A stretch of DNA of 63,464 nt from an uncultured Gemmatimonadaceae bacterium (GTDB lineage Bacteria; Gemmatimonadota; Gemmatimonadetes; Longimicrobiales; RSA9), in the NCBI GenBank assembly GCA_964416095.1, contig CAYQCY010000001.1, positions 7,064 through 70,527 of the forward strand, read 5' to 3'. The notes beneath the pieces are model-generated. The model made no database searches and had not been told where the DNA came from. It saw nothing but the letters and a program-made list of their open reading frames with translations. Within the stretch, counting starts at the first letter, position 1, and every line of letters begins with the position of its first letter. Below are positions 1-63,464 of the stretch, in pieces. A program made the position numbers and the translations under genes.

Positions 1-94
1 GGCGAGGGGGTGGTACGAGGGTTGGTGGTCCGGCCCTTGCACGGTGGCCGCGCCAGGAGTACGAAGACGAGTCACGAAGACGAAAGACGCTGCC

Positions 95-895
95 GTGCCC
101 ATCCTCTCCTACGATCCCGTGACGCCGGACTCCGAGCCGGAGCGCTGGCTCCTGGTGCTCCACGGCATCTACGGCTCCGGCCGGAATTGGGCGGGCGTGG
201 CCCGGAAGCTCGTCCGTGCCCGGGGAGACTGGGGCGTGCTCCTCGTGGATCTCCGTCAGCACGGCGATTCCCGGGGGTTCGAGGGGCCGCACACCATCGA
301 GGCGGCGGCGGGCGACCTGGGGCCCATGGTGGAGGAGGCGGGCGTGAGCGTCGCCGCCGTGCTCGGCCACTCGTTCGGCGGGAAGGTGGCGCTGGAGTAC
401 GCCGGGGAAGCCCCGGCCGGGCTGGAGCAGGTGTGGGTCATCGACTCCACGCCGGGGACGCGGGAGCCGCAGGGCGGGCCCTGGGAGCTGCTGGGCGTGC
501 TGCGTGCCCTGCCGGACGCGTTCGAGAGCCGGGCCGACGCCATCGACGGACTCGAGGACCGGGGCGTGGCCGGCCCCGTGGCACGGTGGATGGCCACGAA
601 CCTGGAGGAGCGCGACGGCGCGTACCGCTGGCGTATCGCCCCGGACGACATGGAGGCGCTGCTCCGTGACTTCTTCCGGCGGGACCTGTGGTGGGTGGTG
701 GAGGAGCCGCCGCCCGGTGTGGCGATCCATGTGGTCCGTGCCACGCGCTCGGCGGTCGTGAGCGACGAAGCCGCGGCCCGGATCGAGGCCGCGGATCGAG
801 CGCGGCTCCATTCCGTCGAGGGCGACCACTGGCTGAACGCGGATGCGCTGGACGTCCTGGCCCGGCTGCTGGCGGACGCGTTGCCCGGGAGTTGA
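95..895 (+). CDS. Alpha/beta fold hydrolase (YbfF/ABHD11-like esterase)
   Basis: HGIYGSG oxyanion motif, GHSFGG nucleophile elbow, C-terminal GDHW His; GTG start at 95 chosen within ORF 44..895. Confidence 0.85.
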   Translation: MPILSYDPVTPDSEPERWLLVLHGIYGSGRNWAGVARKLVRARGDWGVLLVDLRQHGDSRGFEGPHTIEAAAGDLGPMVEEAGVSVAAVLGHSFGGKVALEYAGEAPAGLEQVWVIDSTPGTREPQGGPWELLGVLRALPDAFESRADAIDGLEDRGVAGPVARWMATNLEERDGAYRWRIAPDDMEALLRDFFRRDLWWVVEEPPPGVAIHVVRATRSAVVSDEAAARIEAADRARLHSVEGDHWLNADALDVLARLLADALPGS

Positions 896-920
896 CAGCG
901 CTTTCCACGCCGCCCAAGCT
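892..920 (+). promoter_or_regulatory. Candidate sigma70 promoter for the glmM operon
   Basis: Perfect TTGACA at 892-897; weak -10 CAAGCT 17 bp downstream. Confidence 0.35.
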
Positions 921-977
921 ACCTGGGCTGCAGCCGCATCCTCCCTGGAGCGGCTGTTTTCCTTCACGATGGGATCC

Positions 978-2351
978 ATGGTCGAGATACCTCCCGGTCT
1001 GATGGTGAGCGTGTCAGGCGTACGGGGGCGAGTCGGAGAGGCGCTGACGCCCGAGGTCGTGACGCGCTTCACCGCCGCCTTCGGCGCCTACCTGCGCGAA
1101 CGGGCCGGCGGGTCGCCCACCGTGGTCGTGGCCCGGGACTCCCGGACATCGGGCCCGCTGTTCGCCCGGATCGTGACGGGCACCCTCCAGGCGCTGGGCG
1201 CGGACGTCGTGGATGCGGGGCTGGTGCCGACCCCCACGGCGCTGCTGGCCGTGAAGGCGTCGGCGGCGGACGGCGCCGTCGTCGTCACCGCCAGTCACAA
1301 CCCGGTGGAATGGAACGCCCTCAAGTTCGCCTCGGGGTCCGGCATGTTCCTGGATCGGGCGGAGTGCGAAGGCATGCGTGCCTTCCTCGAGTCCGGCGCA
1401 GTGCGGTGGGCCGGCTGGGACGGGCTCGGCACGGTGCGGCCGGATGACGCCGCCGTGGACCGCCACCTGGCGGCGGTTACCGGGCTGCCGTTCCTGGACG
1501 TGGAGGCGCTCCGGGCTCGACGGCTGACGGTGGCGCTGGACCCCGTGCGCGGCGCCGGCGCCGTGCTGCTGCCGCGCCTGCTGGAGGCGTTGGGGTGCGA
1601 GGTGGTCGGAATGAACCTGGAGCCCGACGGCCGGTTCCCCCGCCCGCCGGAGCCGGTGCCGGAGAACCTGGGCGAGCTGGAGGAGCTGGTCCGGACGACC
1701 GGCGCGGACATCGGGCTGGCGACGGACCCGGACGCCGACCGGCTGGCCCTGGTGGACGGCGAGGGCCGGGCCGTCGGCGAGGACTTCACCCTGGCGCTGG
1801 CCGTGCAGCTCGTGCGCAGGCACCGGGACGGACCGGTCGTGACCAACCTCTCGACGAGCCAGATCGTGGCGGAAGCGGCCGGCGGAGCGTTCCACCGGGC
1901 GCCGGTGGGCGAGATCAACGTGGCTCGTCGGATGCAGGCGGAAGGAGCCGTGGTGGGCGGCGAAGGGAACGGCGGCGTGATCCTGCCGGACGTGCACCTG
2001 ACCCGGGACGCCGCGGTGGCCTCCGCGCTGGTCCTGCAGCTCCTCGTCGAGACCGGGGCATCCCTGGCGGAGCTGGTGAGCGCGTACCCCGCGTCGCGCA
2101 TCGTCAAGGACAGGTTGCCGTGCCCTGCCGGCTCCCTCGAGCCGGTGTACGAGCGCCTGGCGGAGGCGCTCGACGGAGACGTGGTCGACCGCCAGGACGG
2201 CCTGTGGCTCGGCTGGCCCGATGCGGGTCGCTGGGTGCACGTTCGACCGTCCGGGACGGAGCCCGTCGTGCGGATCATCGCCGAGGCCCGGGATGAGCCA
2301 GGCGCCCGGGCTCTCGTGGAGCGGGTACGCGCCACACTCGACGCGAGCTGA
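978..2351 (+). CDS. glmM: Phosphoglucosamine mutase / phosphohexomutase
   Basis: SVSGVRG N-terminus, TASHNP phosphoserine loop, DPDADR metal loop, GGEGNGG, RPSGTEP; adjacent to glmS. Confidence 0.85.
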   Translation: MVEIPPGLMVSVSGVRGRVGEALTPEVVTRFTAAFGAYLRERAGGSPTVVVARDSRTSGPLFARIVTGTLQALGADVVDAGLVPTPTALLAVKASAADGAVVVTASHNPVEWNALKFASGSGMFLDRAECEGMRAFLESGAVRWAGWDGLGTVRPDDAAVDRHLAAVTGLPFLDVEALRARRLTVALDPVRGAGAVLLPRLLEALGCEVVGMNLEPDGRFPRPPEPVPENLGELEELVRTTGADIGLATDPDADRLALVDGEGRAVGEDFTLALAVQLVRRHRDGPVVTNLSTSQIVAEAAGGAFHRAPVGEINVARRMQAEGAVVGGEGNGGVILPDVHLTRDAAVASALVLQLLVETGASLAELVSAYPASRIVKDRLPCPAGSLEPVYERLAEALDGDVVDRQDGLWLGWPDAGRWVHVRPSGTEPVVRIIAEARDEPGARALVERVRATLDAS

Positions 2352-2415
2352 TCCGGGCCCCATCCTAGGAACGCGGGCGATGCCCGCAACGGAGCACCAT
2401 CGGGAGTCAGACACC

Positions 2416-4242
2416 ATGTGCGGGATCGTAGGCTACGTGGGCCACCGAAGCGCCGTGCCGCTCCTCGTGGAGGGACTGCGCCGCCTGGAGTACCGGGGCT
2501 ACGACTCGGCAGGCGTCACGATCCAGGAGAACGGCGCCCTGGCCACGCGTCGCGCCGTGGGCAAGATCCGGAACCTCGAGGCCCGGGTCGCGGCGGACCG
2601 CCTGGAGGGCACGGCGGGCATCGCCCACACCCGCTGGGCGACGCACGGCGCGCCCACCGAGCCGAACGCACACCCCCACCAGGACTGCACGGGCACCATC
2701 GCCCTGGCCCACAACGGCATCATCGAGAACGCGGGCGTGCTGCGCAGGAAGCTGGAGGGGCTGGGCCACGAGTTCCGGAGCGAGACGGACACGGAGGTCC
2801 TCGCGCACCTGGTGGAGGAGGCGTACGAGGACTCCCTCGAAGCGGCGGTCCGAGCCGCGCTCCGGCAGGTGGAGGGGGCGTACGGCCTGGTCGTGGTCAG
2901 CAGCCGGGAGCCGGACACGATCATCGCCGCCCGTCACGGCAGCCCGCTGCTGCTGGGCCTCGGAGACGACGAGCACTTCGTGGCCAGCGACGTGGCGGCC
3001 GTGCTGGCCCACACCCGCAACGTCATCTACCTGGAGGACGGGGAGATGGCCGTGGTGAGCCCGGCGGGCTACCGGACCTACGAGCTGCGCGGCGGCCCCG
3101 TCACGAAGGAGGTGGAGCAGGTCTCCTGGGACCTCGAGGCCATCGAGAAGGGCGGCCACGCCCATTTCATGCTGAAGGAGATCTTCGAGCAGCCCTGCAC
3201 GCTGCGCGACACCATGCGCGGCCGGCTGTTGGAGGAGGAAGGCACGGCCAAGCTGGGCGGCCTCGAGCACCTGTCGGATCGCCTCGACCGGGTCAGCAAC
3301 ATCATCATCACGGCCTGTGGCACCTCGTGGCACGCCGCGCTGCTGGGCGAGTACATGCTGGAGGAGTTCGCCCACATCCCGGTGGAGGTGGAGTACGCCT
3401 CCGAGTTCCGCTACCGGAGCCCGGTCATTCCGCGGGACACGGTGGTCATCGCCATTAGCCAGTCCGGGGAGACGGCGGACACGTTGGCGGCGATCCGGGA
3501 AGCGAAGAAGCGGGGGGCCACGGCCATGGGCATGGTGAACGTGGTAGGCTCCAGCATCGCCCGGGAGACGGACGGCGGTGTCTACATCCATGCCGGTCCC
3601 GAGATCGGCGTGGCCTCGACCAAGGCGTTCACGAGCCAGGTCGTGACACTGGCCCTGTTCACCACGCTCATGGCGCGGCGCCGGACCATGTCGGTGCTCC
3701 AGGGCCGGGAGATCGTGGCGGCGCTCCAGCGGCTGCCGGACCAGGTGGAGCGGCTGCTGGCCCTGGACGACACGATCCGGGAGCTGGCCGAGACGTACGT
3801 CGATGCGACGAACGTCCTGTACCTGGGCAGGGGCTACAACTTCCCGACGGCGCTGGAGGGTGCCCTCAAGCTCAAGGAGATCAGCTACATCCATGCCGAG
3901 GGGCTGCCGGCGGCCGAGATGAAGCACGGCCCCATCGCCCTCATCACGGACGCCATGCCGGTGGTGGTGGTGGCGCCGGACGACGCCGTCTACAGCAAGG
4001 TCGTCTCGAACATCGAGGAGGTGAAGGCCCGGGGCGGGAAGGTGATCGCCGTGGTCACGGAAGGGAACGGCGGCCTGGACGGGAAGGCGGACCATCTCAT
4101 CGAGATCCCCCGCACGCTGGACATGCTGACGCCGATCCTGGCGACGATCCCGCTCCAGCTCCTGGCCTACCACATCGCGGTCCTGCGAGGCTGCAACGTG
4201 GACCAGCCGCGCAACCTGGCGAAATCCGTCACCGTGGAGTAG
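2416..4242 (+). CDS. glmS: Glutamine--fructose-6-phosphate transaminase (isomerizing)
   Basis: MCGIVG start (Ntn Cys), HTRWATHG, HNGIIEN, SQSGETAD, C-terminal PRNLAKSVTVE. Confidence 0.98.
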   Translation: MCGIVGYVGHRSAVPLLVEGLRRLEYRGYDSAGVTIQENGALATRRAVGKIRNLEARVAADRLEGTAGIAHTRWATHGAPTEPNAHPHQDCTGTIALAHNGIIENAGVLRRKLEGLGHEFRSETDTEVLAHLVEEAYEDSLEAAVRAALRQVEGAYGLVVVSSREPDTIIAARHGSPLLLGLGDDEHFVASDVAAVLAHTRNVIYLEDGEMAVVSPAGYRTYELRGGPVTKEVEQVSWDLEAIEKGGHAHFMLKEIFEQPCTLRDTMRGRLLEEEGTAKLGGLEHLSDRLDRVSNIIITACGTSWHAALLGEYMLEEFAHIPVEVEYASEFRYRSPVIPRDTVVIAISQSGETADTLAAIREAKKRGATAMGMVNVVGSSIARETDGGVYIHAGPEIGVASTKAFTSQVVTLALFTTLMARRRTMSVLQGREIVAALQRLPDQVERLLALDDTIRELAETYVDATNVLYLGRGYNFPTALEGALKLKEISYIHAEGLPAAEMKHGPIALITDAMPVVVVAPDDAVYSKVVSNIEEVKARGGKVIAVVTEGNGGLDGKADHLIEIPRTLDMLTPILATIPLQLLAYHIAVLRGCNVDQPRNLAKSVTVE

Positions 4243-4245
4243 CGA

Positions 4246-4267
4246 GGCCCCGGCCGTAGCCGGGGCT
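4246..4267 (+). terminator. GC-rich hairpin after glmS (no U-tract; weak terminator or stabilising stem)
   Basis: GGCCCCGGC-CGTA-GCCGGGGCT. Confidence 0.35.
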
Positions 4268-4282
4268 GGAGGGAGGGTCGTC

Positions 4283-4723
4283 GTGCGAGTCGTCGTGCAG
4301 CGGGTGAGTCGGGCCGAGGTCCGGGTCGAAGGTGACGTGTCCGGCCGGATCGGCCGGGGGTTCCTTCTCCTCGTGGGCTTCGCCGAGGACGACGACGAAA
4401 GCGCCCTCGCCTGGATGGCCGACAAGCTCGCCGGGCTCCGCGTGTTCCCGGACGAGGAGGGACGCATGAACCGGAGCGCCGACGACGTGGCGGCGGCGTT
4501 CCTCGTCGTGAGCCAGTTCACGCTCTACGGCGACGTGAGCCGCGGGCGGCGTCCCAGCTTCGCAGGTGCGGCGGCGCCGGACACGGCGGTGCCCCTGTAC
4601 GAGCGATTCATCGCGTTGCTCGAAGAACGGGCGCCCGGGCGCGTCGCCTCCGGCGAGTTCGGTGCGCTCATGGAGGTGGAGCTCGTCAACGACGGCCCCG
4701 TGACCCTGATCGTGGAACGATGA
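4283..4723 (+). CDS. dtd: D-aminoacyl-tRNA deacylase
   Basis: MRVVVQRV start, VSQFTL motif, RRPSF, NDGPVT. Confidence 0.96.
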   Translation: MRVVVQRVSRAEVRVEGDVSGRIGRGFLLLVGFAEDDDESALAWMADKLAGLRVFPDEEGRMNRSADDVAAAFLVVSQFTLYGDVSRGRRPSFAGAAAPDTAVPLYERFIALLEERAPGRVASGEFGALMEVELVNDGPVTLIVER

Positions 4724-5367
4724 ACCGAACGTCCGACGGACCGGCCGTGGTGCACACCGAATCGGCCCCGCCGCTGGTGCTGGGCTCGGCGTCGCCGCGG
4801 CGGAAGATGCTGCTGGAGATGCTGGGCCTGCCGTTCGACGTGGTGCCGTCGGGGCTCGAGGAGGCGCTGGCGCCCGGTGAGGAGCCGGCGACGCACGCGG
4901 AGCGCCTGGCCCGGGAGAAAGCCGCGGCGGTGGCGGTGCAGCGGCCGGAGGCGCTGGTCATCGGCGGGGACACGCTGGTCGTCATCGACCACACGCCGCT
5001 GGGCAAGCCCCGGGGCGAGCGGGCGGCGGTGGAGATGCTCATGCGGCTCCAGGGCGACACCCACAGGGTGGAGACGGGGGTGGCGGTGGTCACGCCGGGC
5101 GGGCGCGTGGAGAGCTCGGTGGTGAGCGTGCACGTCCGCTTCCGGCCCTTCGACCGGCACACGGCGGAGCAGTACGTGGCGACGGGCGAGCCCATGGACA
5201 AGGCCGGCTCGTACGGGATCCAGGGCTACGGGGCCACCCTCGTCGAGTGGATCGAGGGCGACTACTTCGCCGTCATGGGCCTGCCCCTCGCCCGCCTCGT
5301 CTCCCTCCTCCGGGCCGTGGGCTGGCACTACGCCTTCGGCGGCCTGGAGGCGCTTCCCCGTGCTTGA
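4720..5367 (+). CDS. maf: Maf family nucleoside triphosphate pyrophosphatase
   Basis: LGSASPRR, GGDT, LGKP, GEPMDKAGSYGIQG, VMGLP. Confidence 0.93.
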   Translation: MNRTSDGPAVVHTESAPPLVLGSASPRRKMLLEMLGLPFDVVPSGLEEALAPGEEPATHAERLAREKAAAVAVQRPEALVIGGDTLVVIDHTPLGKPRGERAAVEMLMRLQGDTHRVETGVAVVTPGGRVESSVVSVHVRFRPFDRHTAEQYVATGEPMDKAGSYGIQGYGATLVEWIEGDYFAVMGLPLARLVSLLRAVGWHYAFGGLEALPRA

Positions 5368-6436
5368 CCATCCACAGGCCGTCCGCTGGACCGAGGACGG
5401 TGCGGTGGACCTCCTGGACCAGACCGCCCTGCCCGAGCGGGAGGTGCGGCTTCGCCTGGACACGGCGGACGGGGTGGCCGAAGCGATCCGCTCCCTCAGG
5501 GTCAGGGGCGCACCGGCCATCGGCATCGCGGCCGCCATGGGCCTGGTGGCGGCCCTGCGCAGGATGGGGCCGACCGACACGGGGACGGCGTTGCGTGGGG
5601 CGGAGGCCATGGCCGCCCGGCTCCGTGGGACGCGGCCCACGGCGGTGAACCTGGTCCGGGCGCTGGACCGGATGCTCGACCGGGCGCGAGCGGAGGTCGC
5701 CGCGGGCGGGGACGGCGTCGAGGCGCTGATCGCGGCCCTCCACGCCGAGGCCACGGCGATCCACGAGGAGGACCGGGCCATGTGCCGCCGGATCGGCGAG
5801 CACGGGCAGACCCTCCTGCCCGAGGGCGCGGTGCGCATCCTGACCCACTGCAACGCGGGCGCCCTGGCCACGGGCGGCATGGGCACGGCCCTCGCCCCGG
5901 TCTACGTCGCGGCGCAGGCGGGCCGGGACGTGAAGGTCTACGCCGACGAGACCCGACCGCTGCTCCAGGGTAGCCGGTTGACGGCGTGGGAGCTGGCCCG
6001 GGCCGGGATCGACGTGACGGTGGTCGTGGACTCGGTGGCGGCGTCGCTCATGGCGTCGGGTAGCGTGGACCTGGTCCTCGTTGGCGCCGACCGCGTGGCC
6101 GCCAACGGCGATGTGGCCAACAAGATCGGCACGTACGGGCTGGCCGTGCTGGCGCGTCACCACGGCATCCCGTTCTACGTGGCCATCCCGGTCACCACGC
6201 TGGACCCGGAGGCCCCGGACGGCGGCGCCATACCCATCGAGGAGCGGGACGCGGACGAGGTGCGCCGCGGCTTCGGCGCCCTGACGGCGCCGGTTGCCGT
6301 GCCCGTGCGTGCCCCGGCCTTCGACGTGACGCCGGCGTCTCTGGTGACGGCCCTCCTGACGGATCGGGGCGTGCTGCGTCCGCCTTTCGGTCCGGCGATA
6401 CGCGACGCGCTCGATGAAAGGAAGGAGCCTGCCTGA
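5360..6436 (+). CDS. mtnA: S-methyl-5-thioribose-1-phosphate isomerase
   Basis: LDQT, VRGAPAIG, TRPTAVNL, ILTHCNAGALAT, ETRPLLQGSRLT, NKIGTY. Confidence 0.95.
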   Translation: MLDHPQAVRWTEDGAVDLLDQTALPEREVRLRLDTADGVAEAIRSLRVRGAPAIGIAAAMGLVAALRRMGPTDTGTALRGAEAMAARLRGTRPTAVNLVRALDRMLDRARAEVAAGGDGVEALIAALHAEATAIHEEDRAMCRRIGEHGQTLLPEGAVRILTHCNAGALATGGMGTALAPVYVAAQAGRDVKVYADETRPLLQGSRLTAWELARAGIDVTVVVDSVAASLMASGSVDLVLVGADRVAANGDVANKIGTYGLAVLARHHGIPFYVAIPVTTLDPEAPDGGAIPIEERDADEVRRGFGALTAPVAVPVRAPAFDVTPASLVTALLTDRGVLRPPFGPAIRDALDERKEPA

Positions 6437-6437
6437 C

Positions 6438-7928
6438 ATGGTCATCCTCGCCATCGACCAGGGCACGACGGGGACCACGGGCATGGTCCTGGACGCGTCC
6501 GGCTCGGTCCGCGGCCGGGCCTACTCCGAGTTCGCCCAACACTTTCCGGAGCCCGGCTGGGTGGAGCACGATGCCCTGGAGATCTGGGAGGTGACGCTGG
6601 CGGTGGCGCGCCAGGCCCTCGAGCTGGCCGGCGCGGGGCCGGACGAGCTGGCGGGCATCGGCATCACGAACCAGCGCGAGACCGTCGTGCTCTGGGACCG
6701 GGAGACGGGAGCGCCGGTGCACCGGGCCATCGTCTGGCAGGACCGACGCACCGCAGAACGTTGCCTCGAGCTGCGGGAAGCCGGCCACGGCGACCTGATC
6801 CGGCGCCGGACCGGCCTGGTCATCGACCCGTACTTCTCCGGGACCAAGCTGGAGTGGCTGCTGGAGCACGTGCCCGGCGCCCGGGACCGTGCCGGGGCCG
6901 GAAAGCTGGCGGCCGGCACCATCGACAGCTGGCTCATCTGGAAGCTCACAGGCGGGGCCGTGCACGCCACGGATCCCACGAACGCGTCCCGGACCCTCCT
7001 CTACGACATCGACGCCCTGGACTGGTCCGACGAGCTGCTGGCCCTCTTCGGCGTGCCCCGGGCGATCCTGCCGGAGGTCCGGCCGTCCAGCGGCTCGTTC
7101 GGCGAGGCGGTGCTCGAGCTGTTCGGCGCGCCGGTCCCCGTGGCGGGCGTCGCCGGCGACCAGCAGGCCGCCCTCTTCGGCCAGCGCTGCTGGACGCCCG
7201 GACTCGCCAAGAACACCTACGGGACCGGCTCCTTCCTCCTGCTCCACACCGGTCACGAGCGGGTGGAGTCGGAGCGGGGCCTCATCACGACGGTGGCCTG
7301 CGACGCCGCCGGCCAGCCGGCCTATGCGCTGGAAGGGTCCGTATTCATCTCCGGAGCGGCGATCCAGTGGCTCCGGGACGGTCTCGGCCTCATCGCGACG
7401 GCGTCCGAGACGGCGGAGCTCGCCGCCTCCCTGGACGGGAACGACGGCGTCTACTTCGTGCCGGCCTTCGTGGGGCTCGGCGCGCCGCACTGGGAGGCCG
7501 AGGCCCGGGGCACCATCGTGGGCCTCACCCGTGGCTCCACCGGGGCCCAGCTGGCGCGGGCGGCGCTGGAAGCCATGGCCTACAGCACCCTGGACGTCCT
7601 CGAGGCCATGGTCGACGACGCCGACGTCGTCGCCACGGAGCTCGCCGTGGACGGCGGCGCCGCCGCCAACGACTGGCTCATGCAGTTCCAGGCGGACATC
7701 CTCGAGCTGCCGGTGAAGCGGCCCCGCATGCTGGAGACCACCGCCCTGGGCGCCACCGGACTCGCCGGCCTCGCCACCGGCGTCTGGCCCGACGCGGAGG
7801 CCTTCGGTGCGTCCCGGCCCGAGCCGGACCGATTCCAGCCACGCATGAGCGAGCGGGAGCGGGACCACCTCCTCGCCGGTTGGGGTCGGGCCGTACGAGC
7901 GGCCACCGCCTGGGCCAGGGACCGATGA
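6438..7928 (+). CDS. glpK: Glycerol kinase
   Basis: AIDQGTTG, GITNQRET, WQDRRT, DPYFSGTK, GDQQAALFG, KNTYGTG, DGGAAAN. Confidence 0.95.
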   Translation: MVILAIDQGTTGTTGMVLDASGSVRGRAYSEFAQHFPEPGWVEHDALEIWEVTLAVARQALELAGAGPDELAGIGITNQRETVVLWDRETGAPVHRAIVWQDRRTAERCLELREAGHGDLIRRRTGLVIDPYFSGTKLEWLLEHVPGARDRAGAGKLAAGTIDSWLIWKLTGGAVHATDPTNASRTLLYDIDALDWSDELLALFGVPRAILPEVRPSSGSFGEAVLELFGAPVPVAGVAGDQQAALFGQRCWTPGLAKNTYGTGSFLLLHTGHERVESERGLITTVACDAAGQPAYALEGSVFISGAAIQWLRDGLGLIATASETAELAASLDGNDGVYFVPAFVGLGAPHWEAEARGTIVGLTRGSTGAQLARAALEAMAYSTLDVLEAMVDDADVVATELAVDGGAAANDWLMQFQADILELPVKRPRMLETTALGATGLAGLATGVWPDAEAFGASRPEPDRFQPRMSERERDHLLAGWGRAVRAATAWARDR

Positions 7929-8401
7929 CCGGACGACCGATCCGCATCGCCGTTTGCGGCGCCGGCACCCTGTCCGGCAGCGAGCTGGGCCGGGCCGCCG
8001 AAGAGGTCGGCCGTCGCCTGGCCGAGGCCGGCGCCGTGCTCGTCTGCGGCGGGCTGTCCGGCGTGATGGAGAGGGCGGCGAGGGGCGCCGCCGAGGCGGG
8101 CGGCCTGACCATCGGCATCCTGCCGGGCACGGACGCCGGCGACGCGAACCCCCACATCGTCCTGCCGCTGCCCACGGGCATGGGCGAAGGGCGGAACGCG
8201 CTCGTGGTACGCGCAGCCGACGCCGTCCTGGCCCTGGGCGGGTCCTGGGGCACCCTTTCCGAGGTCGCGCTGGCCCGGAAGATGGGCATCCCGGTCGTCC
8301 TGTTCCGGCCCGGCCTCACGGCATCGCTGGGCCTGGAAGAGGCCACCTCCGTCGAGGCCGCCGTGAACCGGGTGCTCGCCCTCGCCCGGGCGCGACGATG
8401 A
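7925..8401 (+). CDS. TIGR00725/LOG family protein
   Basis: CGGLSGVM, TGMGEGRN, GGSWGTLSEV motifs; ATG at 7925 within ORF 6761..8401. Confidence 0.85.
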   Translation: MTGRPIRIAVCGAGTLSGSELGRAAEEVGRRLAEAGAVLVCGGLSGVMERAARGAAEAGGLTIGILPGTDAGDANPHIVLPLPTGMGEGRNALVVRAADAVLALGGSWGTLSEVALARKMGIPVVLFRPGLTASLGLEEATSVEAAVNRVLALARARR

Positions 8402-8790
8402 TCCTCTTCCTGGCCTTCTGGCTCTGCGCCCCGCCGGTGTGTGCGGGAAACGCGGAGCTGCGGGCGGTGATGGGTCCGGCGCCGGCCGTGGCCTTGGAGC
8501 ACACGGCCCTCGATCCGGCGGCCCGACCGGCGGATGCGTGGCTCGGCGAGGACAAGGCCCGCCACTTCCTCATGTCCTTCGCCGTCACGACGCTGGGGTA
8601 CGGCGTGGGCCGGACCGTCGGCTTGGACGCCGAGCAGGCCCGCCTGGCGGGTGCCGCAGGGAGCGCGGTGGCGGGGCTGGGGAAGGAGGTCTACGATGAC
8701 AGGGCCGGCACCTTCTTCAGCGTGCGGGACCTCGTCTGGGACGCCCTGGGGATCGCGTTGGGCATGGCCCTCGTACACAACATCCGGTAG
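8398..8790 (+). CDS. YfiM/DUF2279-like membrane protein
   Basis: WLGEDKARHF, GLGKEVYD, FSVRDLVWD motifs; ATG at 8398. Confidence 0.7.
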   Translation: MILFLAFWLCAPPVCAGNAELRAVMGPAPAVALEHTALDPAARPADAWLGEDKARHFLMSFAVTTLGYGVGRTVGLDAEQARLAGAAGSAVAGLGKEVYDDRAGTFFSVRDLVWDALGIALGMALVHNIR

Positions 8791-8795
8791 CGGAC

Positions 8796-9041
8796 ATGGA
8801 AATCCTGGTGGTGACACTGCTGGCCGTCGTCGTCGTGGCCCTGGTGGCCTACCCGCTGGTGGCCCGGGGGCGGGGCATGGACCAGGCGACGCTGGATGCC
8901 GAGGTCGAGCGGTACCGTGATGCCCTGCGCGGCGGCACCCTGTGCGAGGCCTGCCTGGCGGCGAACCCGCCGGGCAGCCGTTTTTGCGCCGAATGCGGGG
9001 AACCATTGGAAGGGCAGCGGAATGCGGAGGTGTCGTCGTGA
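8796..9041 (+). CDS. Small membrane-anchored zinc-ribbon protein
   Basis: N-terminal hydrophobic helix followed by CEAC...RFCAECG. Confidence 0.7.
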   Translation: MEILVVTLLAVVVVALVAYPLVARGRGMDQATLDAEVERYRDALRGGTLCEACLAANPPGSRFCAECGEPLEGQRNAEVSS

Positions 9042-10060
9042 TCGATCTGAGGAGCGACACCGTGACGCGGCCGACGCCGGCCATGCGCCGGGCCATCGCG
9101 GAGGCCGAGGTGGGGGACGCCGCCCTGGGCGATGACCCGTCGGTCGAGCGGCTGGAGGAGCGGGTGGCCGAGCTTCTGGGCAAGGAAGCGGCCCTCTTCT
9201 TCCCCAGCGGGATCATGGCCAACCAGACGGCGATCCTGGCCCAGACCCGTCCCGGTACCGAGGTCGTCATCGAGCGGACCGGTCACATCCTGGACTGGGA
9301 AGAGGCCGCGGCCGCCACCTGGGCCGGCGTCCTGCTCCGGCCCGTCGACACGATGGACGGGATCATGACCCCGGACCAGGTCCGGACCGCCCTGCGCCCC
9401 ACGGGCGTCACCCAGCCGGAGACGTCATTGATCTGTACCGAGAACACCCACAACGCCGGCGGCGGACGGGTGGCCCCGCTGGCCACGCTCCAGGGCATCC
9501 GGGCAGTGGCCGACGAGGCGGGCCTTCCGGTCCACCTGGACGGTGCCCGCCTCTGGAACGCCAGCGTGGCCACCGGCACGTCCCTCGCCGACTTCGCCGC
9601 GACCGCGGACACGGTCATGGTCTGTCTGTCCAAGGGCCTGGGCTGCCCCATCGGCTCCATGCTGGCCGGGCCCGGCGAGCTCATGGCGCGGGCTCGCCCC
9701 ATCCGCCGGCGCCTCGGCGGATCCATGCGCCAGGTCGGCATCCTGGCCGCCGCAGGGCTCCACGCCCTGGACCACCACGTGGACCGGCTGGCGGAGGACC
9801 ACCGCCGTGCCGGGGAGCTGGCGGAGCGGGCAAACGCCCTGGACGGCCTGTCCGTCGTGATGCCCGACACGAACATCATCATGGCCGACATCTTGCGTCA
9901 TGTCGTGGACGCGCTAACTCTTGTGGAGAGGTTGAACGACCGGGGCGTGCGTATGAGCGTTTTCGGGCCCCGCCGAATCCGCGCCGTTACGCATCTGGAT
10001 GTCGACGACGACGACATCGCCGAGGCGGCAGAGGCCCTGGCCGACGCGCTCGCCGCGTGA
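9038..10060 (+). CDS. ltaE: Low-specificity L-threonine aldolase (PLP-dependent)
   Basis: IDLRSDTVT, LENT-like ENTHN, HLDGARL, CLSKGLG PLP lysine, GGSMRQVG. Confidence 0.93.
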   Translation: MIDLRSDTVTRPTPAMRRAIAEAEVGDAALGDDPSVERLEERVAELLGKEAALFFPSGIMANQTAILAQTRPGTEVVIERTGHILDWEEAAAATWAGVLLRPVDTMDGIMTPDQVRTALRPTGVTQPETSLICTENTHNAGGGRVAPLATLQGIRAVADEAGLPVHLDGARLWNASVATGTSLADFAATADTVMVCLSKGLGCPIGSMLAGPGELMARARPIRRRLGGSMRQVGILAAAGLHALDHHVDRLAEDHRRAGELAERANALDGLSVVMPDTNIIMADILRHVVDALTLVERLNDRGVRMSVFGPRRIRAVTHLDVDDDDIAEAAEALADALAA

Positions 10061-10091
10061 CCAGGTCCGCTGCGCCAGGGAGGGAAGCGAC

Positions 10092-10628
10092 ATGAGCACG
10101 ACACGCATCATCAGCGTCCTCGCGGGAACCGCTGTCGCCGCCGGAGCACTGGCGTGCACCCCCGAGCCGCCGCCGCCGCCCGAGCCCATCGTCCAGGTGG
10201 ACACGGTGGTGGTGACGCGGGAGGTGGAAGTGCCGCCGCCGCTGCCGGAGGGCCGGGCCGCCACGATCTGCCTCGCCAACGGCCAGGCCGTGGACATCCG
10301 GGTCTCGCCGCAGGGCGACACGCTGGTCGGGCCGAACAGGGTGGCCCTGAGCGAGCTGCGGCCCGTCCTGGGCTTCACCGGCACGTACGCCGAGGGGAAG
10401 GCCTGGTTCGTGGCGGATGAGGTCGTCACTCTGGACGACCGGGAGTACCAGAAGTTCGGCACGGCCATGTCCAAGGCGTGCTCCGAGCTGAAGATCGTCG
10501 GCGAGCACATGGGCGTGAACCTCTTCGCCGACGTGTCGGCGACAGCGCCCTTCGACCTGGTCTACGTGCCGGTGACGCCGGGCATCTTCCAGCCCTACCA
10601 GGCGCAGGTGGGCCGGGTCCGCGGCTGA
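10092..10628 (+). CDS. Hypothetical lipoprotein
   Basis: Signal peptide with lipobox GALA-C followed by Pro-rich linker; RBS-like AGGGAAG upstream. Confidence 0.7.
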
Positions 10629-10872
10629 CGGCCCGCGTTTCCAGCGGAACCTGAACCGGGGCGGCCCTGTCCAGGGGGTCCGCCCCGGGTCCGCGTGGGC
10701 CGACCCGTACGGCCATGCGGACGGCCCCGACCGCCCTTCCACCGTCACGCCCCGGGGGTCATCTTTCCAGCGTGGGTCGCAGCCGGTATGTTGGGATCGA
10801 GCGGGGCCTCCCGCCCGGAAGATCCCGCGACACACCGACGCGACAACCCTCACTCCCCGGACGGGCGGAGAC

Positions 10873-11928
<1,056 letters not shown>

Positions 11929-11951
11929 GACGGACGCCTTCCCCCGACGCG

Positions 11952-11981
11952 GGCCCCGGCCGGCGCGCGCCGGCCGGGGCC
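11952..11981. terminator. Perfect 30-bp palindrome between convergent genes (candidate bidirectional terminator)
   Basis: GGCCCCGGCCGGCGC|GCGCCGGCCGGGGCC followed by TTCTCT. Confidence 0.6.
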
Positions 11982-11994
11982 TTCTCTCGGTGTG

Positions 11995-13221
11995 TCAGCC
12001 CGCCACCCCGCCCGGCTCCAGGACCATGACGTACTGGACGTCCAGCTCGTCCTGCCAGACGCCCAGGAATTGCCCGTCCACGTAGCGCACCGGGCGATAC
12101 CGCTCGGGGAAGCGGACCACGCCCAGGTAGCGGCCGTCCTGGTCGAACACGTCCCAGGTGGGCGCGCCCACGTCCCGGGCGTCGAAGCTCTCCGCCGTCT
12201 CTCCGGCCTGCTTCGCCGTCCGGATGTGCTGGACCAGGAGGCTGCCCCCCGGTCCCGCCATGAGCTGGGCGAAGGCCGGGTACTCGGGCGCGAAGCTGAC
12301 GTTGGCCATGAGCTGTTGGACCGCCTGAGGCGGGACGTTCTGCGTCTGCCACGCCTCCCGCAGGAGCCGGCGGAAGGCCTCCCGGTCCGCTTCGGTGACC
12401 GGCTGCCGCGTGAACGGGCGCGTGATGACCCGTTGCAGATTGCCCGCGAGATCGTACACCTCGATGCGGTACGTGGCGTTGATGGCCGTAGCCACGCGCG
12501 AGCCCGGCAACCGGGTCCAGACGGGCTCGGGCTCGAAGAGCCGGATCTGGGGCCCGCCCTCGTTGAACTGGAGCGTCTCGCCCACCAGGAGCTCCAGCAC
12601 CGTGTCCTGCAGCGTCCCGTCCGTCGCCCGCTTGAGGATCAGGTTCGAGTCCGGGGCCGTGTCGGGCTGGCTCGGCAGGGTCATCGTCCGCACCTGCTGC
12701 AGGAAGCTGTTGTCCGGGGCCAGCTCCCACCGCATGGAGATGCCCTGCTGCAGCGGGATCGGGAAGGTGCCCGCGTCCTCGCCGGCCGCCGTGTACATCG
12801 TCATGCGCTGGAGGAGCAGGTCGGGCACGTAGACCGTGTCCCCGGCGCCCACCATGACCGCCGCCGCGCCAAGGCTCAGCTCGCCGGGTCCGTTCCCGGG
12901 CCGGCCCAGCGTCCTGAGATAGGTGCCCGACGGGTCGAAGACGCGGACTTCCTGGGCCTGCTGGTCCAGGACGTACAGGTTGCCGTCGCCGTCCTCATCC
13001 ACGCCGACCACCGCGCCGAACTGGTATGCCGCCTCGCCTGCGGCCGTCCCGATCCGGACGGCTTCCCGGAGCGCCCACGCCTCGTCCCCGGACCAGACCC
13101 CGCTCTCGCCGTTCTCCACGATGACGACGCCCGCGCTGTCCCGCACCGTCCCTGTCCAGCCCGCATCGTCGGCGCACGCCGCCAGCGGCACCAACACCAG
13201 CATCCAGTGTATCGCTCTCAC
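11995..13221 (-). CDS. 6-bladed beta-propeller (NHL/TolB-like) lipoprotein
   Basis: GTG start behind GGGAGG RBS, lipobox LAA-C, repeated blades (LYVLD, VRVFDPSG, WDVFDQDGRYLG). Confidence 0.8.
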   Translation of the reverse strand: MRAIHWMLVLVPLAACADDAGWTGTVRDSAGVVIVENGESGVWSGDEAWALREAVRIGTAAGEAAYQFGAVVGVDEDGDGNLYVLDQQAQEVRVFDPSGTYLRTLGRPGNGPGELSLGAAAVMVGAGDTVYVPDLLLQRMTMYTAAGEDAGTFPIPLQQGISMRWELAPDNSFLQQVRTMTLPSQPDTAPDSNLILKRATDGTLQDTVLELLVGETLQFNEGGPQIRLFEPEPVWTRLPGSRVATAINATYRIEVYDLAGNLQRVITRPFTRQPVTEADREAFRRLLREAWQTQNVPPQAVQQLMANVSFAPEYPAFAQLMAGPGGSLLVQHIRTAKQAGETAESFDARDVGAPTWDVFDQDGRYLGVVRFPERYRPVRYVDGQFLGVWQDELDVQYVMVLEPGGVAG

Positions 13222-13384
13222 GAAGGACCTCCCGGAACCAGGTCGAAGTGGCGCGCCCCCCGTCCGTCGAGCGGGCCGGCCTGCGCGGGCCGCAGGCCCT
13301 CGCACGGGTTGAAGGGACGCGTATATTATATGGTTTGCGTACGGATTTGACGACACGGATCGGGATCGCGCCGCAAGGACATAC

Positions 13385-16018
13385 ATGACCGCCGCCGAGA
13401 TCAGACGCAGGTTCCTCGGGTACTTCGAGCGGAACGGGCACGCCGTGCGGCCCAGCTCGAGCCTCGTGCCCTCCGACGACCCGACGCTCCTCTTCACGAA
13501 CGCCGGCATGGTCCAGTTCAAGCGGGCGTTCCTGGGCGAGGAGGACCCGGGGTTCGACCGGGCCGCGACGTCACAGAAGTGCCTGCGGGTGAGCGGCAAG
13601 CACAACGACCTGGAGGAGGTGGGCCGGACGGCGCGGCATCACACCTTTTTCGAGATGCTGGGCAACTTTTCCTTCGGCGACTACTTCAAGCGGGACGCCA
13701 TCCGGTTCGCCTGGGAGTTCATGACGGACGAGTTGGGGCTGGACCCGGATCGCCTGTATGCCACGGTGCACTATACGGACGACGAGGCGGCGGAGCTGTG
13801 GGAGGAGCTGACCGACATCCCCCCGGATCGCATCTACCGGCTGGGCGACAAGGACAACTTCTGGCAGATGGGCGACACGGGGCCGTGCGGCCCGTGCTCC
13901 GAGCTGCATTACGACCTGCGGCCGGCCGCGGAGCGGGGTGCGGAGCTGCCGACGGAGGAGTTCGCCGGGCGGGGGGAGGCCGGCGAGTTCCTGGAGCTGT
14001 GGAACCTGGTCTTCATGCAGTTCGACCGGTCCGCCGACGGGGCCATGATGGAGCTGCCGGAGCCGTCCATCGACACCGGTGCGGGGCTGGAGCGCATCGC
14101 CAGCGTGATGCAGGGCGTGGAGTCCAACTACGAGACGGACCTGTTCCGGTCGCTCATCGACCGGGCCGTATCGGTGATCGGCACGGACTACGATCCCGGG
14201 GAAGGCGGCGTATCCTACCGGGTCCTCGCGGACCATGCCCGGGCGGTGGCCTTCCTCATCGCCGACGGCGTCTTCCCGACGAACGAGGGGCGGGGCTACG
14301 TGTTGCGCCGCATCCTGCGGCGGGCCGTGCGCCACGCCTGGCTGCTGGGCCGGCGTGAGCCGACGCTGGTGGAGGTGGTGGACGAGGTCGTCGCGCGGAT
14401 GGGCGAAGCATACCCGGAGCTGGGGCACCGGCGCGAGCACATCCTGCGGGCTACGCGGATGGAAGAGGAACGCTTCCTGTCCACCATCGATGCCGGCATG
14501 CAGCGGTTCGACGAGGTGGCCCCGGAAGGTGCCGGCGGGACGATAAGCGGCGAGGACGCCTTCCGGCTCTACGACACGTACGGCTTCCCCCTGGACCTGA
14601 CGGAGCTGATGGCGGAGGAGCGGGGTTACGCGGTGGACGTGGAGGGCTTCGAGGCGGCGCTGGAGGAGCAGCGTGAGCGTTCGCGGCGGGACCGGGCCGA
14701 GTCCGGCGCCGAGGACGGCGACGTCCTGGCCCAGGGCTGGGAGGAGCTGGAAGGCGACGTGGAGCAGGAGTTCGTGGGCTACGAGGAGACGGAGACCGAC
14801 ACGGAGGTGACGGCGTTCCGCCGGGAGAACGGCCGTGTGGCCGTCGAATTGCGCCGGAACCCGTTCTACGTGGAGGCCGGCGGCCAGGTCAGCGATGCCG
14901 GCCGGGTGGAAGGCGATGGCTGGACGCTCGTCGTGGATGACGTGCGGCGCGTGGCCGGCCGGGTGGCCGTGATCGGTGATGTGGACGGCGAGTTCCCGGC
15001 CGCCACGGCGCCGGTGCCCGTGCGGGCCCGGGTGACGCCCTCCACGCGGCACGACACCGAGCGGAACCACACGGCCACGCACCTGCTGCACGCCGCGCTG
15101 CGGGACGTGTTGGGCGACCACGTCGTGCAGCGGGGCTCGCTGGTGGCGCCGGACCGGCTCCGCTTCGACTTCTCGCACCCCGAGCCGATGACGGCGGACG
15201 AGATCCGGGCCGTCGAGGATGAGGTGAATCGGGAGATCCTGGAGGATCACCCCGTCCAGATCCGGTTCATGGGGTACGACGACGCCATCGCCGAAGGCGC
15301 CATGGCCCTGTTCGGGGAGAAATACGGCGACGTGGTGCGGACCATCACGGTGCCCGGCGTGAGCATGGAGCTCTGTGGCGGGACGCATGTCCGCCACACC
15401 TCGGAGATCGGCACCTTCCGCATCGTGTCCGAGACGGGGGTGGGTGCCGGGGTGCGTCGCATCGAGGCCGTGACGGGCCCCGAGGCGCATCGCCTGGCCC
15501 GGGAGCAGGAGGACCGGCTGCGGGCGGCCGCGGGCGCCCTCAGGACGCCGCCGGAGATGGTCGTGAAGCGGGTCGAGCAGCTCGTGGAGGAGAACCGTGA
15601 GCTGGAGCGGCAGCTTCGCAAGGCCCGTCACGAGGGCGCTGCCGACCTGGTGGGCGAGCTGGTGGACGGGGCCGCATCCGTGGACGGGGCCCGGGTCATC
15701 GCCCGGGAGGTGGACGTGACGACCCAGGACGAGCTGCGGGCCCTGGGCGACCGGCTCCGGGACCGGATCGGCACCGGAGCCGTGGTGCTGGCGGCCAGCT
15801 ACGACGAGAAGATGGCCCTCTTCGCCGTCGTCACGGACGACCTGATCTCCCGCGGCGTTCGGGCGGACGAGCTGCTGCGGCGGATCGCCGGGCTCACCGG
15901 CGGGTCCGGCGGCGGCCGGCCCCACATGGCCCAGGGCGGCGTCGGCGACCCGGCCAAGGTCGGCGAGGCGCTGGCCGCGGCGCCGGGCATCGTCCAGGAG
16001 CTCCTCGGCCAGGCATGA
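13385..16018 (+). CDS. alaS: Alanine--tRNA ligase
   Basis: LLFTNAGM, HHTFFEMLGNFS, GPCGPCSE, DTGAGLER, editing HTATH and ELCGGTH, GGGGRP tail. Confidence 0.99.
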   Translation: MTAAEIRRRFLGYFERNGHAVRPSSSLVPSDDPTLLFTNAGMVQFKRAFLGEEDPGFDRAATSQKCLRVSGKHNDLEEVGRTARHHTFFEMLGNFSFGDYFKRDAIRFAWEFMTDELGLDPDRLYATVHYTDDEAAELWEELTDIPPDRIYRLGDKDNFWQMGDTGPCGPCSELHYDLRPAAERGAELPTEEFAGRGEAGEFLELWNLVFMQFDRSADGAMMELPEPSIDTGAGLERIASVMQGVESNYETDLFRSLIDRAVSVIGTDYDPGEGGVSYRVLADHARAVAFLIADGVFPTNEGRGYVLRRILRRAVRHAWLLGRREPTLVEVVDEVVARMGEAYPELGHRREHILRATRMEEERFLSTIDAGMQRFDEVAPEGAGGTISGEDAFRLYDTYGFPLDLTELMAEERGYAVDVEGFEAALEEQRERSRRDRAESGAEDGDVLAQGWEELEGDVEQEFVGYEETETDTEVTAFRRENGRVAVELRRNPFYVEAGGQVSDAGRVEGDGWTLVVDDVRRVAGRVAVIGDVDGEFPAATAPVPVRARVTPSTRHDTERNHTATHLLHAALRDVLGDHVVQRGSLVAPDRLRFDFSHPEPMTADEIRAVEDEVNREILEDHPVQIRFMGYDDAIAEGAMALFGEKYGDVVRTITVPGVSMELCGGTHVRHTSEIGTFRIVSETGVGAGVRRIEAVTGPEAHRLAREQEDRLRAAAGALRTPPEMVVKRVEQLVEENRELERQLRKARHEGAADLVGELVDGAASVDGARVIAREVDVTTQDELRALGDRLRDRIGTGAVVLAASYDEKMALFAVVTDDLISRGVRADELLRRIAGLTGGSGGGRPHMAQGGVGDPAKVGEALAAAPGIVQELLGQA

Positions 16019-16341
16019 GCGCCACCGCCTGGCTCGCGCAACGGCGGCCCGCGCCTCCCACATCCCTGGCCGAGGCGGTGGCCCGCTACGCGGCGGGTCG
16101 TGACGCGGGAGACGTGCCGGAACAGCTTGCCGCGGCGGCCATGGACGCGCTGGAGACGGCGCTGGAGCGGCCGGAGGACAGGGCCGGCGCCTGGGACCTG
16201 CTGGCCGCCGATGCGCTTCTGACGTACGCGTTCGAGGCGGCGGCGGTGGAGGGGGCGGCGGCGGTGGAGCGCCTGGCCGCGGCTCTGGGGCCGGATCGGT
16301 TCGACCGGCTCCTGGATGACCACTCCGGGGGACGGACATGA
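16015..16341 (+). CDS. Hypothetical helical protein
   Basis: ATGA overlaps with both alaS and gmhA; GC3-rich coding frame; DLLAADALLTYAFE motif. Confidence 0.7.
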   Translation: MSATAWLAQRRPAPPTSLAEAVARYAAGRDAGDVPEQLAAAAMDALETALERPEDRAGAWDLLAADALLTYAFEAAAVEGAAAVERLAAALGPDRFDRLLDDHSGGRT

Positions 16342-16916
16342 ACGAGATCGTGGCGCAGCTCGAGGCGCTGGCGGCCCTCGCCGGCGACGTGGCGGGCAGG
16401 GAGGTGGACCGGGTCGCGGAGCTGGTGGAGCTGTTCGCCGACACGCTGGAGGCCGGGGGCAAGCTCATGTTCTGCGGCAACGGCGGCTCGGCGGCGGACG
16501 CCCAGCACCTGGCCACCGAGTACGTGGTCCGGTTCGAGCGGGAAGGCCGGGCGCTTCCGGCGCTGGCGCTCACCACGGACACGTCCCTCCTCACGGCGGC
16601 GGGCAACGACCACGGCTTCGAGACGATCTTCGCCCGGCAGGTGGAGGCCCACGGTCGAGCGGGCGACGTGCTGGTCCTGCACTCGACGTCGGGCAACTCG
16701 GAGAACCTGGTCCGGGCCGCCGACGCGGCGCGGGAGGTCGGGGTCCGGACCGTTGCGCTGCTGGCCCGGGACGGAGGCCGGTTGAAGGGGGAGGTGGACC
16801 TGGCCGTCGTGGTGCCGACGGAGAACGGCGCGCGGGCGCAGGAGCTGCACCTGGCCATCGGCCACATTGTCTGCGACCTGGTGGAGCGGCGGTTCCGAAC
16901 CGTACCGAGATCATGA
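16338..16916 (+). CDS. gmhA: D-sedoheptulose-7-phosphate isomerase (SIS domain)
   Basis: CGNGGSAADAQH, GNDHGF, STSGNS, QELH. Confidence 0.92.
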   Translation: MNEIVAQLEALAALAGDVAGREVDRVAELVELFADTLEAGGKLMFCGNGGSAADAQHLATEYVVRFEREGRALPALALTTDTSLLTAAGNDHGFETIFARQVEAHGRAGDVLVLHSTSGNSENLVRAADAAREVGVRTVALLARDGGRLKGEVDLAVVVPTENGARAQELHLAIGHIVCDLVERRFRTVPRS

Positions 16917-17677
16917 GCGTATCGATCGATCTGAAGGGCAGGCGAGCTCTCGTCACCGGGGGCACCCGTGGCGTGGGCCGCGCCACTTCGAGGCTGCTGG
17001 CGGAGGCCGGTGCCGATGTGGCCGTGGCGTACCGGTCGCGGTCGAAAGAGGCCGAGGCCACGGTGGCGGAGCTCGAGGAGCTGGGGGTGCGGGCCTTCGC
17101 CGAGCCCGGCGACCTCTCCCGTCCGGCGGACGTGGACCGGCTCTTCAAGCGCATCGAGTCGGAGCTGGGCGGGCTCGACATCTTCGTGGGCAACGCCGGG
17201 ATCTGGCCGCCGGAGGACGTGCTCATCGCGAAGATGGACACCGACCAGTGGTGGCGGACCGTGGACGTGAACCTGAACGCCATCTTCTACACGACCCGGG
17301 CCGCCGCCCGCCTCCTCTCGGACGGCGGCCGCATCGTGCTCGTCTCGTCCACGGCGGGGCAGCGCGGCGAGGCGGGCCATGCCGACTACGCCGCGACGAA
17401 GGGCGCCCTCATCGCCCTGGTGAAGGGGGTGGCGGTGGAGCTGGCGCCCCGGGACATCACCGTGAACTGCGTGGCGCCCGGCTGGATCGACACGGAGATG
17501 TGCGCCGTGCCCTTCGCGGGCGGCGGTCGCAAGAAGATCGAGGCCTCCATTCCCCTGGGCCGGGTGGCGAGCGTCGAGGACGTCGCCGGCCCCATCGCGT
17601 TCCTCTGCTCGCCCCTGGCCCGCCACATCACCGGCGAGGTGCTGAACGTGAACGGAGGGGCGGTGCTCTGCGGGTGA
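16913..17677 (+). CDS. SDR family oxidoreductase (FabG-like)
   Basis: TGGTRGVG, NAG, YAATK catalytic motif, VNCVAPGWIDT. Confidence 0.92.
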   Translation: MSVSIDLKGRRALVTGGTRGVGRATSRLLAEAGADVAVAYRSRSKEAEATVAELEELGVRAFAEPGDLSRPADVDRLFKRIESELGGLDIFVGNAGIWPPEDVLIAKMDTDQWWRTVDVNLNAIFYTTRAAARLLSDGGRIVLVSSTAGQRGEAGHADYAATKGALIALVKGVAVELAPRDITVNCVAPGWIDTEMCAVPFAGGGRKKIEASIPLGRVASVEDVAGPIAFLCSPLARHITGEVLNVNGGAVLCG

Positions 17678-19029
17678 TGGTGAAGCGCGGGACCATCGAG
17701 CTCGAGCCGCCCGAGGCGGTCCGGACCATCGTACGGCGTCTGGAAGACGCCGGCTACGAGACCTGGGCCGTGGGCGGTGCGGTGCGGGATGTCCTGCTGG
17801 GCGAGCCGGGCGGTGACTGGGACCTGGCCACCCGGGCGGAGCCGAAGCGGGTGCGCCGCCTCTTCCGCCGCACGGTGCCCATCGGCATGGAGCACGGCAC
17901 GGTGGGCGTTCTCGGGGATGACGACGTGCTGTACGAGGTAACGACCTTCCGGCGGGACGTGGAGACCTTCGGCCGGCACGCCGTCGTGGAGTTCGCGGAG
18001 ACGCTGGAGGAGGACCTGGCCCGGCGCGACTTCACCATTAACGCCCTGGCCTGGCATCCCGTGTCCGGTGAGCTGCGCGATCCCTTCGGCGGGCTGGAGG
18101 ACATGGAGGCCCGCCGCCTCCGCACGGTCGGCGAAGCGGCGGACCGGTTCGCCGAGGACTACCTGCGGGTGCTCCGGGCGCTCCGCTTCGCGGGCCGGTT
18201 CGGCCTGACCATCGATCTGGATACCTGGACGGCGCTGCGCGACGCCGCCGAGCACCTGCCCACTCTCTCCGCCGAGCGGATCCGGGAGGAGCTTTGGAAG
18301 GTGCTGCGGAGGAGCCGCCAAGCTTCCCGGGCCCTGGCGCTGTACGCCGAGTCGGGCGTCCTGGCGGTGGCCTATCCCGAGCTCCAGGAGGTGTACCGAC
18401 TGGAGGACGAGGTGGACGGCACGACGGCCTGGGCCCGGACGCTCGGCGCGGTGGACGCCGTCGCACCGAACCGGGTGCTGCTCCGCGTGGCCGCACTGCT
18501 CCACGCCCTGGGCATGCCCGGGTCCCGGACCCGGGACCTGCGTGGCGGCTGGCGCTACACCGGGCACGAGGTCTCGGGCGCCGGCAAGGCCGAGGCGGTC
18601 ATGGTGCGGCTCAAGGCCTCCAACGCCCAGACGGAGCGGGTCCGGCGCCTGGTCCGGCACCAGACGGACCTCTTCCCGCCGGACGCGGGCGGCGCCATGG
18701 TCCGGCGCTGGCTGCGCCGGGTGGGTCCGGACCTGGTCGCCGACCTGTTCCGGCTGCGCATCGCGCTGTGGCGCGGCGGAGCCACCGGGGGGCCGCCGCC
18801 GGACGACCTGCGGGAGCGGTGGACCATGGCCCGGGCCGTGCTGCGCCGGGACCCGCCTCTCCAGGTCGCCGACCTGGCCATCGGCGGGGAGGAGCTCAAG
18901 GCGATGGGCATCGAGCCGGGGCCCCGGTTCGGGGAGATCCTGGACGAGCTCCTGGAGCGGGTTACGGACGAGCCCGAGCTCAACGCGCCGGAGCCGCTGA
19001 AGACGATCGTGCGGGAGGAGCTGACGTGA
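17677..19029 (+). CDS. cca: CCA tRNA nucleotidyltransferase (class II)
   Basis: VGGAVRD, DWDLAT, DLARRDFTINA, EDYLRVLRALRF, ERIREEL. Confidence 0.88.
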   Translation: MVKRGTIELEPPEAVRTIVRRLEDAGYETWAVGGAVRDVLLGEPGGDWDLATRAEPKRVRRLFRRTVPIGMEHGTVGVLGDDDVLYEVTTFRRDVETFGRHAVVEFAETLEEDLARRDFTINALAWHPVSGELRDPFGGLEDMEARRLRTVGEAADRFAEDYLRVLRALRFAGRFGLTIDLDTWTALRDAAEHLPTLSAERIREELWKVLRRSRQASRALALYAESGVLAVAYPELQEVYRLEDEVDGTTAWARTLGAVDAVAPNRVLLRVAALLHALGMPGSRTRDLRGGWRYTGHEVSGAGKAEAVMVRLKASNAQTERVRRLVRHQTDLFPPDAGGAMVRRWLRRVGPDLVADLFRLRIALWRGGATGGPPPDDLRERWTMARAVLRRDPPLQVADLAIGGEELKAMGIEPGPRFGEILDELLERVTDEPELNAPEPLKTIVREELT

Positions 19030-19072
19030 CGCGGCGCGACGGCGCGCCGCCTCGGACCGGAGCGCGTCCGGC

Positions 19073-19789
19073 ATGACGGTGGCCTTCTACGCCATCATGG
19101 CGGCGCTGGCCAACGTCCTGGGCGGCCTGCTCGTGACCACGGGCAGGCGGCGCAGCCCGACGGTGCTGAGCACGCTGGTGGCCTTCGGGGGCGGCTTCAT
19201 GCTGGCGGTCGCGGTGCTGGAGATGCTGCCCATCGCCCTGGAGGTGGCGTACGGCGTCACCGCCCTCCTGCTGGGGTACCTGGCCGTGCACCTGACGCAA
19301 CACGTGCTCACGCCCCACTTCCACCTCGGCGAAGAGACCCACGTGGAGGCCATGGCATCCCGGGGGGTGGGCGTCTTCGCCCTGCTCGGGCTCCTGCCCC
19401 ACGCCTTCTTCGACGGCGTCGCCATCTTCAGCGGCCACGTGGAGCGGCCGGAGCTCGGCCTCCTGATCTTCCTGGCCGTGGCGCTCCACAAGGTGCCCAC
19501 GGGCCTGTCGCTGGCCAGCATCATGCTCGCCAGCGGGAACTCGGCGCGGCAGGCCATCCTGGCCGTGGTCGCCGTCGGGGCGGCGACCCTCCTGGGCGCG
19601 GCCGTCACACCGGTCGTGGGCGTGCTGGCCCGCTACGGCCTGGCGCTGGCCGCCGGCGTGACCCTCTACGTGGCGGCCTCGAACCTGATCCCCGAGGTCC
19701 AGCAGCAGCGCGGCTGGCAGATCCCCGGGGGCGTCTTCCTCGGCGTGCTGACCTTCTATCTGGCGCGCCTGGTCATCCCGGGGCACTGA
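19073..19789 (+). CDS. ZIP family metal transporter
   Basis: Multiple TM helices; HFHLGEETH loop, HAFFDG, HKVP metal-binding motifs. Confidence 0.88.
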   Translation: MTVAFYAIMAALANVLGGLLVTTGRRRSPTVLSTLVAFGGGFMLAVAVLEMLPIALEVAYGVTALLLGYLAVHLTQHVLTPHFHLGEETHVEAMASRGVGVFALLGLLPHAFFDGVAIFSGHVERPELGLLIFLAVALHKVPTGLSLASIMLASGNSARQAILAVVAVGAATLLGAAVTPVVGVLARYGLALAAGVTLYVAASNLIPEVQQQRGWQIPGGVFLGVLTFYLARLVIPGH

Positions 19790-21210
19790 TGACGGAACGG
19801 GACCTGTTCGGCGACACCGGGACGGACACGGGCCGGGGCCCGGCCGGGGGCGCGGACGCCTTCGAGGTCCCGGAGGACGCGCCGCTCGCGGCACGCATGC
19901 GGCCGCGGACGCTGGACGAGTTCGTGGGGCAGGAGCACCTCCTGGCGCCGGGCAAGGCGCTGCGCGAGCTCATCGAGCGGGACGAGGTGGCGAGCTTCAT
20001 CTTCTGGGGCCCGCCCGGTACCGGCAAGACGACGCTGGCCCGGATCATCGCGAAGCGCACCGCCTCCGCCTTCGTCCGCTTCAGCGCCGTCACCGAGGGG
20101 ATCCCCCGGGTCCGGGAGATCATCGAGGAGGCGAAGGAGCGGAAGCGGGCGGGCCTCGGCCACACGATCCTCTTCTGCGACGAGATCCACCGCTTCAACA
20201 AGGCCCAGCAGGACGCCTTCCTGCCCCACGTGGAGGCGGGCACCATCTCCCTCATCGGCGCGACCACGGAGAACCCCTCCTTCGAGGTGATCGGCGCGCT
20301 CCTCAGCCGGTCCCGGGTCTTCGTCCTCGAGCCGCTCGACGTGCCGGACCTGGTCCGCATCGTCGACCGTGCCCTGGCGGACGAGGAGCGGGGCCTCGGG
20401 ACGCTGGGCCTCGGCCTGGACGACGAGGCCCGGCAGGTCCTCGCCCGGGAAGCCGACGGCGACGCCCGGCGCGCGCTCAACGCGCTGGAGGCGGCCGCGT
20501 CCCTCGCCGGCGAAGGCGGCGCCATCTCGGTGGAACACGTGCGGGAAGCGCTCCAGCGGCGCCTCGCCCATTACGACAAGGGCGGCGAGGAGCACTACAA
20601 CCTCATCTCGGCGCTGCACAAGTCCATCCGGGGCAGCGATCCGGATGGTGCCCTCTACTGGCTCGCCCGCATGCTGGACGGCGGCGAGGACCCGCTCTAC
20701 ATCGCGCGCCGGCTCATCCGCATGGCGGTGGAGGACGTGGGCCTGGCGGACCCGCAGGCGCTGCAGGTCTCTGTGGGGGCCCGCGACGCGTACCATTTCC
20801 TGGGCTCGCCGGAAGGCGACCTGGCCCTCGCCCAGGCGGCCGTCTACCTGGCCACGGCGCCGAAGTCGAACCGGCTCTACGCGGCCTTCGGCCGGGCCAT
20901 GGGCGATGCCCGGGAGACGCCGGCCGAGCCGGTCCCGCTCCATATCCGCAACGCGCCCACGGGGCTCATGGAGGAGCTGGGCTACGGCAAGGGCTACCGG
21001 TACGCCTTCGAGAGCGACGACCACTACACCCCCCAACGGTACCTGCCCGACGCGCTCGAGGGGGCGCGCTACTACGACCCGAGCCGCTTCGGCTTCGAGA
21101 AGCGGATCGGCGAACGGCTCGCGTGGTGGGCGGAGCGGCGCCGGCAGGCGGCGCGGGACGAGGACGAGGACGATGGCGAGCGGGACGATCCGGGGAGAGA
21201 GGAGTCATGA
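19789..21210 (+). CDS. rarA: Replication-associated recombination protein A (MgsA/RarA AAA+)
   Basis: PLAARMRP, GPPGTGKTT, DEIHRFNKAQQD, GATTENPSF, ISALHKSIRGSDPD. Confidence 0.96.
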   Translation: MTERDLFGDTGTDTGRGPAGGADAFEVPEDAPLAARMRPRTLDEFVGQEHLLAPGKALRELIERDEVASFIFWGPPGTGKTTLARIIAKRTASAFVRFSAVTEGIPRVREIIEEAKERKRAGLGHTILFCDEIHRFNKAQQDAFLPHVEAGTISLIGATTENPSFEVIGALLSRSRVFVLEPLDVPDLVRIVDRALADEERGLGTLGLGLDDEARQVLAREADGDARRALNALEAAASLAGEGGAISVEHVREALQRRLAHYDKGGEEHYNLISALHKSIRGSDPDGALYWLARMLDGGEDPLYIARRLIRMAVEDVGLADPQALQVSVGARDAYHFLGSPEGDLALAQAAVYLATAPKSNRLYAAFGRAMGDARETPAEPVPLHIRNAPTGLMEELGYGKGYRYAFESDDHYTPQRYLPDALEGARYYDPSRFGFEKRIGERLAWWAERRRQAARDEDEDDGERDDPGREES

Positions 21211-21740
21211 TGATCGGTACGACGTTGCAGCCGACCCGCCGACGCGGTCGTTCGGCCTCCAGCTCGATCCGGCGCCGCGGCACGGGGCGCCTGCCAGGCC
21301 TCGCCGCGCTGGCTGTGGGCGCGCTTGCGGCCTGCGCCCTCTCCCTCCGGCAGCCGGAGGTGGAGCTGGCGGGGATCCGGCTGGCGGGTCTGGGGGTCAG
21401 CGGCGGCACCGTCGTCGTGAGCCTGAGCGTGCAGAATCCCAACGAGTTCCCCCTGGAGGCGGACGGTCTGACGTACCATGTGGAGCTGTCCTCGCCGGGG
21501 GAGGACGACTGGCTGGAGTTGGCGGACGGCCGGTTCCGGCAGGACGTGCACGTGGGTGCTGCGGACAGCGCCATCGTGGAGATCCCGGTGGAGTTCAGCT
21601 ACAGCGGCCTGGGACGCGCCCTTCGCTCGCTGCTGGACTACGGCACGGTGGCGTACCGGCTGGACGGTCGCATCGCGGTGCGGCAGCCGTTGCGACGCGA
21701 CGTCCCGTACCGGCACCAGGGGACCGTATCCGTCCCGTAA
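21207..21740 (+). CDS. LEA type 2 (WHy) family lipoprotein
   Basis: Lipobox ALAA-C; V-x-NPN motif (VQNPNEFPL); beta-rich domain. Confidence 0.8.
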   Translation: MMIGTTLQPTRRRGRSASSSIRRRGTGRLPGLAALAVGALAACALSLRQPEVELAGIRLAGLGVSGGTVVVSLSVQNPNEFPLEADGLTYHVELSSPGEDDWLELADGRFRQDVHVGAADSAIVEIPVEFSYSGLGRALRSLLDYGTVAYRLDGRIAVRQPLRRDVPYRHQGTVSVP

Positions 21741-21815
21741 CGGGTACAACGATCCGGTGGCGGCGCGACGCTCGGCCCGCTACCGTACGACGGAGAAGGA
21801 GGAGCCATCGGCGAG

Positions 21816-23105
21816 ATGATCGAACTCGAGCAGCCGCAGGACCTGGCGGTCCTCGTGGGCGCGCCCACGAGGGACGTGGGGACGGTGGCGGCTGGCGAGC
21901 ACCTGGACGAGTTGCAGCGCCTGGCGGACACGGCGGGCGCCCGCGTGGTCCGCGTGATCGAGCAGCGGCTCGACGCCCCGCACTCCAAGTACTACATCGG
22001 CGAGGGAAAGGCCCGGCAGCTCGGCGGGGTCGTGAAGGAGGCGGATGCCAGCGTCGTCCTCTTCGACGAGGAGCTGACGCCGGCCCAGGGCAAGAACCTG
22101 GAGGACCTGCTCGGCGTCCGGGTCATGGACCGAACCGAGCTGATCCTGGACATCTTCGCCACCCGGGCCCGGACGAACGAGGCCCAGATGCAGGTGGAGC
22201 TGGCCCAGCTCGAGTACCTGCTCCCACGGCTGAAGCGGATGTGGACGCACCTCTCGCGCATCCGGGGCGGCATCGGGCTGCGGGGCCCGGGTGAGACGCA
22301 GCTCGAGACGGACCGCCGGATCATCGGCCGGCGCATCAGCGACCTCCGGGACAAGCTGGAGACGGTGGCCCAGCGGCGCGCCACGCAGCGGAAGGGCCGG
22401 GAGGGCGTGTTCCAGGCGGCGCTGGTGGGCTACACGAACGCCGGGAAATCGTCCATTCTGGGCGCCCTCTCGGGGTCCAGCCTGTTCGTCGAGGACCGTC
22501 TGTTCGCCACGCTCGACCCCGCCACGCGCAAAGTCGAGCTGCCCATGGGCGCCACGGTGCTCCTCACGGACACCGTCGGCTTCATCCGCAAGCTGCCCCA
22601 CCACCTCGTGGCCTCGTTCCGGGCCACGCTGGAGGAGGCGGTGGAAGCGGACGTGCTGCTCCACGTCATCGATGCGGCCCACCCCGGGTGGGAGGAGCAG
22701 AAGGAGGTGGTGGAGGAGGTGCTGGCGGAGATGGGGCTGAGCGGTCGTCGTGCCGTGCTGGTCTTCAACAAGGTGGACCAGCTCACCCATGCCGAGGAGG
22801 AAGCGCTGCGCCAGCGTGTGCGGACCCTGTTCCCGAACGGGTCGGTGTTCGTCTCGGCCATGGAGGAGGACGGCCTGGACGAGCTGCTGGTCCGGCTGGA
22901 GGACGAGGTACGGAGCCAGCGTCCCGAGGTCCACGTGGTCCTCTCTGCGGCCGACGGTGAGTCCCTGGCCACGGTCTACCGGGAAGGCGAGGTGGTGTCC
23001 CGGACGCAGAACGGCACGACCATCGATCTGGTGGCGCGTCTGCCGGCGCCGACCCTGGGTCGGCTGCAGCAGCGGGGCGGCGTCCAGATCACGGGCGCGG
23101 CGTGA
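21816..23105 (+). CDS. hflX: GTPase HflX
   Basis: GYTNAGKS, LFATLD, DTVGF, NKVD; GPGETQLETDRR. Confidence 0.97.
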   Translation: MIELEQPQDLAVLVGAPTRDVGTVAAGEHLDELQRLADTAGARVVRVIEQRLDAPHSKYYIGEGKARQLGGVVKEADASVVLFDEELTPAQGKNLEDLLGVRVMDRTELILDIFATRARTNEAQMQVELAQLEYLLPRLKRMWTHLSRIRGGIGLRGPGETQLETDRRIIGRRISDLRDKLETVAQRRATQRKGREGVFQAALVGYTNAGKSSILGALSGSSLFVEDRLFATLDPATRKVELPMGATVLLTDTVGFIRKLPHHLVASFRATLEEAVEADVLLHVIDAAHPGWEEQKEVVEEVLAEMGLSGRRAVLVFNKVDQLTHAEEEALRQRVRTLFPNGSVFVSAMEEDGLDELLVRLEDEVRSQRPEVHVVLSAADGESLATVYREGEVVSRTQNGTTIDLVARLPAPTLGRLQQRGGVQITGAA

Positions 23106-23968
23106 GTGAGCACGTCGTCATCGTCGGGCCCGGGCGCATGGGCCTCGCCCTGGGCGCCGCGCTGCACAGAGGCGGCGCGCTCACGAGCCTGAGCTTTCAG
23201 GGCCGCTCGCCGGAGCCGCCGCCGCACCCCTTGTTCGAGACGGGCGCGGTGGAGTACGCCATGGGTCCCGCCACCCTGCCGGACACCACGACGGCGCTGA
23301 TCCTGGCCGTCCCGGACGATGCGCTGCACGAGGTGGCCCAAACGTTTGCCCGGGCGGGGCCGGCGCCACCGAACTGCGCGGCGTTCCATCTTTCCGGCGC
23401 CCTCTCCACCGATGTGCTGACGCCGCTCCACGCGACGGGGTTCGCCATCGGCTCCATCCATCCGCTACAGGCGGTGGCGGACTCCTACTCGGGCTCGGAT
23501 CGTCTGGCCGGCTCGGCCTTCGCCATCGCCGGGGAGCCCGCGGCGTTGGGCACGGCCCGGCGCATCGTCGAGGCGGTGGGAGGGCGGCCGATCGTGGTCC
23601 CGCCGACGCTCCGACCCCTCTACCATGCCGCCGCCGTCTTCGCGTCCAACTACCTGCTTGCGGCGACCTCGCTGGCCGTGCGTATGTTCACCGAGGCTGG
23701 CGTGTCGGAGGAAGACGCCATCGCCGCCATCCTGCCGCTGATGCGTGGCACCATGGCGAACCTGGAGGACCTGGGCCTGTCCGCGGCCCTGACCGGGCCG
23801 GTGGCCCGCGGCGATGCGGACACCGTGCGGCTGCACCTCGGCCGGTTGTCGGCCACGGAGCGCCCGCTATATTGCGCCCTCGGCCTCGAAACGCTTCGCC
23901 TGGCCCGCTCCGCGGGGCTCGATGAAGAGCGCGCGGCGGAACTGGAAGCGCTACTCGGAGGCGACTGA
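23102..23968 (+). CDS. Rossmann-like and DUF2520 domain protein
   Basis: [34 protein letters not shown]. Confidence 0.88.
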
Positions 23969-24732
23969 TGCGTCTTCACGTCAACATCGACCACGTAGCG
24001 ACCATCCGGCAGGCACGCCGGACCGACGAACCGGATCCGGTACGCGCCGCGGTGCTCGCGGAGCTGGGCGGCGCGGATGGCATCACGGTGCACCTCCGTG
24101 AGGACCGGCGCCATATCCAGGACCGGGACCTGCGCCTTCTCATGGAGACGGTGCGAACGGGGGTGAATCTGGAGCTCGCTACCGACGAGGAGGTCCTGGC
24201 CATCGCCACCGAGCTGGTCCCCATGGAGGCCACGCTCGTGCCGGAGCGACGACAGGAGGTCACCACGGAAGGCGGGCTGGACCTGTCCGGCGACACGGGC
24301 CGGCTGGCGGACGCGGTGCGGCGGCTCGAGGACGCCGGCATCCGGACATCCCTGTTCATCGACCCGGACCGTGACACGTTGGACGCATCGGCCGAGCTGG
24401 GCGCCGATGCCGTCGAGCTCCATACCGGCGAGTTCGCGAACCGGTGGCTGGACGGTGGGCCCGCGGCGGCCGCGTCCCAGGTGGAGCGGCTCCGGCAGGC
24501 CGCCGTGCACGGCCGCGGCCTGGGCCTGACGGTGCACGCGGGCCACGGCCTGACCTACGAGAACGTCCGGCCCGTCGCCGCCATCGGCGAGATCGAAGAG
24601 CTCAACATCGGCCACAGCGTAGTGAGCCGCGCCGTGTTCACCGGCCTGGAGGCGGCGGTGCGGGAGATGAAAGCCATCATCCTGGACGCTCGCCGGGACG
24701 CCGGGCTCACGGGCCGGACCGGGATGTCCTGA
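23968..24732 (+). CDS. pdxJ: Pyridoxine 5'-phosphate synthase
   Basis: [38 protein letters not shown]. Confidence 0.97.
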
Positions 24733-24735
24733 CCG

Positions 24736-25674
24736 GTGTCCCGGGTGCTGGAATTCTTCCGGGAGGAGGCCCGGAGCTGTCTGGCGGGCCTCGAGGCGGC
24801 GTTGCAGGACGACGCGGTGGACGGCGAAGCGCTCCACCGCCATGCGCGCCGCCTCCGGGGCAGCGCCCAGATGGCGCGCCAGACGGAGATCCAGGCGCTG
24901 GCCGGCGAGGTGGAAGCGGCGGCCCGGGCCCTGGCGGCGGGCGAACGGCCGTACGACGCGACGACGCAGGAGACGCTGGCCGTCGCCCTGAACCGGCTGG
25001 GCACCATGGTTGCAGAGGCGAAGGACCCGGGTGAGTCGGAGGAGGCAACCGAGCGGGAGGGAACCCAAGTGGTCGGGAACGTGCAGTCTTTGTACGAAGA
25101 GGCGACGCGGATCGCGGAAGAGCTGGCCCACGCCCCGGAAGGCGAGGCCGCCGAGCTGACGGACGACCTCCGCCAGGCGCTGGACGCCCTGGGCGCGGCG
25201 GCCGCGGAGGCGGGCCTGGAGGAAGCGTCCCAGCTTTCGGGCCATGCCCGGGCCCGTCTGGAAGCATCCGGCGCCAACGCCGTCGTCACCCTCATGCCCA
25301 CCATCCGCGAGGCCATGGGCGTGGCCCGCGGGGCGGAGCTCGGCTCCCGCAGCGCGCCCGAGGAAACGGGCGAGCCGGCGGGTGGTCCGGCGGAGCCGGA
25401 ACCTGCGCCCGGCGAGGACGTCGCGTCGGCCGATGTGGGGCCTCGCGACGTGGCGACCCACGCCGAGTCGGTCGGCGAAGGCTCGGTGGAGGCGGCGGGA
25501 CCGTCGCCGGAGGAGGGCGTCGTGCCCATCGGCGAGCTGCTGTACCGCGGCGACCGGGCGCTGGAGCGGGCGCTGGAGCTGCGCGAGCTCCTGGAGGGGC
25601 ACGTCGGTGAGGAAGGCGAGGCGCGGGAGGCGCTGGACGAGGTCTTCGACCTGATCGGTCTGGGCCGGACGTGA
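24736..25674 (+). CDS. Hpt-like domain protein (phospho-His position degenerate)
   Basis: FFREEA...HARRLRGSAQMA resembles the Hpt helix motif; acidic linker; helical C-terminal domain. Confidence 0.65.
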   Translation: MSRVLEFFREEARSCLAGLEAALQDDAVDGEALHRHARRLRGSAQMARQTEIQALAGEVEAAARALAAGERPYDATTQETLAVALNRLGTMVAEAKDPGESEEATEREGTQVVGNVQSLYEEATRIAEELAHAPEGEAAELTDDLRQALDALGAAAAEAGLEEASQLSGHARARLEASGANAVVTLMPTIREAMGVARGAELGSRSAPEETGEPAGGPAEPEPAPGEDVASADVGPRDVATHAESVGEGSVEAAGPSPEEGVVPIGELLYRGDRALERALELRELLEGHVGEEGEAREALDEVFDLIGLGRT

Positions 25675-26792
25675 CCGCCGCGGGCCCCGGGTCGGAGGCG
25701 AGCCCGGCGCCCTCGAGGCGCGGCGTCGACTGGAAGGCCATCGTCGGGATCCTGGTCAGCGGCGGCCTGCTGTACTACACCCTGCGGGACGTCCATTTCG
25801 GTGAAGTCTTCCGGGACATCGGGCGGTCCGACACCATCCTCCTGGTCCTGGCCGCCGGGGTCAATTTCCTGGTCTTCCCCCTCAGGGCGTACCGCTGGAA
25901 GCCGCTGCTCAGGCCGGTACGGCCCGACGCCAGCTTCCGCGGGCGCTACGCTGCCACCACCATCGGCTTCATGGCGAACAACGTGCTCCCGGCCCGGGCC
26001 GGCGAGTTCGCCCGGGCCTTCGCCCTGGGACGCCTGGAGAAGATGAGCATGACGGCGTCCTTCGGCTCGCTGGTCGTGGAGCGACTCTTCGACGCCGCCG
26101 CCGTCCTCCTCTCCCTGTTTATCGCCCTGGCCTGGCCGTCCTTCCCGGAGACCGGCGGTCAGTTCGCCGCCTTCGCCCGCACGTTCGCCGTGCTGCTGGC
26201 GGTGGGGTCCCTCGGCCTCGCCTTCATGATATGGATGCCCGTGCGCTCCGTACGCCTCTTCGAGGCCGTCGCCCGACGCGTGCTGCCCGGCCGGCTGCGG
26301 CGCATGGTCATCGATGTGCTCGAGGCGTTCCTCCAGGGGCTCGGCGCCGCCCGCAATCCCGGACTGGTCCTCCAGGTGGCGCTCTGGTCCATCCTCATCT
26401 GGACGGTCAACGCCCTGTCCTTCTGGATCGGGTTCCGCGCCTTCGGCATGGACGTGCCCTTCATCGGCGCGCTCTTCCTCCAGTCCGTCATCGCCCTGGC
26501 CGTGTCGCTGCCGTCGGCCCCGGGGTTCTTCGGCCTCTGGGAGGCCGGCGCACGGGTCGGGCTCGTCCAGGTCTGGGGCATCGCCGTCTCGCCCGCCGTG
26601 GCCTTCGCCCTGGGCTTCCACTTCGCCACCTTCATCCCGGTGACTGCCGTCGGGCTCTGGTACGTGGGGCGGATGGGGATCTCCTGGCGTGATGTCGGCC
26701 GGAGCGAGGACGTGGTGGAGGAGGCAGTGGAGCGGGACACGGGCTACGACGCCGCGGGCAGTGGCGTCGCCCGGGGAGACGATCCGTCGTGA
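25671..26792 (+). CDS. Lysylphosphatidylglycerol synthase TM / UPF0104 flippase-like protein
   Basis: RAYRW, NNVLPARAGE, VERLFD, PSAPGFFG motifs; many TM helices. Confidence 0.88.
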   Translation: MTAAGPGSEASPAPSRRGVDWKAIVGILVSGGLLYYTLRDVHFGEVFRDIGRSDTILLVLAAGVNFLVFPLRAYRWKPLLRPVRPDASFRGRYAATTIGFMANNVLPARAGEFARAFALGRLEKMSMTASFGSLVVERLFDAAAVLLSLFIALAWPSFPETGGQFAAFARTFAVLLAVGSLGLAFMIWMPVRSVRLFEAVARRVLPGRLRRMVIDVLEAFLQGLGAARNPGLVLQVALWSILIWTVNALSFWIGFRAFGMDVPFIGALFLQSVIALAVSLPSAPGFFGLWEAGARVGLVQVWGIAVSPAVAFALGFHFATFIPVTAVGLWYVGRMGISWRDVGRSEDVVEEAVERDTGYDAAGSGVARGDDPS

Positions 26793-27664
26793 CCGACAGC
26801 CTGACGCTAAGGGCCCCTGCCAAGGTCAACCTCCGGCTCCGCGTGCTGGCACGGGAGGCCTCGGGCTACCACCGGCTCGAGACGGTCTTCTGCGCCCTGG
26901 AGCTGGCGGACACGCTGGAGGCCGCGCGGGCGCCGGGCGCCGTGGCTCTCGAGGTGGAGGGCGCGGAGGTGGGGCCGGCGGAGGAGAACCTCGTGGTCCG
27001 GGCGGCCCGGGTCTTCGGCGAGGCCGCGGGTGTCGAGCCGGACGTGCGGTTCCGCCTCACCAAGCGCATCCCGGCGGGCGCCGGGCTCGGCGGTGGATCG
27101 AGCGATGCCGCCGCCGCGCTCCGGGCGCTGAACGCGCTCCACGACGAGCCGCTGGGCCACGACACGCTGCTGGAGCTGGCCGCCGGGCTCGGCGCCGATG
27201 TCCCGTTCTTCCTGTGCGGCTCGAACCACGCCCTGGCATGGGGCAGGGGTGAGCGGCTGCTGGCGCTGCCCGCTCTGCCGGCCCGGCCGGCGCTCGTGGT
27301 GAAGCCCTCGTTCTCCATCGCGACCGGGGATGCGTACCGGTGGCTGGCCGCCTCCCGGCGCGGTGGGGCAGGGGCAGACGCAGGCGCAAGGGTGCTCCAC
27401 CACGACCGCCTTGCCGGGTGGGACGACGTGGCCGGGGCTGCCGGCAACGACTTCGAGGCCGTCGTGTTCGCGGAACATCCCATCCTGGAAGCGGTGAGGG
27501 ACGCCCTGCGCCACGCCGGCGCAGCACCCGCCCTGCTGGCGGGGAGCGGCTCGGCGGTGTTCGGCGTGTTCGGTGACGAGGCCGCCCGGGCCGCGGCAGC
27601 GGATGCCGTTGCGGAACGGTGGCCGGACATGGAAGTGATCGAGACGGCGACCGCCTCGTCCTGA
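26789..27664 (+). CDS. ispE: 4-diphosphocytidyl-2-C-methyl-D-erythritol kinase
   Basis: APAKVNL, KRIPAGAGLGGGSSDAA, GADVPF, NDFE, GSGSAVF. Confidence 0.96.
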   Translation: MTDSLTLRAPAKVNLRLRVLAREASGYHRLETVFCALELADTLEAARAPGAVALEVEGAEVGPAEENLVVRAARVFGEAAGVEPDVRFRLTKRIPAGAGLGGGSSDAAAALRALNALHDEPLGHDTLLELAAGLGADVPFFLCGSNHALAWGRGERLLALPALPARPALVVKPSFSIATGDAYRWLAASRRGGAGADAGARVLHHDRLAGWDDVAGAAGNDFEAVVFAEHPILEAVRDALRHAGAAPALLAGSGSAVFGVFGDEAARAAAADAVAERWPDMEVIETATASS

Positions 27665-27732
27665 AGAGGCTTGCACGGCTCCGGGCCCCCGGCCTGCCGC
27701 CCGGAGAGGCGCACCACCGCCGGCTCCGCGCC

Positions 27733-27761
27733 TTGGACCCGGCTGCGGCCCGTGTTACCTT
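27733..27761 (+). promoter_or_regulatory. Candidate promoter of tRNA-Gln
   Basis: TTGGAC-17 bp-TACCTT with extended -10 TG; ends about 8 bp before the tRNA. Confidence 0.5.
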
Positions 27762-27769
27762 CGAACCAC

Positions 27770-27840
27770 TCCCGGGTCGTCTAAGGGCAGGACGGAGGAC
27801 TTTGGATCCTCAGATGGTGGTTCGAATCCACCCCCGGGAA
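27770..27840 (+). tRNA. tRNA-Gln(UUG)
   Basis: Acceptor TCCCGGG/CCCGGGA, anticodon stem GAGGA-CTTTGGA-TCCTC, T-arm GGTGG-TTCGAAT-CCACC; CCA not encoded; usual position after ispE. Confidence 0.96.
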
Positions 27841-27845
27841 CTCCA

Positions 27846-29021
27846 TCACCCGCCGCGCGTCCACCTCTCCACCAGCAGCGACCCCGCTACCTGCACGACC
27901 GGCGTCAGGAAGAGCGCCAGGTCCCCATGCGTCCCCGTCCACACGGCGTACCCCGCCGCGCCCACGGCGGTGGCGGCGGCGGCCTGGAGCAGGAGCTTGC
28001 TTTGTCGTCCGCGGGCAACGTGCACGCCGACGGGGATGGCCAGGCTGAGCGCCGAAAGCTCCATGGCGCCGGTCTCTCGCGAAACCTCGCCGAACGGGCA
28101 ATCGAGCGTGAGGCAGGAGGCCAGGGAAGCGACGACGACGCCACCGAGGGCCGCGGTGATCCCGCCCAGCGCCAGCTCCCGGGTGCCGCGCTGCTCGATG
28201 GGGATCGCCGCGGCGCGGCGGCTGCTCGACCACTCGCCGGTGCCACGCGTGTTGATGAGCACCACGCCGCGCCCGCCGAGCGTGCCGTAGAGAACGCCGG
28301 CCTCCGAGGCCCTGAGCACCTCGATGCTCTCCACGTCCTGCGACGCCATCTCGTAGGCCAGCAGATCACCGTTGTCCACCGGGATGCCGTCCACGACGAT
28401 GAGTGCGCCGGCGCAGCCCGCCGCCTTCCGCTGCACCTCGATGCACGCCGCCATGCCGAACGGCGTGGCGTACTCCACCACCCGCACGCCCGGGATGTGC
28501 CGCGCCAGGTCGCGTACCGCCCGGGCGCCATCGTGGACCTCGAGATCCTCGATGTCCGCACGGTCCAGGAGGCGGAGCGGCGTGCCCCGCACGACCGACT
28601 GCCGGGCCCGCCGGCTACGGGCGGTGGCCACCACGGCGTCCAGCGCGACGGGCTCCGCCGATAGGCGCAGGTCGAGGTCCAGGACCTCATCGGGGCCGGC
28701 CTCGAAGACGCGGTCCGCTTCCGCGGCTCCGTAGCCGATGCGCTCCGCGCCGATCCGGTAGCGGCCGGGACGGGGCAGGCTCACCACGAAGCGCCCGCTG
28801 CGCGCCGCTTCCGCCCGGGCCACCACCCTGCCCGCCGTGTCGCGCACCGTCACGGCCGCGGCGGGGATGGGCTCGCCGGTGGCGGCGTCCAGGATGAGCC
28901 CCTGGATGCCCTGGGCCGAAACCGCCCGTGGGAAGCAGGCCTGGGCCATGAGGAACGCGGCGAGGAACGCCAGGACGGCGATGCGGGTGGGTGGCGGGGG
29001 GATCGGGGGGCGCAGGCGCAC
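27846..29021 (-). CDS. Carboxypeptidase-regulatory-like + TonB-receptor plug domain protein with hydrophobic C-terminus
   Basis: Signal peptide, G-x-I-x-D-AATGEPI...GRF...RIGY beta-sandwich, plug-like LIVVDG...DVESIEVL...YG...GVVLINT; AGGAG RBS before GTG at 29021. Confidence 0.75.
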   Translation of the reverse strand: MRLRPPIPPPPTRIAVLAFLAAFLMAQACFPRAVSAQGIQGLILDAATGEPIPAAAVTVRDTAGRVVARAEAARSGRFVVSLPRPGRYRIGAERIGYGAAEADRVFEAGPDEVLDLDLRLSAEPVALDAVVATARSRRARQSVVRGTPLRLLDRADIEDLEVHDGARAVRDLARHIPGVRVVEYATPFGMAACIEVQRKAAGCAGALIVVDGIPVDNGDLLAYEMASQDVESIEVLRASEAGVLYGTLGGRGVVLINTRGTGEWSSSRRAAAIPIEQRGTRELALGGITAALGGVVVASLASCLTLDCPFGEVSRETGAMELSALSLAIPVGVHVARGRQSKLLLQAAAATAVGAAGYAVWTGTHGDLALFLTPVVQVAGSLLVERWTRGG

Positions 29022-29158
29022 GGCGACGCTCCTGGAAGCGGTCTGGTCGATGTCGTTCCGGTCCGGTCCGGGGCCCGAGGAATGCGTGGAGCCGGACCGC
29101 CCCCTCCTGCAGTTCCAAAGAAGCGCCTCGCCGGCCCGCGTGCAAGGGCGCCGCCCGG

Positions 29159-29188
29159 TTGACACTTTCGCGACGTGCGCGATACCTT
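29159..29188 (+). promoter_or_regulatory. Candidate sigma70 promoter for prs-rplY-pth
   Basis: TTGACA-18 bp-TACCTT. Confidence 0.6.
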
Positions 29189-29231
29189 TTGCAGCTATCG
29201 TGCGGACGACCGCGACGAACGGCGAGCGCGC

Positions 29232-30182
29232 ATGCCAGATCACAGCTTTCGGGGTCCGCTGCTGTTGCTGTCGGGGACGGCGAACCGACCGCTGGCGGAG
29301 CAGATCGCGGAGTACATCGGGATTCCGCTGGGGGACGTGACCCTGTCCCGGTTCGCGGACGGCGAGATCTTCGTGCGGCTGAACCAGAACGCCCGGGGCC
29401 GGGATGTGTTCATCATCCAGCCCACGCCGCCGCCGGCGGAGAACATCATGGAGCTGCTGCTCATGATCGACGCGGCGAAGCGGGCATCCGCGGCGCGGGT
29501 CGGTGTGGTCATGCCGTACTACGGGTACGCGCGGCAGGACCGGAAGGACCAGCCGCGGGTGGCGATCGGGGCGAAGTTGGTGTCGAACATCATCCAGGCG
29601 GCGGGTGCGGACCGGCTGCTGGGGATGGACTTCCATACGCATCAGCTCCAGGGCTTCTTCGACATCCCGGTGGACCACCTGTACGCCGCCCCGGTGCTGA
29701 CGCGGCACTTCGCGGAGATGGAGCTGGAGGACCCGGTGGTGGTGGCGCCGGACGTGGGCGCGGCGAAGATGGCCCGGGGCTTCGCCCGGCGCATCGATGC
29801 GAGCTTCGCCATCATCGACAAGCGGCGCCCGAGCCACAACGTGGCGGAGGTGCTGACGGTGGTCGGCGAGGTGGAGGGGCGGAACTGCGTCGTCGTGGAC
29901 GACATGATCGACACGGCGGGCACGATGACCGGGGTGCTGGAGGCGCTCCATGAGCGGGGCGCGGCGCGGATCTTCGTGGCGGCGACGCACCCGTTGCTGT
30001 CGGGCCCGGCGCGGGACCGGCTGCAGGGATCGCCGGCGGAAGCCGTCGTGGTGACGAACACGCTGTACGTGCCGGAGGAGCACCGGTTCCCGAAGCTGAA
30101 GGTGCTGTCCATCGCCGAGCTGCTGGCGAGGGCGATCCGGTACACGCATTCGAACGAGTCGGTGAGTCAGCTTTTCGACTGA
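29232..30182 (+). CDS. prs: Ribose-phosphate pyrophosphokinase
   Basis: FADGEI, PYYGYARQDRK, DFHTHQLQGFF, VAPDVG, DDMIDTAGT. Confidence 0.98.
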   Translation: MPDHSFRGPLLLLSGTANRPLAEQIAEYIGIPLGDVTLSRFADGEIFVRLNQNARGRDVFIIQPTPPPAENIMELLLMIDAAKRASAARVGVVMPYYGYARQDRKDQPRVAIGAKLVSNIIQAAGADRLLGMDFHTHQLQGFFDIPVDHLYAAPVLTRHFAEMELEDPVVVAPDVGAAKMARGFARRIDASFAIIDKRRPSHNVAEVLTVVGEVEGRNCVVVDDMIDTAGTMTGVLEALHERGAARIFVAATHPLLSGPARDRLQGSPAEAVVVTNTLYVPEEHRFPKLKVLSIAELLARAIRYTHSNESVSQLFD

Positions 30183-30196
30183 GGAGACCAGAGGAC

Positions 30197-30898
30197 ATGG
30201 CAGAGACCGCGAGTCTGAAGGCCGAGCCGCGGAAGGAGACGGGGAAGGGCGCGGCGCGCAGGATGCGGCGGGACGGCCGGATCCCCGCGGTGGTGTACGG
30301 GCGGCAGGAGGAGACCCGCCACCTGAGCGTGGACGCCAACGACTTCGAGACGCTGATGCGTCACGTGTCGCTGGAGAACACGCTGGTGGACCTGGACATC
30401 AAGGGCAAGCGGGGGAAGATCAAGACGCTGGTCGGTGAGATCCAGACACACCCGTTCAAGCCCGAGGTGCTGCACATCGACTTCCTGCAGATCCATGCGG
30501 GCGAGAAGGTCCACGTGCAGGTCCCGATCCGGCTGGTGGGCAGCCCCCAGGGTGTGAAGGAAGGCGGCGTGCTGCAGCACGTGCTCCAGGAGCTGGAGAT
30601 CGTGTGCGTGGCGGAGGCGATCCCCGAGGCCATCGAGGTGGACGTCTCGGCCATGGAGGTGGGCGATTCGCTGCACGTGTCCGACCTCGCGATTCCGGAG
30701 GGTTCGGAGGTGCAGATCGAGGAGTCGCGTACGGTGGCCAACGTGGCGATTCCGCGGATCATCGAAGAGGAGCCGGAAGAGGAGGAGCTGGAAGCTCTGG
30801 AGCCGGAGCTCATCGGCGAGGAAGGCGAGGAGGTCGAGGGCGAGGCGCCGGAGGAAGCCGAGGGCCCGGAAGGCGAGCCCGAGGCGGAAGCCGAGTAG
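30197..30898 (+). CDS. rplY: 50S ribosomal protein L25/general stress protein Ctc
   Basis: GKGAARRMRRDGRIPAVVYG, HIDF, GGVLQH; acidic tail. Confidence 0.96.
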   Translation: MAETASLKAEPRKETGKGAARRMRRDGRIPAVVYGRQEETRHLSVDANDFETLMRHVSLENTLVDLDIKGKRGKIKTLVGEIQTHPFKPEVLHIDFLQIHAGEKVHVQVPIRLVGSPQGVKEGGVLQHVLQELEIVCVAEAIPEAIEVDVSAMEVGDSLHVSDLAIPEGSEVQIEESRTVANVAIPRIIEEEPEEEELEALEPELIGEEGEEVEGEAPEEAEGPEGEPEAEAE

Positions 30899-31462
30899 GT
30901 GTTCGTCGTCTGCGGGCTCGGCAACCCGGGCCCGGAGTACGACGCCACCCGGCACAATGTAGGCTGGTGGGTCGTCGACCGCTTGAGCGCGGACTGGAGT
31001 CTGGGACCGTTCCGACGGGAAAACCGGGCACTGGTGGCGGAAGGGCGTGTCGGCGACCATTTTGTTCGGCTCATGAAGCCGCGGATGTACATGAACCGGA
31101 GCGGTGCGGCGCTGGCACCGCTCCGTGGACTGGACGGCTTCCGTATCGGCCGCGACCTGCTCGTGGTCGTGGACGACGCCGCGCTGGATGTGGGCCGGGT
31201 GCGGTTCCGGTCGGGCGGCAGCGCCGGAGGCCACAACGGGCTCCGGTCGGTGGAAGCGGCGCTCGGGACGCAGGACTATGCCCGGCTGCGCATCGGGGTG
31301 GGCCCGGTCCCGCCGGGGGAGGACATGGCGGACTTCGTCCTGTCCGAGCCCCCGGCGGACGAGGAGGACCGGCTCGTGGCGCTGTTGCCCGAGCTGACGG
31401 ACGCGGTCCGCGCCTGGCTCGACGAGGGCGTGGAGGCCGCGATGAATCGGTTCAACCGGTAG
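30899..31462 (+). CDS. pth: Peptidyl-tRNA hydrolase
   Basis: GLGNPG, TRHNVG, KP-x-MYMN-x-SG, [15 protein letters not shown]. Confidence 0.97.
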
Positions 31463-31550
31463 AAGCCGTGCCGGGGCCGGTTGTTGGATCGCAGGAGGCA
31501 GGAGCGGAGATCGGACACAACACGAACATGCGACAAATCCGGAGGCACAG

Positions 31551-33680
31551 GTGATGACCGAACTGGTGGCGTGGACGCAGTGGGCGGCGCCCCTCGGGGC
31601 ACTCGGCCTGCTGGTGGCGCTGGGCTTGTACCTGTATGTGCTGAGCCAGTCCACGGGTACGGACCTCATGCGGGATCTCGCGGAGAAGATCCACGAGGGC
31701 GCCATGGCGTTCCTCAAGCGCGAGTACTCGGTGCTCGTGATATTCGTGATCATCGTGGCCATCCTGCTCGGGTTGGCCATTGGTCGTAATACGGCCTTCG
31801 CGTACATCACGGGCGCCCTGAGCTCGGTGCTGGCCGGCTTCTTCGGCATGGAGGCGGCGACCCGGGCCAACGTCCGGACGACGGCGGCGGCGAGCGAGTC
31901 GGGGCAGGGCAAGGCGCTACGGGTGGCCTTCTTCGGCGGCTCGGTCATGGGCCTGTCGGTGGCGTCGCTGGGGCTGCTCGGCATCGGCATCTGGTACTGG
32001 GTCTTCGGGGCGGGCGCGCTCACCGACCCGGAATTCCGCTTCTTCGCCGAGGTGGTGAGCGGGTTCGCCATGGGCGCGAGCACCATCGCGCTGTTCGCGC
32101 GTGTGGGCGGCGGGATCTACACGAAGGCGGCGGATGTCGGCGCCGACCTGGTGGGCAAGGTCGAGGCGGGCATTCCGGAGGACGACCCGCGCAACCCGGC
32201 GACCATCGCGGACAACGTCGGTGACAACGTCGGCGACGTGGCCGGCATGGGCGCCGACATCTTCGAGTCGTACGTCGGCAGCATCATCGCCACCATCGCC
32301 CTCGGCGCCTCCAGCTCGCTCTACGCGGCGAACCGGCCGGAGGCCATTGCCTTGCCCATCATCACGGTCATGCTGGGCCTGCTGGCTTCCCTGGTGGGGA
32401 TCGCGCTCATGAAGGTGCTGGAGCGGATGTCGCCGGCATCGGCCCTGCGCAACGCCACGTTCATCGCGGCGGCGCTGTTCCTCATCGTCATCTACTTCGT
32501 CGTGAGGGGGATGGGCTTCGAGATCTTCGATCCGGTGACCGCCAAGGCGTACGGGCCAACCGGTCCGTTCTGGGCGATCCTGGTCGGCACGCTGGTGGGG
32601 ATCTTCATCGGCCTGGCGACGGAATACTACACGGGCGGGAAGCCCATCCGCAGCATCGCCGAGTCCAGTGAGACGGGGGCGGCGACGAACATCATCCACG
32701 GCCTGGCCGTGGGGATGGAGTCGGCGGCGTTGCCGGTGCTGGCCATCGCGCTGGCCATCGGCGTCTCCCACACCTTCGCCGGCTTGTACGGCATCGGCAT
32801 CGCGGCGGTGGGCATGCTCGCCACCGTGGGCGTGACCATGTCGGTGGACGCGTACGGTCCCATCGCGGACAACGCCGGCGGCATCTCGGAGATGAGCGGG
32901 CTGGGCCCGGAGGTCCGGAGCATCACGGACGGGCTCGACGCGCTGGGCAACACGACAGCCGCCATGGGCAAGGGCTTCGCCATCGGCTCGGCGGCGTTGA
33001 CGGCGCTGGCCCTGTTCAGCGCCTACGCCACTGCCGTGGGGATCCGGGGTGAGGGCCTCAACATCATCAATCCCGAGGTCACCATCGGCCTGCTCATCGG
33101 CGGGATCCTGGTCTTCTTCATCTCCTCGCTGACCATGCGGGCGGTGGGCCGCGCGGCCAGCGGCATGGTGGCCGAGGTACGGCGCCAGTTCCGGGAGATC
33201 CCGGGCATCATGGAAGGCACCGGTGAGCCGGACAGCAAGCGGTGCGTCGACATCTCCACCCGGGCCGCGCTCCGGGAGATGGTGCTGCCGGGCCTCACGG
33301 CGATCATCGTGCCCGTCGTGGTGGGCTACTTCAGCATCTACGCCCTCGGCGGCCTGCTGGCCGGCGCCACCGTCACCGGCGTGCTCATGGCCCTCTTCAT
33401 GGCCAACGCCGGCGGGGCGTGGGACAACGCCAAGAAGTACATCGAGAAGGGCGCCCACGGCGGCAAGGGCTCCGAGCCCCACAAGGCCGCGGTGGTGGGC
33501 GACACCGTGGGCGATCCGTTCAAGGACACCTCGGGCCCGTCGCTGAACATCCTGATCAAGCTCATGGGCGTCGTGGCGCTGGTGCTGGCCCCGTGGTTCG
33601 CACGGGTCCACGCCGAGAACGACACCGTGGGCATGGTCATCGACGCCCTCGAAACGGCGTTCCACGCCCTGTTCGGCTGA
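31551..33680 (+). CDS. hppA: Membrane-bound sodium-translocating pyrophosphatase (K+-dependent type)
   Basis: [53 protein letters not shown]. Confidence 0.95.
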
Positions 33681-33746
33681 GCACGACGCGGGCCCTGGCC
33701 GGCCGCCCGGGCTGAGCGGGCGGCCGGCGTTCGCCGGCGAGCTCTC

Positions 33747-33909
33747 AGCCGTCAGCGGTCAGCACCGACCACGCGGTGTGGGAAGGCATCTCGGCGGGAG
33801 GGCCGCCTTCATCGCGTAAGCCTCTCGAGCGCTTCGCGTTGCGGGTGGTCTTCCCGCCGTTTAATGTCCATGCGATGGACACGGCTCTGACTGCTGACCG
33901 CTGACGGCT
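33747..33909. repeat. Intergenic element bounded by perfect 18-bp inverted heptamer-based arms
   Basis: AGCCGTCAGCGGTCAGCA (33747-33764) and its exact reverse complement TGCTGACCGCTGACGGCT (33892-33909). Confidence 0.85.
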
Positions 33910-33917
33910 ATCCCATC

Positions 33918-35114
33918 ATGGCCACCCGGTTCGACGCCGCGATCGCATTCGCCCAGGACCTGATCCGTATCCCGAGCCCGCCCGGCGACGAGGGCGCCGT
34001 GGCGGCCAGGGTGCTGGAAGAGTATCGCCGGCTCGGGTTCCGGCGGGCCTGGCAGGACGAGGTGGGCAACGTCATCGGTGTCGTGGCGGGGCGTGGTGAG
34101 GCGCCGCCGGTCATGCTGAGCTGTCACCTCGACGTGGTGGACCCGGGCGACCCGTCGGCCTGGGAGCACCCGCCGTACGGCGCCGTCATCGCAGACGGCT
34201 TCCTGCACGGCCGCGGCGCCATGGACATCAAGGGGCCGCTTGCCCTCCAGACCCACGCCGCGGCGACCTTCCTGGACGACCCGCCGCTTGGCGACATCAT
34301 CGTGGCCCATACGGTGCTCGAGGAGCGGGGTGGCTGGGGGATGGCCCACCTGCTGGAGTCGGGCGTGGTGGAGCCGGGCGTCGTCATCATCGGCGAGTCC
34401 ACCCACGGAGACATCGCCATCGGCCACCGGGGCCGGGCGGAGCTGGAGGTGGCCATCGAAGGTACGGCGGGGCATGCCAGCGCGCCGGATCGGGCGGCGA
34501 ACGCCCTGGACGCTCTGCCCGCCGTCCTGGATGCCGTGCGGGAGCTGCCGGATGCCGTCCTCACCGACGAGGACCCGGTCCTGGGCCGGGCCAGCCTGGT
34601 GGCGACCCAGGTCGAGGTCCGACCGGCCAGCCGCAACGTCATCCCGGACGACGTGCGGGTCTACCTGGACTGGCGCATGCTGCCCGGCAGGACCCAGGAC
34701 GATGCTGTGGCCGCCGTCCGTGACTTCCTCCGGGACCGGGTCCGGGTGCCGGACGGCCTGCACATGAGCGTGGACTTCGCCCGGGAGCGGCAGCACACCC
34801 ACACCGGGCTCGAGGAGCTCCGCGACCTCTTCACGCCCGGCTTCCTGGTGGCCGCGGACGACCCCCTCGTCCGGGCAGCCGCCGAAACCGTCCACACCTC
34901 CACGGGCCGGAAGCCCACCGTCCGGCCCTGGGCCTTCGCCACCGACGGTGGCCACGCCTGCGGCGTCCACGGCATCGCCGCCTTCGGCTATGCCCCCGGC
35001 GAGGAGCGTCACGCCCATACGAACGTGGAGAGGCTGGAGCTGGCGGAAGCCGAGGCCGCGTTCCTGGCGTACCCCGAGGTGATCCGGTCGCTGTTCGGGG
35101 TTTTGGGCGAGTAG
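33918..35114 (+). CDS. M20/M25/M40 family metallohydrolase (ArgE/DapE/YgeY-like)
   Basis: CHLDVV, GRGAMDIKG, EE, GE, C-terminal His (HAHT). Confidence 0.9.
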   Translation: MATRFDAAIAFAQDLIRIPSPPGDEGAVAARVLEEYRRLGFRRAWQDEVGNVIGVVAGRGEAPPVMLSCHLDVVDPGDPSAWEHPPYGAVIADGFLHGRGAMDIKGPLALQTHAAATFLDDPPLGDIIVAHTVLEERGGWGMAHLLESGVVEPGVVIIGESTHGDIAIGHRGRAELEVAIEGTAGHASAPDRAANALDALPAVLDAVRELPDAVLTDEDPVLGRASLVATQVEVRPASRNVIPDDVRVYLDWRMLPGRTQDDAVAAVRDFLRDRVRVPDGLHMSVDFARERQHTHTGLEELRDLFTPGFLVAADDPLVRAAAETVHTSTGRKPTVRPWAFATDGGHACGVHGIAAFGYAPGEERHAHTNVERLELAEAEAAFLAYPEVIRSLFGVLGE

Positions 35115-35163
35115 CGTTGCCCAGTCCCCCAGTCACCGTCCGCGACACGAGCGAGCCCCGGCC

Positions 35164-35679
35164 CTACGAGCCCGTTCCATGGATCATCTGCGTGAGCGCG
35201 GGCACGAGGCCCATCAGCCTGGCGTACACGGTGAGTTGTCCACGGTGGTACTCCTCGTGGGCGATGTGGTGGTCGAGCCAGGCCAGCCGGGTGCCCTCCT
35301 TACCGTCGAAGCGACGGATGGGGGCGAGCATGGCCAGCTCGCCGGCGGCGCGGAAGGCCGTGTCGCCGGCTTCGTGGGTCGAGCGGAGCAACGCGATGAG
35401 CTCGTCCTTCGACGCGTCCTCCGGCAGCGTTCCGGCGTGTTCCCGCATGTGGTCCTGGAAGTCCTGTCGCGCGAAGTCGCCGTCTGGGTCGGTGAGCTCA
35501 CCCACCGCCATCTTGCCGGACCCCACAATGTGGATGATGAGCTCCCGCACGCTGCGCACCTCGTCGGTCGGTCGGAAGCCCATGCCGTCGTCGGGCATGT
35601 TCTCCAGCTCCGCGATGAGACCCCGGCGCGTGAAGTGCCAGGCATCGAGGCGCTCGTCCAGCAGTGTCTCGATCTCCAT
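35164..35679 (-). CDS. DinB family protein
   Basis: FRPT...RSVRELIIHI, HHIAHEEYHRGQL; ATG at 35679 behind GGAGAGG. Confidence 0.88.
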   Translation of the reverse strand: MEIETLLDERLDAWHFTRRGLIAELENMPDDGMGFRPTDEVRSVRELIIHIVGSGKMAVGELTDPDGDFARQDFQDHMREHAGTLPEDASKDELIALLRSTHEAGDTAFRAAGELAMLAPIRRFDGKEGTRLAWLDHHIAHEEYHRGQLTVYARLMGLVPALTQMIHGTGS

Positions 35680-35863
35680 AACCTCTCCCGGTTGCATGTG
35701 TACGCACGTTGACTCGCACGACGCGCGGCGCCCGGCTGCCGGGCCCTGGAAGCCGGGCACCGCCGTACGCGGCGATGCATCCGGATGGAACGGCTGTGCG
35801 AGGGATGGGGGTACCGCTAACTTATGCGGTGATGGCGCGACTCGCACGTAGAAGCGGAGTTCC

Positions 35864-36979
35864 ATGCCGAACCTGAAGCTGGGCATCGTCGGGCTGCCCA
35901 ACGTGGGCAAGTCGACGCTGTTCAACGCGCTGACCGCCGCGGCCGCCGCCGCCGACAACTACCCGTTCTGCACGGTGGACCCCAACGTGGGCGTCGTGGA
36001 GGTGCCGGACCCACGCGTGGACTTCCTGTTCGAGCACTCGAAAGCGCGGGAGCGGGTCCCGGCGACGACGACCTTCGTGGACATCGCCGGCCTGGTGGAG
36101 GGCGCGTCCCACGGTGAAGGCCTCGGGAACAAGTTCCTGGCGAACATCCGTGAGGTGGACGCCATCGTCCATGTGGTGCGCTGCTTCGACGACCCGGACA
36201 TCGCCCACGTGCTGGGCGACGTGGACCCGGTGCGGGACCGGGCCATCGTGAACACCGAGCTGGCGCTGGCGGACCTCCAGACCGTGGAGAAACGGCTGGA
36301 GCGGGTGGAGAAGGTCGGCCGGAGCGGCGACCGGGACGCGAAGGCGGAAGCGTCGCTCTTGCGACGTCTGCACGAGATGCTGTCGGAAGGGAGAACGGCC
36401 CGGCTGGTGGAGCCGGAGAACGAGTCGGAGGCGCGGCTCATCCGTACCTACCAGCTCCTCACGGAGAAGCCGGAGCTGTACGTGGCCAACGTCACGGAGG
36501 ACGAGTTCCTGGGCGACCCGGCGCAGAACGCCCACGTGCGGGCGCTGCGTGAAGCCGTCGAGGCCGGCGCCGAAGCCGCGGACGTTGTGGAGCTCGCGGC
36601 CGAGCTCGAAGCGGAGCTCCTGGCGCTGGAGGAGGACGAGCGTCGCGAGTACCTGGAAGAGCTGGGGCTCCACGAGCCCGGGCTCCACCGCCTCATTCGG
36701 GCGGGCTACGACCTGCTGGGCCTCATCAGCTTCTTCACGACGAACGAGAAGCAGGCCACCGCCTGGACCGTCCGGCGAGGCACACGGGCGCCCGAGGCCG
36801 CCGGCGAGATCCACACCGACTTCCAGCGTGGCTTCATCCGGGCCGAGACCATTTCCTGGGAGGACTTCGCGGCCGCCGGGTCCGAGAAGGCCGCCCGGGA
36901 GGAGGGCCTGGTCCGGAGCGAAGGCAAAGACTACGTCGTGCAGGACGGGGACGTCATCCTGTTCCGGTTCAACGTCTGA
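35864..36979 (+). CDS. ychF: Redox-regulated ATPase YchF
   Basis: [35 protein letters not shown] end. Confidence 0.98.
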
Positions 36980-37044
36980 CGACGCCGGCGAGGCCCCGGT
37001 TCCGGTGTTGACGCAGGCTGCGCGGCTCGGCGAGGTCCGGACTC

Positions 37045-37238
37045 GAACACGGAGGACGGAGAGGACGGGGAGCGGCGAAGCCGCCACCGACGTGGACAAG
37101 GCAGGGTTCCGATTCAATGGTGAACCGGCGGACGCCGGGCACGCGGCGGCTACGCGCGTGCCCCGGGCTTCTGCGGGCTTTTCGCGCCTTCACGGCTCCA
37201 CGTGAGTATTCTCCCCGTCCTCTGCGTCCTCCCTGTTC
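37045..37238. repeat. Intergenic element bounded by 28-bp imperfect inverted repeats (26/28)
   Basis: GAACACGGAGGACGGAGAGGACGGGGAG (37045-37072) vs reverse complement of 37211-37238 GAACAGGGAGGACGCAGAGGACGGGGAG; internal hairpin 37137-37163. Confidence 0.85.
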
Positions 37239-37657
37239 ATCGTCCAGCGACGCGCGCACGCCGCGAAGCCGGCCGCCCGCCGGGCCTCGAACCCGTTGGC
37301 CGTGACGAACGCACCGCTGAACCGGATCGGACGGCCCTCCGTCGTGACGTTGACCGTCCCGCCGTGGGTCGCCGCCAGCGCCTCGAACGACTTCTGCTGG
37401 TCCCGGAAGTCCAGGTAGTCCCGGTACGTCACGCCCATCCGCTCGAACCCTTCGGTCGGGTCCGTCCGGTCCAGGCGCATGACCCGCTCGCCGTCCGGGA
37501 AGGGCAGCCCGCGGTAGAGGGCGCCGTGTACGATGCTGAACATGAAGGCGGTGGACCCGATGCCCAGGGCCATGGTGGCCACCGCCATCGCCGTGATGCC
37601 CGGGTTGGCCCGGAGGCCGCGGGCAGCAAGCTTCAACTCGTGGTTGAGCCCGGTCAT
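37190..37657 (-). pseudogene. 5' fragment of ADOP/MacB-like ABC transporter permease
   Basis: ELKLAARGLRANPG...TMALGIG...FSIVHGALYRGLPFPDGER...YRDYLDFRDQ..SFE matches the N-terminus of this permease family (normally about 800 aa); similarity stops near FVTANGFE and the frame runs into the repeat arm. Confidence 0.8.
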
Positions 37658-37821
37658 GGCTCGTCCTCGTCTGCCCCCGGCACGGTGGGGTCGGCGCCGA
37701 GGGCGCCGGCGGGGCCGGAGCCCCGCCTGCGGGCACTACGGGAGATGGACGGGCCAGGTTTCCGGTGGATCGGACCCGCCCCGGCCGCTGGACCACGGCC
37801 CGGCCGTCGTGGCGCGCGGGC

Positions 37822-37850
37822 TTTACGAAGACCGGCAACCTCTGTATCCT
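37822..37850 (+). promoter_or_regulatory. Candidate promoter of rpsF operon
   Basis: TTTACG-17 bp-TATCCT. Confidence 0.5.
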
Positions 37851-37910
37851 TACAGGCTTTCGTCCTGCTCCGCCCGAGCGGAGCCGTCCGAGACCACAGG
37901 AGGAAGGACC

Positions 37911-38276
37911 GTGAAGGACTACGAGATCGTCTACATCTTCGACTCGTTGGTCGACGAGGAGAAGGTGAAGGAGAAGCTGGACCGCTACCACGAGCTGCTG
38001 ACCGACGACGGCGAGATCACGGCCGTCGACCACTGGGGCAAGCGGCAGCTCGCCTACCCCATCGAAGGCAAGGAAGCGGGCAACTACGTCGTCGTGCAGT
38101 TCCGTACGGCGGCGGAGGCGCTGCCGGAGTTCGAGCGGCTGCTCAAGCTGGACGACGAGCTGCTGCGCTACCTGATCGTGCTGAGCGAAGGCGAGCCGAC
38201 GGCGCCGATGTCCATCGCGACGCGCGAGCCTCGCGACCACGGCGACGAGGACGACGACGAGGACGAGGAGGACTAG
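37911..38276 (+). CDS. rpsF: 30S ribosomal protein S6
   Basis: YEIVYI, WGKRQLAYPI, GNYVV; GTG start after AGGAGG. Confidence 0.97.
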   Translation: MKDYEIVYIFDSLVDEEKVKEKLDRYHELLTDDGEITAVDHWGKRQLAYPIEGKEAGNYVVVQFRTAAEALPEFERLLKLDDELLRYLIVLSEGEPTAPMSIATREPRDHGDEDDDEDEED

Positions 38277-38498
38277 ATGGCACGTCGTCACAAGGTGTGT
38301 CCGCTGTGCGAGCAGGGCATACGCCAGATCAACTACAAGGATGAGAAGACGGTGAGCCGGTTCGTGACGGACGCGGGCAAGATCCTGCCGCGGCGTCTCA
38401 CCGGCACGTGCGCGCGGCACCAGCGGCAGGTCGGGACGGCGGTCAAGCGTGCGCGCTACCTTGCGCTGATCCCGTACGCCCACAGCAGCGAGATCTGA
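38277..38498 (+). CDS. rpsR: 30S ribosomal protein S18 (Zn-binding C+ form)
   Basis: KVCPLC, INYKD, GKILPRRLTGTCARHQR, AVKRAR. Confidence 0.97.
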   Translation: MARRHKVCPLCEQGIRQINYKDEKTVSRFVTDAGKILPRRLTGTCARHQRQVGTAVKRARYLALIPYAHSSEI

Positions 38499-38500
38499 CC

Positions 38501-39412
38501 ATGGCGGCCAGCCCCGGCTGGCTGACGTTCGCCGGCCTGGCGCTGGCGGTCCTGACCTTCTCGGTGGTGCACCCGGTGCTGCTGGTGCTGGTGCCGGTGG
38601 GCCTGCTGCTGCTGGCTCTGGGTCCCCGTCGGCCGCAGCTCGTGACGCTGGGACTGCTTCTGGTGGGTCTGGTCCTGGTGGGGGCCCGGGATATGCTCTG
38701 GTATGCGGAGCGTGGCTGGATCCTGGTGCTGGGCGCGTGGTTCGTCACCGTGGTCGCGCTCTGGCCCGGCCGGTCGTTCCTGGCCCGGGGCCTGGGCGCG
38801 GTGGGCGCGGCCACGGCGACGGCGGGCACGGTCATGCTGCTCCGGCAAGACGGCTGGCGGCAGCTCGACTGGACCGTGACGCGGACGTTCCGGCAGACGG
38901 CGGCCACGGTGGCGGTGGAGATGAGCGATCCGGGCACGGGTGGCGGGCTGGTGGACGTGCTGGACCGGGCCGCGGCGCTGCAGGCCCATCTCTACCCGTC
39001 GCTGCTGGCACTGGGCTCGCTGGCCGCCCTGGCGTTGGCCTGGTGGATCTACCGCCGGCTGGTGGCGGGGGAGACACCGCTGGCGCCGCTCAGGGAGTTC
39101 CGGTTCCGGGACGAGCTGGTGTGGCTGCTCATTGCCGGTCTCGCGCTGCTGGTCTTCCCGCTCGGCGAAGCGGCGCTGCGAGCGGGTTCGAACGTGACCG
39201 CCTTCATGGCGGTGCTGTACGCCCTACGGGGCCTCGCCGTCCTGGTGGCGCTGGTGGGGGTGCCGGGGCCCGGCACGATCGTGCTGGCGGTGGTGGTTGG
39301 ATTGATCCTGTACCCGGTGGTCATGACGGCGACGCTGCTCGTCGGGCTGTCGGACACATGGCTGGACCTCCGGGCCCGGGCGGGGTCCGGCACGGAAGGA
39401 GCGAATCGATGA
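38501..39412 (+). CDS. DUF2232/YybS family membrane protein
   Basis: Polytopic hydrophobic protein in the typical rpsR-rplI slot; C-terminal GLSDTWLDLR. Confidence 0.8.
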   Translation: MAASPGWLTFAGLALAVLTFSVVHPVLLVLVPVGLLLLALGPRRPQLVTLGLLLVGLVLVGARDMLWYAERGWILVLGAWFVTVVALWPGRSFLARGLGAVGAATATAGTVMLLRQDGWRQLDWTVTRTFRQTAATVAVEMSDPGTGGGLVDVLDRAAALQAHLYPSLLALGSLAALALAWWIYRRLVAGETPLAPLREFRFRDELVWLLIAGLALLVFPLGEAALRAGSNVTAFMAVLYALRGLAVLVALVGVPGPGTIVLAVVVGLILYPVVMTATLLVGLSDTWLDLRARAGSGTEGANR

Positions 39413-39870
39413 AGTGGAAGAAGATCATCCTGCGGGAGGACGTGGAGAAGCTCGGCGAGGCCGGCGAGATCGTGACGGTCAAGCCCGGCTACGCCCGGAA
39501 CTACCTGATCCCCCGGGGCATGGCGTACGAGGCCACGGATGCGAAGGTGCGCCAGCTCGAAGAGGAGCGGGAGCGGGAGGAGCAGCGGGCGCGGCGTGCC
39601 TACCTGGAGGCGGGCCGGCGGGCGTCGGTGCTGGAGGATCTCTCGTTGACCTTCCAGGCCCGGGCCGGGGAGGAGTCCAAGCTGTTCGGCTCTATCACCT
39701 CGGCGGACATCGCCGACCGGCTGAACGAGCAGGGCTTCGATTTCGAGGTGGACAAGAAGGACATCGAGCTCGACGAGCCCATCAAGGCCCTCGGCGTCTA
39801 CAACGTTCCCATCAAGCTGCACGCCGACGTTCGGCCCGAGATCAAGATCTGGGTCATCAAGGAGGAGTAG
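39409..39870 (+). CDS. rplI: 50S ribosomal protein L9
   Basis: IILREDVEKLG, VKPGYARNYLIP, KLFGSIT, PIKALG. Confidence 0.97.
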   Translation: MKWKKIILREDVEKLGEAGEIVTVKPGYARNYLIPRGMAYEATDAKVRQLEEEREREEQRARRAYLEAGRRASVLEDLSLTFQARAGEESKLFGSITSADIADRLNEQGFDFEVDKKDIELDEPIKALGVYNVPIKLHADVRPEIKIWVIKEE

Positions 39871-39970
39871 CCACGTCGGATTCCCATGGCGTCCCGGGCA
39901 CCGGGCGCGCCGGCCCCGCCGGGCCGGCCCGGTGTCCGGGACGCCGTCCTGCACTTACATTCCTATCGTC

Positions 39971-40372
39971 ATGCATGCTGAGTCGAACCCGGAGCACCGT
40001 GACGCCGGTCGGACGGCCACGGTCGAGTTGGACGAGTATCCTGCGCTGGGCCGGGCCGCGGAGCTGGCGCTGGACCGCAAGGGCCGTGACCTCCAGATCC
40101 TGGATCTCCGGGGCATCTCGAGCGCGACGGACCACTTCCTGATCGTCAGCGGGACATCGGACCTGCACGTGCGGGCCGTCGCCGAGCACATCATCGAAGA
40201 GCTCAAGAAGGACCAGGTCCGGCCGGACCACGTGGAGGGCTTGCGGGGCGGACGCTGGGTTCTCATCGACTACATCGATTTCGTGGTGCACGTCTTCCAC
40301 CCGGACGCCCGGGCGTTCTACCAGCTCGAGCGTCTATGGGGTGATGCGCCCGTGCTGGAGCTGAACGACTGA
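39971..40372 (+). CDS. rsfS: Ribosome silencing factor RsfS
   Basis: DRKG, DHFLIVSGTS, WVLIDY, FYQLERLWGDA. Confidence 0.95.
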   Translation: MHAESNPEHRDAGRTATVELDEYPALGRAAELALDRKGRDLQILDLRGISSATDHFLIVSGTSDLHVRAVAEHIIEELKKDQVRPDHVEGLRGGRWVLIDYIDFVVHVFHPDARAFYQLERLWGDAPVLELND

Positions 40373-40388
40373 GAAGGGAGCCCCCGGG

Positions 40389-43300
40389 ATGACTCGATGC
40401 CTCGGCATCCTCGCCGTCGCAGTGGCGGTGCTGGCGGTCCCCGCCGAGGCGCAATTCGGACGGAACAAGGTCCAGTACCGTGCGTTCGATTTCGAGGTCA
40501 TCAAGACGGAGCACTTCGACGTCCACTTCTATGCGCAGGAGCGCCAGGCGTCCATGGACGCGGCGCGCATGGCGGAACGGGCGTACGCCCGGCTGTCGCG
40601 GCTGCTGCAGCACGAGTTCCGGGAACGCAAGCCGCTGATCCTGTACGCGTCCCACAGCGACTTCCAGCAGACCAACGCCCTGGCCGGCTTCATCGGCGAA
40701 GGCACGGGCGGGGTGACGGAGATCCTGAAGAACCGGGTCATCCTGCCGTTCACGGGGTCGTACGCCGATTTCGAGCACGTGCTGACCCACGAGCTGGTGC
40801 ATGCGTTCCAGTTCGACGTGCTCTTCCGGCACGGCGTCATCGCGGAGACGTCGCCGTCGCTGGGGCGCATCCCGCTCTGGTTCATGGAGGGAATGGCCGA
40901 GTACCTGTCCATCGGCCGCATCGATGCGCACACGGCTTCGTGGGTCCGGGACGCGGCCCTCGGGGGCTACATCCGTAGCGTCGCCGAGATGAACCGGAGG
41001 GATGACTACCTCTCGTACCGGTTCGGCCAGTCGCTCTGGGCCTTCATCGGTGAGAAGTGGGGCGACGAGGTGGTGGGGATCCTGCTCCAGAAGGTGCCCC
41101 GCATGGGGCTGGAGCGGGCGTTCGCGTCGACCCTCGGCCTGACGCTGGACGAGCTCTCCAACGAGTGGCTGACGGCCGTGCGCTCGACCCACCTGCCGGA
41201 GCTCGTGCAGCGCGAAGGACCCGGCCGGTTCGGGACCCGGCTGACGGAGCACGACGCGCTCTACGACCCCTGGTACCTGGCCCCGGCCCTGTCGCCGGAC
41301 GGTGAGCTCGTGGTCTACGCCTCGCAGCGGGACGGGTTCTTCGTGGACCTGTGGCTGGCCGACGCGCGGACCGGCGAGGTGCTGGACCGGCTGGTGAAGT
41401 CGTCCCGGAGCGCGGACTTCGAATCGCTGCGCTACCAGAGCTCGGCGGCCGCCTTCTCGCCCGACGGCGGCTACGTGGCGCTGGCGGCCCAGTCCCGGGG
41501 GCGGGACGCCCTCTACATCTACGACCTGGAGCGCCGCCGGATACGACGGCGGTTGACGTTCCCCGTCAACGGCATCGCCAACCCGTCCTGGGCCCCGGAC
41601 GGGCAGCGCATCGTGTTCACCGGCCTGGACGGCGGGTTGAGCGACCTGTTCGTGACGGACCTGGACGGCAACCTGGAGCGCCTCACCCGGGACCGGTACG
41701 CGGACCTGACACCATCGTGGTCGCCCGACGGCCGCCGGATCGCCTTCACGACGGACCGGGGTCCGGCGACGGACATGGCGCGGCTCCGCTACGGCAATTT
41801 CCGGGTGGCCCTCCTGGAGGTGGCCACCGGCCGCATCGAGCTGCTGCCCGGGCAGGAGGAGGGCACGAACCTGAACCCGGTGTGGGCGCCGGACGGCCGA
41901 TCGCTGGCCTGGGTCAGCGACCGGACCGGGGTCAACGACCTGTACCTGTTCGACCTGGAGCAGAGGGAGCTGGCCCGGGTGACGAACGTGCTTTCCGGGA
42001 TCATCGGGACGAACCACCTGACCCCGGTCCTGTCCTGGGCCCGCGCCGCGCCGCGCCTGGTCTTCGTCTACTTCGAGGACGGCGGCTACAACCTGTACGT
42101 GGTGGAGGACCCGCGCCTGCTACCACGGACGCCGGTCAGGGCGGCGCCGGCCCCTACGGTCGCCTCGGCCTCGAAGTCGGCGGAGCCGGCGTCGCACGGC
42201 ACCGGTCCGTCGCTGCCGGGCACGAACGGGGTGACGCACCCGGCGGCGGCGGAGCCGTCCCTGGAACGGCCTTGGGAGGCGGCCGACAGCTTCCCCGAAT
42301 CCATCTACAGGGCTTCGGGGGCGTTCCGCCTGAGCGCCAGGCCCCCGGGCGGGGCGGACGGGGAGCGCGACGGCCCCCTGTCCGTCGTGGCGCTGCTGGA
42401 CAGCGCGGACATGGCGCTGCCGGACACGTCGGACTTCGACGTCGTGGACTACGACGTCTCCTTCTCGCCCGACATCGTGGGCAGGCCCACCATCGGCGCG
42501 AGCGTGGGCGGCTACTACGGCAACGGGCTGTACGGCGGCAGCTACATCTCCCTGTCGGACATGCTGGGCAACCACAACGTGGTGCTGGCAGGGAACATCA
42601 ACGGGTCCCTCTCCGACGCGGTGTTCTACGGCGGGTACGCCTTTCTGAAGCGGCGGGTCAACTGGGGCGTGTCCTTCCAGCAGGTGCCGTTCTACCGGTA
42701 CCGGGGCCTGCAGTCGTTCGAGCTGGACCACGAGGGCACATCGGAGGAGGCGCTCGCTCACATCTTCGTTCGGGATGTGATCCGCTCGGCCCGGGGCGTG
42801 GCCAGCTACCCGTTCAGCCAGTTCCGGCGCGCCGAGCTCGGGATGAGCGCCGTGTACTTCGAGCGGGACTATCTCCTGCGCGGCGTCTTCCGTGAGTCGG
42901 GCCGGCCCGTGCGCCAGGAAGACCGCATCGGCGATGTCGTCTTCTACGAGCCGTCGGCGGCACTGGTCTTCGACAACGTCATCTTCGGCTGGACCGGCCC
43001 CGTCATGGGGCGGCGCTACCGGATCCAGCTCTCCCGCACGCTGGGCGACTACGCGTACGACGAGGTGTTCCTGGATCTCCGCAACTACTGGAACCTGGAA
43101 CAGACGCTGGTGCTGGGCGGCCGGTTCGTCGCGCTGGTCCGGAACGGACCCGACGCGGACCGGTTCTCCCTCTACTGGGGCGGGCCCTACTTCATCCGCG
43201 GCTACGATGCCACCTCGTTCGACCACGACGGTCCCGAGTGTGCCGGCAGCGGCGTCGCCGCCTGCCCGGCCCGGGACCAACTCATCGGGTCGAGCGCCGC

Positions 43301-43661
43301 CTTCATGAACCTGGAGGTCCGCTTCCCGGTGATCACCGAGCTCCAGCTGGGCTTCCTGGGCGCGTTCCCGCCGGTGGACGCCGTGGCGTTCTTCGACGGC
43401 GGGCTGGCCTGGGACAACGAGGTCTGCACCACGCTGAGCGTCGATCCCACGGCAGGCTGCCCCGGCGCCCGGCCGGTGCACGTGGTCTGGGAGCGAGGGA
43501 AGGGCCAGGATCCGTATCTCTATCGGGCGCCCCTGCTCAGCTACGGGCTCGGGCTCCGGCTCAACGTCTTCTACGCGATCCTCCGGCTGGACTACGCGTT
43601 CCCGCTGAGCCGGCCGGACAGGAGCGGCGTCTTCTCCGTTTCGTTCGGGCCGTCGTTCTGA
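40389..43661 (+). CDS. Outer-membrane fusion: MA-type zinc peptidase + PD40/TolB propeller + Omp85 barrel
   Basis: Signal peptide; HELVH plus WFMEGMAEY; SPDG repeats; IRGY loop-6 motif; terminal aromatic FGPSF. Confidence 0.8.
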   Translation: MTRCLGILAVAVAVLAVPAEAQFGRNKVQYRAFDFEVIKTEHFDVHFYAQERQASMDAARMAERAYARLSRLLQHEFRERKPLILYASHSDFQQTNALAGFIGEGTGGVTEILKNRVILPFTGSYADFEHVLTHELVHAFQFDVLFRHGVIAETSPSLGRIPLWFMEGMAEYLSIGRIDAHTASWVRDAALGGYIRSVAEMNRRDDYLSYRFGQSLWAFIGEKWGDEVVGILLQKVPRMGLERAFASTLGLTLDELSNEWLTAVRSTHLPELVQREGPGRFGTRLTEHDALYDPWYLAPALSPDGELVVYASQRDGFFVDLWLADARTGEVLDRLVKSSRSADFESLRYQSSAAAFSPDGGYVALAAQSRGRDALYIYDLERRRIRRRLTFPVNGIANPSWAPDGQRIVFTGLDGGLSDLFVTDLDGNLERLTRDRYADLTPSWSPDGRRIAFTTDRGPATDMARLRYGNFRVALLEVATGRIELLPGQEEGTNLNPVWAPDGRSLAWVSDRTGVNDLYLFDLEQRELARVTNVLSGIIGTNHLTPVLSWARAAPRLVFVYFEDGGYNLYVVEDPRLLPRTPVRAAPAPTVASASKSAEPASHGTGPSLPGTNGVTHPAAAEPSLERPWEAADSFPESIYRASGAFRLSARPPGGADGERDGPLSVVALLDSADMALPDTSDFDVVDYDVSFSPDIVGRPTIGASVGGYYGNGLYGGSYISLSDMLGNHNVVLAGNINGSLSDAVFYGGYAFLKRRVNWGVSFQQVPFYRYRGLQSFELDHEGTSEEALAHIFVRDVIRSARGVASYPFSQFRRAELGMSAVYFERDYLLRGVFRESGRPVRQEDRIGDVVFYEPSAALVFDNVIFGWTGPVMGRRYRIQLSRTLGDYAYDEVFLDLRNYWNLEQTLVLGGRFVALVRNGPDADRFSLYWGGPYFIRGYDATSFDHDGPECAGSGVAACPARDQLIGSSAAFMNLEVRFPVITELQLGFLGAFPPVDAVAFFDGGLAWDNEVCTTLSVDPTAGCPGARPVHVVWERGKGQDPYLYRAPLLSYGLGLRLNVFYAILRLDYAFPLSRPDRSGVFSVSFGPSF

Positions 43662-43791
43662 GCGCGCGGCGGGGGCGGGACGCGGGCCTTTTTTCGAGTG
43701 GTCGGCGGCCTTATCATACCATGATCATCCGGTACACGGCTCCCGGCTCCGGGAGCGCATCGAGACCCACAACTCTGATCGGTTCCGACGC

Positions 43792-45168
43792 ATGAGCCTG
43801 GACGCACGGCCCGCCCCCACACCCTTCGACCTGGAAGGGGGCGAGGCCCCGCCTGCTCTGGACGACGAACGGATGCTCGGGCCCGGCGCGCCGCCGGTGC
43901 TCCTGGTCGTCGTCGGGCGGGGAGCCCGCTCGACGGGCTGGGCGGCGAGGGCGACGGTCGCCATTGTCCGGCACCTTGCCGGGGGCCGGAGCGTGGTGCT
44001 GGCCGACCTGAGCATGGACCGGCCCGAGCTCCACGATCTGCTGGGCGTCTCCAACCTGGAGGGGCTACCGGACATCTTCCTCTTCGGTGCGTCGGTGGCC
44101 CGGGTCGCCCAGGCGGTGCCGGGCGAGCCCTTCGAGCTGGTGGCTGCAGGTTCCTACGTCCCGGACGCCCGCGAGATCGTGGCCTCGCCGCGTTGGGAAC
44201 GGATCGCCGAGGAGTACCGCATGGGCGGCGCCACCCTGGTGGCGTTCGTGCCCGCCGACGCCCCGGGCGTGGAGGAGCTGGCCGGGCGCATGGGCGCGGC
44301 GCTGGTGCTGGCGGAGCCGGAGGAGGCCGACGCCGTGGCAGGCCGGCTCCCGGAGTCGTGCACGGTGCACGGCATCCTGACCCCGGCCCGGGACGTGGAG
44401 GAGGCCGCGGATCGCGAGACCGGGGCCGAGCTCGAGCCGCGTCCCCCGCTGGACGACCTGAGCACGCCGCCGGTTCTACGGCAGCCGGGCCGGCGCCGGC
44501 GCACCTCGCGGCTGCTCCTGGTGCTGTTGCTGGTGCTCCTGGCCGTCGCGGCCTGGTACTTCTACAAGGAGTACATGGCCGGGTCGGCGGAGCCGGCGCC
44601 GGCGGAACCCGTCACGACGGAAGCGGCCGCGCCGGCGGAGCCGGCACGGACACGGGGCGAGCCCGCCGGCGCCGAGCTCGGTGTGTCGGTGAACGTGGCC
44701 ATCTACCAGAGCTACGAGATGGCCCGGGACCGGCTCGACGAGCTGCGCCGCGGCGAACCGTCCGTGGGCTTCTATCTGTCCCCGTTCGAGCAGGACGGCG
44801 TGCGCTACTATCGACTCCAGGCGGGGCCGGCGGCGGACCCGGCCGGGGGGCGCGCGCTGCTCCGGCGACTGTACGATGCGGGCCAGATCACGGCCATGGA
44901 GGACTACGCGGTCCGTCCCACCACCTGGGCGTTCCGGATCGGGGACTACGACACCCTGGACGCGGCCCGGGCCCGGCAGCGGACGCTGGCGGAGCAGGGC
45001 GTGCCGTGCTACGTGGTGGAGATCCCCTACACCTCCGGTCCATCCCGCTACCGTCTGTACGGCGGGGCGTACGAGTACCGGGCGGAGGCGCAGGCCATGG
45101 CAGCTCTCCTCGAGGCTTCGGACATCGAGGCGGAGCTCGTCGAACGAACGGGGCGGCCTATCGTATGA
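43792..45168 (+). CDS. MinD/CapB-like (no Walker A) domain + TM helix + SPOR-like domain protein
   Basis: VVLADLSMDRPELHDLLGVSNLEGL resembles MinD/BY-kinase core; RRRR-LLLVLLLVLLAVAAWYF TM; C-terminal YRLQAGP and YRLYGGAY SPOR-like strands. Confidence 0.65.
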   Translation: MSLDARPAPTPFDLEGGEAPPALDDERMLGPGAPPVLLVVVGRGARSTGWAARATVAIVRHLAGGRSVVLADLSMDRPELHDLLGVSNLEGLPDIFLFGASVARVAQAVPGEPFELVAAGSYVPDAREIVASPRWERIAEEYRMGGATLVAFVPADAPGVEELAGRMGAALVLAEPEEADAVAGRLPESCTVHGILTPARDVEEAADRETGAELEPRPPLDDLSTPPVLRQPGRRRRTSRLLLVLLLVLLAVAAWYFYKEYMAGSAEPAPAEPVTTEAAAPAEPARTRGEPAGAELGVSVNVAIYQSYEMARDRLDELRRGEPSVGFYLSPFEQDGVRYYRLQAGPAADPAGGRALLRRLYDAGQITAMEDYAVRPTTWAFRIGDYDTLDAARARQRTLAEQGVPCYVVEIPYTSGPSRYRLYGGAYEYRAEAQAMAALLEASDIEAELVERTGRPIV

Positions 45169-48100
45169 AGCTCCGCAGGTTGCGTCTCCACGGGTTCAAG
45201 TCATTCGCCGACACGACGGATATGGAGTTCCACGATGGCATCACGGCCATCGTGGGTCCCAACGGCTGTGGCAAGTCCAACATCAGCGATGCGATCCGCT
45301 GGGTCCTTGGCGAGCAGCGTCCCACGGCCATCCGGGGCGCGCGCATGGACGAGGCGATCTTCCAGGGCACCACGAACCGACGCGGGCTGAACCGCGCGGA
45401 GGTGGCCCTCGTGGTGTCCAACGACGAGCGCACCCTCGCCATGCCGCACGACGAGATCGAGATCCGGCGCACCGTCTTCCGGGAGGAAGGCAGCGAGTAC
45501 GAGCTGAACCGGGAGCCGGTGCGGCTGCGCGACATCCTGGACGTGTGCCGGGATACGGGACTCGGCGCCAACGCCTACGCGGTCATCGAGCAGGGCATGG
45601 TGGACGCCATCCTCTCCGACCGGCCGGATGAGCGGCGGCACCTGTTCGAGGAGGCCGCGGGGATCGGTCGCTACAAGGATCGCCGCAGGGCCGCCCAGCG
45701 GCGCCTGGACGCCACCGAAGCCGACCTGGCCCGGCTGGAGGACATCATCTCCGAGGTCCAGACCAAGGTGCGTAGCCTGGCCCGGCAGCGGAGCAAGGCG
45801 GAACGATACGAGCAGCTTCGCGCCCGGCGGTTGAACCTGGAGGTGGCCGTAGCCGGCGCGGACCTGGACGCGGTGCAGGGCGACCTGGCCACGGCCGAGG
45901 AGCGCCTGAAGGGCCTGTCCCGGGACGAGCCCACGGCCCGGACCGAGCTGGCCACCGCCGAGGCCGAGCTGGAACGGCGCCGTACGGAAGCGGCGGACGT
46001 AGCCCGCCGGCGGAACGAGGCGGCCCGCGGGCTGGAGGAGGTGAACCAGTCGATCGCGGGGCGGGAGCGGGAGCTGGCGGTGGCCCAGGAGCGGCGGGCA
46101 CATGCCCAGCGTCGTCTGCAGCAGATCGAGGGTGATCGCGACGACCTGCGTCGGCGGATCACGACGCTGCGGGACGAGGTGGAGGAGCTGGAGCGTGATG
46201 CCGTGGAGCGGAAGGAGAGCTTCGCCGCACTGGCCGAGCGCCTGGAGGCGGTTCGGGACAGACAGCGGGCCATGCGGGAAGAGCTCTCCGCCGCACGCCA
46301 GAAGGAAGAGAAGGCGCGGGAGCGGGAGGAGGACCTGGCCCGCCGCATCGCACGGCTCGAGGGGGATGCCCGGTCGACCGAAGTGCGCGCGGCCGAGGCG
46401 GACGAGCGTGCGGAGCGGCTGGACCTGGAAGAGGAGGAGCTCGAGGCCGAGCTGGCCCGTCTGGACGAGCAGGGCGACCTCTTCGAGGCCCGGGCGGACG
46501 AGCTGGCCGCTCGGCACGATGCCCTGGCCTCGGACCTGGAGGCTACCCGCGAGCAGGTGGAGGCGTTGCGGCAGGAGGAACAGGAGGCCCGGCGGGCGTT
46601 CAACGAGGCCGAGGACCGGGCGAACCTCCTTGCGGCTCGCCTGGCGGCGGTGGAGGCCCTGGAACGGGAGGACCACGGGTTCGGACCCGCGGTGGCCGCC
46701 GTGCTCGCCGCCCGGGACCGGCTGGAAGGCCTGGCCGGTCCGCTGGCCGAGTTCCTGGAGATGGACCCGGACCGGGCTGCAGCGGTCGAGGATGCGCTGG
46801 GATCGCTGCTCCAGGCCATCGTCGTCGAGGATGAGGCGGCCGTCGACCGGATCCGGGCATGGATGGCGGCGGAGGCCGAGGAGACGGGCGTTCTGGCCCT
46901 GCTGCCCCGGGAGACGCTGGATCGGGTCCGGGGACTGCTGGAGGCGGTCCGGTTCGCCGGTGAGCCGGCCTCGGAGCCGGTGCTCATCGGTCGGCGTGAG
47001 CGCCTGGCGTCGCTACGCTCGGACGTGGAAGAAGCGAGACGGGTGCGGGACGCCAGGGACGCGGCCCGGGCCTCCCTGGGTGAGGGCGTGCAGGGCGCCG
47101 AGGCCGAGTCCCGGGAGCTGGAGGAGCAGTACCGGGGCGTCGAGCTGGAGCTGCGGCGTCTCGAAGCGGACGAGGCGGCCCGGAGCGGCCAGCGGGCCCG
47201 GGCGGAGCGGTCGCGCCACGAGATCGAGCGGCAGCGAGCGGGGCTTCTTGCGGCCGCGGAGCAGGCCCGGGCGGAGGCGGCGTCGGCCCGGGAGGAGAAG
47301 AACCGGCTCGAGAGCGAGCTGGAGACGCGGCAGGACGCGCGGCGGGAGGCCGGCAAGGCGCTGGACGCGCGGCAGGCGGCCTGGGAGGAGGTCCGTGAGG
47401 AGGAAGCCGAGCTGCGGGTGGCGCATGCCCGGGAAGAGGCGGCGCTGGCGGAGCTGGACCGGCGCAGGGCGGGCGCCGAGGAGTCCATCGAGCACGCCGA
47501 GTCCCGTCTCCAGGCGCTGGACGCCGAGGAGGAGGAGCACCACCGGACGTTGGAGGAGCTGGAGACGACGCGGGAAGAGGCCGAGGCGGATCTGGAGGCG
47601 CTGTTCGGACGGAGAGACGAGGCGGCCGCCTCCCTGTCCGAGCTGGACCGGCTGCTGGAGGAAGCGGCCAGCGCGGCGGATGAGCTGGAGACCAGGGCGC
47701 GGGCGTTGCGGCGCACGGCCGAGAGCAAGGGCGAGGAACGGCACAAGCTGGAGCTGGTCGTGGCCCAGGGCCAGGCGGTGCGGAACCGGGTGCACGAGCG
47801 GCTGGAGCTGGAGTGGGGGCGCGGGCTCGAGGAGCTGCGCCGGGAGGCGGAGCCGGTGGACGGAGACGTGGAAGCGCTCCGCGGCGAGCTGAACCAGCTC
47901 GTCGCCGACCTGGACCGGCTCGGGCCCATCAACATGCTCGCCGTGGAGGAGTACGAGGAGGAAAAGGAGCGCCTCGACTTCCTCGAGAGCCAGCGGGACG
48001 ACCTGGTGGAGGCCCGGAACGACCTGGATACGGCCATCCGGCAGATCAACCGCACGGCCAAACAGCTTTTCCGGGACACGTTCGAGAAGGTGCAGGCCAA

Positions 48101-48539
48101 CTTCGACCGCACCTTCGCCATCCTCTTCGAGGGCGGGCAGTGCGGGCTCGTCCTCTCGGACCCGGATGACCCCCTGGAGTCGGACATCGAGGTGTCCGCG
48201 TCGCCGCGGGGCAAGAAGACGCAGCGGATCCACCTGCTCAGCGGCGGCGAACGGGCGCTCACCGCCCTGGCGCTGCTCTTCGCCATCTACCTGGTGAAGC
48301 CGAGCCCGTTCTGCGTGCTGGACGAGGTCGATGCCCCACTGGACGAGGCCAACATCGGGCGCTTCCTCCACATGCTGGACGAGTTCAAGGGCCAGACCCA
48401 GTTCATCGTCATCACGCACAACCCCCGCACCATGGAAGCGGCCGATTGGATCTACGGCGTGACCATGGAGGAGGCGGGCGTGAGCTCCATCGTGGGCGTG
48501 CAGATGGACGAGGTCCTCGCCATGGAGAGCGTCGAGTAA
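45165..48539 (+). CDS. smc: Chromosome segregation protein SMC (1124 aa, short hinge)
   Basis: GFKSF, GPNGCGKSN Walker A, IEQG Q-loop, long coiled coils, LSGGE signature, LDEVDAPLD, ITH. Confidence 0.96.
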   Translation: MKLRRLRLHGFKSFADTTDMEFHDGITAIVGPNGCGKSNISDAIRWVLGEQRPTAIRGARMDEAIFQGTTNRRGLNRAEVALVVSNDERTLAMPHDEIEIRRTVFREEGSEYELNREPVRLRDILDVCRDTGLGANAYAVIEQGMVDAILSDRPDERRHLFEEAAGIGRYKDRRRAAQRRLDATEADLARLEDIISEVQTKVRSLARQRSKAERYEQLRARRLNLEVAVAGADLDAVQGDLATAEERLKGLSRDEPTARTELATAEAELERRRTEAADVARRRNEAARGLEEVNQSIAGRERELAVAQERRAHAQRRLQQIEGDRDDLRRRITTLRDEVEELERDAVERKESFAALAERLEAVRDRQRAMREELSAARQKEEKAREREEDLARRIARLEGDARSTEVRAAEADERAERLDLEEEELEAELARLDEQGDLFEARADELAARHDALASDLEATREQVEALRQEEQEARRAFNEAEDRANLLAARLAAVEALEREDHGFGPAVAAVLAARDRLEGLAGPLAEFLEMDPDRAAAVEDALGSLLQAIVVEDEAAVDRIRAWMAAEAEETGVLALLPRETLDRVRGLLEAVRFAGEPASEPVLIGRRERLASLRSDVEEARRVRDARDAARASLGEGVQGAEAESRELEEQYRGVELELRRLEADEAARSGQRARAERSRHEIERQRAGLLAAAEQARAEAASAREEKNRLESELETRQDARREAGKALDARQAAWEEVREEEAELRVAHAREEAALAELDRRRAGAEESIEHAESRLQALDAEEEEHHRTLEELETTREEAEADLEALFGRRDEAAASLSELDRLLEEAASAADELETRARALRRTAESKGEERHKLELVVAQGQAVRNRVHERLELEWGRGLEELRREAEPVDGDVEALRGELNQLVADLDRLGPINMLAVEEYEEEKERLDFLESQRDDLVEARNDLDTAIRQINRTAKQLFRDTFEKVQANFDRTFAILFEGGQCGLVLSDPDDPLESDIEVSASPRGKKTQRIHLLSGGERALTALALLFAIYLVKPSPFCVLDEVDAPLDEANIGRFLHMLDEFKGQTQFIVITHNPRTMEAADWIYGVTMEEAGVSSIVGVQMDEVLAMESVE

Positions 48540-48544
48540 CGAAA

Positions 48545-49330
48545 GTGCGCCTTACCATCCTGGGGTCCGGGACCGCGGCGCCCGAGGCCGAGCGCGTATG
48601 CTCGGCCTACCTCGTGGAGGCCGGCGCCACCCGCCTGCTCCTGGACTGCGGGCCCGGCGCCGTCCACCACGCAGCCCTGTTCGGGGCGGACTGGCGCGGT
48701 ATCACCCATGTGGCCCTGACCCACTTCCACAACGACCACATCGGGGACCTGCCGTACCTCTTTTTCGCGTGGGCCTGGGGCTCGACGGAGCCCCGGTCGG
48801 CGCCCCTGACCCTGGTGGGGCCCGTGGGGACCCGGTCCCTGCTGGGAGCCATGGCGGATCTCTTCGGCGCTCACCTGGCCGAACCGGCGTTTCCCGTGGA
48901 GGTCCTTGAGGTGGGCCACGGCGACATCCTGGAGCTCGGTGGCGTCACCATGCGGGTGCACGGCACGCGCCACACGGAGGCATCGTTGGCGTACCGCGTC
49001 GAGGCCGATGGCTCCATCGGGTACACGGGCGATACGGGGCCCGACGACGCGCTGGCCACGTTCCTGACCGGGCTGGACCTGCTCATCGCCGAGTGTTCCC
49101 TGCCGGACGAGGAGCGCCTCGAGGGCCACCTCACGCCGGCCACGCTGGCGGCCATGGCCCGGCGGGCGAACCCGCGGCGCCTGGTGGTGGCCCACGTCTA
49201 CCCGCAGCTCGCGGAGCGCGATGTGGCGTCGCTCCTGGCCGGGGCGGGCTGGACGGGCCGGACCGTGCGGGCCCGGGACGGGCTCGTGCTGGACACGGGC
49301 TCGGTGGACGTCGGGGGCGTCCAGGGCTAG
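48545..49330 (+). CDS. MBL-fold metallohydrolase (RNase Z/BN-like)
   Basis: LGSGT, LLDCG, THFHNDHIGD, H, YTGDTG, ECS, H. Confidence 0.88.
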   Translation: MRLTILGSGTAAPEAERVCSAYLVEAGATRLLLDCGPGAVHHAALFGADWRGITHVALTHFHNDHIGDLPYLFFAWAWGSTEPRSAPLTLVGPVGTRSLLGAMADLFGAHLAEPAFPVEVLEVGHGDILELGGVTMRVHGTRHTEASLAYRVEADGSIGYTGDTGPDDALATFLTGLDLLIAECSLPDEERLEGHLTPATLAAMARRANPRRLVVAHVYPQLAERDVASLLAGAGWTGRTVRARDGLVLDTGSVDVGGVQG

Positions 49331-49390
49331 ATTTGGCGCGCCCCGCCATGGACACGCCCGGCGGGTGAGCCACGAGCAACAACGGGGACC

Positions 49391-50437
49391 ATGCTGGTTG
49401 TCATGCATCACGAGGCGGCGGACGCCGACATCCGCCGCGTGATCCACACCATCGAGGAGCTGGGGTACGAGGCGCGACCCATTCCGGGCAAGCAGCGAAC
49501 GGCCATCGGTCTCATCGGGAACGATGGCAAGGTGGACAGTGGACGGCTGGAAGCGCTGCCCGGTGTGATCCGCATCATTCACGTCACGCAGCCCTACAAG
49601 CAGGTTTCCCGGGAGTGGCGGCCCGAGCCCACCATCATCGAGCTGGGCAACGGAACCAGGATCGGCAGCACCGACGTGGTGCTCATGGCGGGACCCTGCG
49701 CGGTGGAGTCCGAGGCGCAGATCATGGAGAGCGCCCACCGGCTGCGGGAGCTGGGCGCGACCGTGCTCCGTGGAGGCGCGTTCAAGCCCCGCACCTCGCC
49801 GTACTCGTTCCAGGGGCTGGGCGTCCACGGGCTCCGGCTCCTGGCCCGGGCCCGGGACGAGACCGGCCTGGCCATCGTGACGGAAGCCCTCGAGCCCGAG
49901 ACCGTGGATGTCGTTGCGGAGCACGCCGACATCATCCAGGTCGGCGCCCGCAACATGCAGAACTACCCGCTGCTGCGCCGGGCGGGGCGGAGTGGCAAGC
50001 CGATCCTGCTCAAGCGGGGGATGGCGGCGACCATCAAGGAGCTGCTCCTCAGCGCAGAGTACGTCCTGGCCGAGGGGAACGGCAGCGTCATCCTCTGCGA
50101 GCGGGGCGTCCGCAGCTTCGACCACCACACCCGCAACCTGCTGGACCTCACGGCGATCCCGGTGGTCAAGTCCCTGTCGCACCTGCCCATCATCGCCGAT
50201 CCGAGCCACGGCACCGGGCTCCGCTCCAAGGTCGCGCCCATGGCTCGGGCCGCCGTGGCAGCGGGCGCCGACGGGCTCATGGTGGAGGTGCACCCGGACC
50301 CGGACCATGCCCTCTCCGACGGCGCCCAATCGCTCCGCTTCGATCAGTTCGAAGAGCTCGTGGGCCAGGTCGGCGTCATCGCCCACGCCATCGACCGCCA
50401 GCTCGCGCCCGCCCTGGGCACCGCGGTACCCCGCTGA
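49391..50437 (+). CDS. aroF: 3-deoxy-7-phosphoheptulonate synthase (type I-beta, N-terminal regulatory domain)
   Basis: AGPCAVES, GGAFKPRTSPYSFQG, QVGARNMQN, ERGVR, DPSHGTG, EVHP. Confidence 0.95.
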   Translation: MLVVMHHEAADADIRRVIHTIEELGYEARPIPGKQRTAIGLIGNDGKVDSGRLEALPGVIRIIHVTQPYKQVSREWRPEPTIIELGNGTRIGSTDVVLMAGPCAVESEAQIMESAHRLRELGATVLRGGAFKPRTSPYSFQGLGVHGLRLLARARDETGLAIVTEALEPETVDVVAEHADIIQVGARNMQNYPLLRRAGRSGKPILLKRGMAATIKELLLSAEYVLAEGNGSVILCERGVRSFDHHTRNLLDLTAIPVVKSLSHLPIIADPSHGTGLRSKVAPMARAAVAAGADGLMVEVHPDPDHALSDGAQSLRFDQFEELVGQVGVIAHAIDRQLAPALGTAVPR

Positions 50438-50527
50438 CGAACCGGCCTGCCCATCCACGCCCCATCCCGCCATGGCCATGCCCCCCGGTCGGGGCCAGCG
50501 TCCGGCAACGAGACGAGGGAGGGCGGC

Positions 50528-50893
50528 ATGGCGGATCCGCACCGGCTGGGACGACGCGGCGAAGCGCTGGCATCGCACCACCTCGAGCAGGACGGCTGGC
50601 ACATCACGCACCGCAACTACCGGGCGGGACGGAGAGAGATCGACCTGGTGGCACGGCGGGGTCGCCTCGTCGCCTTCGTGGAAGTCAAGACACGGGCCGG
50701 CCCGGACTTCGGCGACCCGCTGGAGGCGGTGACCAGGCTGAAGCGTCGCGAGATCGCCCGGGTGGCCCGGGACTGGATCGCGCGGCACGGCCGGCCCGGC
50801 GACCGCTACCGATTCGACGCCGTGGCCGTGGTCTGGCCGGCGGGGAAGGCGCCCCAGGTCCGCCACGTGGAAGATGCGTGGCGCCTGGACTGA
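50528..50893 (+). CDS. yraN: YraN family protein (PD-(D/E)XK fold)
   Basis: LGRRGE, RNYR, EIDLVA, FVEVKTR, RFDAVAV. Confidence 0.93.
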   Translation: MADPHRLGRRGEALASHHLEQDGWHITHRNYRAGRREIDLVARRGRLVAFVEVKTRAGPDFGDPLEAVTRLKRREIARVARDWIARHGRPGDRYRFDAVAVVWPAGKAPQVRHVEDAWRLD

Positions 50894-50895
50894 CC

Positions 50896-51135
50896 TCAGC
50901 TCCGGCCGTCGCCCCCGTCCGTGGCATCCTCCACCAGCATCTCGCCGACCCGCGCCATGCCCCGACCCCGCTCCACCAGCACCTTGCCCAGCCGGGCGAG
51001 GACCGGCGCAGGCACCTCCTCGGGTCGCTCGCGGAACGCCGCCACGGCGCCGGGCTCGATGCCCAGAGCCATGGCGAGCTCTTCTTCCGTACCGAGGAAC
51101 AGCTCCGTCGCCCCCTTGAAGTCCAGACCCATCAT
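50896..51135 (-). CDS. Small hypothetical protein (possible HTH-like)
   Basis: 79-aa ORF with GGAGGG RBS; EEELAMALGIEP helix-turn-helix-like pattern. Confidence 0.6.
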   Translation of the reverse strand: MMGLDFKGATELFLGTEEELAMALGIEPGAVAAFRERPEEVPAPVLARLGKVLVERGRGMARVGEMLVEDATDGGDGRS

Positions 51136-51142
51136 CCCTCCG

Positions 51143-51471
51143 TCAGCTCGCGTGACGCCTGTGCTCGACCATCAAGCACCGGTCCTGCACCACCGGGATC
51201 CCGGCCTCGGCCAGCGTCCGGGCCGCGGCATCGTTCCGGATGCCGAGGAGCGGTAGACCGGCTCGCCGAGGATCTCCATCACCTCGGGGTAGTAGACCGG
51301 GACGGGCACGACCTCGAGGCCCGAACGCTGCAGGTACCGGGGTACGTAGAACGCCGCCCTGGCCCGACGACTCTCCGGCTTGATCCCCAGCACGGCCACG
51401 CGCCGGACGCGCCGGACCAGCGCCCGGATGTCAGGCTCGTCCTCCACCAGCAGTGCCTGCCACCGCTCCAT
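51143..51471 (-). pseudogene. CoA-binding protein (YccU-like) with internal deletion and frameshift
   Basis: N-half VAVLGIKP...YVPRYLQ..G..VVPV...ILGEPVYRS in one frame; C-terminal LGIRNDAAARTLAEAGIPVVQDRCLMVEH in another; middle segment absent; junction at 51247/51248. Confidence 0.85.
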
Positions 51472-51494
51472 GATCGCTCCCCGTTGCGCCGGGC

Positions 51495-51524
51495 TTGACC
51501 CTCCGGCGATGCCACCGTTACATT
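51495..51524 (+). promoter_or_regulatory. Promoter of SRP RNA
   Basis: TTGACC-18 bp-TACATT, about 6 bp before the 5' stem. Confidence 0.6.
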
Positions 51525-51530
51525 TCGAGA

Positions 51531-51629
51531 GCGCCCCAGGCCCGTAGGGCGCGAGCGCACGAATCCCGTCAGGACCCCGCAGGTAGCAGCGGTAAGTGAC
51601 GCGGACGTCGCTACGATCGCCTGGGGCGC
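51531..51629 (+). ncRNA. ffs: Small bacterial signal recognition particle RNA (4.5S)
   Basis: Terminal stem GCGCCCCAGG/CCTGGGGCGC; helix-8 symmetric loop CAGG...AGCA flanked by CCGT/GCGG; conserved position upstream of dnaX. Confidence 0.88.
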
Positions 51630-51722
51630 CTCTTTTCTTTGTCCTTGCGGTACGGCCCCGCGCTTGCCGGTGGCCGCGCCATTCCGTAACCTCCAAATCT
51701 CGCCCGATCTCGCAAGGATCCC

Positions 51723-53381
51723 ATGAGCCGCACGGCCCTCGCCCGGCAATACCGGCCCCGCCGGTTCAGCGAAATGGCGACGCAGGAGCACGTCTCCGAG
51801 ACGCTCCGCACCGCCGTCCTCCGGGACCGCGTCGCCCACGCCTACCTGTTCACCGGACCCCGGGGCGTCGGCAAGACCACGGCGGCCCGCATCCTCGCCA
51901 TGGCCCTGAACTGTCCGAACCGGCCCGGGCCCGGACGGGAGGATGCCGATCCGCCACCGGGCGAGCCCTGCGGGACCTGTGAGTCGTGCGAGCGGATCTG
52001 GGCGGGGCGCACCTCGCTGGACGTGGTGGAGATCGACGCGGCCTCCAACCGCGGCGTGGACGACGCCCGGGAGCTCCGGGAACGGGCCATGTACGCCCCC
52101 ACGGAGGAAGACCGGTTCAAGGTCTACATCATCGACGAGGCCCACATGCTGACCCGGGAGGCGTGGAACGCCCTCCTCAAGATCCTGGAGGAGCCGCCGC
52201 CCCGGGTCATCTTCGTCTTCGCCACGACGGAGCCGCAGAAGATCCAGCAGGCGGCGCCGCCGATTCTGTCCCGTTGTCAGCGCTTCGATTTCCGGCGCAT
52301 CGGCGTGCCCGCCATCGTGAAGCGCCTGGGCCAGGTCCTGGCGGAAGAGGGCGTGGAGGCGGACGAGGACGCCCTGGTCCTCCTCGCCCGTCGTGCCGAA
52401 GGCGGCATGCGTGATGCCCTCTCGTTCCTGGACCAGGTGCTCTCCTTCGCGGGGAGCAGCATCACGGTGGACGATGTCCGCCAGGTGCTCGGCCTCGTCG
52501 GGGAGGACGTCTACCTGGAGCTCTTCGACATCCTCGCGGAGCGCCGTGTCGCGGATGTGTTCCGTTACGTCCAGGGGCTCCTGGACGAGGGCTACGACCT
52601 GGCCGAGTTCTACCGGGGCCTGTCCGACGTGCTCCGCGCCATGCTGATCGCCCGGACCGACGGGCCGGACGCGGCGGACCTGCGCTCGGACCTGCGGGCC
52701 GCGTTCGCGGAGCGTGCCGAGCGCTTCCCCAGAGGCGACCTCCTGCGCATGGTCGCCCAGGTGGCCGAGCTGGACGCCGAGGGCCGGTTCCGGAAGAGCA
52801 ACAACCCCCGGGTCATGCTGGAGGCCATGCTCCTTCGCTTCGCTCACCTGCCGAACACGGTGGAGCTGGAGGAGCTGATCCGGGCCGCCGGCGGTGCGCC
52901 GGCCGCGCCGCCGGTCGCTCGGGCACCCGAGCCGAGCGCTCCGGCCGCGTCTCCCGACGCCGAAAAAGACGAAGACGAAGACGAGCACGAGCACCAGGCC
53001 TCGGACGCTGCGCCGGACACGGCCGCGGAGGCGCTTCGTGGCCTGATCGGGTCCGGCGCCCTGCCACCGGGACTGGGCCTGTTCTTCCGTGCGGCGCGGA
53101 TCACGGGGGAGGATGAGACGCGTGCCGTCGTGGAGGTGCCCCCGGGCCCGGCGCTGGAGAAGCTGACGGAAGCGCCGGCGACGGATCTGAGGGCACTGGA
53201 GTCGGCGGTGGCCGAGCGTCTGGGCCGTCCGGTCGAGCTCGAGGTCCGGGCGCTCGGGGCGGAGGAGCCGGAGCGCATCACGCACGAGACGGTGAAGAAC
53301 GACCGTCTGGCGCGGATTTCCCGGGAGGAACCCGCCCTGGGCAAGGCGGTAGAAGAGTGGGACCTCGAGATCATCGAATAG
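51723..53381 (+). CDS. dnaX: DNA polymerase III subunit gamma/tau
   Basis: LARQYRP, GPRGVGKTT, Zn cysteines, EIDAASNRGVD, IIDEAHML, SRCQRF. Confidence 0.97.
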   Translation: MSRTALARQYRPRRFSEMATQEHVSETLRTAVLRDRVAHAYLFTGPRGVGKTTAARILAMALNCPNRPGPGREDADPPPGEPCGTCESCERIWAGRTSLDVVEIDAASNRGVDDARELRERAMYAPTEEDRFKVYIIDEAHMLTREAWNALLKILEEPPPRVIFVFATTEPQKIQQAAPPILSRCQRFDFRRIGVPAIVKRLGQVLAEEGVEADEDALVLLARRAEGGMRDALSFLDQVLSFAGSSITVDDVRQVLGLVGEDVYLELFDILAERRVADVFRYVQGLLDEGYDLAEFYRGLSDVLRAMLIARTDGPDAADLRSDLRAAFAERAERFPRGDLLRMVAQVAELDAEGRFRKSNNPRVMLEAMLLRFAHLPNTVELEELIRAAGGAPAAPPVARAPEPSAPAASPDAEKDEDEDEHEHQASDAAPDTAAEALRGLIGSGALPPGLGLFFRAARITGEDETRAVVEVPPGPALEKLTEAPATDLRALESAVAERLGRPVELEVRALGAEEPERITHETVKNDRLARISREEPALGKAVEEWDLEIIE

Positions 53382-53407
53382 GGCGCGGTCGATGCCGGCG
53401 CGGGCGC

Positions 53408-53437
53408 TTGCGTGCCCGTTCGCGCCCGGCCTATCTT
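53408..53437 (+). promoter_or_regulatory. Candidate promoter upstream of ybaB
   Basis: TTGCGT-18 bp-TATCTT. Confidence 0.4.
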
Positions 53438-53467
53438 GACGCCGCGCGAAGCCGAGGACGCGAATTC

Positions 53468-53788
53468 ATGACAGATTTTCAGCAGATCCTGCAGATGGGC
53501 CAGAAGATGCAGGCCCGTCTCGCCGAGATCCAGACCGAGCTGAAGGACCGCACGGTCACCTCGACCAGCGGTGGTGGCATGGTCGCCGTCACCGCCGATG
53601 GCCAGGGTCGGGTCCGTGAGATCCGCATCGATCCGACCGTCGTCGACCCGGACGACGTCGAGATGCTCGAAGACCTCGTGATCGCCGCCGTCTCCGAGGC
53701 GCAGCAGCGCGCCCGGGAGGTCTACGAGGAGGAGATGAGCAAGATGACGGGCGGCATGAATCTGCCCTTCCCGCCGAATCTCTTCTGA
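53468..53788 (+). CDS. ybaB: YbaB/EbfC nucleoid-associated protein
   Basis: MQARL..Q, SGGGMV.V, DVEMLEDLVIAAV; between dnaX and recR. Confidence 0.95.
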   Translation: MTDFQQILQMGQKMQARLAEIQTELKDRTVTSTSGGGMVAVTADGQGRVREIRIDPTVVDPDDVEMLEDLVIAAVSEAQQRAREVYEEEMSKMTGGMNLPFPPNLF

Positions 53789-53797
53789 TCCGCCTGG

Positions 53798-54406
53798 ATG
53801 GGAGCGATCGAGGATCTCACCGCCGAATTCTCCCGGCTGCCGGGTATCGGCCGGAAAACCGCGCTTCGCCTGACGTATCATCTGCTGAAGCGTCCGTCGG
53901 AGGAGACGCGTCAGCTCGCGCGTGCGCTGGACGCCGTGGCCGAGCGGGTCAAGGCGTGCTCCCGGTGCGGCAACCTGACGGAAGCCGACCCGTGCGACAT
54001 CTGTACGGACCCGCGCCGTGACCGGCGAGTGATCTGTGTGGTGGAGGAGGCGGCGGACATCGGCGCCATCGAGCGGAGCGGCGAGTACCGGGGCCTCTAT
54101 CACGTGCTGGGCGGGCGCCTGTCGCCGCTGGAGGGGATCGGCCCGGAGGAGCTCAACATCGATGCCCTGGTCCGCCGGCTGGAGGGAGAAGACCGGGCGG
54201 AGGACGAGCCACGGGTGGAAGAGCTGATCCTGGCCACCAACCCGAGCGTGGAAGGTGAGGCGACGGCACTGTATCTTCAGAAGTTGTGCCGGCCGCGTGG
54301 CGTGTGCGTGACGCGTCTCGCTCGAGGCCTGCCGGTGGGCGGGGACCTGGAGTACGCGGACGGAGTGACCATCGCGGAAGCACTTGCGGGTCGAAGGGAG
54401 GCGTAG
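53798..54406 (+). CDS. recR: Recombination mediator RecR
   Basis: LPGIGRKTA.RL, C4 zinc finger, YHVLGG.LSPL.GIGP, ATNPSVEGEATA, GLPVGGDLEYAD. Confidence 0.98.
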   Translation: MGAIEDLTAEFSRLPGIGRKTALRLTYHLLKRPSEETRQLARALDAVAERVKACSRCGNLTEADPCDICTDPRRDRRVICVVEEAADIGAIERSGEYRGLYHVLGGRLSPLEGIGPEELNIDALVRRLEGEDRAEDEPRVEELILATNPSVEGEATALYLQKLCRPRGVCVTRLARGLPVGGDLEYADGVTIAEALAGRREA

Positions 54407-54413
54407 GAGGCCG

Positions 54414-54731
54414 ATGCGTGGGAGCAAGATCCTCCGGACGGCGGGCGTCATCGCCCTGGCGGTGGGCGCTACGGCAGCCCTCGGGGTGCTGGTCGTCCGC
54501 GACCAGTTCAGCCGGCACCGCAGGGACCTGTTCAGCGCGCGACCGCTCAAGCGGATCGCGGCGCTGGGCTACCTGGCGGGCCGGGACCCGAGTGTGGAAT
54601 CGGTCCAGGTGCTGCGCGACTTCCTCTCCTGGGAGCCGCGTCCCTTCATCCGACGCCGAGCCGCCCAGATCCTCGCCCGCATGGAACGGTCGCTGGAGGC
54701 CCAGGCGCCGTCCGGGAAGCTGGCCGGATGA
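54414..54731 (+). CDS. Small hypothetical protein: N-terminal TM helix + HEAT-like helices
   Basis: AGGAGG RBS; hydrophobic AGVIALAVGATAALGVLVV; overlaps mglB start (ATGA). Confidence 0.7.
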   Translation: MRGSKILRTAGVIALAVGATAALGVLVVRDQFSRHRRDLFSARPLKRIAALGYLAGRDPSVESVQVLRDFLSWEPRPFIRRRAAQILARMERSLEAQAPSGKLAG

Positions 54732-55222
54732 GCCTGGGAGACGAGCTGCGTTCCTTGGAGGAGCCGGATCTGCGGCAGCTCAAGGACCTGCTGCGGTCGT
54801 TCGTGTCCGAGGCGAGCGCGCAGTGCGCGTTCGTGCTGGACCGCACGGGCCGGTTGCTGACCTCGGTGGGCCAGTCCCCGGAGTTCGACGAGACCACCTT
54901 CGCCTCCCTGGCCGCGGCGGACTTCGCCGCCAGCGACCAGCTGGCCGGACTCCTCGGTGAGCGGGAGTTCACCGCTCTCTACCATCAGGGCGAGACCGGC
55001 TCCATGTACCTGTCGGACGTGGCCGGCCACGCCATTCTGGCCGCGGTCTTCGACCACCGCACGACGCTCGGCATGGTCAAGCTGAAGACCCGGAGCGTGG
55101 TGCCGAAGGTCGTAGCGCTGTTCGACGAGCTCGCGGGTCGAGCGCCGTCCAAGGAGTCGGGGCTGGATGCCGGCTGGATGGATGACGCGTCGGATCAGAT
55201 CGACCGCCTGTTCACCGGCTGA
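54728..55222 (+). CDS. mglB: Roadblock/LC7 domain protein, MglB-type GAP
   Basis: FVLDRTGRLL, FASL, LLGEREF..LYHQG, FDHRTTLGMV, C-terminal DQIDRLF helix; directly upstream of mglA. Confidence 0.9.
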   Translation: MSLGDELRSLEEPDLRQLKDLLRSFVSEASAQCAFVLDRTGRLLTSVGQSPEFDETTFASLAAADFAASDQLAGLLGEREFTALYHQGETGSMYLSDVAGHAILAAVFDHRTTLGMVKLKTRSVVPKVVALFDELAGRAPSKESGLDAGWMDDASDQIDRLFTG

Positions 55223-55234
55223 CGGAGGCGGCGC

Positions 55235-55813
55235 ATGTCGATGATCAACTACGCGTCCCGGGAGATCAACTGCAAGATCGTCTACTACGGGCCCGGTCTC
55301 TGCGGCAAGACCACGAACCTGGAGTACGTCTACAACAAGGTGAACCCGGAGACCCGGGGCAAGATGATCTCGCTGGCGACGGAGAACGAGCGCACGCTCT
55401 TCTTCGATTTCCTGCCCGTGGACCTGGGCGCCATCCGCGGCTTCAAGACGCGCTTCCACCTGTACACGGTCCCCGGACAGGTGTACTACAACGCCAGTCG
55501 GCGGCTGATCCTGAAGGGCGTGGACGGCATCGTCTTCGTGGCGGACTCCCAGGCGGAGCGCATGGACGCGAACATCGCGTCCATGCAGAACTTGTACGAG
55601 AACCTGGCCGAGTACGGGTACGACCCGCGCCAGCTGCCCATGGTGCTCCAGTACAACAAGCGTGACCTGCCGGACATCGTGGCGGTGGCGGAGCTGTCGG
55701 CGCAGTTGAATCCCGGCGGCCTGCAGGAGTTCGAGTCGGTGGCCACGGAAGGAGAGGGCGTGTTCGACACGCTCCGGGCGGTGAGCAAGCTGGTTCTCAA
55801 GTCGCTGAGCTGA
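55235..55813 (+). CDS. mglA: Small Ras-like GTPase MglA
   Basis: [50 protein letters not shown]; closely resembles Myxococcus MglA as recalled. Confidence 0.96.
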
Positions 55814-55816
55814 CCC

Positions 55817-56464
55817 ATGGCGGTGCTCCAGCGCAGCACCCTTCCCAACGCCATCACGGTGGGACGCATCCTCGCCGCGCCCGCCGTGTTTTTTTTGATC
55901 CTGGCCAGCGGGTACTGGCCGCGTCTCCTCTCCTTCCTTCTGTTCGTCGTGGCGGCGTTCTCCGATCTGTGGGACGGGTACCTGGCCCGGAAGCACGGCT
56001 GGATCTCCGATTTCGGCAAGCTCGCCGATCCCATCGCTGACAAGCTGCTCCTCGTGGCGACGTTCGTGCCATTCTACATCATCTCCCACGGAGCCGGGCC
56101 CGCGGTGGGGCTACCCATCTGGGGGACGCTTCCCCTCTGGGTGCTCGTGGTGGTGCTGGGCAGGGAGGTGCTCGTCACGGTCATGCGGGTGTTCGCCGTC
56201 CGGCGTGGCGTCGTCGTGCCGGCGGGCCAGGCCGGCAAGTACAAGGCGGTGGTCCAGAACATCTTCATCGGCTCGGCGCTCCTCTGGTACGCCCTCCAGT
56301 CCCGTGCCCTGGACCGGGGCTGGTCCGGCGCGCTGTGGGACGCGTGGCAGGCGTTTCATGGCGTCGTGCTCGCCGTGGCGCTCGGCGTGGCCGTGCTCCT
56401 CACCGTCTACTCCCTCGTCGTGTACCTCCGGGGCTGGCACGAGATGACCCGGAGGCCCGCTTGA
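55817..56464 (+). CDS. pgsA: CDP-diacylglycerol--glycerol-3-phosphate 3-phosphatidyltransferase
   Basis: PNAITVGR, SDLWDGYLARK...ISDFGKLADPIADK signature. Confidence 0.9.
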   Translation: MAVLQRSTLPNAITVGRILAAPAVFFLILASGYWPRLLSFLLFVVAAFSDLWDGYLARKHGWISDFGKLADPIADKLLLVATFVPFYIISHGAGPAVGLPIWGTLPLWVLVVVLGREVLVTVMRVFAVRRGVVVPAGQAGKYKAVVQNIFIGSALLWYALQSRALDRGWSGALWDAWQAFHGVVLAVALGVAVLLTVYSLVVYLRGWHEMTRRPA

Positions 56465-57711
56465 CCGTCGAGCTGGTCGCCATCGGGACGGAGCTGCTCC
56501 TCGGCGAGACGGTGGACACGAACGGGGCGTGGCTGGCCCGGCGGCTCGCGGCGGCCGGGGTCTCCGTGGCGCGGCGGACCGCGGTGCCCGACCGGGAAGC
56601 GGACATCGCCGATGCCGTCGAGGCGGCGCTCCGGCGGACCGGCGGCGTGCTGTGTACGGGCGGGCTCGGACCCACGCCCGACGACCTGACGAAGCCGGTC
56701 GTGGCGCGTCTGTTCGGTCGGGCGCTGCACAGGGACGACGCCGTGCTTGCCGCCATCGAGGAGCGGTTCCGTCAGCGCGGCATGGTCATGGCCGAACGGA
56801 ACAGGGCTCAGGCCGACGTGCCGGAAGGAGCCGGCGTCCTGCACAACGAGCGGGGCACGGCGCCGGGTCTGTGGCTGGAGGACGAGCGCGGCTTCGCCGT
56901 GGTGCTGCCGGGCGTTCCCCAAGAGATGCGGGCGCTCTTCGACGGCCAGGTCCTGCCCCGGTTGGAAGCCCGCTGGCCGGACCGGGTGCCTCTCGCCTGG
57001 CGTACGATCCGGACCACGGGGATCGCCGAGTCGGCGGTGGCCGAAGCGCTCCACGGGCTGGAGGCGCAGATCGAGCCCCTCGCCCTCGCCTTCCTGCCCT
57101 CGTTCGAGGGGACGGACATCCGCCTCACGGGCCCGGGGGACCCTCGAGACGAAGCGGTACGGGCAGCTTTCGACCGGGCCGAAGGCCTCGTCCGGGAGCG
57201 GTTGGGGGGCTACGTGTACGGTCTGGACGACACGGAGCTGACCGATGTCGTGGCCGAGCTCCTGGTCCAGCGCGGTGCGACCCTCGCCCTGGCGGAGAGC
57301 TGCACCGGCGGGCTCGTGGCCAAGCGTCTCACGGACCGTCCGGGCGCTTCTCGCTACCTGCGCGCCGGCGTGGTGGCCTACGCGGACGAGGCGAAGAGGG
57401 ACCTGCTGGAGGTGGACGAGCAGCTACTGGCGGGGCACGGCGCGGTGAGCGAGGCGGTGGCGCGGGCCATGGTGGGAGGAGCACGCCGGGTCGCCGGGAC
57501 GGACGCGGCCATCTCCATCACGGGCATCGCCGGCCCCAGCGGCGGCACCGCCGAGAAGCCCGTGGGCACCGTGTGGATCGGCGCGGCGCTGGACGACGAG
57601 GTCGAAGTGCGCCATGCCCGGTTCGGCGGAGACCGGGAGGAGATCCGTCGGCGGTCTGCGCAGGCTGCGCTCGCGCTGCTCTGGCAGCTTCTCCGGGAGG
57701 ACGGCCCGTGA
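56461..57711 (+). CDS. cinA: Competence/damage-inducible protein A (NMN deamidase + MocF-like)
   Basis: IGTELLLG, DTNG, TGGLGPTPDDLT, LPGVP, AESCTGG, GAVSE, ITGIAGP; TTG start. Confidence 0.95.
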   Translation: MTVELVAIGTELLLGETVDTNGAWLARRLAAAGVSVARRTAVPDREADIADAVEAALRRTGGVLCTGGLGPTPDDLTKPVVARLFGRALHRDDAVLAAIEERFRQRGMVMAERNRAQADVPEGAGVLHNERGTAPGLWLEDERGFAVVLPGVPQEMRALFDGQVLPRLEARWPDRVPLAWRTIRTTGIAESAVAEALHGLEAQIEPLALAFLPSFEGTDIRLTGPGDPRDEAVRAAFDRAEGLVRERLGGYVYGLDDTELTDVVAELLVQRGATLALAESCTGGLVAKRLTDRPGASRYLRAGVVAYADEAKRDLLEVDEQLLAGHGAVSEAVARAMVGGARRVAGTDAAISITGIAGPSGGTAEKPVGTVWIGAALDDEVEVRHARFGGDREEIRRRSAQAALALLWQLLREDGP

Positions 57712-58559
57712 CCACGGCCCATGGGTACTTCACAGGGGTCGGCCGGCTGCGGCTGCACTACCGGACCTGGGAGGTGGCCGACCCGGCCGCGGCGCTCCTC
57801 ACGGTGCACGGGCTGGGCGAGCACGGCGGCCGGTACGCCGAGCTTGCGGGCTGGCTGACGGGTCACCACATCTCGTCGTTCGCCGTGGACGTGCGCGGTC
57901 ACGGCCATTCGGAGGGGCGTCGCGGCCACGTACGGCGGTTCGACATCCTGCTCCAGGACCTGGACCGGTTCCGCAGGGAGGTCCGGGGGCTCGTGGACCC
58001 GGGGCTGCCCCTGTTCTTCCTGGGCCACTCCATGGGCGGGCTCATCGTGCTGCGGTACCTGGAAGAGTACGAGGCCCGGTGCCAGGGCGCCGTCCTCAGC
58101 TCGCCCTGGCTGGGCACGGCCATGCCGACGCCGCGGTGGAAGATCACGGTGGGCGGACTCCTCGACCGGGTAATGCCCGCCTTTCCCCTCAAGACGGGCC
58201 TGCCCCCCGACGACCTGTCCCACGACCCGGCCGTGGTCCAGGCCTACCGCGAGGACCCCCTCGTGCACGACCGCATCACGCCCCGGCTTTACCTCGAGAT
58301 GTCCACCGCCATGGGCCAGGCCACCCAGCGCAGCGACCGGCTGACGGTGCCACTCCTGTTCCTGCTGGCGGGAGAAGACCGCCTCGTGGATACCGCCAAG
58401 AGCCGGTCGTTCGCCTCCTCCCTGGAGGGGGATGTCCAGGTCGAGGTCGTGGAGGGGGCGTATCACGAGGTGCTGGGCGAAACGGATCGGACGGTCACCT
58501 TCGGCCTGCTCAAGGACTGGATCCTGAGCCGGGCGGACGCCCCTGCCGAATCGGCATGA
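57708..58559 (+). CDS. Lysophospholipase / monoglyceride lipase (alpha/beta hydrolase)
   Basis: VHGLGEHGGRY, DVRGHG.S.GRRG, GHSMGG, YHE. Confidence 0.9.
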   Translation: MTTAHGYFTGVGRLRLHYRTWEVADPAAALLTVHGLGEHGGRYAELAGWLTGHHISSFAVDVRGHGHSEGRRGHVRRFDILLQDLDRFRREVRGLVDPGLPLFFLGHSMGGLIVLRYLEEYEARCQGAVLSSPWLGTAMPTPRWKITVGGLLDRVMPAFPLKTGLPPDDLSHDPAVVQAYREDPLVHDRITPRLYLEMSTAMGQATQRSDRLTVPLLFLLAGEDRLVDTAKSRSFASSLEGDVQVEVVEGAYHEVLGETDRTVTFGLLKDWILSRADAPAESA

Positions 58560-58617
58560 TGGCGTGGTATCCGTATTGCACGCAGAATCAACGGATGCAT
58601 CGTAGACGTGGAACCCG

Positions 58618-59265
58618 GTGGAGGCGATGACGGAACCGAGGCACGAGAGCGAACAGGACCGCACGGTGGAAGAGGCGGAGAGGGACGACGTCGTCGCGGA
58701 CGACCCCTCGGAGGAGGGGAACGGCCCGGCGGCGGTAGCGGAAGCCGACGAGGCGGACGTGGAGGCGGCGCTGGAGGACGAGGCGTCGGAGCTCGAGCAG
58801 GTGCACGAGGAGCTCGAGGCGCTGGAGGAACGCCACCTCCGGCTGGCGGCGGAGTTCGACAACTATCGGAAGCGCAACGAGCGGGAGCGGATGGAGCAGC
58901 GGGCGCGCTCCCAGGCCCAGGTCGTGGCGGAGCTGCTGGAGGCGCTGGATGACCTGGAGCGGGTCGCGCACGTGGACGTGGAGTCGGCCACCGTGGAATC
59001 GCTGCTGGAGGGGGTGCAGCTCGTGGAGCGGAAGCTGCGCCGCTCGCTGGAGTCTGCGGGGCTCGAAGTTCTGGAGGCCGAGGGCGAGGTGTTCGATCCG
59101 AACACCATGGACGCCATGATGACCGTGCCCACGCCCATCGAGGAGGAGGAGGACACGGTGGCGGATGTCTTCCAGAAGGGGTATCGCTTCAAGGATGTGC
59201 TGATCCGGCCTGCCCGGGTGCGCGTGAAGAAGTACGCCCCGGACGTGGACGCGGAGGACGCCTGA
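58618..59265 (+). CDS. grpE: Nucleotide exchange factor GrpE
   Basis: [34 protein letters not shown]. Confidence 0.96.
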
Positions 59266-59269
59266 CGGG

Positions 59270-60394
59270 ATGTCGACGGCAACGAAGGATTACTACCAGA
59301 TCCTGGGGGTCTCCGAGAAGGCGAGCGCCGCCGAGATCAAGAAGGCGTACCGGAAGCTCGCCAAGCGGTTTCATCCGGACGCCAATCCGGACGACGCCGA
59401 GGCGGCGGAGCGCTTCAAGGAGGTCGGCGAGGCGTACGCCGTGCTTTCCGACCCCGAGAAGCGCAAGAAGTACGATCAGATGCGGAAGTACGGTCCCCTG
59501 GGCGGGTTCGGCTTCACCGGCCGCGGCCGACCCGGGGCCGGCGCCCCGGGCGGCGCCGAGACCTTCCGCATGGAGGACCTGGGCGACCTGGGCGATCTGG
59601 GCGGGCTCGGCGACCTGTTCAGCTCGATCTTCGACCTGGGCAAGCGACGACGGCCGCGCGGGACGAAGGCCGCCAAGGGCCCGGACATCGAGTACAGCGT
59701 CGAGATCCCGTTCAAGACGGCGGCACGGGGCGGGAAGATCGACATCTCGGTTCCGGTGACGGAAGAATGCGCCGTGTGCGGCGGCACCGGCGCCAAGCCG
59801 GGCACGAAGCTCAAGCAGTGCCCGGAGTGCAAGGGCACGGGCACGATCTCGTTCGGCCAGGGCGGCTTCGCGGTGAACCGGCCGTGTCCGGCGTGCTACG
59901 GCAGGGGCCAGGTCCCGAGCGATCCCTGCGCCGCGTGCGGTGGCAGTGGTCAGGTCAGGCAGCAGCGCAAGATCCGGGTCAACGTCCCCGCGGGCGTCGA
60001 GACCGGTTCCAGGCTCCGGCTGTCCGGTCAGGGCGAGCGGGGACGGGACGGCGGTCCGCCCGGCGACGTGATCATCGTGTTCCAGGTGAAGAAGGACCGC
60101 TTCTTCCGCAGGGACGGGCTGGACGTGCACTGCACGGTCCCCATCAACGTGGCCCAGGCCCTGCTGGGCTCGAAGATCCGGGTGCGAACGGTGGACGGGA
60201 AGCGGGTCGCCCTCAGGATCCCGCCGGGCACCCAATCGGGGACCCGGTTCCGCCTGGCGGGGCAGGGCATCGAGAAGGCCGGGCGTCGCGGCGACCAGTA
60301 CGTCGAGGTCAAGATCACGGTGCCGGAGACGCTGGACCCGAATCAGGAGCGCCTGGCCCGGGAGTTCGCCGACGCGGCCGATCTCAAGCACTGA
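59270..60394 (+). CDS. dnaJ: Molecular chaperone DnaJ (class A)
   Basis: KDYY, HPD, G/F region, four CxxCxGxG repeats. Confidence 0.97.
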
Positions 60395-60400
60395 CCGGCT

Positions 60401-61465
60401 CTAGCGGATCAGGCCCCCACCCGCCAGCGCACGGTCGCGGTACACGGCGCCCGACTGTCCCGGGGTGACGGCACGGTGGGGCTCGTCGAGGCGGAGCTCG
60501 ATGCCACCGGCGTCCCGATGCTCCACCACGGCATCCACCAGCGGCGCCCGGTGCCGCAGCCGCACACGCACCGTCTCGCCGGCCTCCGGTGCCGTGTCCA
60601 GCCAGTTGGTCCGGTCCAGGACGACACGATCCCGGTACAGCTCCTCGTCGGATCCCACCACGACCCGGTTCTCCGACGGCACCACGCCCAGCACGTAGAG
60701 GCGGTGCCCATGACCGCCGCCCAGCCCGCGTCGCTGGCCCACGGTGTAGCGGGCGTACCCGTCGTGGCGGCCGATGACCGCGCCGTCCCTCCGGGTCACG
60801 GGACCGCCGGACAGGGACGGGTGGTCGGCTCCCAGGCGGTCCGCCAGGAAATCGGCGTAGTCGCCCGTGGGCACGAAGCAGATCTCCTGGGACTCGGCCT
60901 TCTCGGCCGTGGCCAGGCCGAGGGCCCGGGCCCGGTCCCGGACCTCGGGCTTCGTCAGCGTGCCGACGGGGAAGAGGAGCACGTCCAGCACGTCCCGGGG
61001 CACGTCCCAGAGGAAGTAGGTCTGGTCCTTGTCCTCGTCGGCGCTCCGCAGCATGCGCGCGCTCCCGTCCGTCCGCTCGATGCGGGCGTAGTGGCCCGTC
61101 GCGATGGCGTCGGCGCCCAGCGCACGGCCCCGCCGCAGCAGGTCGGGGATCTTCGTGTTCGAGTTGCACCGCACGCACGGGTTCGGCGTCCGCCCGGCCA
61201 CGTACTCCTTCACGAAGTCGTCCATGACGGCGTCGGCGAAGGAGTCTTCCATGTCGAAGACGTAGTGGGGAATGCCCAGGTGCTCGCAAGCCCGCCGGGC
61301 GTCCATGATGCCATCCAGCCCGCAGCAGGTCCTGCCGTGGGACGGCGTCTCCCCGTAGCAGAACGTTCTCATGGTGGCGCCGATCACCCGGTGGCCCTGC
61401 TCCACGAGGAGCGCCGCGGCCACCGAGGAGTCCACACCGCCGGACATGGCCACGAGCACCGTCAT
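60401..61465 (-). CDS. mnmA: tRNA 2-thiouridine(34) synthase
   Basis: AMSGGVDS, TPNPCVRCN, ATGHYA, KDQTYFL, ESQEICF, TVGQRRGL, TPGQ. Confidence 0.97.
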   Translation of the reverse strand: MTVLVAMSGGVDSSVAAALLVEQGHRVIGATMRTFCYGETPSHGRTCCGLDGIMDARRACEHLGIPHYVFDMEDSFADAVMDDFVKEYVAGRTPNPCVRCNSNTKIPDLLRRGRALGADAIATGHYARIERTDGSARMLRSADEDKDQTYFLWDVPRDVLDVLLFPVGTLTKPEVRDRARALGLATAEKAESQEICFVPTGDYADFLADRLGADHPSLSGGPVTRRDGAVIGRHDGYARYTVGQRRGLGGGHGHRLYVLGVVPSENRVVVGSDEELYRDRVVLDRTNWLDTAPEAGETVRVRLRHRAPLVDAVVEHRDAGGIELRLDEPHRAVTPGQSGAVYRDRALAGGGLIR

Positions 61466-62598
61466 GCCGGGACCTCCGTCCTGTCGCGCAGCCGGTCCAC
61501 GACCCGGGGCAGCACCTCCAGCGCCCGGTCCACCTCCTCCGCGGACGTGGTGCGACCCAGGGAGAGGCGCAGCGCCACCCCGTCGCCGTCGGCGCCGGTC
61601 GCCACCATGACGTGGCTCGCTCGGCTCGCCCCGCTGCCACAGGCCGAGCCGGTCGATGCCGCGATCCCCTCCAGGTCCAGCGCCGGGAGGAGCATCTCCC
61701 GGTCCACGCCGGGGATGGTCACGTTCAGGATGTGCGCCACCCGGTCCCCGCCGTTCACCCTGAGCCCTTCGATGGCCGCGCCCAGTCCGCTTTCGAGGCG
61801 GTCCCGGAGTCCGCCGAGGCGCAGGGCCTCCACCTCCCGCTCCGCTACCGCCAGCTCCACCGCCACCGCCAGGCCCACCGCGCCGGCCACATTCTCCGTT
61901 CCCGGCCGGAAACCTCGCTCCTGCCCGCCGCCCCAGGCCAGCGGCTCCAGGACGATGCCGTCCCGCACGTACAGGACGCCCACACCCTTCGGCCCGCCCA
62001 GCTTGTGGGCCGATAGGGAGAGCAGGTCCACCGGCGTCTTGTCCACTCGCACCGGGACCCGGCCCACCGCCTGCACCGCGTCGCTGTGGAACGCCACACC
62101 AGCCTCCCGGCAGCGCGCGCCCAGCTCCGCCACCGGCTGGAGCGTGCCCAACTCGTTGTTCGCCCACATGACCGAGACCACGGACGGTGTCGCCCGGATC
62201 GCCTCGTCCAGGGCGTCCTCCTCCACTCGCCCGGCCCCGTCCACACCCAGGACCAGCACCGGCGAGCCCGCCCGGCCTACCGCCTTGGCCGGCCCCAGAA
62301 CCGCCTGATGCTCCACGGCCGAGCAGACGACGGGTCCGCCCGCCGCCCGCCACCGGCCCAGCACCGCCAGGTTGTCCGCCTCGGTCCCGCCGCTCGTGAA
62401 CACGACCTCGCGCCGCTCCGCGCCCAACGCGGACGCCACCCGGGACCGGGCCTCCTCCAGCACCGCCCGGGCCTCACGGCCACGGCCGTGCACGCTCGAC
62501 GGATTGCCGGTCCCGAGACGGCGGCGCAACGCCTCTTCCACCTCCGGCCGCACCGGCGTCGTCGCCGCGTGATCCAGGTAGATGTCGTCTCCGCTCAT
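61462..62598 (-). CDS. iscS: Cysteine desulfurase (IscS/NifS family)
   Basis: YLDHAATTP, NPSS, FTSGGTE, HSDAVQ, SAHK (PLP Lys), STGSAC catalytic Cys. Confidence 0.94.
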   Translation of the reverse strand: MSGDDIYLDHAATTPVRPEVEEALRRRLGTGNPSSVHGRGREARAVLEEARSRVASALGAERREVVFTSGGTEADNLAVLGRWRAAGGPVVCSAVEHQAVLGPAKAVGRAGSPVLVLGVDGAGRVEEDALDEAIRATPSVVSVMWANNELGTLQPVAELGARCREAGVAFHSDAVQAVGRVPVRVDKTPVDLLSLSAHKLGGPKGVGVLYVRDGIVLEPLAWGGGQERGFRPGTENVAGAVGLAVAVELAVAEREVEALRLGGLRDRLESGLGAAIEGLRVNGGDRVAHILNVTIPGVDREMLLPALDLEGIAASTGSACGSGASRASHVMVATGADGDGVALRLSLGRTTSAEEVDRALEVLPRVVDRLRDRTEVPA

Positions 62599-62676
62599 GG
62601 ACTCATCAACCCCGACAGACGCCCGAGGGTCCCGCCCGTGGCCATCCACGGACCCTTTCCCTATGTTCTCGTCCCC

Positions 62677-63006
62677 ATGCTTCACGCCGCACACGACCCG
62701 CCGCCCCACGAGTTCCGGGCCACGGTGCACGGCACCGTCTTCGCCGACCGCGCGGACCACCTCGAGCGCCTCCAGCCCGGCGACGACCTCATCCTCATCC
62801 CGGATCCACCTCTGGACGACGCACCCGGCGTCTGGGTCCACGTCCCCAGCGGCGACCTCCTCGGTCACCTGCCCCCGGAGATCGAGGCCTGGCTCGCACC
62901 CTGGATGCTCCGCGGCGGTCGCGCCCGGGCCCGCGCCGTCCGCGTCGAAGACGCCGACACGCCGAGCTGGCGCCGCCTCCTCATCGAGGTCCGCTGCACC
63001 CTTTAG
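62677..63006 (+). CDS. Stand-alone HIRAN-domain-like protein
   Basis: V.GTVF, L.PGD.L.L.PDP, V.VH...G..LGHLP.EI...LAP pattern typical of HIRAN folds; no SD, TATGTT 10 bp upstream. Confidence 0.65.
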   Translation: MLHAAHDPPPHEFRATVHGTVFADRADHLERLQPGDDLILIPDPPLDDAPGVWVHVPSGDLLGHLPPEIEAWLAPWMLRGGRARARAVRVEDADTPSWRRLLIEVRCTL

Positions 63007-63019
63007 GCGCAACGCCACC

Positions 63020-63071
63020 GGGACAGACACGGGACAGCGCCCCGGCGGGCACATGGGACATCCATGGGACA
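63020..63071 (+). repeat. Two pairs of GGGACA direct repeats with 11-bp period
   Basis: GGGACA at 63020, 63031, 63055, 63066. Confidence 0.75.
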
Positions 63072-63307
63072 GGCAGCCGGCGCCGGCCCGGCGCCCGGAA
63101 TGCCGTAAGATATTGCTGGACAATACGATGGGGTAGGTTCTGTGCCTGACGCACCGTCGCGGCGCGGGCCTTGCCCCCGAAAGCGGCGGCCGGATCAGAC
63201 ACGTAATCCTCCCTACATGTCCATACCAGGTCCCCAGGCCCGCGCTCCCGGACCATCCTGCCACACAATCCGGCCCCGGGAGCGCGGCGCCCCCCTTTCG
63301 GTACTTC

Positions 63308-63464
63308 GAGGAGGATACGGCGAGATAGGTGCGGCGAGGTGTGAACGGCGAGGAGGATACGGCGAGGGGGTGCGGCGAGGAGGATACGGCGAGGAGGATA
63401 CGGCGAGGGGGATACGGCGAGGGGGTGCGGCGAGGAGGATACGGCGAGGAGGATACGGCGAGGG
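63308..63464 (+). repeat. Tandem array of 13/14-bp units (consensus GAGGAGGATACGGC), truncated by window end
   Basis: 11 full units plus a partial one; six exact consensus copies. Confidence 0.95.

Follow-up and report, generated by a model that had tools for sequence, protein, structure and literature searches.

To our knowledge, only a few links between the chromosome and the septum have been described (MatP-ZapB, SlmA/Noc, and CpsD-ParB/RocS), each restricted to particular lineages. BY pseudokinases act as scaffolds: EcpK of Myxococcus xanthus and HfsB of Caulobacter crescentus have lost Walker motifs A, A′, and B together with the Tyr-rich tail, and both are proposed to work as inner-membrane scaffolds via protein–protein contact (PMC12004946). 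In Proteobacteria, the division proteins FtsN, DamX, and DedD are bitopic and carry SPOR (PMC6895207, PMC7642682, bioRxiv 10.1101/2022.07.01.498525), a fold in which an antiparallel sheet of four strands has a helix pair on its flanks (bioRxiv 10.1101/2022.07.01.498525). In the CpsC/CpsD pair of Streptococcus pneumoniae, a membrane partner keeps a BY-kinase-fold protein at the division site; this septal BY-kinase, CpsD, binds ParB and connects chromosome segregation with an envelope process (PMC4574921).

Here, we analyzed a gene within a window of 63,464 nucleotides (the whole stretch of DNA under study) from an uncultured Gemmatimonadaceae bacterium. Gemmatimonadota is an abundant soil phylum. 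The gene, whose product (P0001) we refer to as the pseudokinase–SPOR protein, lies directly ahead of smc (Table 1). Its translation is free of internal stops, and the ATG at 43792 is supported since homologues share the N-terminus MSLDAR.... In public records, members of the family are named "hypothetical," "SPOR domain-containing," or "Mrp family ATPase."

Table 1. Coordinates of the features of the pseudokinase–SPOR locus within the window
Feature	Residues	Position	Strand	Evidence or remark
Intergenic spacer, 130 nt		43662..43791	+	5′ of the pseudokinase–SPOR gene
BY-pseudokinase/TM/2x SPOR gene (P0001)	458 aa	43792..45168	+	Pfam, AF2 model
BY-kinase-fold domain, predicted cytoplasmic	1-200	43792..44391	+	Profile vs PDB, Foldseek, AF2
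Degenerate Walker A, GRGARSTGWAAR	42-53	43915..43950	+	Alignment to Wzc
Walker A′ remnant, VVLADLSMDR	68-77	43993..44022	+	Alignment to Wzc
Walker B position, TLVAFVPADAPG	148-159	44233..44268	+	Alignment to Wzc
Linker, predicted cytoplasmic, disordered	ends in RRRR (234-237)	44392..44499	+	pLDDT <55
TM helix, single, LLLVLLLVLLAVAAWYFY	241-258	44512..44565	+	Hydrophobicity, AF2
Linker, predicted periplasmic, Pro/Ala/Glu-rich	263-297	44578..44682	+	Low pLDDT
SPOR domain 1	298-376	44683..44919	+	Pfam SPOR 20.2 bits alone, E 7.5e-4
SPOR domain 2	377-458	44920..45165	+	Pfam SPOR 34.2 bits alone
ATGA stop/start overlap with smc		45165..45168	+	Sequence cgtATGAag
smc, downstream gene	1124 aa	45165..48539	+	Pfam SMC_hinge

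Architecture and fold of the pseudokinase–SPOR protein

The protein runs from an α/β domain, through a poly-Arg stretch with one TM helix and a Pro/Ala linker, to two SPOR domains, and we are highly confident of this order of BY-kinase-fold domain, TM helix, and paired SPOR domains. The architecture is new, each of its parts is already known, and the function is inferred. By the positive-inside rule, an N-in/C-out topology is predicted, with the SPOR domains outside; the length of the linker ahead of the TM helix is highly variable among homologues. With Pfam SPOR (PF05036), the whole protein scored 48.3 bits against a cut-off of 21; by itself, the first SPOR domain falls marginally under this cut-off and the second lies above it, and a conserved RTGRP motif closes the latter. 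The AF2 model (pLDDT 88 for the whole protein and about 95 for the N-domain) contains two beta-alpha-beta-beta-alpha-beta units at residues 298-376 and 377-451 (pLDDT >90), both of which show the SPOR fold. A single TM helix following a poly-Arg stretch, an N-in topology, and tandem SPOR-like strands had all been read from the DNA in an initial annotation, and each of these was borne out.

We compared a profile of the N-domain with PDB, where BceF, Wzc, Etk, VpsO, and CapB were matched at E 2.7e-12 to 4e-8, while the matches to MinD, FleN, and Soj were weaker (E about 1e-4 to 2e-3). With Foldseek, the best 50 matches were all BY-kinase domains (E 1e-9, probability 1.0), aligned over about 176 columns at an rmsd of about 3 Å. 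The N-domain has a genuine P-loop-NTPase fold, to which the BY-kinase type is nearest, and the observed features as a whole lie far beyond chance, as judged from the profile and Foldseek E values of the N-domain. The initial annotation had likened the domain to a MinD/ParA/BY-kinase core, pointing to the motif VVLADL...PELHDLLG..N.EGL.D, which is indeed present at residues 68-94. The P-loop-fold similarity on which that assignment hung was found by both PDB profile and Foldseek, but MinD is not the nearest relative (E about 1e-4, compared with about 1e-12 for BY-kinases). Pfam gave no significant family for 27 isolated N-domains, and hence there is no existing model for this domain; the NCBIfam BY-kinase models (TIGR03018, TIGR01007, and related ones) reached at best 21.3 bits against a cut-off of 230, and a search of the genome with TIGR01007 gave no match at this locus. 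The N-domain is acidic (pI 4.6, net charge -13, no Lys and only 2 Tyr; family medians, pI 5.0 and net charge -6), and direct DNA binding is therefore thought unlikely and protein binding more likely.

At the Walker A position (GxxxxGK[ST] in BY-kinases), W50/A51/A52 stand where Wzc has G/K/T, and GK[ST] is absent from all 30 sequences of an alignment spanning the phylum, in line with the earlier remark that the domain lacks a GK[ST] P-loop. For the Walker A′ motif (hhhhDxDxR in BY-kinases), the comparison sets VVLADLSMDR of the pseudokinase–SPOR protein against LLIDCDMRK; the first Asp (D72) is retained in at least 90% of members, and the second Asp and the Arg are gone. The Walker B Asp of Wzc aligns with A151, and only the last Pro (P154) of the Walker B motif hhhhDTPP is conserved. 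Family N-domains carry 0-5 unclustered Tyr each, followed by an acidic or Pro-rich linker, and no ExxRxxR motif of BY-kinases was seen by eye in the N-domain. The Walker A Lys/Thr, second Walker A′ Asp, Walker B Asp, and Tyr cluster are missing in all aligned members. Since the BY-kinase fold is kept while the Walker residues and the Tyr cluster are lost, we consider the N-domain to be a BY pseudokinase, which, with its catalytic residues lost, is unable to act as a kinase or ATPase and very probably serves as a noncatalytic scaffold.

Alternatively, the domain could still bind a nucleotide or small ligand noncanonically and act as a switch, not a passive scaffold. D72 and the pocket-lining motifs EGLxDxFxFG, xPxG, and RW, with conservation in at least 90% of members, speak for such a switch, as does the Gly-rich GRGARSTG retained in P0001. 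However, this stretch is a three-residue insertion specific to its lineage, most of the phylum having a three-residue deletion at the Walker A position and most members no Gly-rich loop; neither the Lys and Thr nor the second Walker A′ Asp and the Walker B Asp remain, and the motifs that are conserved also belong to the structural core of BY-kinases. We therefore regard a ligand-operated switch as highly improbable.

Junction with smc and distribution of the family

The TGA stop codon of the gene (45166-45168) overlaps the ATG of smc (45165-45167), just as the initial annotation had read it. In the smc product, the Pfam SMC_hinge match spans only model positions 2-61 of 116. The annotation had also made its reading depend on conservation of the linkage, and among the family loci with downstream sequence (n = 56), smc lay directly 3′ of the gene in every one, with an overlap or zero gap in 53. 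The gap was -4 in 42 loci, -1 in 8, 0 in 3, +6 in 2, and +74 in 1, with ATGA or TAGTG as the usual forms of overlap. Insertions (an Omp85 fusion and a propeller-SPOR gene) were all located on the upstream side of the gene, and none separated it from smc. The gene and smc also occur as a pair in a Gemmatimonas MAG (L056). An SD-like run precedes smc in 29/56 loci, compared with 13 expected, and its occurrence at only about half of the smc starts would agree with termination–reinitiation coupling.

On the 5′ side, an imperfect hairpin followed by U6 (about 43647-43694) spans the stop codon of the preceding gene; it was not significant against shuffles and was absent from the terminator scan, and terminator and promoter scans around the gene gave nothing convincing. 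Spacers of 125-273 nt also occur 5′ of the gene in the annotated relatives L001, L002, and L004. Since a spacer is present in the window and in these three relatives, the gene and smc probably form one unit with the former first, and the hairpin straddling the preceding stop codon and the length of the spacer in the window likewise suggest that the gene heads this unit. Upstream, rsfS is the anchor in 25/25 six-kb loci. We know of no tie between rsfS and SMC, and since an unrelated gene is kept just as faithfully, frozen synteny alone proves little. Stop/start overlaps are also frequent in these genomes, at 1-3 of about 7-12 codirectional junctions per annotated locus.

The family was found in 131/201 sampled Gemmatimonadota genomes and in 80/98 genera, with 611 cluster representatives at E ≤ 1e-30. 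A related-locus search by closer alignment returned only Gemmatimonadota, plus one SPOR-only match labeled delta proteobacterium, and a second homologue search with a profile added one further protein. One metagenomic relative, P0089, is encoded within a Wza-Wzc-Wzx-Wzy cluster. Genus g6 (family f2), whose genome is devoid of SPOR domains, keeps the pseudokinase-TM core, still overlapping smc, which indicates that the conserved core is pseudokinase-TM and not a reader of septal glycan. In genera g7 and g8, smc follows immediately after rsfS and the pseudokinase–SPOR gene is absent, and in several f4 genera only the propeller-SPOR gene stands ahead of smc; thus, SMC does not need the pseudokinase–SPOR protein. 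ScpA and ScpB were both present in 16/16 relatives, encoded away from the smc locus, so that SMC has its canonical partners, and a replacement of ScpAB by the pseudokinase–SPOR protein was rejected. A bona fide ParA is also encoded elsewhere in the genome.

These occurrences bear on the possibility that the protein is an FtsN/DamX/DedD-like regulator of the divisome or of septal-PG synthesis, with an N-domain binding FtsA, FtsZ, or another partner and a link to smc that is a frozen operon reflecting co-expression only. The equally conserved rsfS synteny, the lineages with smc but without the gene, and the encoding of ScpAB elsewhere all favor such a regulator, and so does the bitopic N-in/SPOR-out topology; moreover, among the five SPOR proteins found in the 95%-complete assembly, this is the only one with a cytoplasmic domain, the others having signal peptides. 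Conversely, the smc junction is never interrupted even though upstream insertions are frequent, the SPOR-less form of g6 still overlaps smc, and searches with Pfam and NCBIfam revealed nothing resembling the essential domain of FtsN or the cytoplasmic domain of DamX. We see a divisome regulator with an incidental smc link as a serious possibility, albeit an unlikely one.

The nearest characterized relatives of the N-domain serve polysaccharide export, EcpK for EpsV and HfsB for HfsA (PMC12004946), and the pseudokinase–SPOR protein might likewise be the BY-pseudokinase partner of a kinase-less PCP-2, scaffolding capsule/EPS export, perhaps at the septum. Consistent with this, the genome has a Wza-like gene adjoining a Wzz/GNVR PCP, which has no kinase domain and a cytoplasmic tail of about 50 aa; no true BY-kinase was found in the genome, the two weak matches being ParA and Mrp; and P0089 fuses an active Wzc-type BY-kinase to the family domain (169 bits). 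However, the family and GNVR-type PCPs are independent of each other in the 201 genomes (odds ratio 1.2, p = 0.61), where both were present in 100, the family only in 31, the PCP only in 51, and neither in 19, with closed genomes among the 31. As a general explanation, an export partner is unsupported by this phyletic comparison. In addition, the gene is always beside smc (56/56 loci) and never in a polysaccharide cluster, and the protein brings a TM anchor and periplasmic domains of its own, so that we judge a role in export very unlikely.

Proposed role

We propose that the pseudokinase–SPOR protein is a bitopic inner-membrane scaffold. In lineages that bear SPOR domains, these would probably direct the protein to the constricting septum and its denuded glycan, by analogy with FtsN, DamX, and DedD, and the dead kinase domain would work through protein–protein contact, as is proposed for EcpK and HfsB, holding or positioning a cytoplasmic partner at the membrane or septum. 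Since the putative translational coupling with smc is conserved, the chromosome-organizing machinery, SMC-ScpAB or ParB, would be the leading candidate for this partner, although the identification taken on its own is doubtful. The protein could in this way coordinate chromosome clearance or organization with septum closure. The explanation as a whole, a septal pseudokinase–SPOR protein with the chromosome machinery as its leading candidate partner, strikes us as plausible and just short of probable.

An adaptor between septal peptidoglycan and SMC, as the initial annotation had it, may be a candidate role, but this reading is weakened because ScpAB is encoded elsewhere and smc occurs without the gene in some lineages, and further because rsfS is equally conserved and one lineage does without the SPOR part. 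The family might also be a hitherto unrecognized, membrane-anchored accessory factor of SMC-ScpAB (or ParB) in Gemmatimonadota, in which a dead BY-kinase domain, usually stationed at the constricting septum through SPOR domains, would dock or unload condensin. In that case, the clearing or organization of chromosome arms would keep pace with septum closure, and the ATGA overlap would tie synthesis of the factor to that of SMC; we offer this idea as speculation that is rather unlikely to be correct.

The family is phylum-wide and without a name, and it couples a predicted septal-wall reader to a pseudo-enzyme scaffold, stop-to-start with smc. Searches of the literature for the SPOR domain together with BY-kinase found nothing, and those for the SPOR domain together with Gemmatimonadetes found only unrelated work. 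The family is a concrete candidate for a link between chromosome organization and septum closure in Gemmatimonadota, and it takes the BY-pseudokinase class, defined only recently, outside the field of polysaccharide export. Should the link to smc reflect co-expression only, the protein would still be the best candidate in Gemmatimonadota for a transmembrane component of the division machinery that resembles FtsN.

Comparison with known systems

Among BY-kinases, Wzc/Etk, BceF, VpsO, and CapB (PDB 3la6, 3cio, 6z0p, 6u1q, and 2ved/4jlv) gave the best profile and structure matches, over about 175 residues. The pseudokinase–SPOR protein shares with them hhhhD (Walker A′), GLxD/E, xPxG, and the P of DTPP, but it differs in the absence of the catalytic Lys/Thr, the Asp residues, and the Tyr cluster, in its reversed order, with the kinase-like domain N-terminal to the TM helix, and in having no PCP periplasmic domain. 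The deviant Walker A ATPases MinD, ParA (Soj), and FleN have the same SIMIBI-class fold, and their profile matches are significant but about eight orders of magnitude weaker than those of BY-kinases; in contrast to these ATPases, the protein has neither a KGGxxGK[ST] motif nor an amphipathic helix at its C-terminus. EcpK and HfsB resemble it in having a BY-kinase fold that has lost the Walker motifs and the Tyr tail. However, both are soluble proteins that stand alone, have their genes in Wzx/Wzy polysaccharide clusters, and bind a PCP-2 tail, whereas the pseudokinase–SPOR protein has its own C-terminal TM helix and two SPOR domains, lies next to smc, and occurs irrespective of PCPs.

FtsN, DamX, and DedD have the same succession of an N-in part, one TM helix, a periplasmic linker, and a C-terminal SPOR domain. 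Their SPOR domains target denuded septal glycan, while such binding is only predicted here. Outside SPOR, no similarity to them was found, Pfam and NCBIfam giving SPOR and weak BY-kinase models; their cytoplasmic part is a short peptide or an unrelated domain, whereas the pseudokinase–SPOR protein has a folded 200-aa pseudo-NTPase, a short linker, and two SPOR domains, and in one lineage its SPOR part can be dispensed with. Finally, CpsD is an active autokinase that works via phosphorylation and belongs to a capsule locus, whereas the domain described here is dead, has an anchor of its own in the same polypeptide, and shares its locus with smc.

Architecture of the pseudokinase-SPOR protein

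The gene preceding smc in the window was taken to start at the ATG at 43792, because 13 close homologues begin with the same MSLDAR... N-terminal peptide. SPOR is the sole Pfam match in its product (48.3 bits; cut-off 21), and, with segments scanned apart, residues 291–373 scored 20.2 bits and residues 371–458 scored 34.2 bits. An AlphaFold2 model built from a 30-sequence alignment (mean pLDDT 88) predicts an N-domain, a TM helix flanked by disordered linkers, and two C-terminal units that match the published description of the SPOR fold (bioRxiv 10.1101/2022.07.01.498525). Since the poly-Arg run sits N-terminal to the TM helix, the N-domain is predicted to be cytoplasmic and the SPOR domains periplasmic. 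A juxtamembrane motif, (D/E)LxxPxhhR, precedes the poly-Arg run, is conserved among Longimicrobiales-type members in the alignment of closer homologues, and may be a short linear motif.

Features of the locus, of the encoded protein and of related loci
Feature	Position	Strand	Remarks
Peptidase/PD40-propeller/Omp85 fusion gene	window 40389–43661		upstream of pseudokinase-SPOR gene; 1090 aa; BSP-type peptidase-like region, PD40 propellers, Omp85 barrel
Hairpin and U6	window 43647–43694		
Pseudokinase-SPOR gene	window 43792–45168	+	458 residues
Compact alpha/beta domain	residues 1–200		AlphaFold2, pLDDT about 95
Juxtamembrane motif	window 44455–44490, residues 222–233		
Disordered linker	between N-domain and TM helix		terminal RRRR (234–237); AlphaFold2
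TM helix	residues 241–258		AlphaFold2
Disordered Pro/Ala/Glu linker	between TM helix and SPOR 1		AlphaFold2
SPOR 1	residues 298–376		beta-alpha-beta-beta-alpha-beta; AlphaFold2
SPOR 2	residues 377–451		beta-alpha-beta-beta-alpha-beta; AlphaFold2
R-T-G-R motif	window 45142–45165		
Stop/start overlap	window 45165–45168		ATGA within cgtATGAag (45162–45170)
smc	window 45165–48539	+	
Kinase-less PCP and Wza-like gene	C27:14292–19369		window's genome
P0089 fusion gene	L080:3204–6113		metagenomic; 969 aa
Added propeller-SPOR gene	L006:3860–5404		

The initial annotation had likened the N-domain to a MinD/ParA/BY-kinase core but without a GK[ST] P-loop. No Pfam model covering this domain was found. 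The single sequence matched the Wzc kinase domain (3la6; E 5.6e-5, residues 65–139), and its matches to NCBIfam BY-kinase models were weak, far under their cut-offs. When 27 N-domains drawn from throughout the phylum were combined into a profile, it matched BceF, Wzc, Etk, VpsO and CapB at E values of 2.7e-12 to 4e-8, while matches to MinD, FleN and Soj were weaker (2e-4 to 2e-3). When the model was compared with the PDB using Foldseek, all of the top 50 matches were BY-kinase domains (best E 1.2e-9, about 176 columns, rmsd about 3 Å). The core is thus real and specifically BY-kinase-like, as both searches rank BY-kinases first.

The catalytic site is dead. In the HMM alignment, the G-K-T of Walker A in Wzc aligned with W50-A51-A52; at Walker A', VVLADLSMDR aligned with LLIDCDMRK, of which only the first Asp (D72) survives; and at Walker B, the Asp of LIDTPP aligned with A151, leaving P154 alone. 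GK[ST] occurred in none of the 30 aligned members, most of which carry a 3-residue deletion at the Walker A loop. The N-domains are acidic (median pI 5.0, net charge −6), contain zero to five scattered Tyr residues, and lack a Tyr tail. As judged from sequence and predicted structure, the N-domain is a BY pseudokinase in the published sense, i.e., a BY-kinase fold that has lost its Walker motifs and its Tyr tail (PMC12004946).

Linkage to smc

Conservation of the linkage to smc was a condition set by the initial annotation, which proposed an adaptor between septal peptidoglycan and a cytoplasmic partner. The linkage is conserved: in every locus having sequence downstream, the smc N-terminus begins at the gene end, smc is next at all 56 loci measured, and no insertions between the two genes were seen in the loci examined. 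The stop-to-start gap, measured exactly in these 56 loci, was −4 nt (ATGA) in 42, −1 nt (TAGTG) in 8, 0 nt in 3, +6 nt in 2 and +74 nt in 1, counts in which the upstream frame may be wrong in two or three loci (L034, L035 and possibly L016), because the reported C-terminus is unlike a SPOR tail.

A Shine–Dalgarno (SD)-like run was present 5–20 nt ahead of the smc start in 29 of the 56 loci, compared to 13 expected from control windows. All 11 GTG-start loci carry GGGAG 9–15 nt ahead of the start, formed from the Gly codon GGG and AGA, a rare codon for Arg. In many ATGA loci no SD-like run precedes smc, which fits termination-reinitiation coupling. In the window, and at the equivalent position of the 56 loci, the conserved C-terminal R-T-G-R motif overlaps the smc ribosome-binding region, with GGG AGA in all 11 GTG-start loci; its amino-acid conservation may therefore be partly due to selection on nucleotides. 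Within the smc product, the Pfam SMC_hinge match (residues 521–579) spans only model positions 2–61 of 116.

Upstream, rsfS was found in 25 of 25 six-kb loci, with otherwise variable gene content. In only 8 of the 25 does the Omp85 fusion, which the window and three related loci (L001, L002 and L004) also carry, separate rsfS from the pseudokinase gene; the fusion is therefore not a constant member of the unit. Spacers of 125–273 nt precede the pseudokinase-SPOR gene in the window (130 nt) and in the same three loci, and therefore the gene–smc pair looks like a unit headed by the pseudokinase-SPOR gene. A GC-rich imperfect hairpin followed by TTTTTT (U6) straddles the Omp85-fusion stop; its fold was no better than shuffles, and it was absent from the terminator-scan list. 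The T6 run is unusual for a 72% GC genome.

The main rival reading, which we consider rather unlikely, is a division factor of the FtsN/DamX type whose only connection with smc is a common operon. Conserved synteny by itself says little about a tie to SMC, because rsfS is retained as a neighbor equally well. Overlaps are also common in these genomes (1–3 of roughly 7–12 co-directional junctions per annotated locus), but the other overlapping junctions differ from genome to genome, while that with smc is nearly invariant. SMC has its standard partners, since all 16 of the 16 relatives encode ScpA and ScpB, together and away from smc (contig C102 in the window's genome).

Distribution and the polysaccharide-export alternative

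With a full-length profile, the family was detected phylum-wide, in 131 of 201 sampled Gemmatimonadota genomes and 80 of 98 genera, and the named records all belong to this phylum (Longimicrobiales, Gemmatimonadales and Gemmatimonas MAGs). Searching 1.84 billion cluster representatives with the N-domain profile gave 611 matches at E ≤ 1e-30 and 5282 at E ≤ 1e-10. Members appear in public records as "hypothetical protein" or "SPOR domain-containing protein", while JGI uses the name "Mrp family chromosome partitioning ATPase"; the literature searched contained no account of this family.

In one family (f2), which belongs to the same order as the window's genome, SPOR domains are absent genome-wide from 11 of 12 genomes, closed genomes included. 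The protein of its genus g6 (L076–L079; genomes G060, G140, G142 and G078) lacks SPOR: after the pseudokinase domain come only a linker, a TM helix and a tail of 30 residues. Its gene nevertheless overlaps smc (ATGA in three genomes, TGATG in one). Thus, the conserved core is a membrane-anchored pseudokinase adjoining smc, and the SPOR pair is an add-on in most lineages, presumably bringing the core to the septum. The f2 genera g7 and g8 have no pseudokinase gene, and there rsfS directly adjoins smc; together with the missing SPOR domains, this pattern suggests altered septal wall biology in the family. In several genera of another family (f4), the gene just before smc (L071–L075) encodes a different protein of about 475–520 aa, in which a signal peptide and a beta-propeller-like region are followed by a C-terminal SPOR domain. 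SMC therefore does not require the pseudokinase-SPOR protein. In one lineage (L006), a propeller-SPOR gene has been added upstream, overlapping the pseudokinase-SPOR gene by 4 nt, so that both precede smc.

The known BY pseudokinases act as partners of PCP-2 proteins that have no kinase domain (PMC12004946), and a tie to polysaccharide export is conceivable here. The window's genome encodes a kinase-less Wzz/GNVR PCP (about 340 aa, cytoplasmic tail about 50 aa) with a Wza-like gene next to it, and no true BY-kinase was found in the assembly, where two weak TIGR01007 matches are ParA and Mrp. In addition, the metagenomic fusion protein P0089 joins an active Wzc-type kinase to a domain of the pseudokinase family (169 bits); in its Wzc-like PCP-2a part the three Walker motifs (A, A' and B) are intact and a Tyr cluster is present, and its locus is a Wza-Wzc-sugar transferase-GT2-Wzx-Wzy cluster. 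This fusion hints at the origin of the pseudokinase domain. The gene after P0089 appears, on reading its sequence, to encode a degenerate GGDEF-type domain. As a general explanation, however, a PCP tie is unlikely, because family presence is independent of GNVR PCPs across the 201 genomes (both 100, family only 31, PCP only 51, neither 19; odds ratio 1.2, p = 0.61), and the 31 genomes with the family but no PCP include closed ones.

A possible septal role

Five SPOR proteins are detectable in the window's assembly (95% complete). Four of them (a TPR-SPOR protein, a lipoprotein-SPOR, a beta-barrel-like protein with coiled coil and SPOR, and a small SPOR protein) carry signal peptides; only the pseudokinase-SPOR protein could relay between cytoplasm and septal glycan, because it alone has a cytoplasmic domain. 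SPOR domains elsewhere target denuded septal glycan (PMC6895207), and by analogy those studied here would do the same. The pseudokinase domain would then act as a docking module, like EcpK and HfsB (PMC12004946), for a partner that is probably cytoplasmic; SMC-ScpAB or ParB would be the leading candidate, because the gene is coupled to smc. This chain as a whole is tentative, falling a little short of an even chance, and a specific partnership with SMC or ParB is doubtful. A precedent for such a partnership is the septal BY-kinase CpsD, which binds ParB and links chromosome segregation with synthesis of the envelope (PMC4574921).
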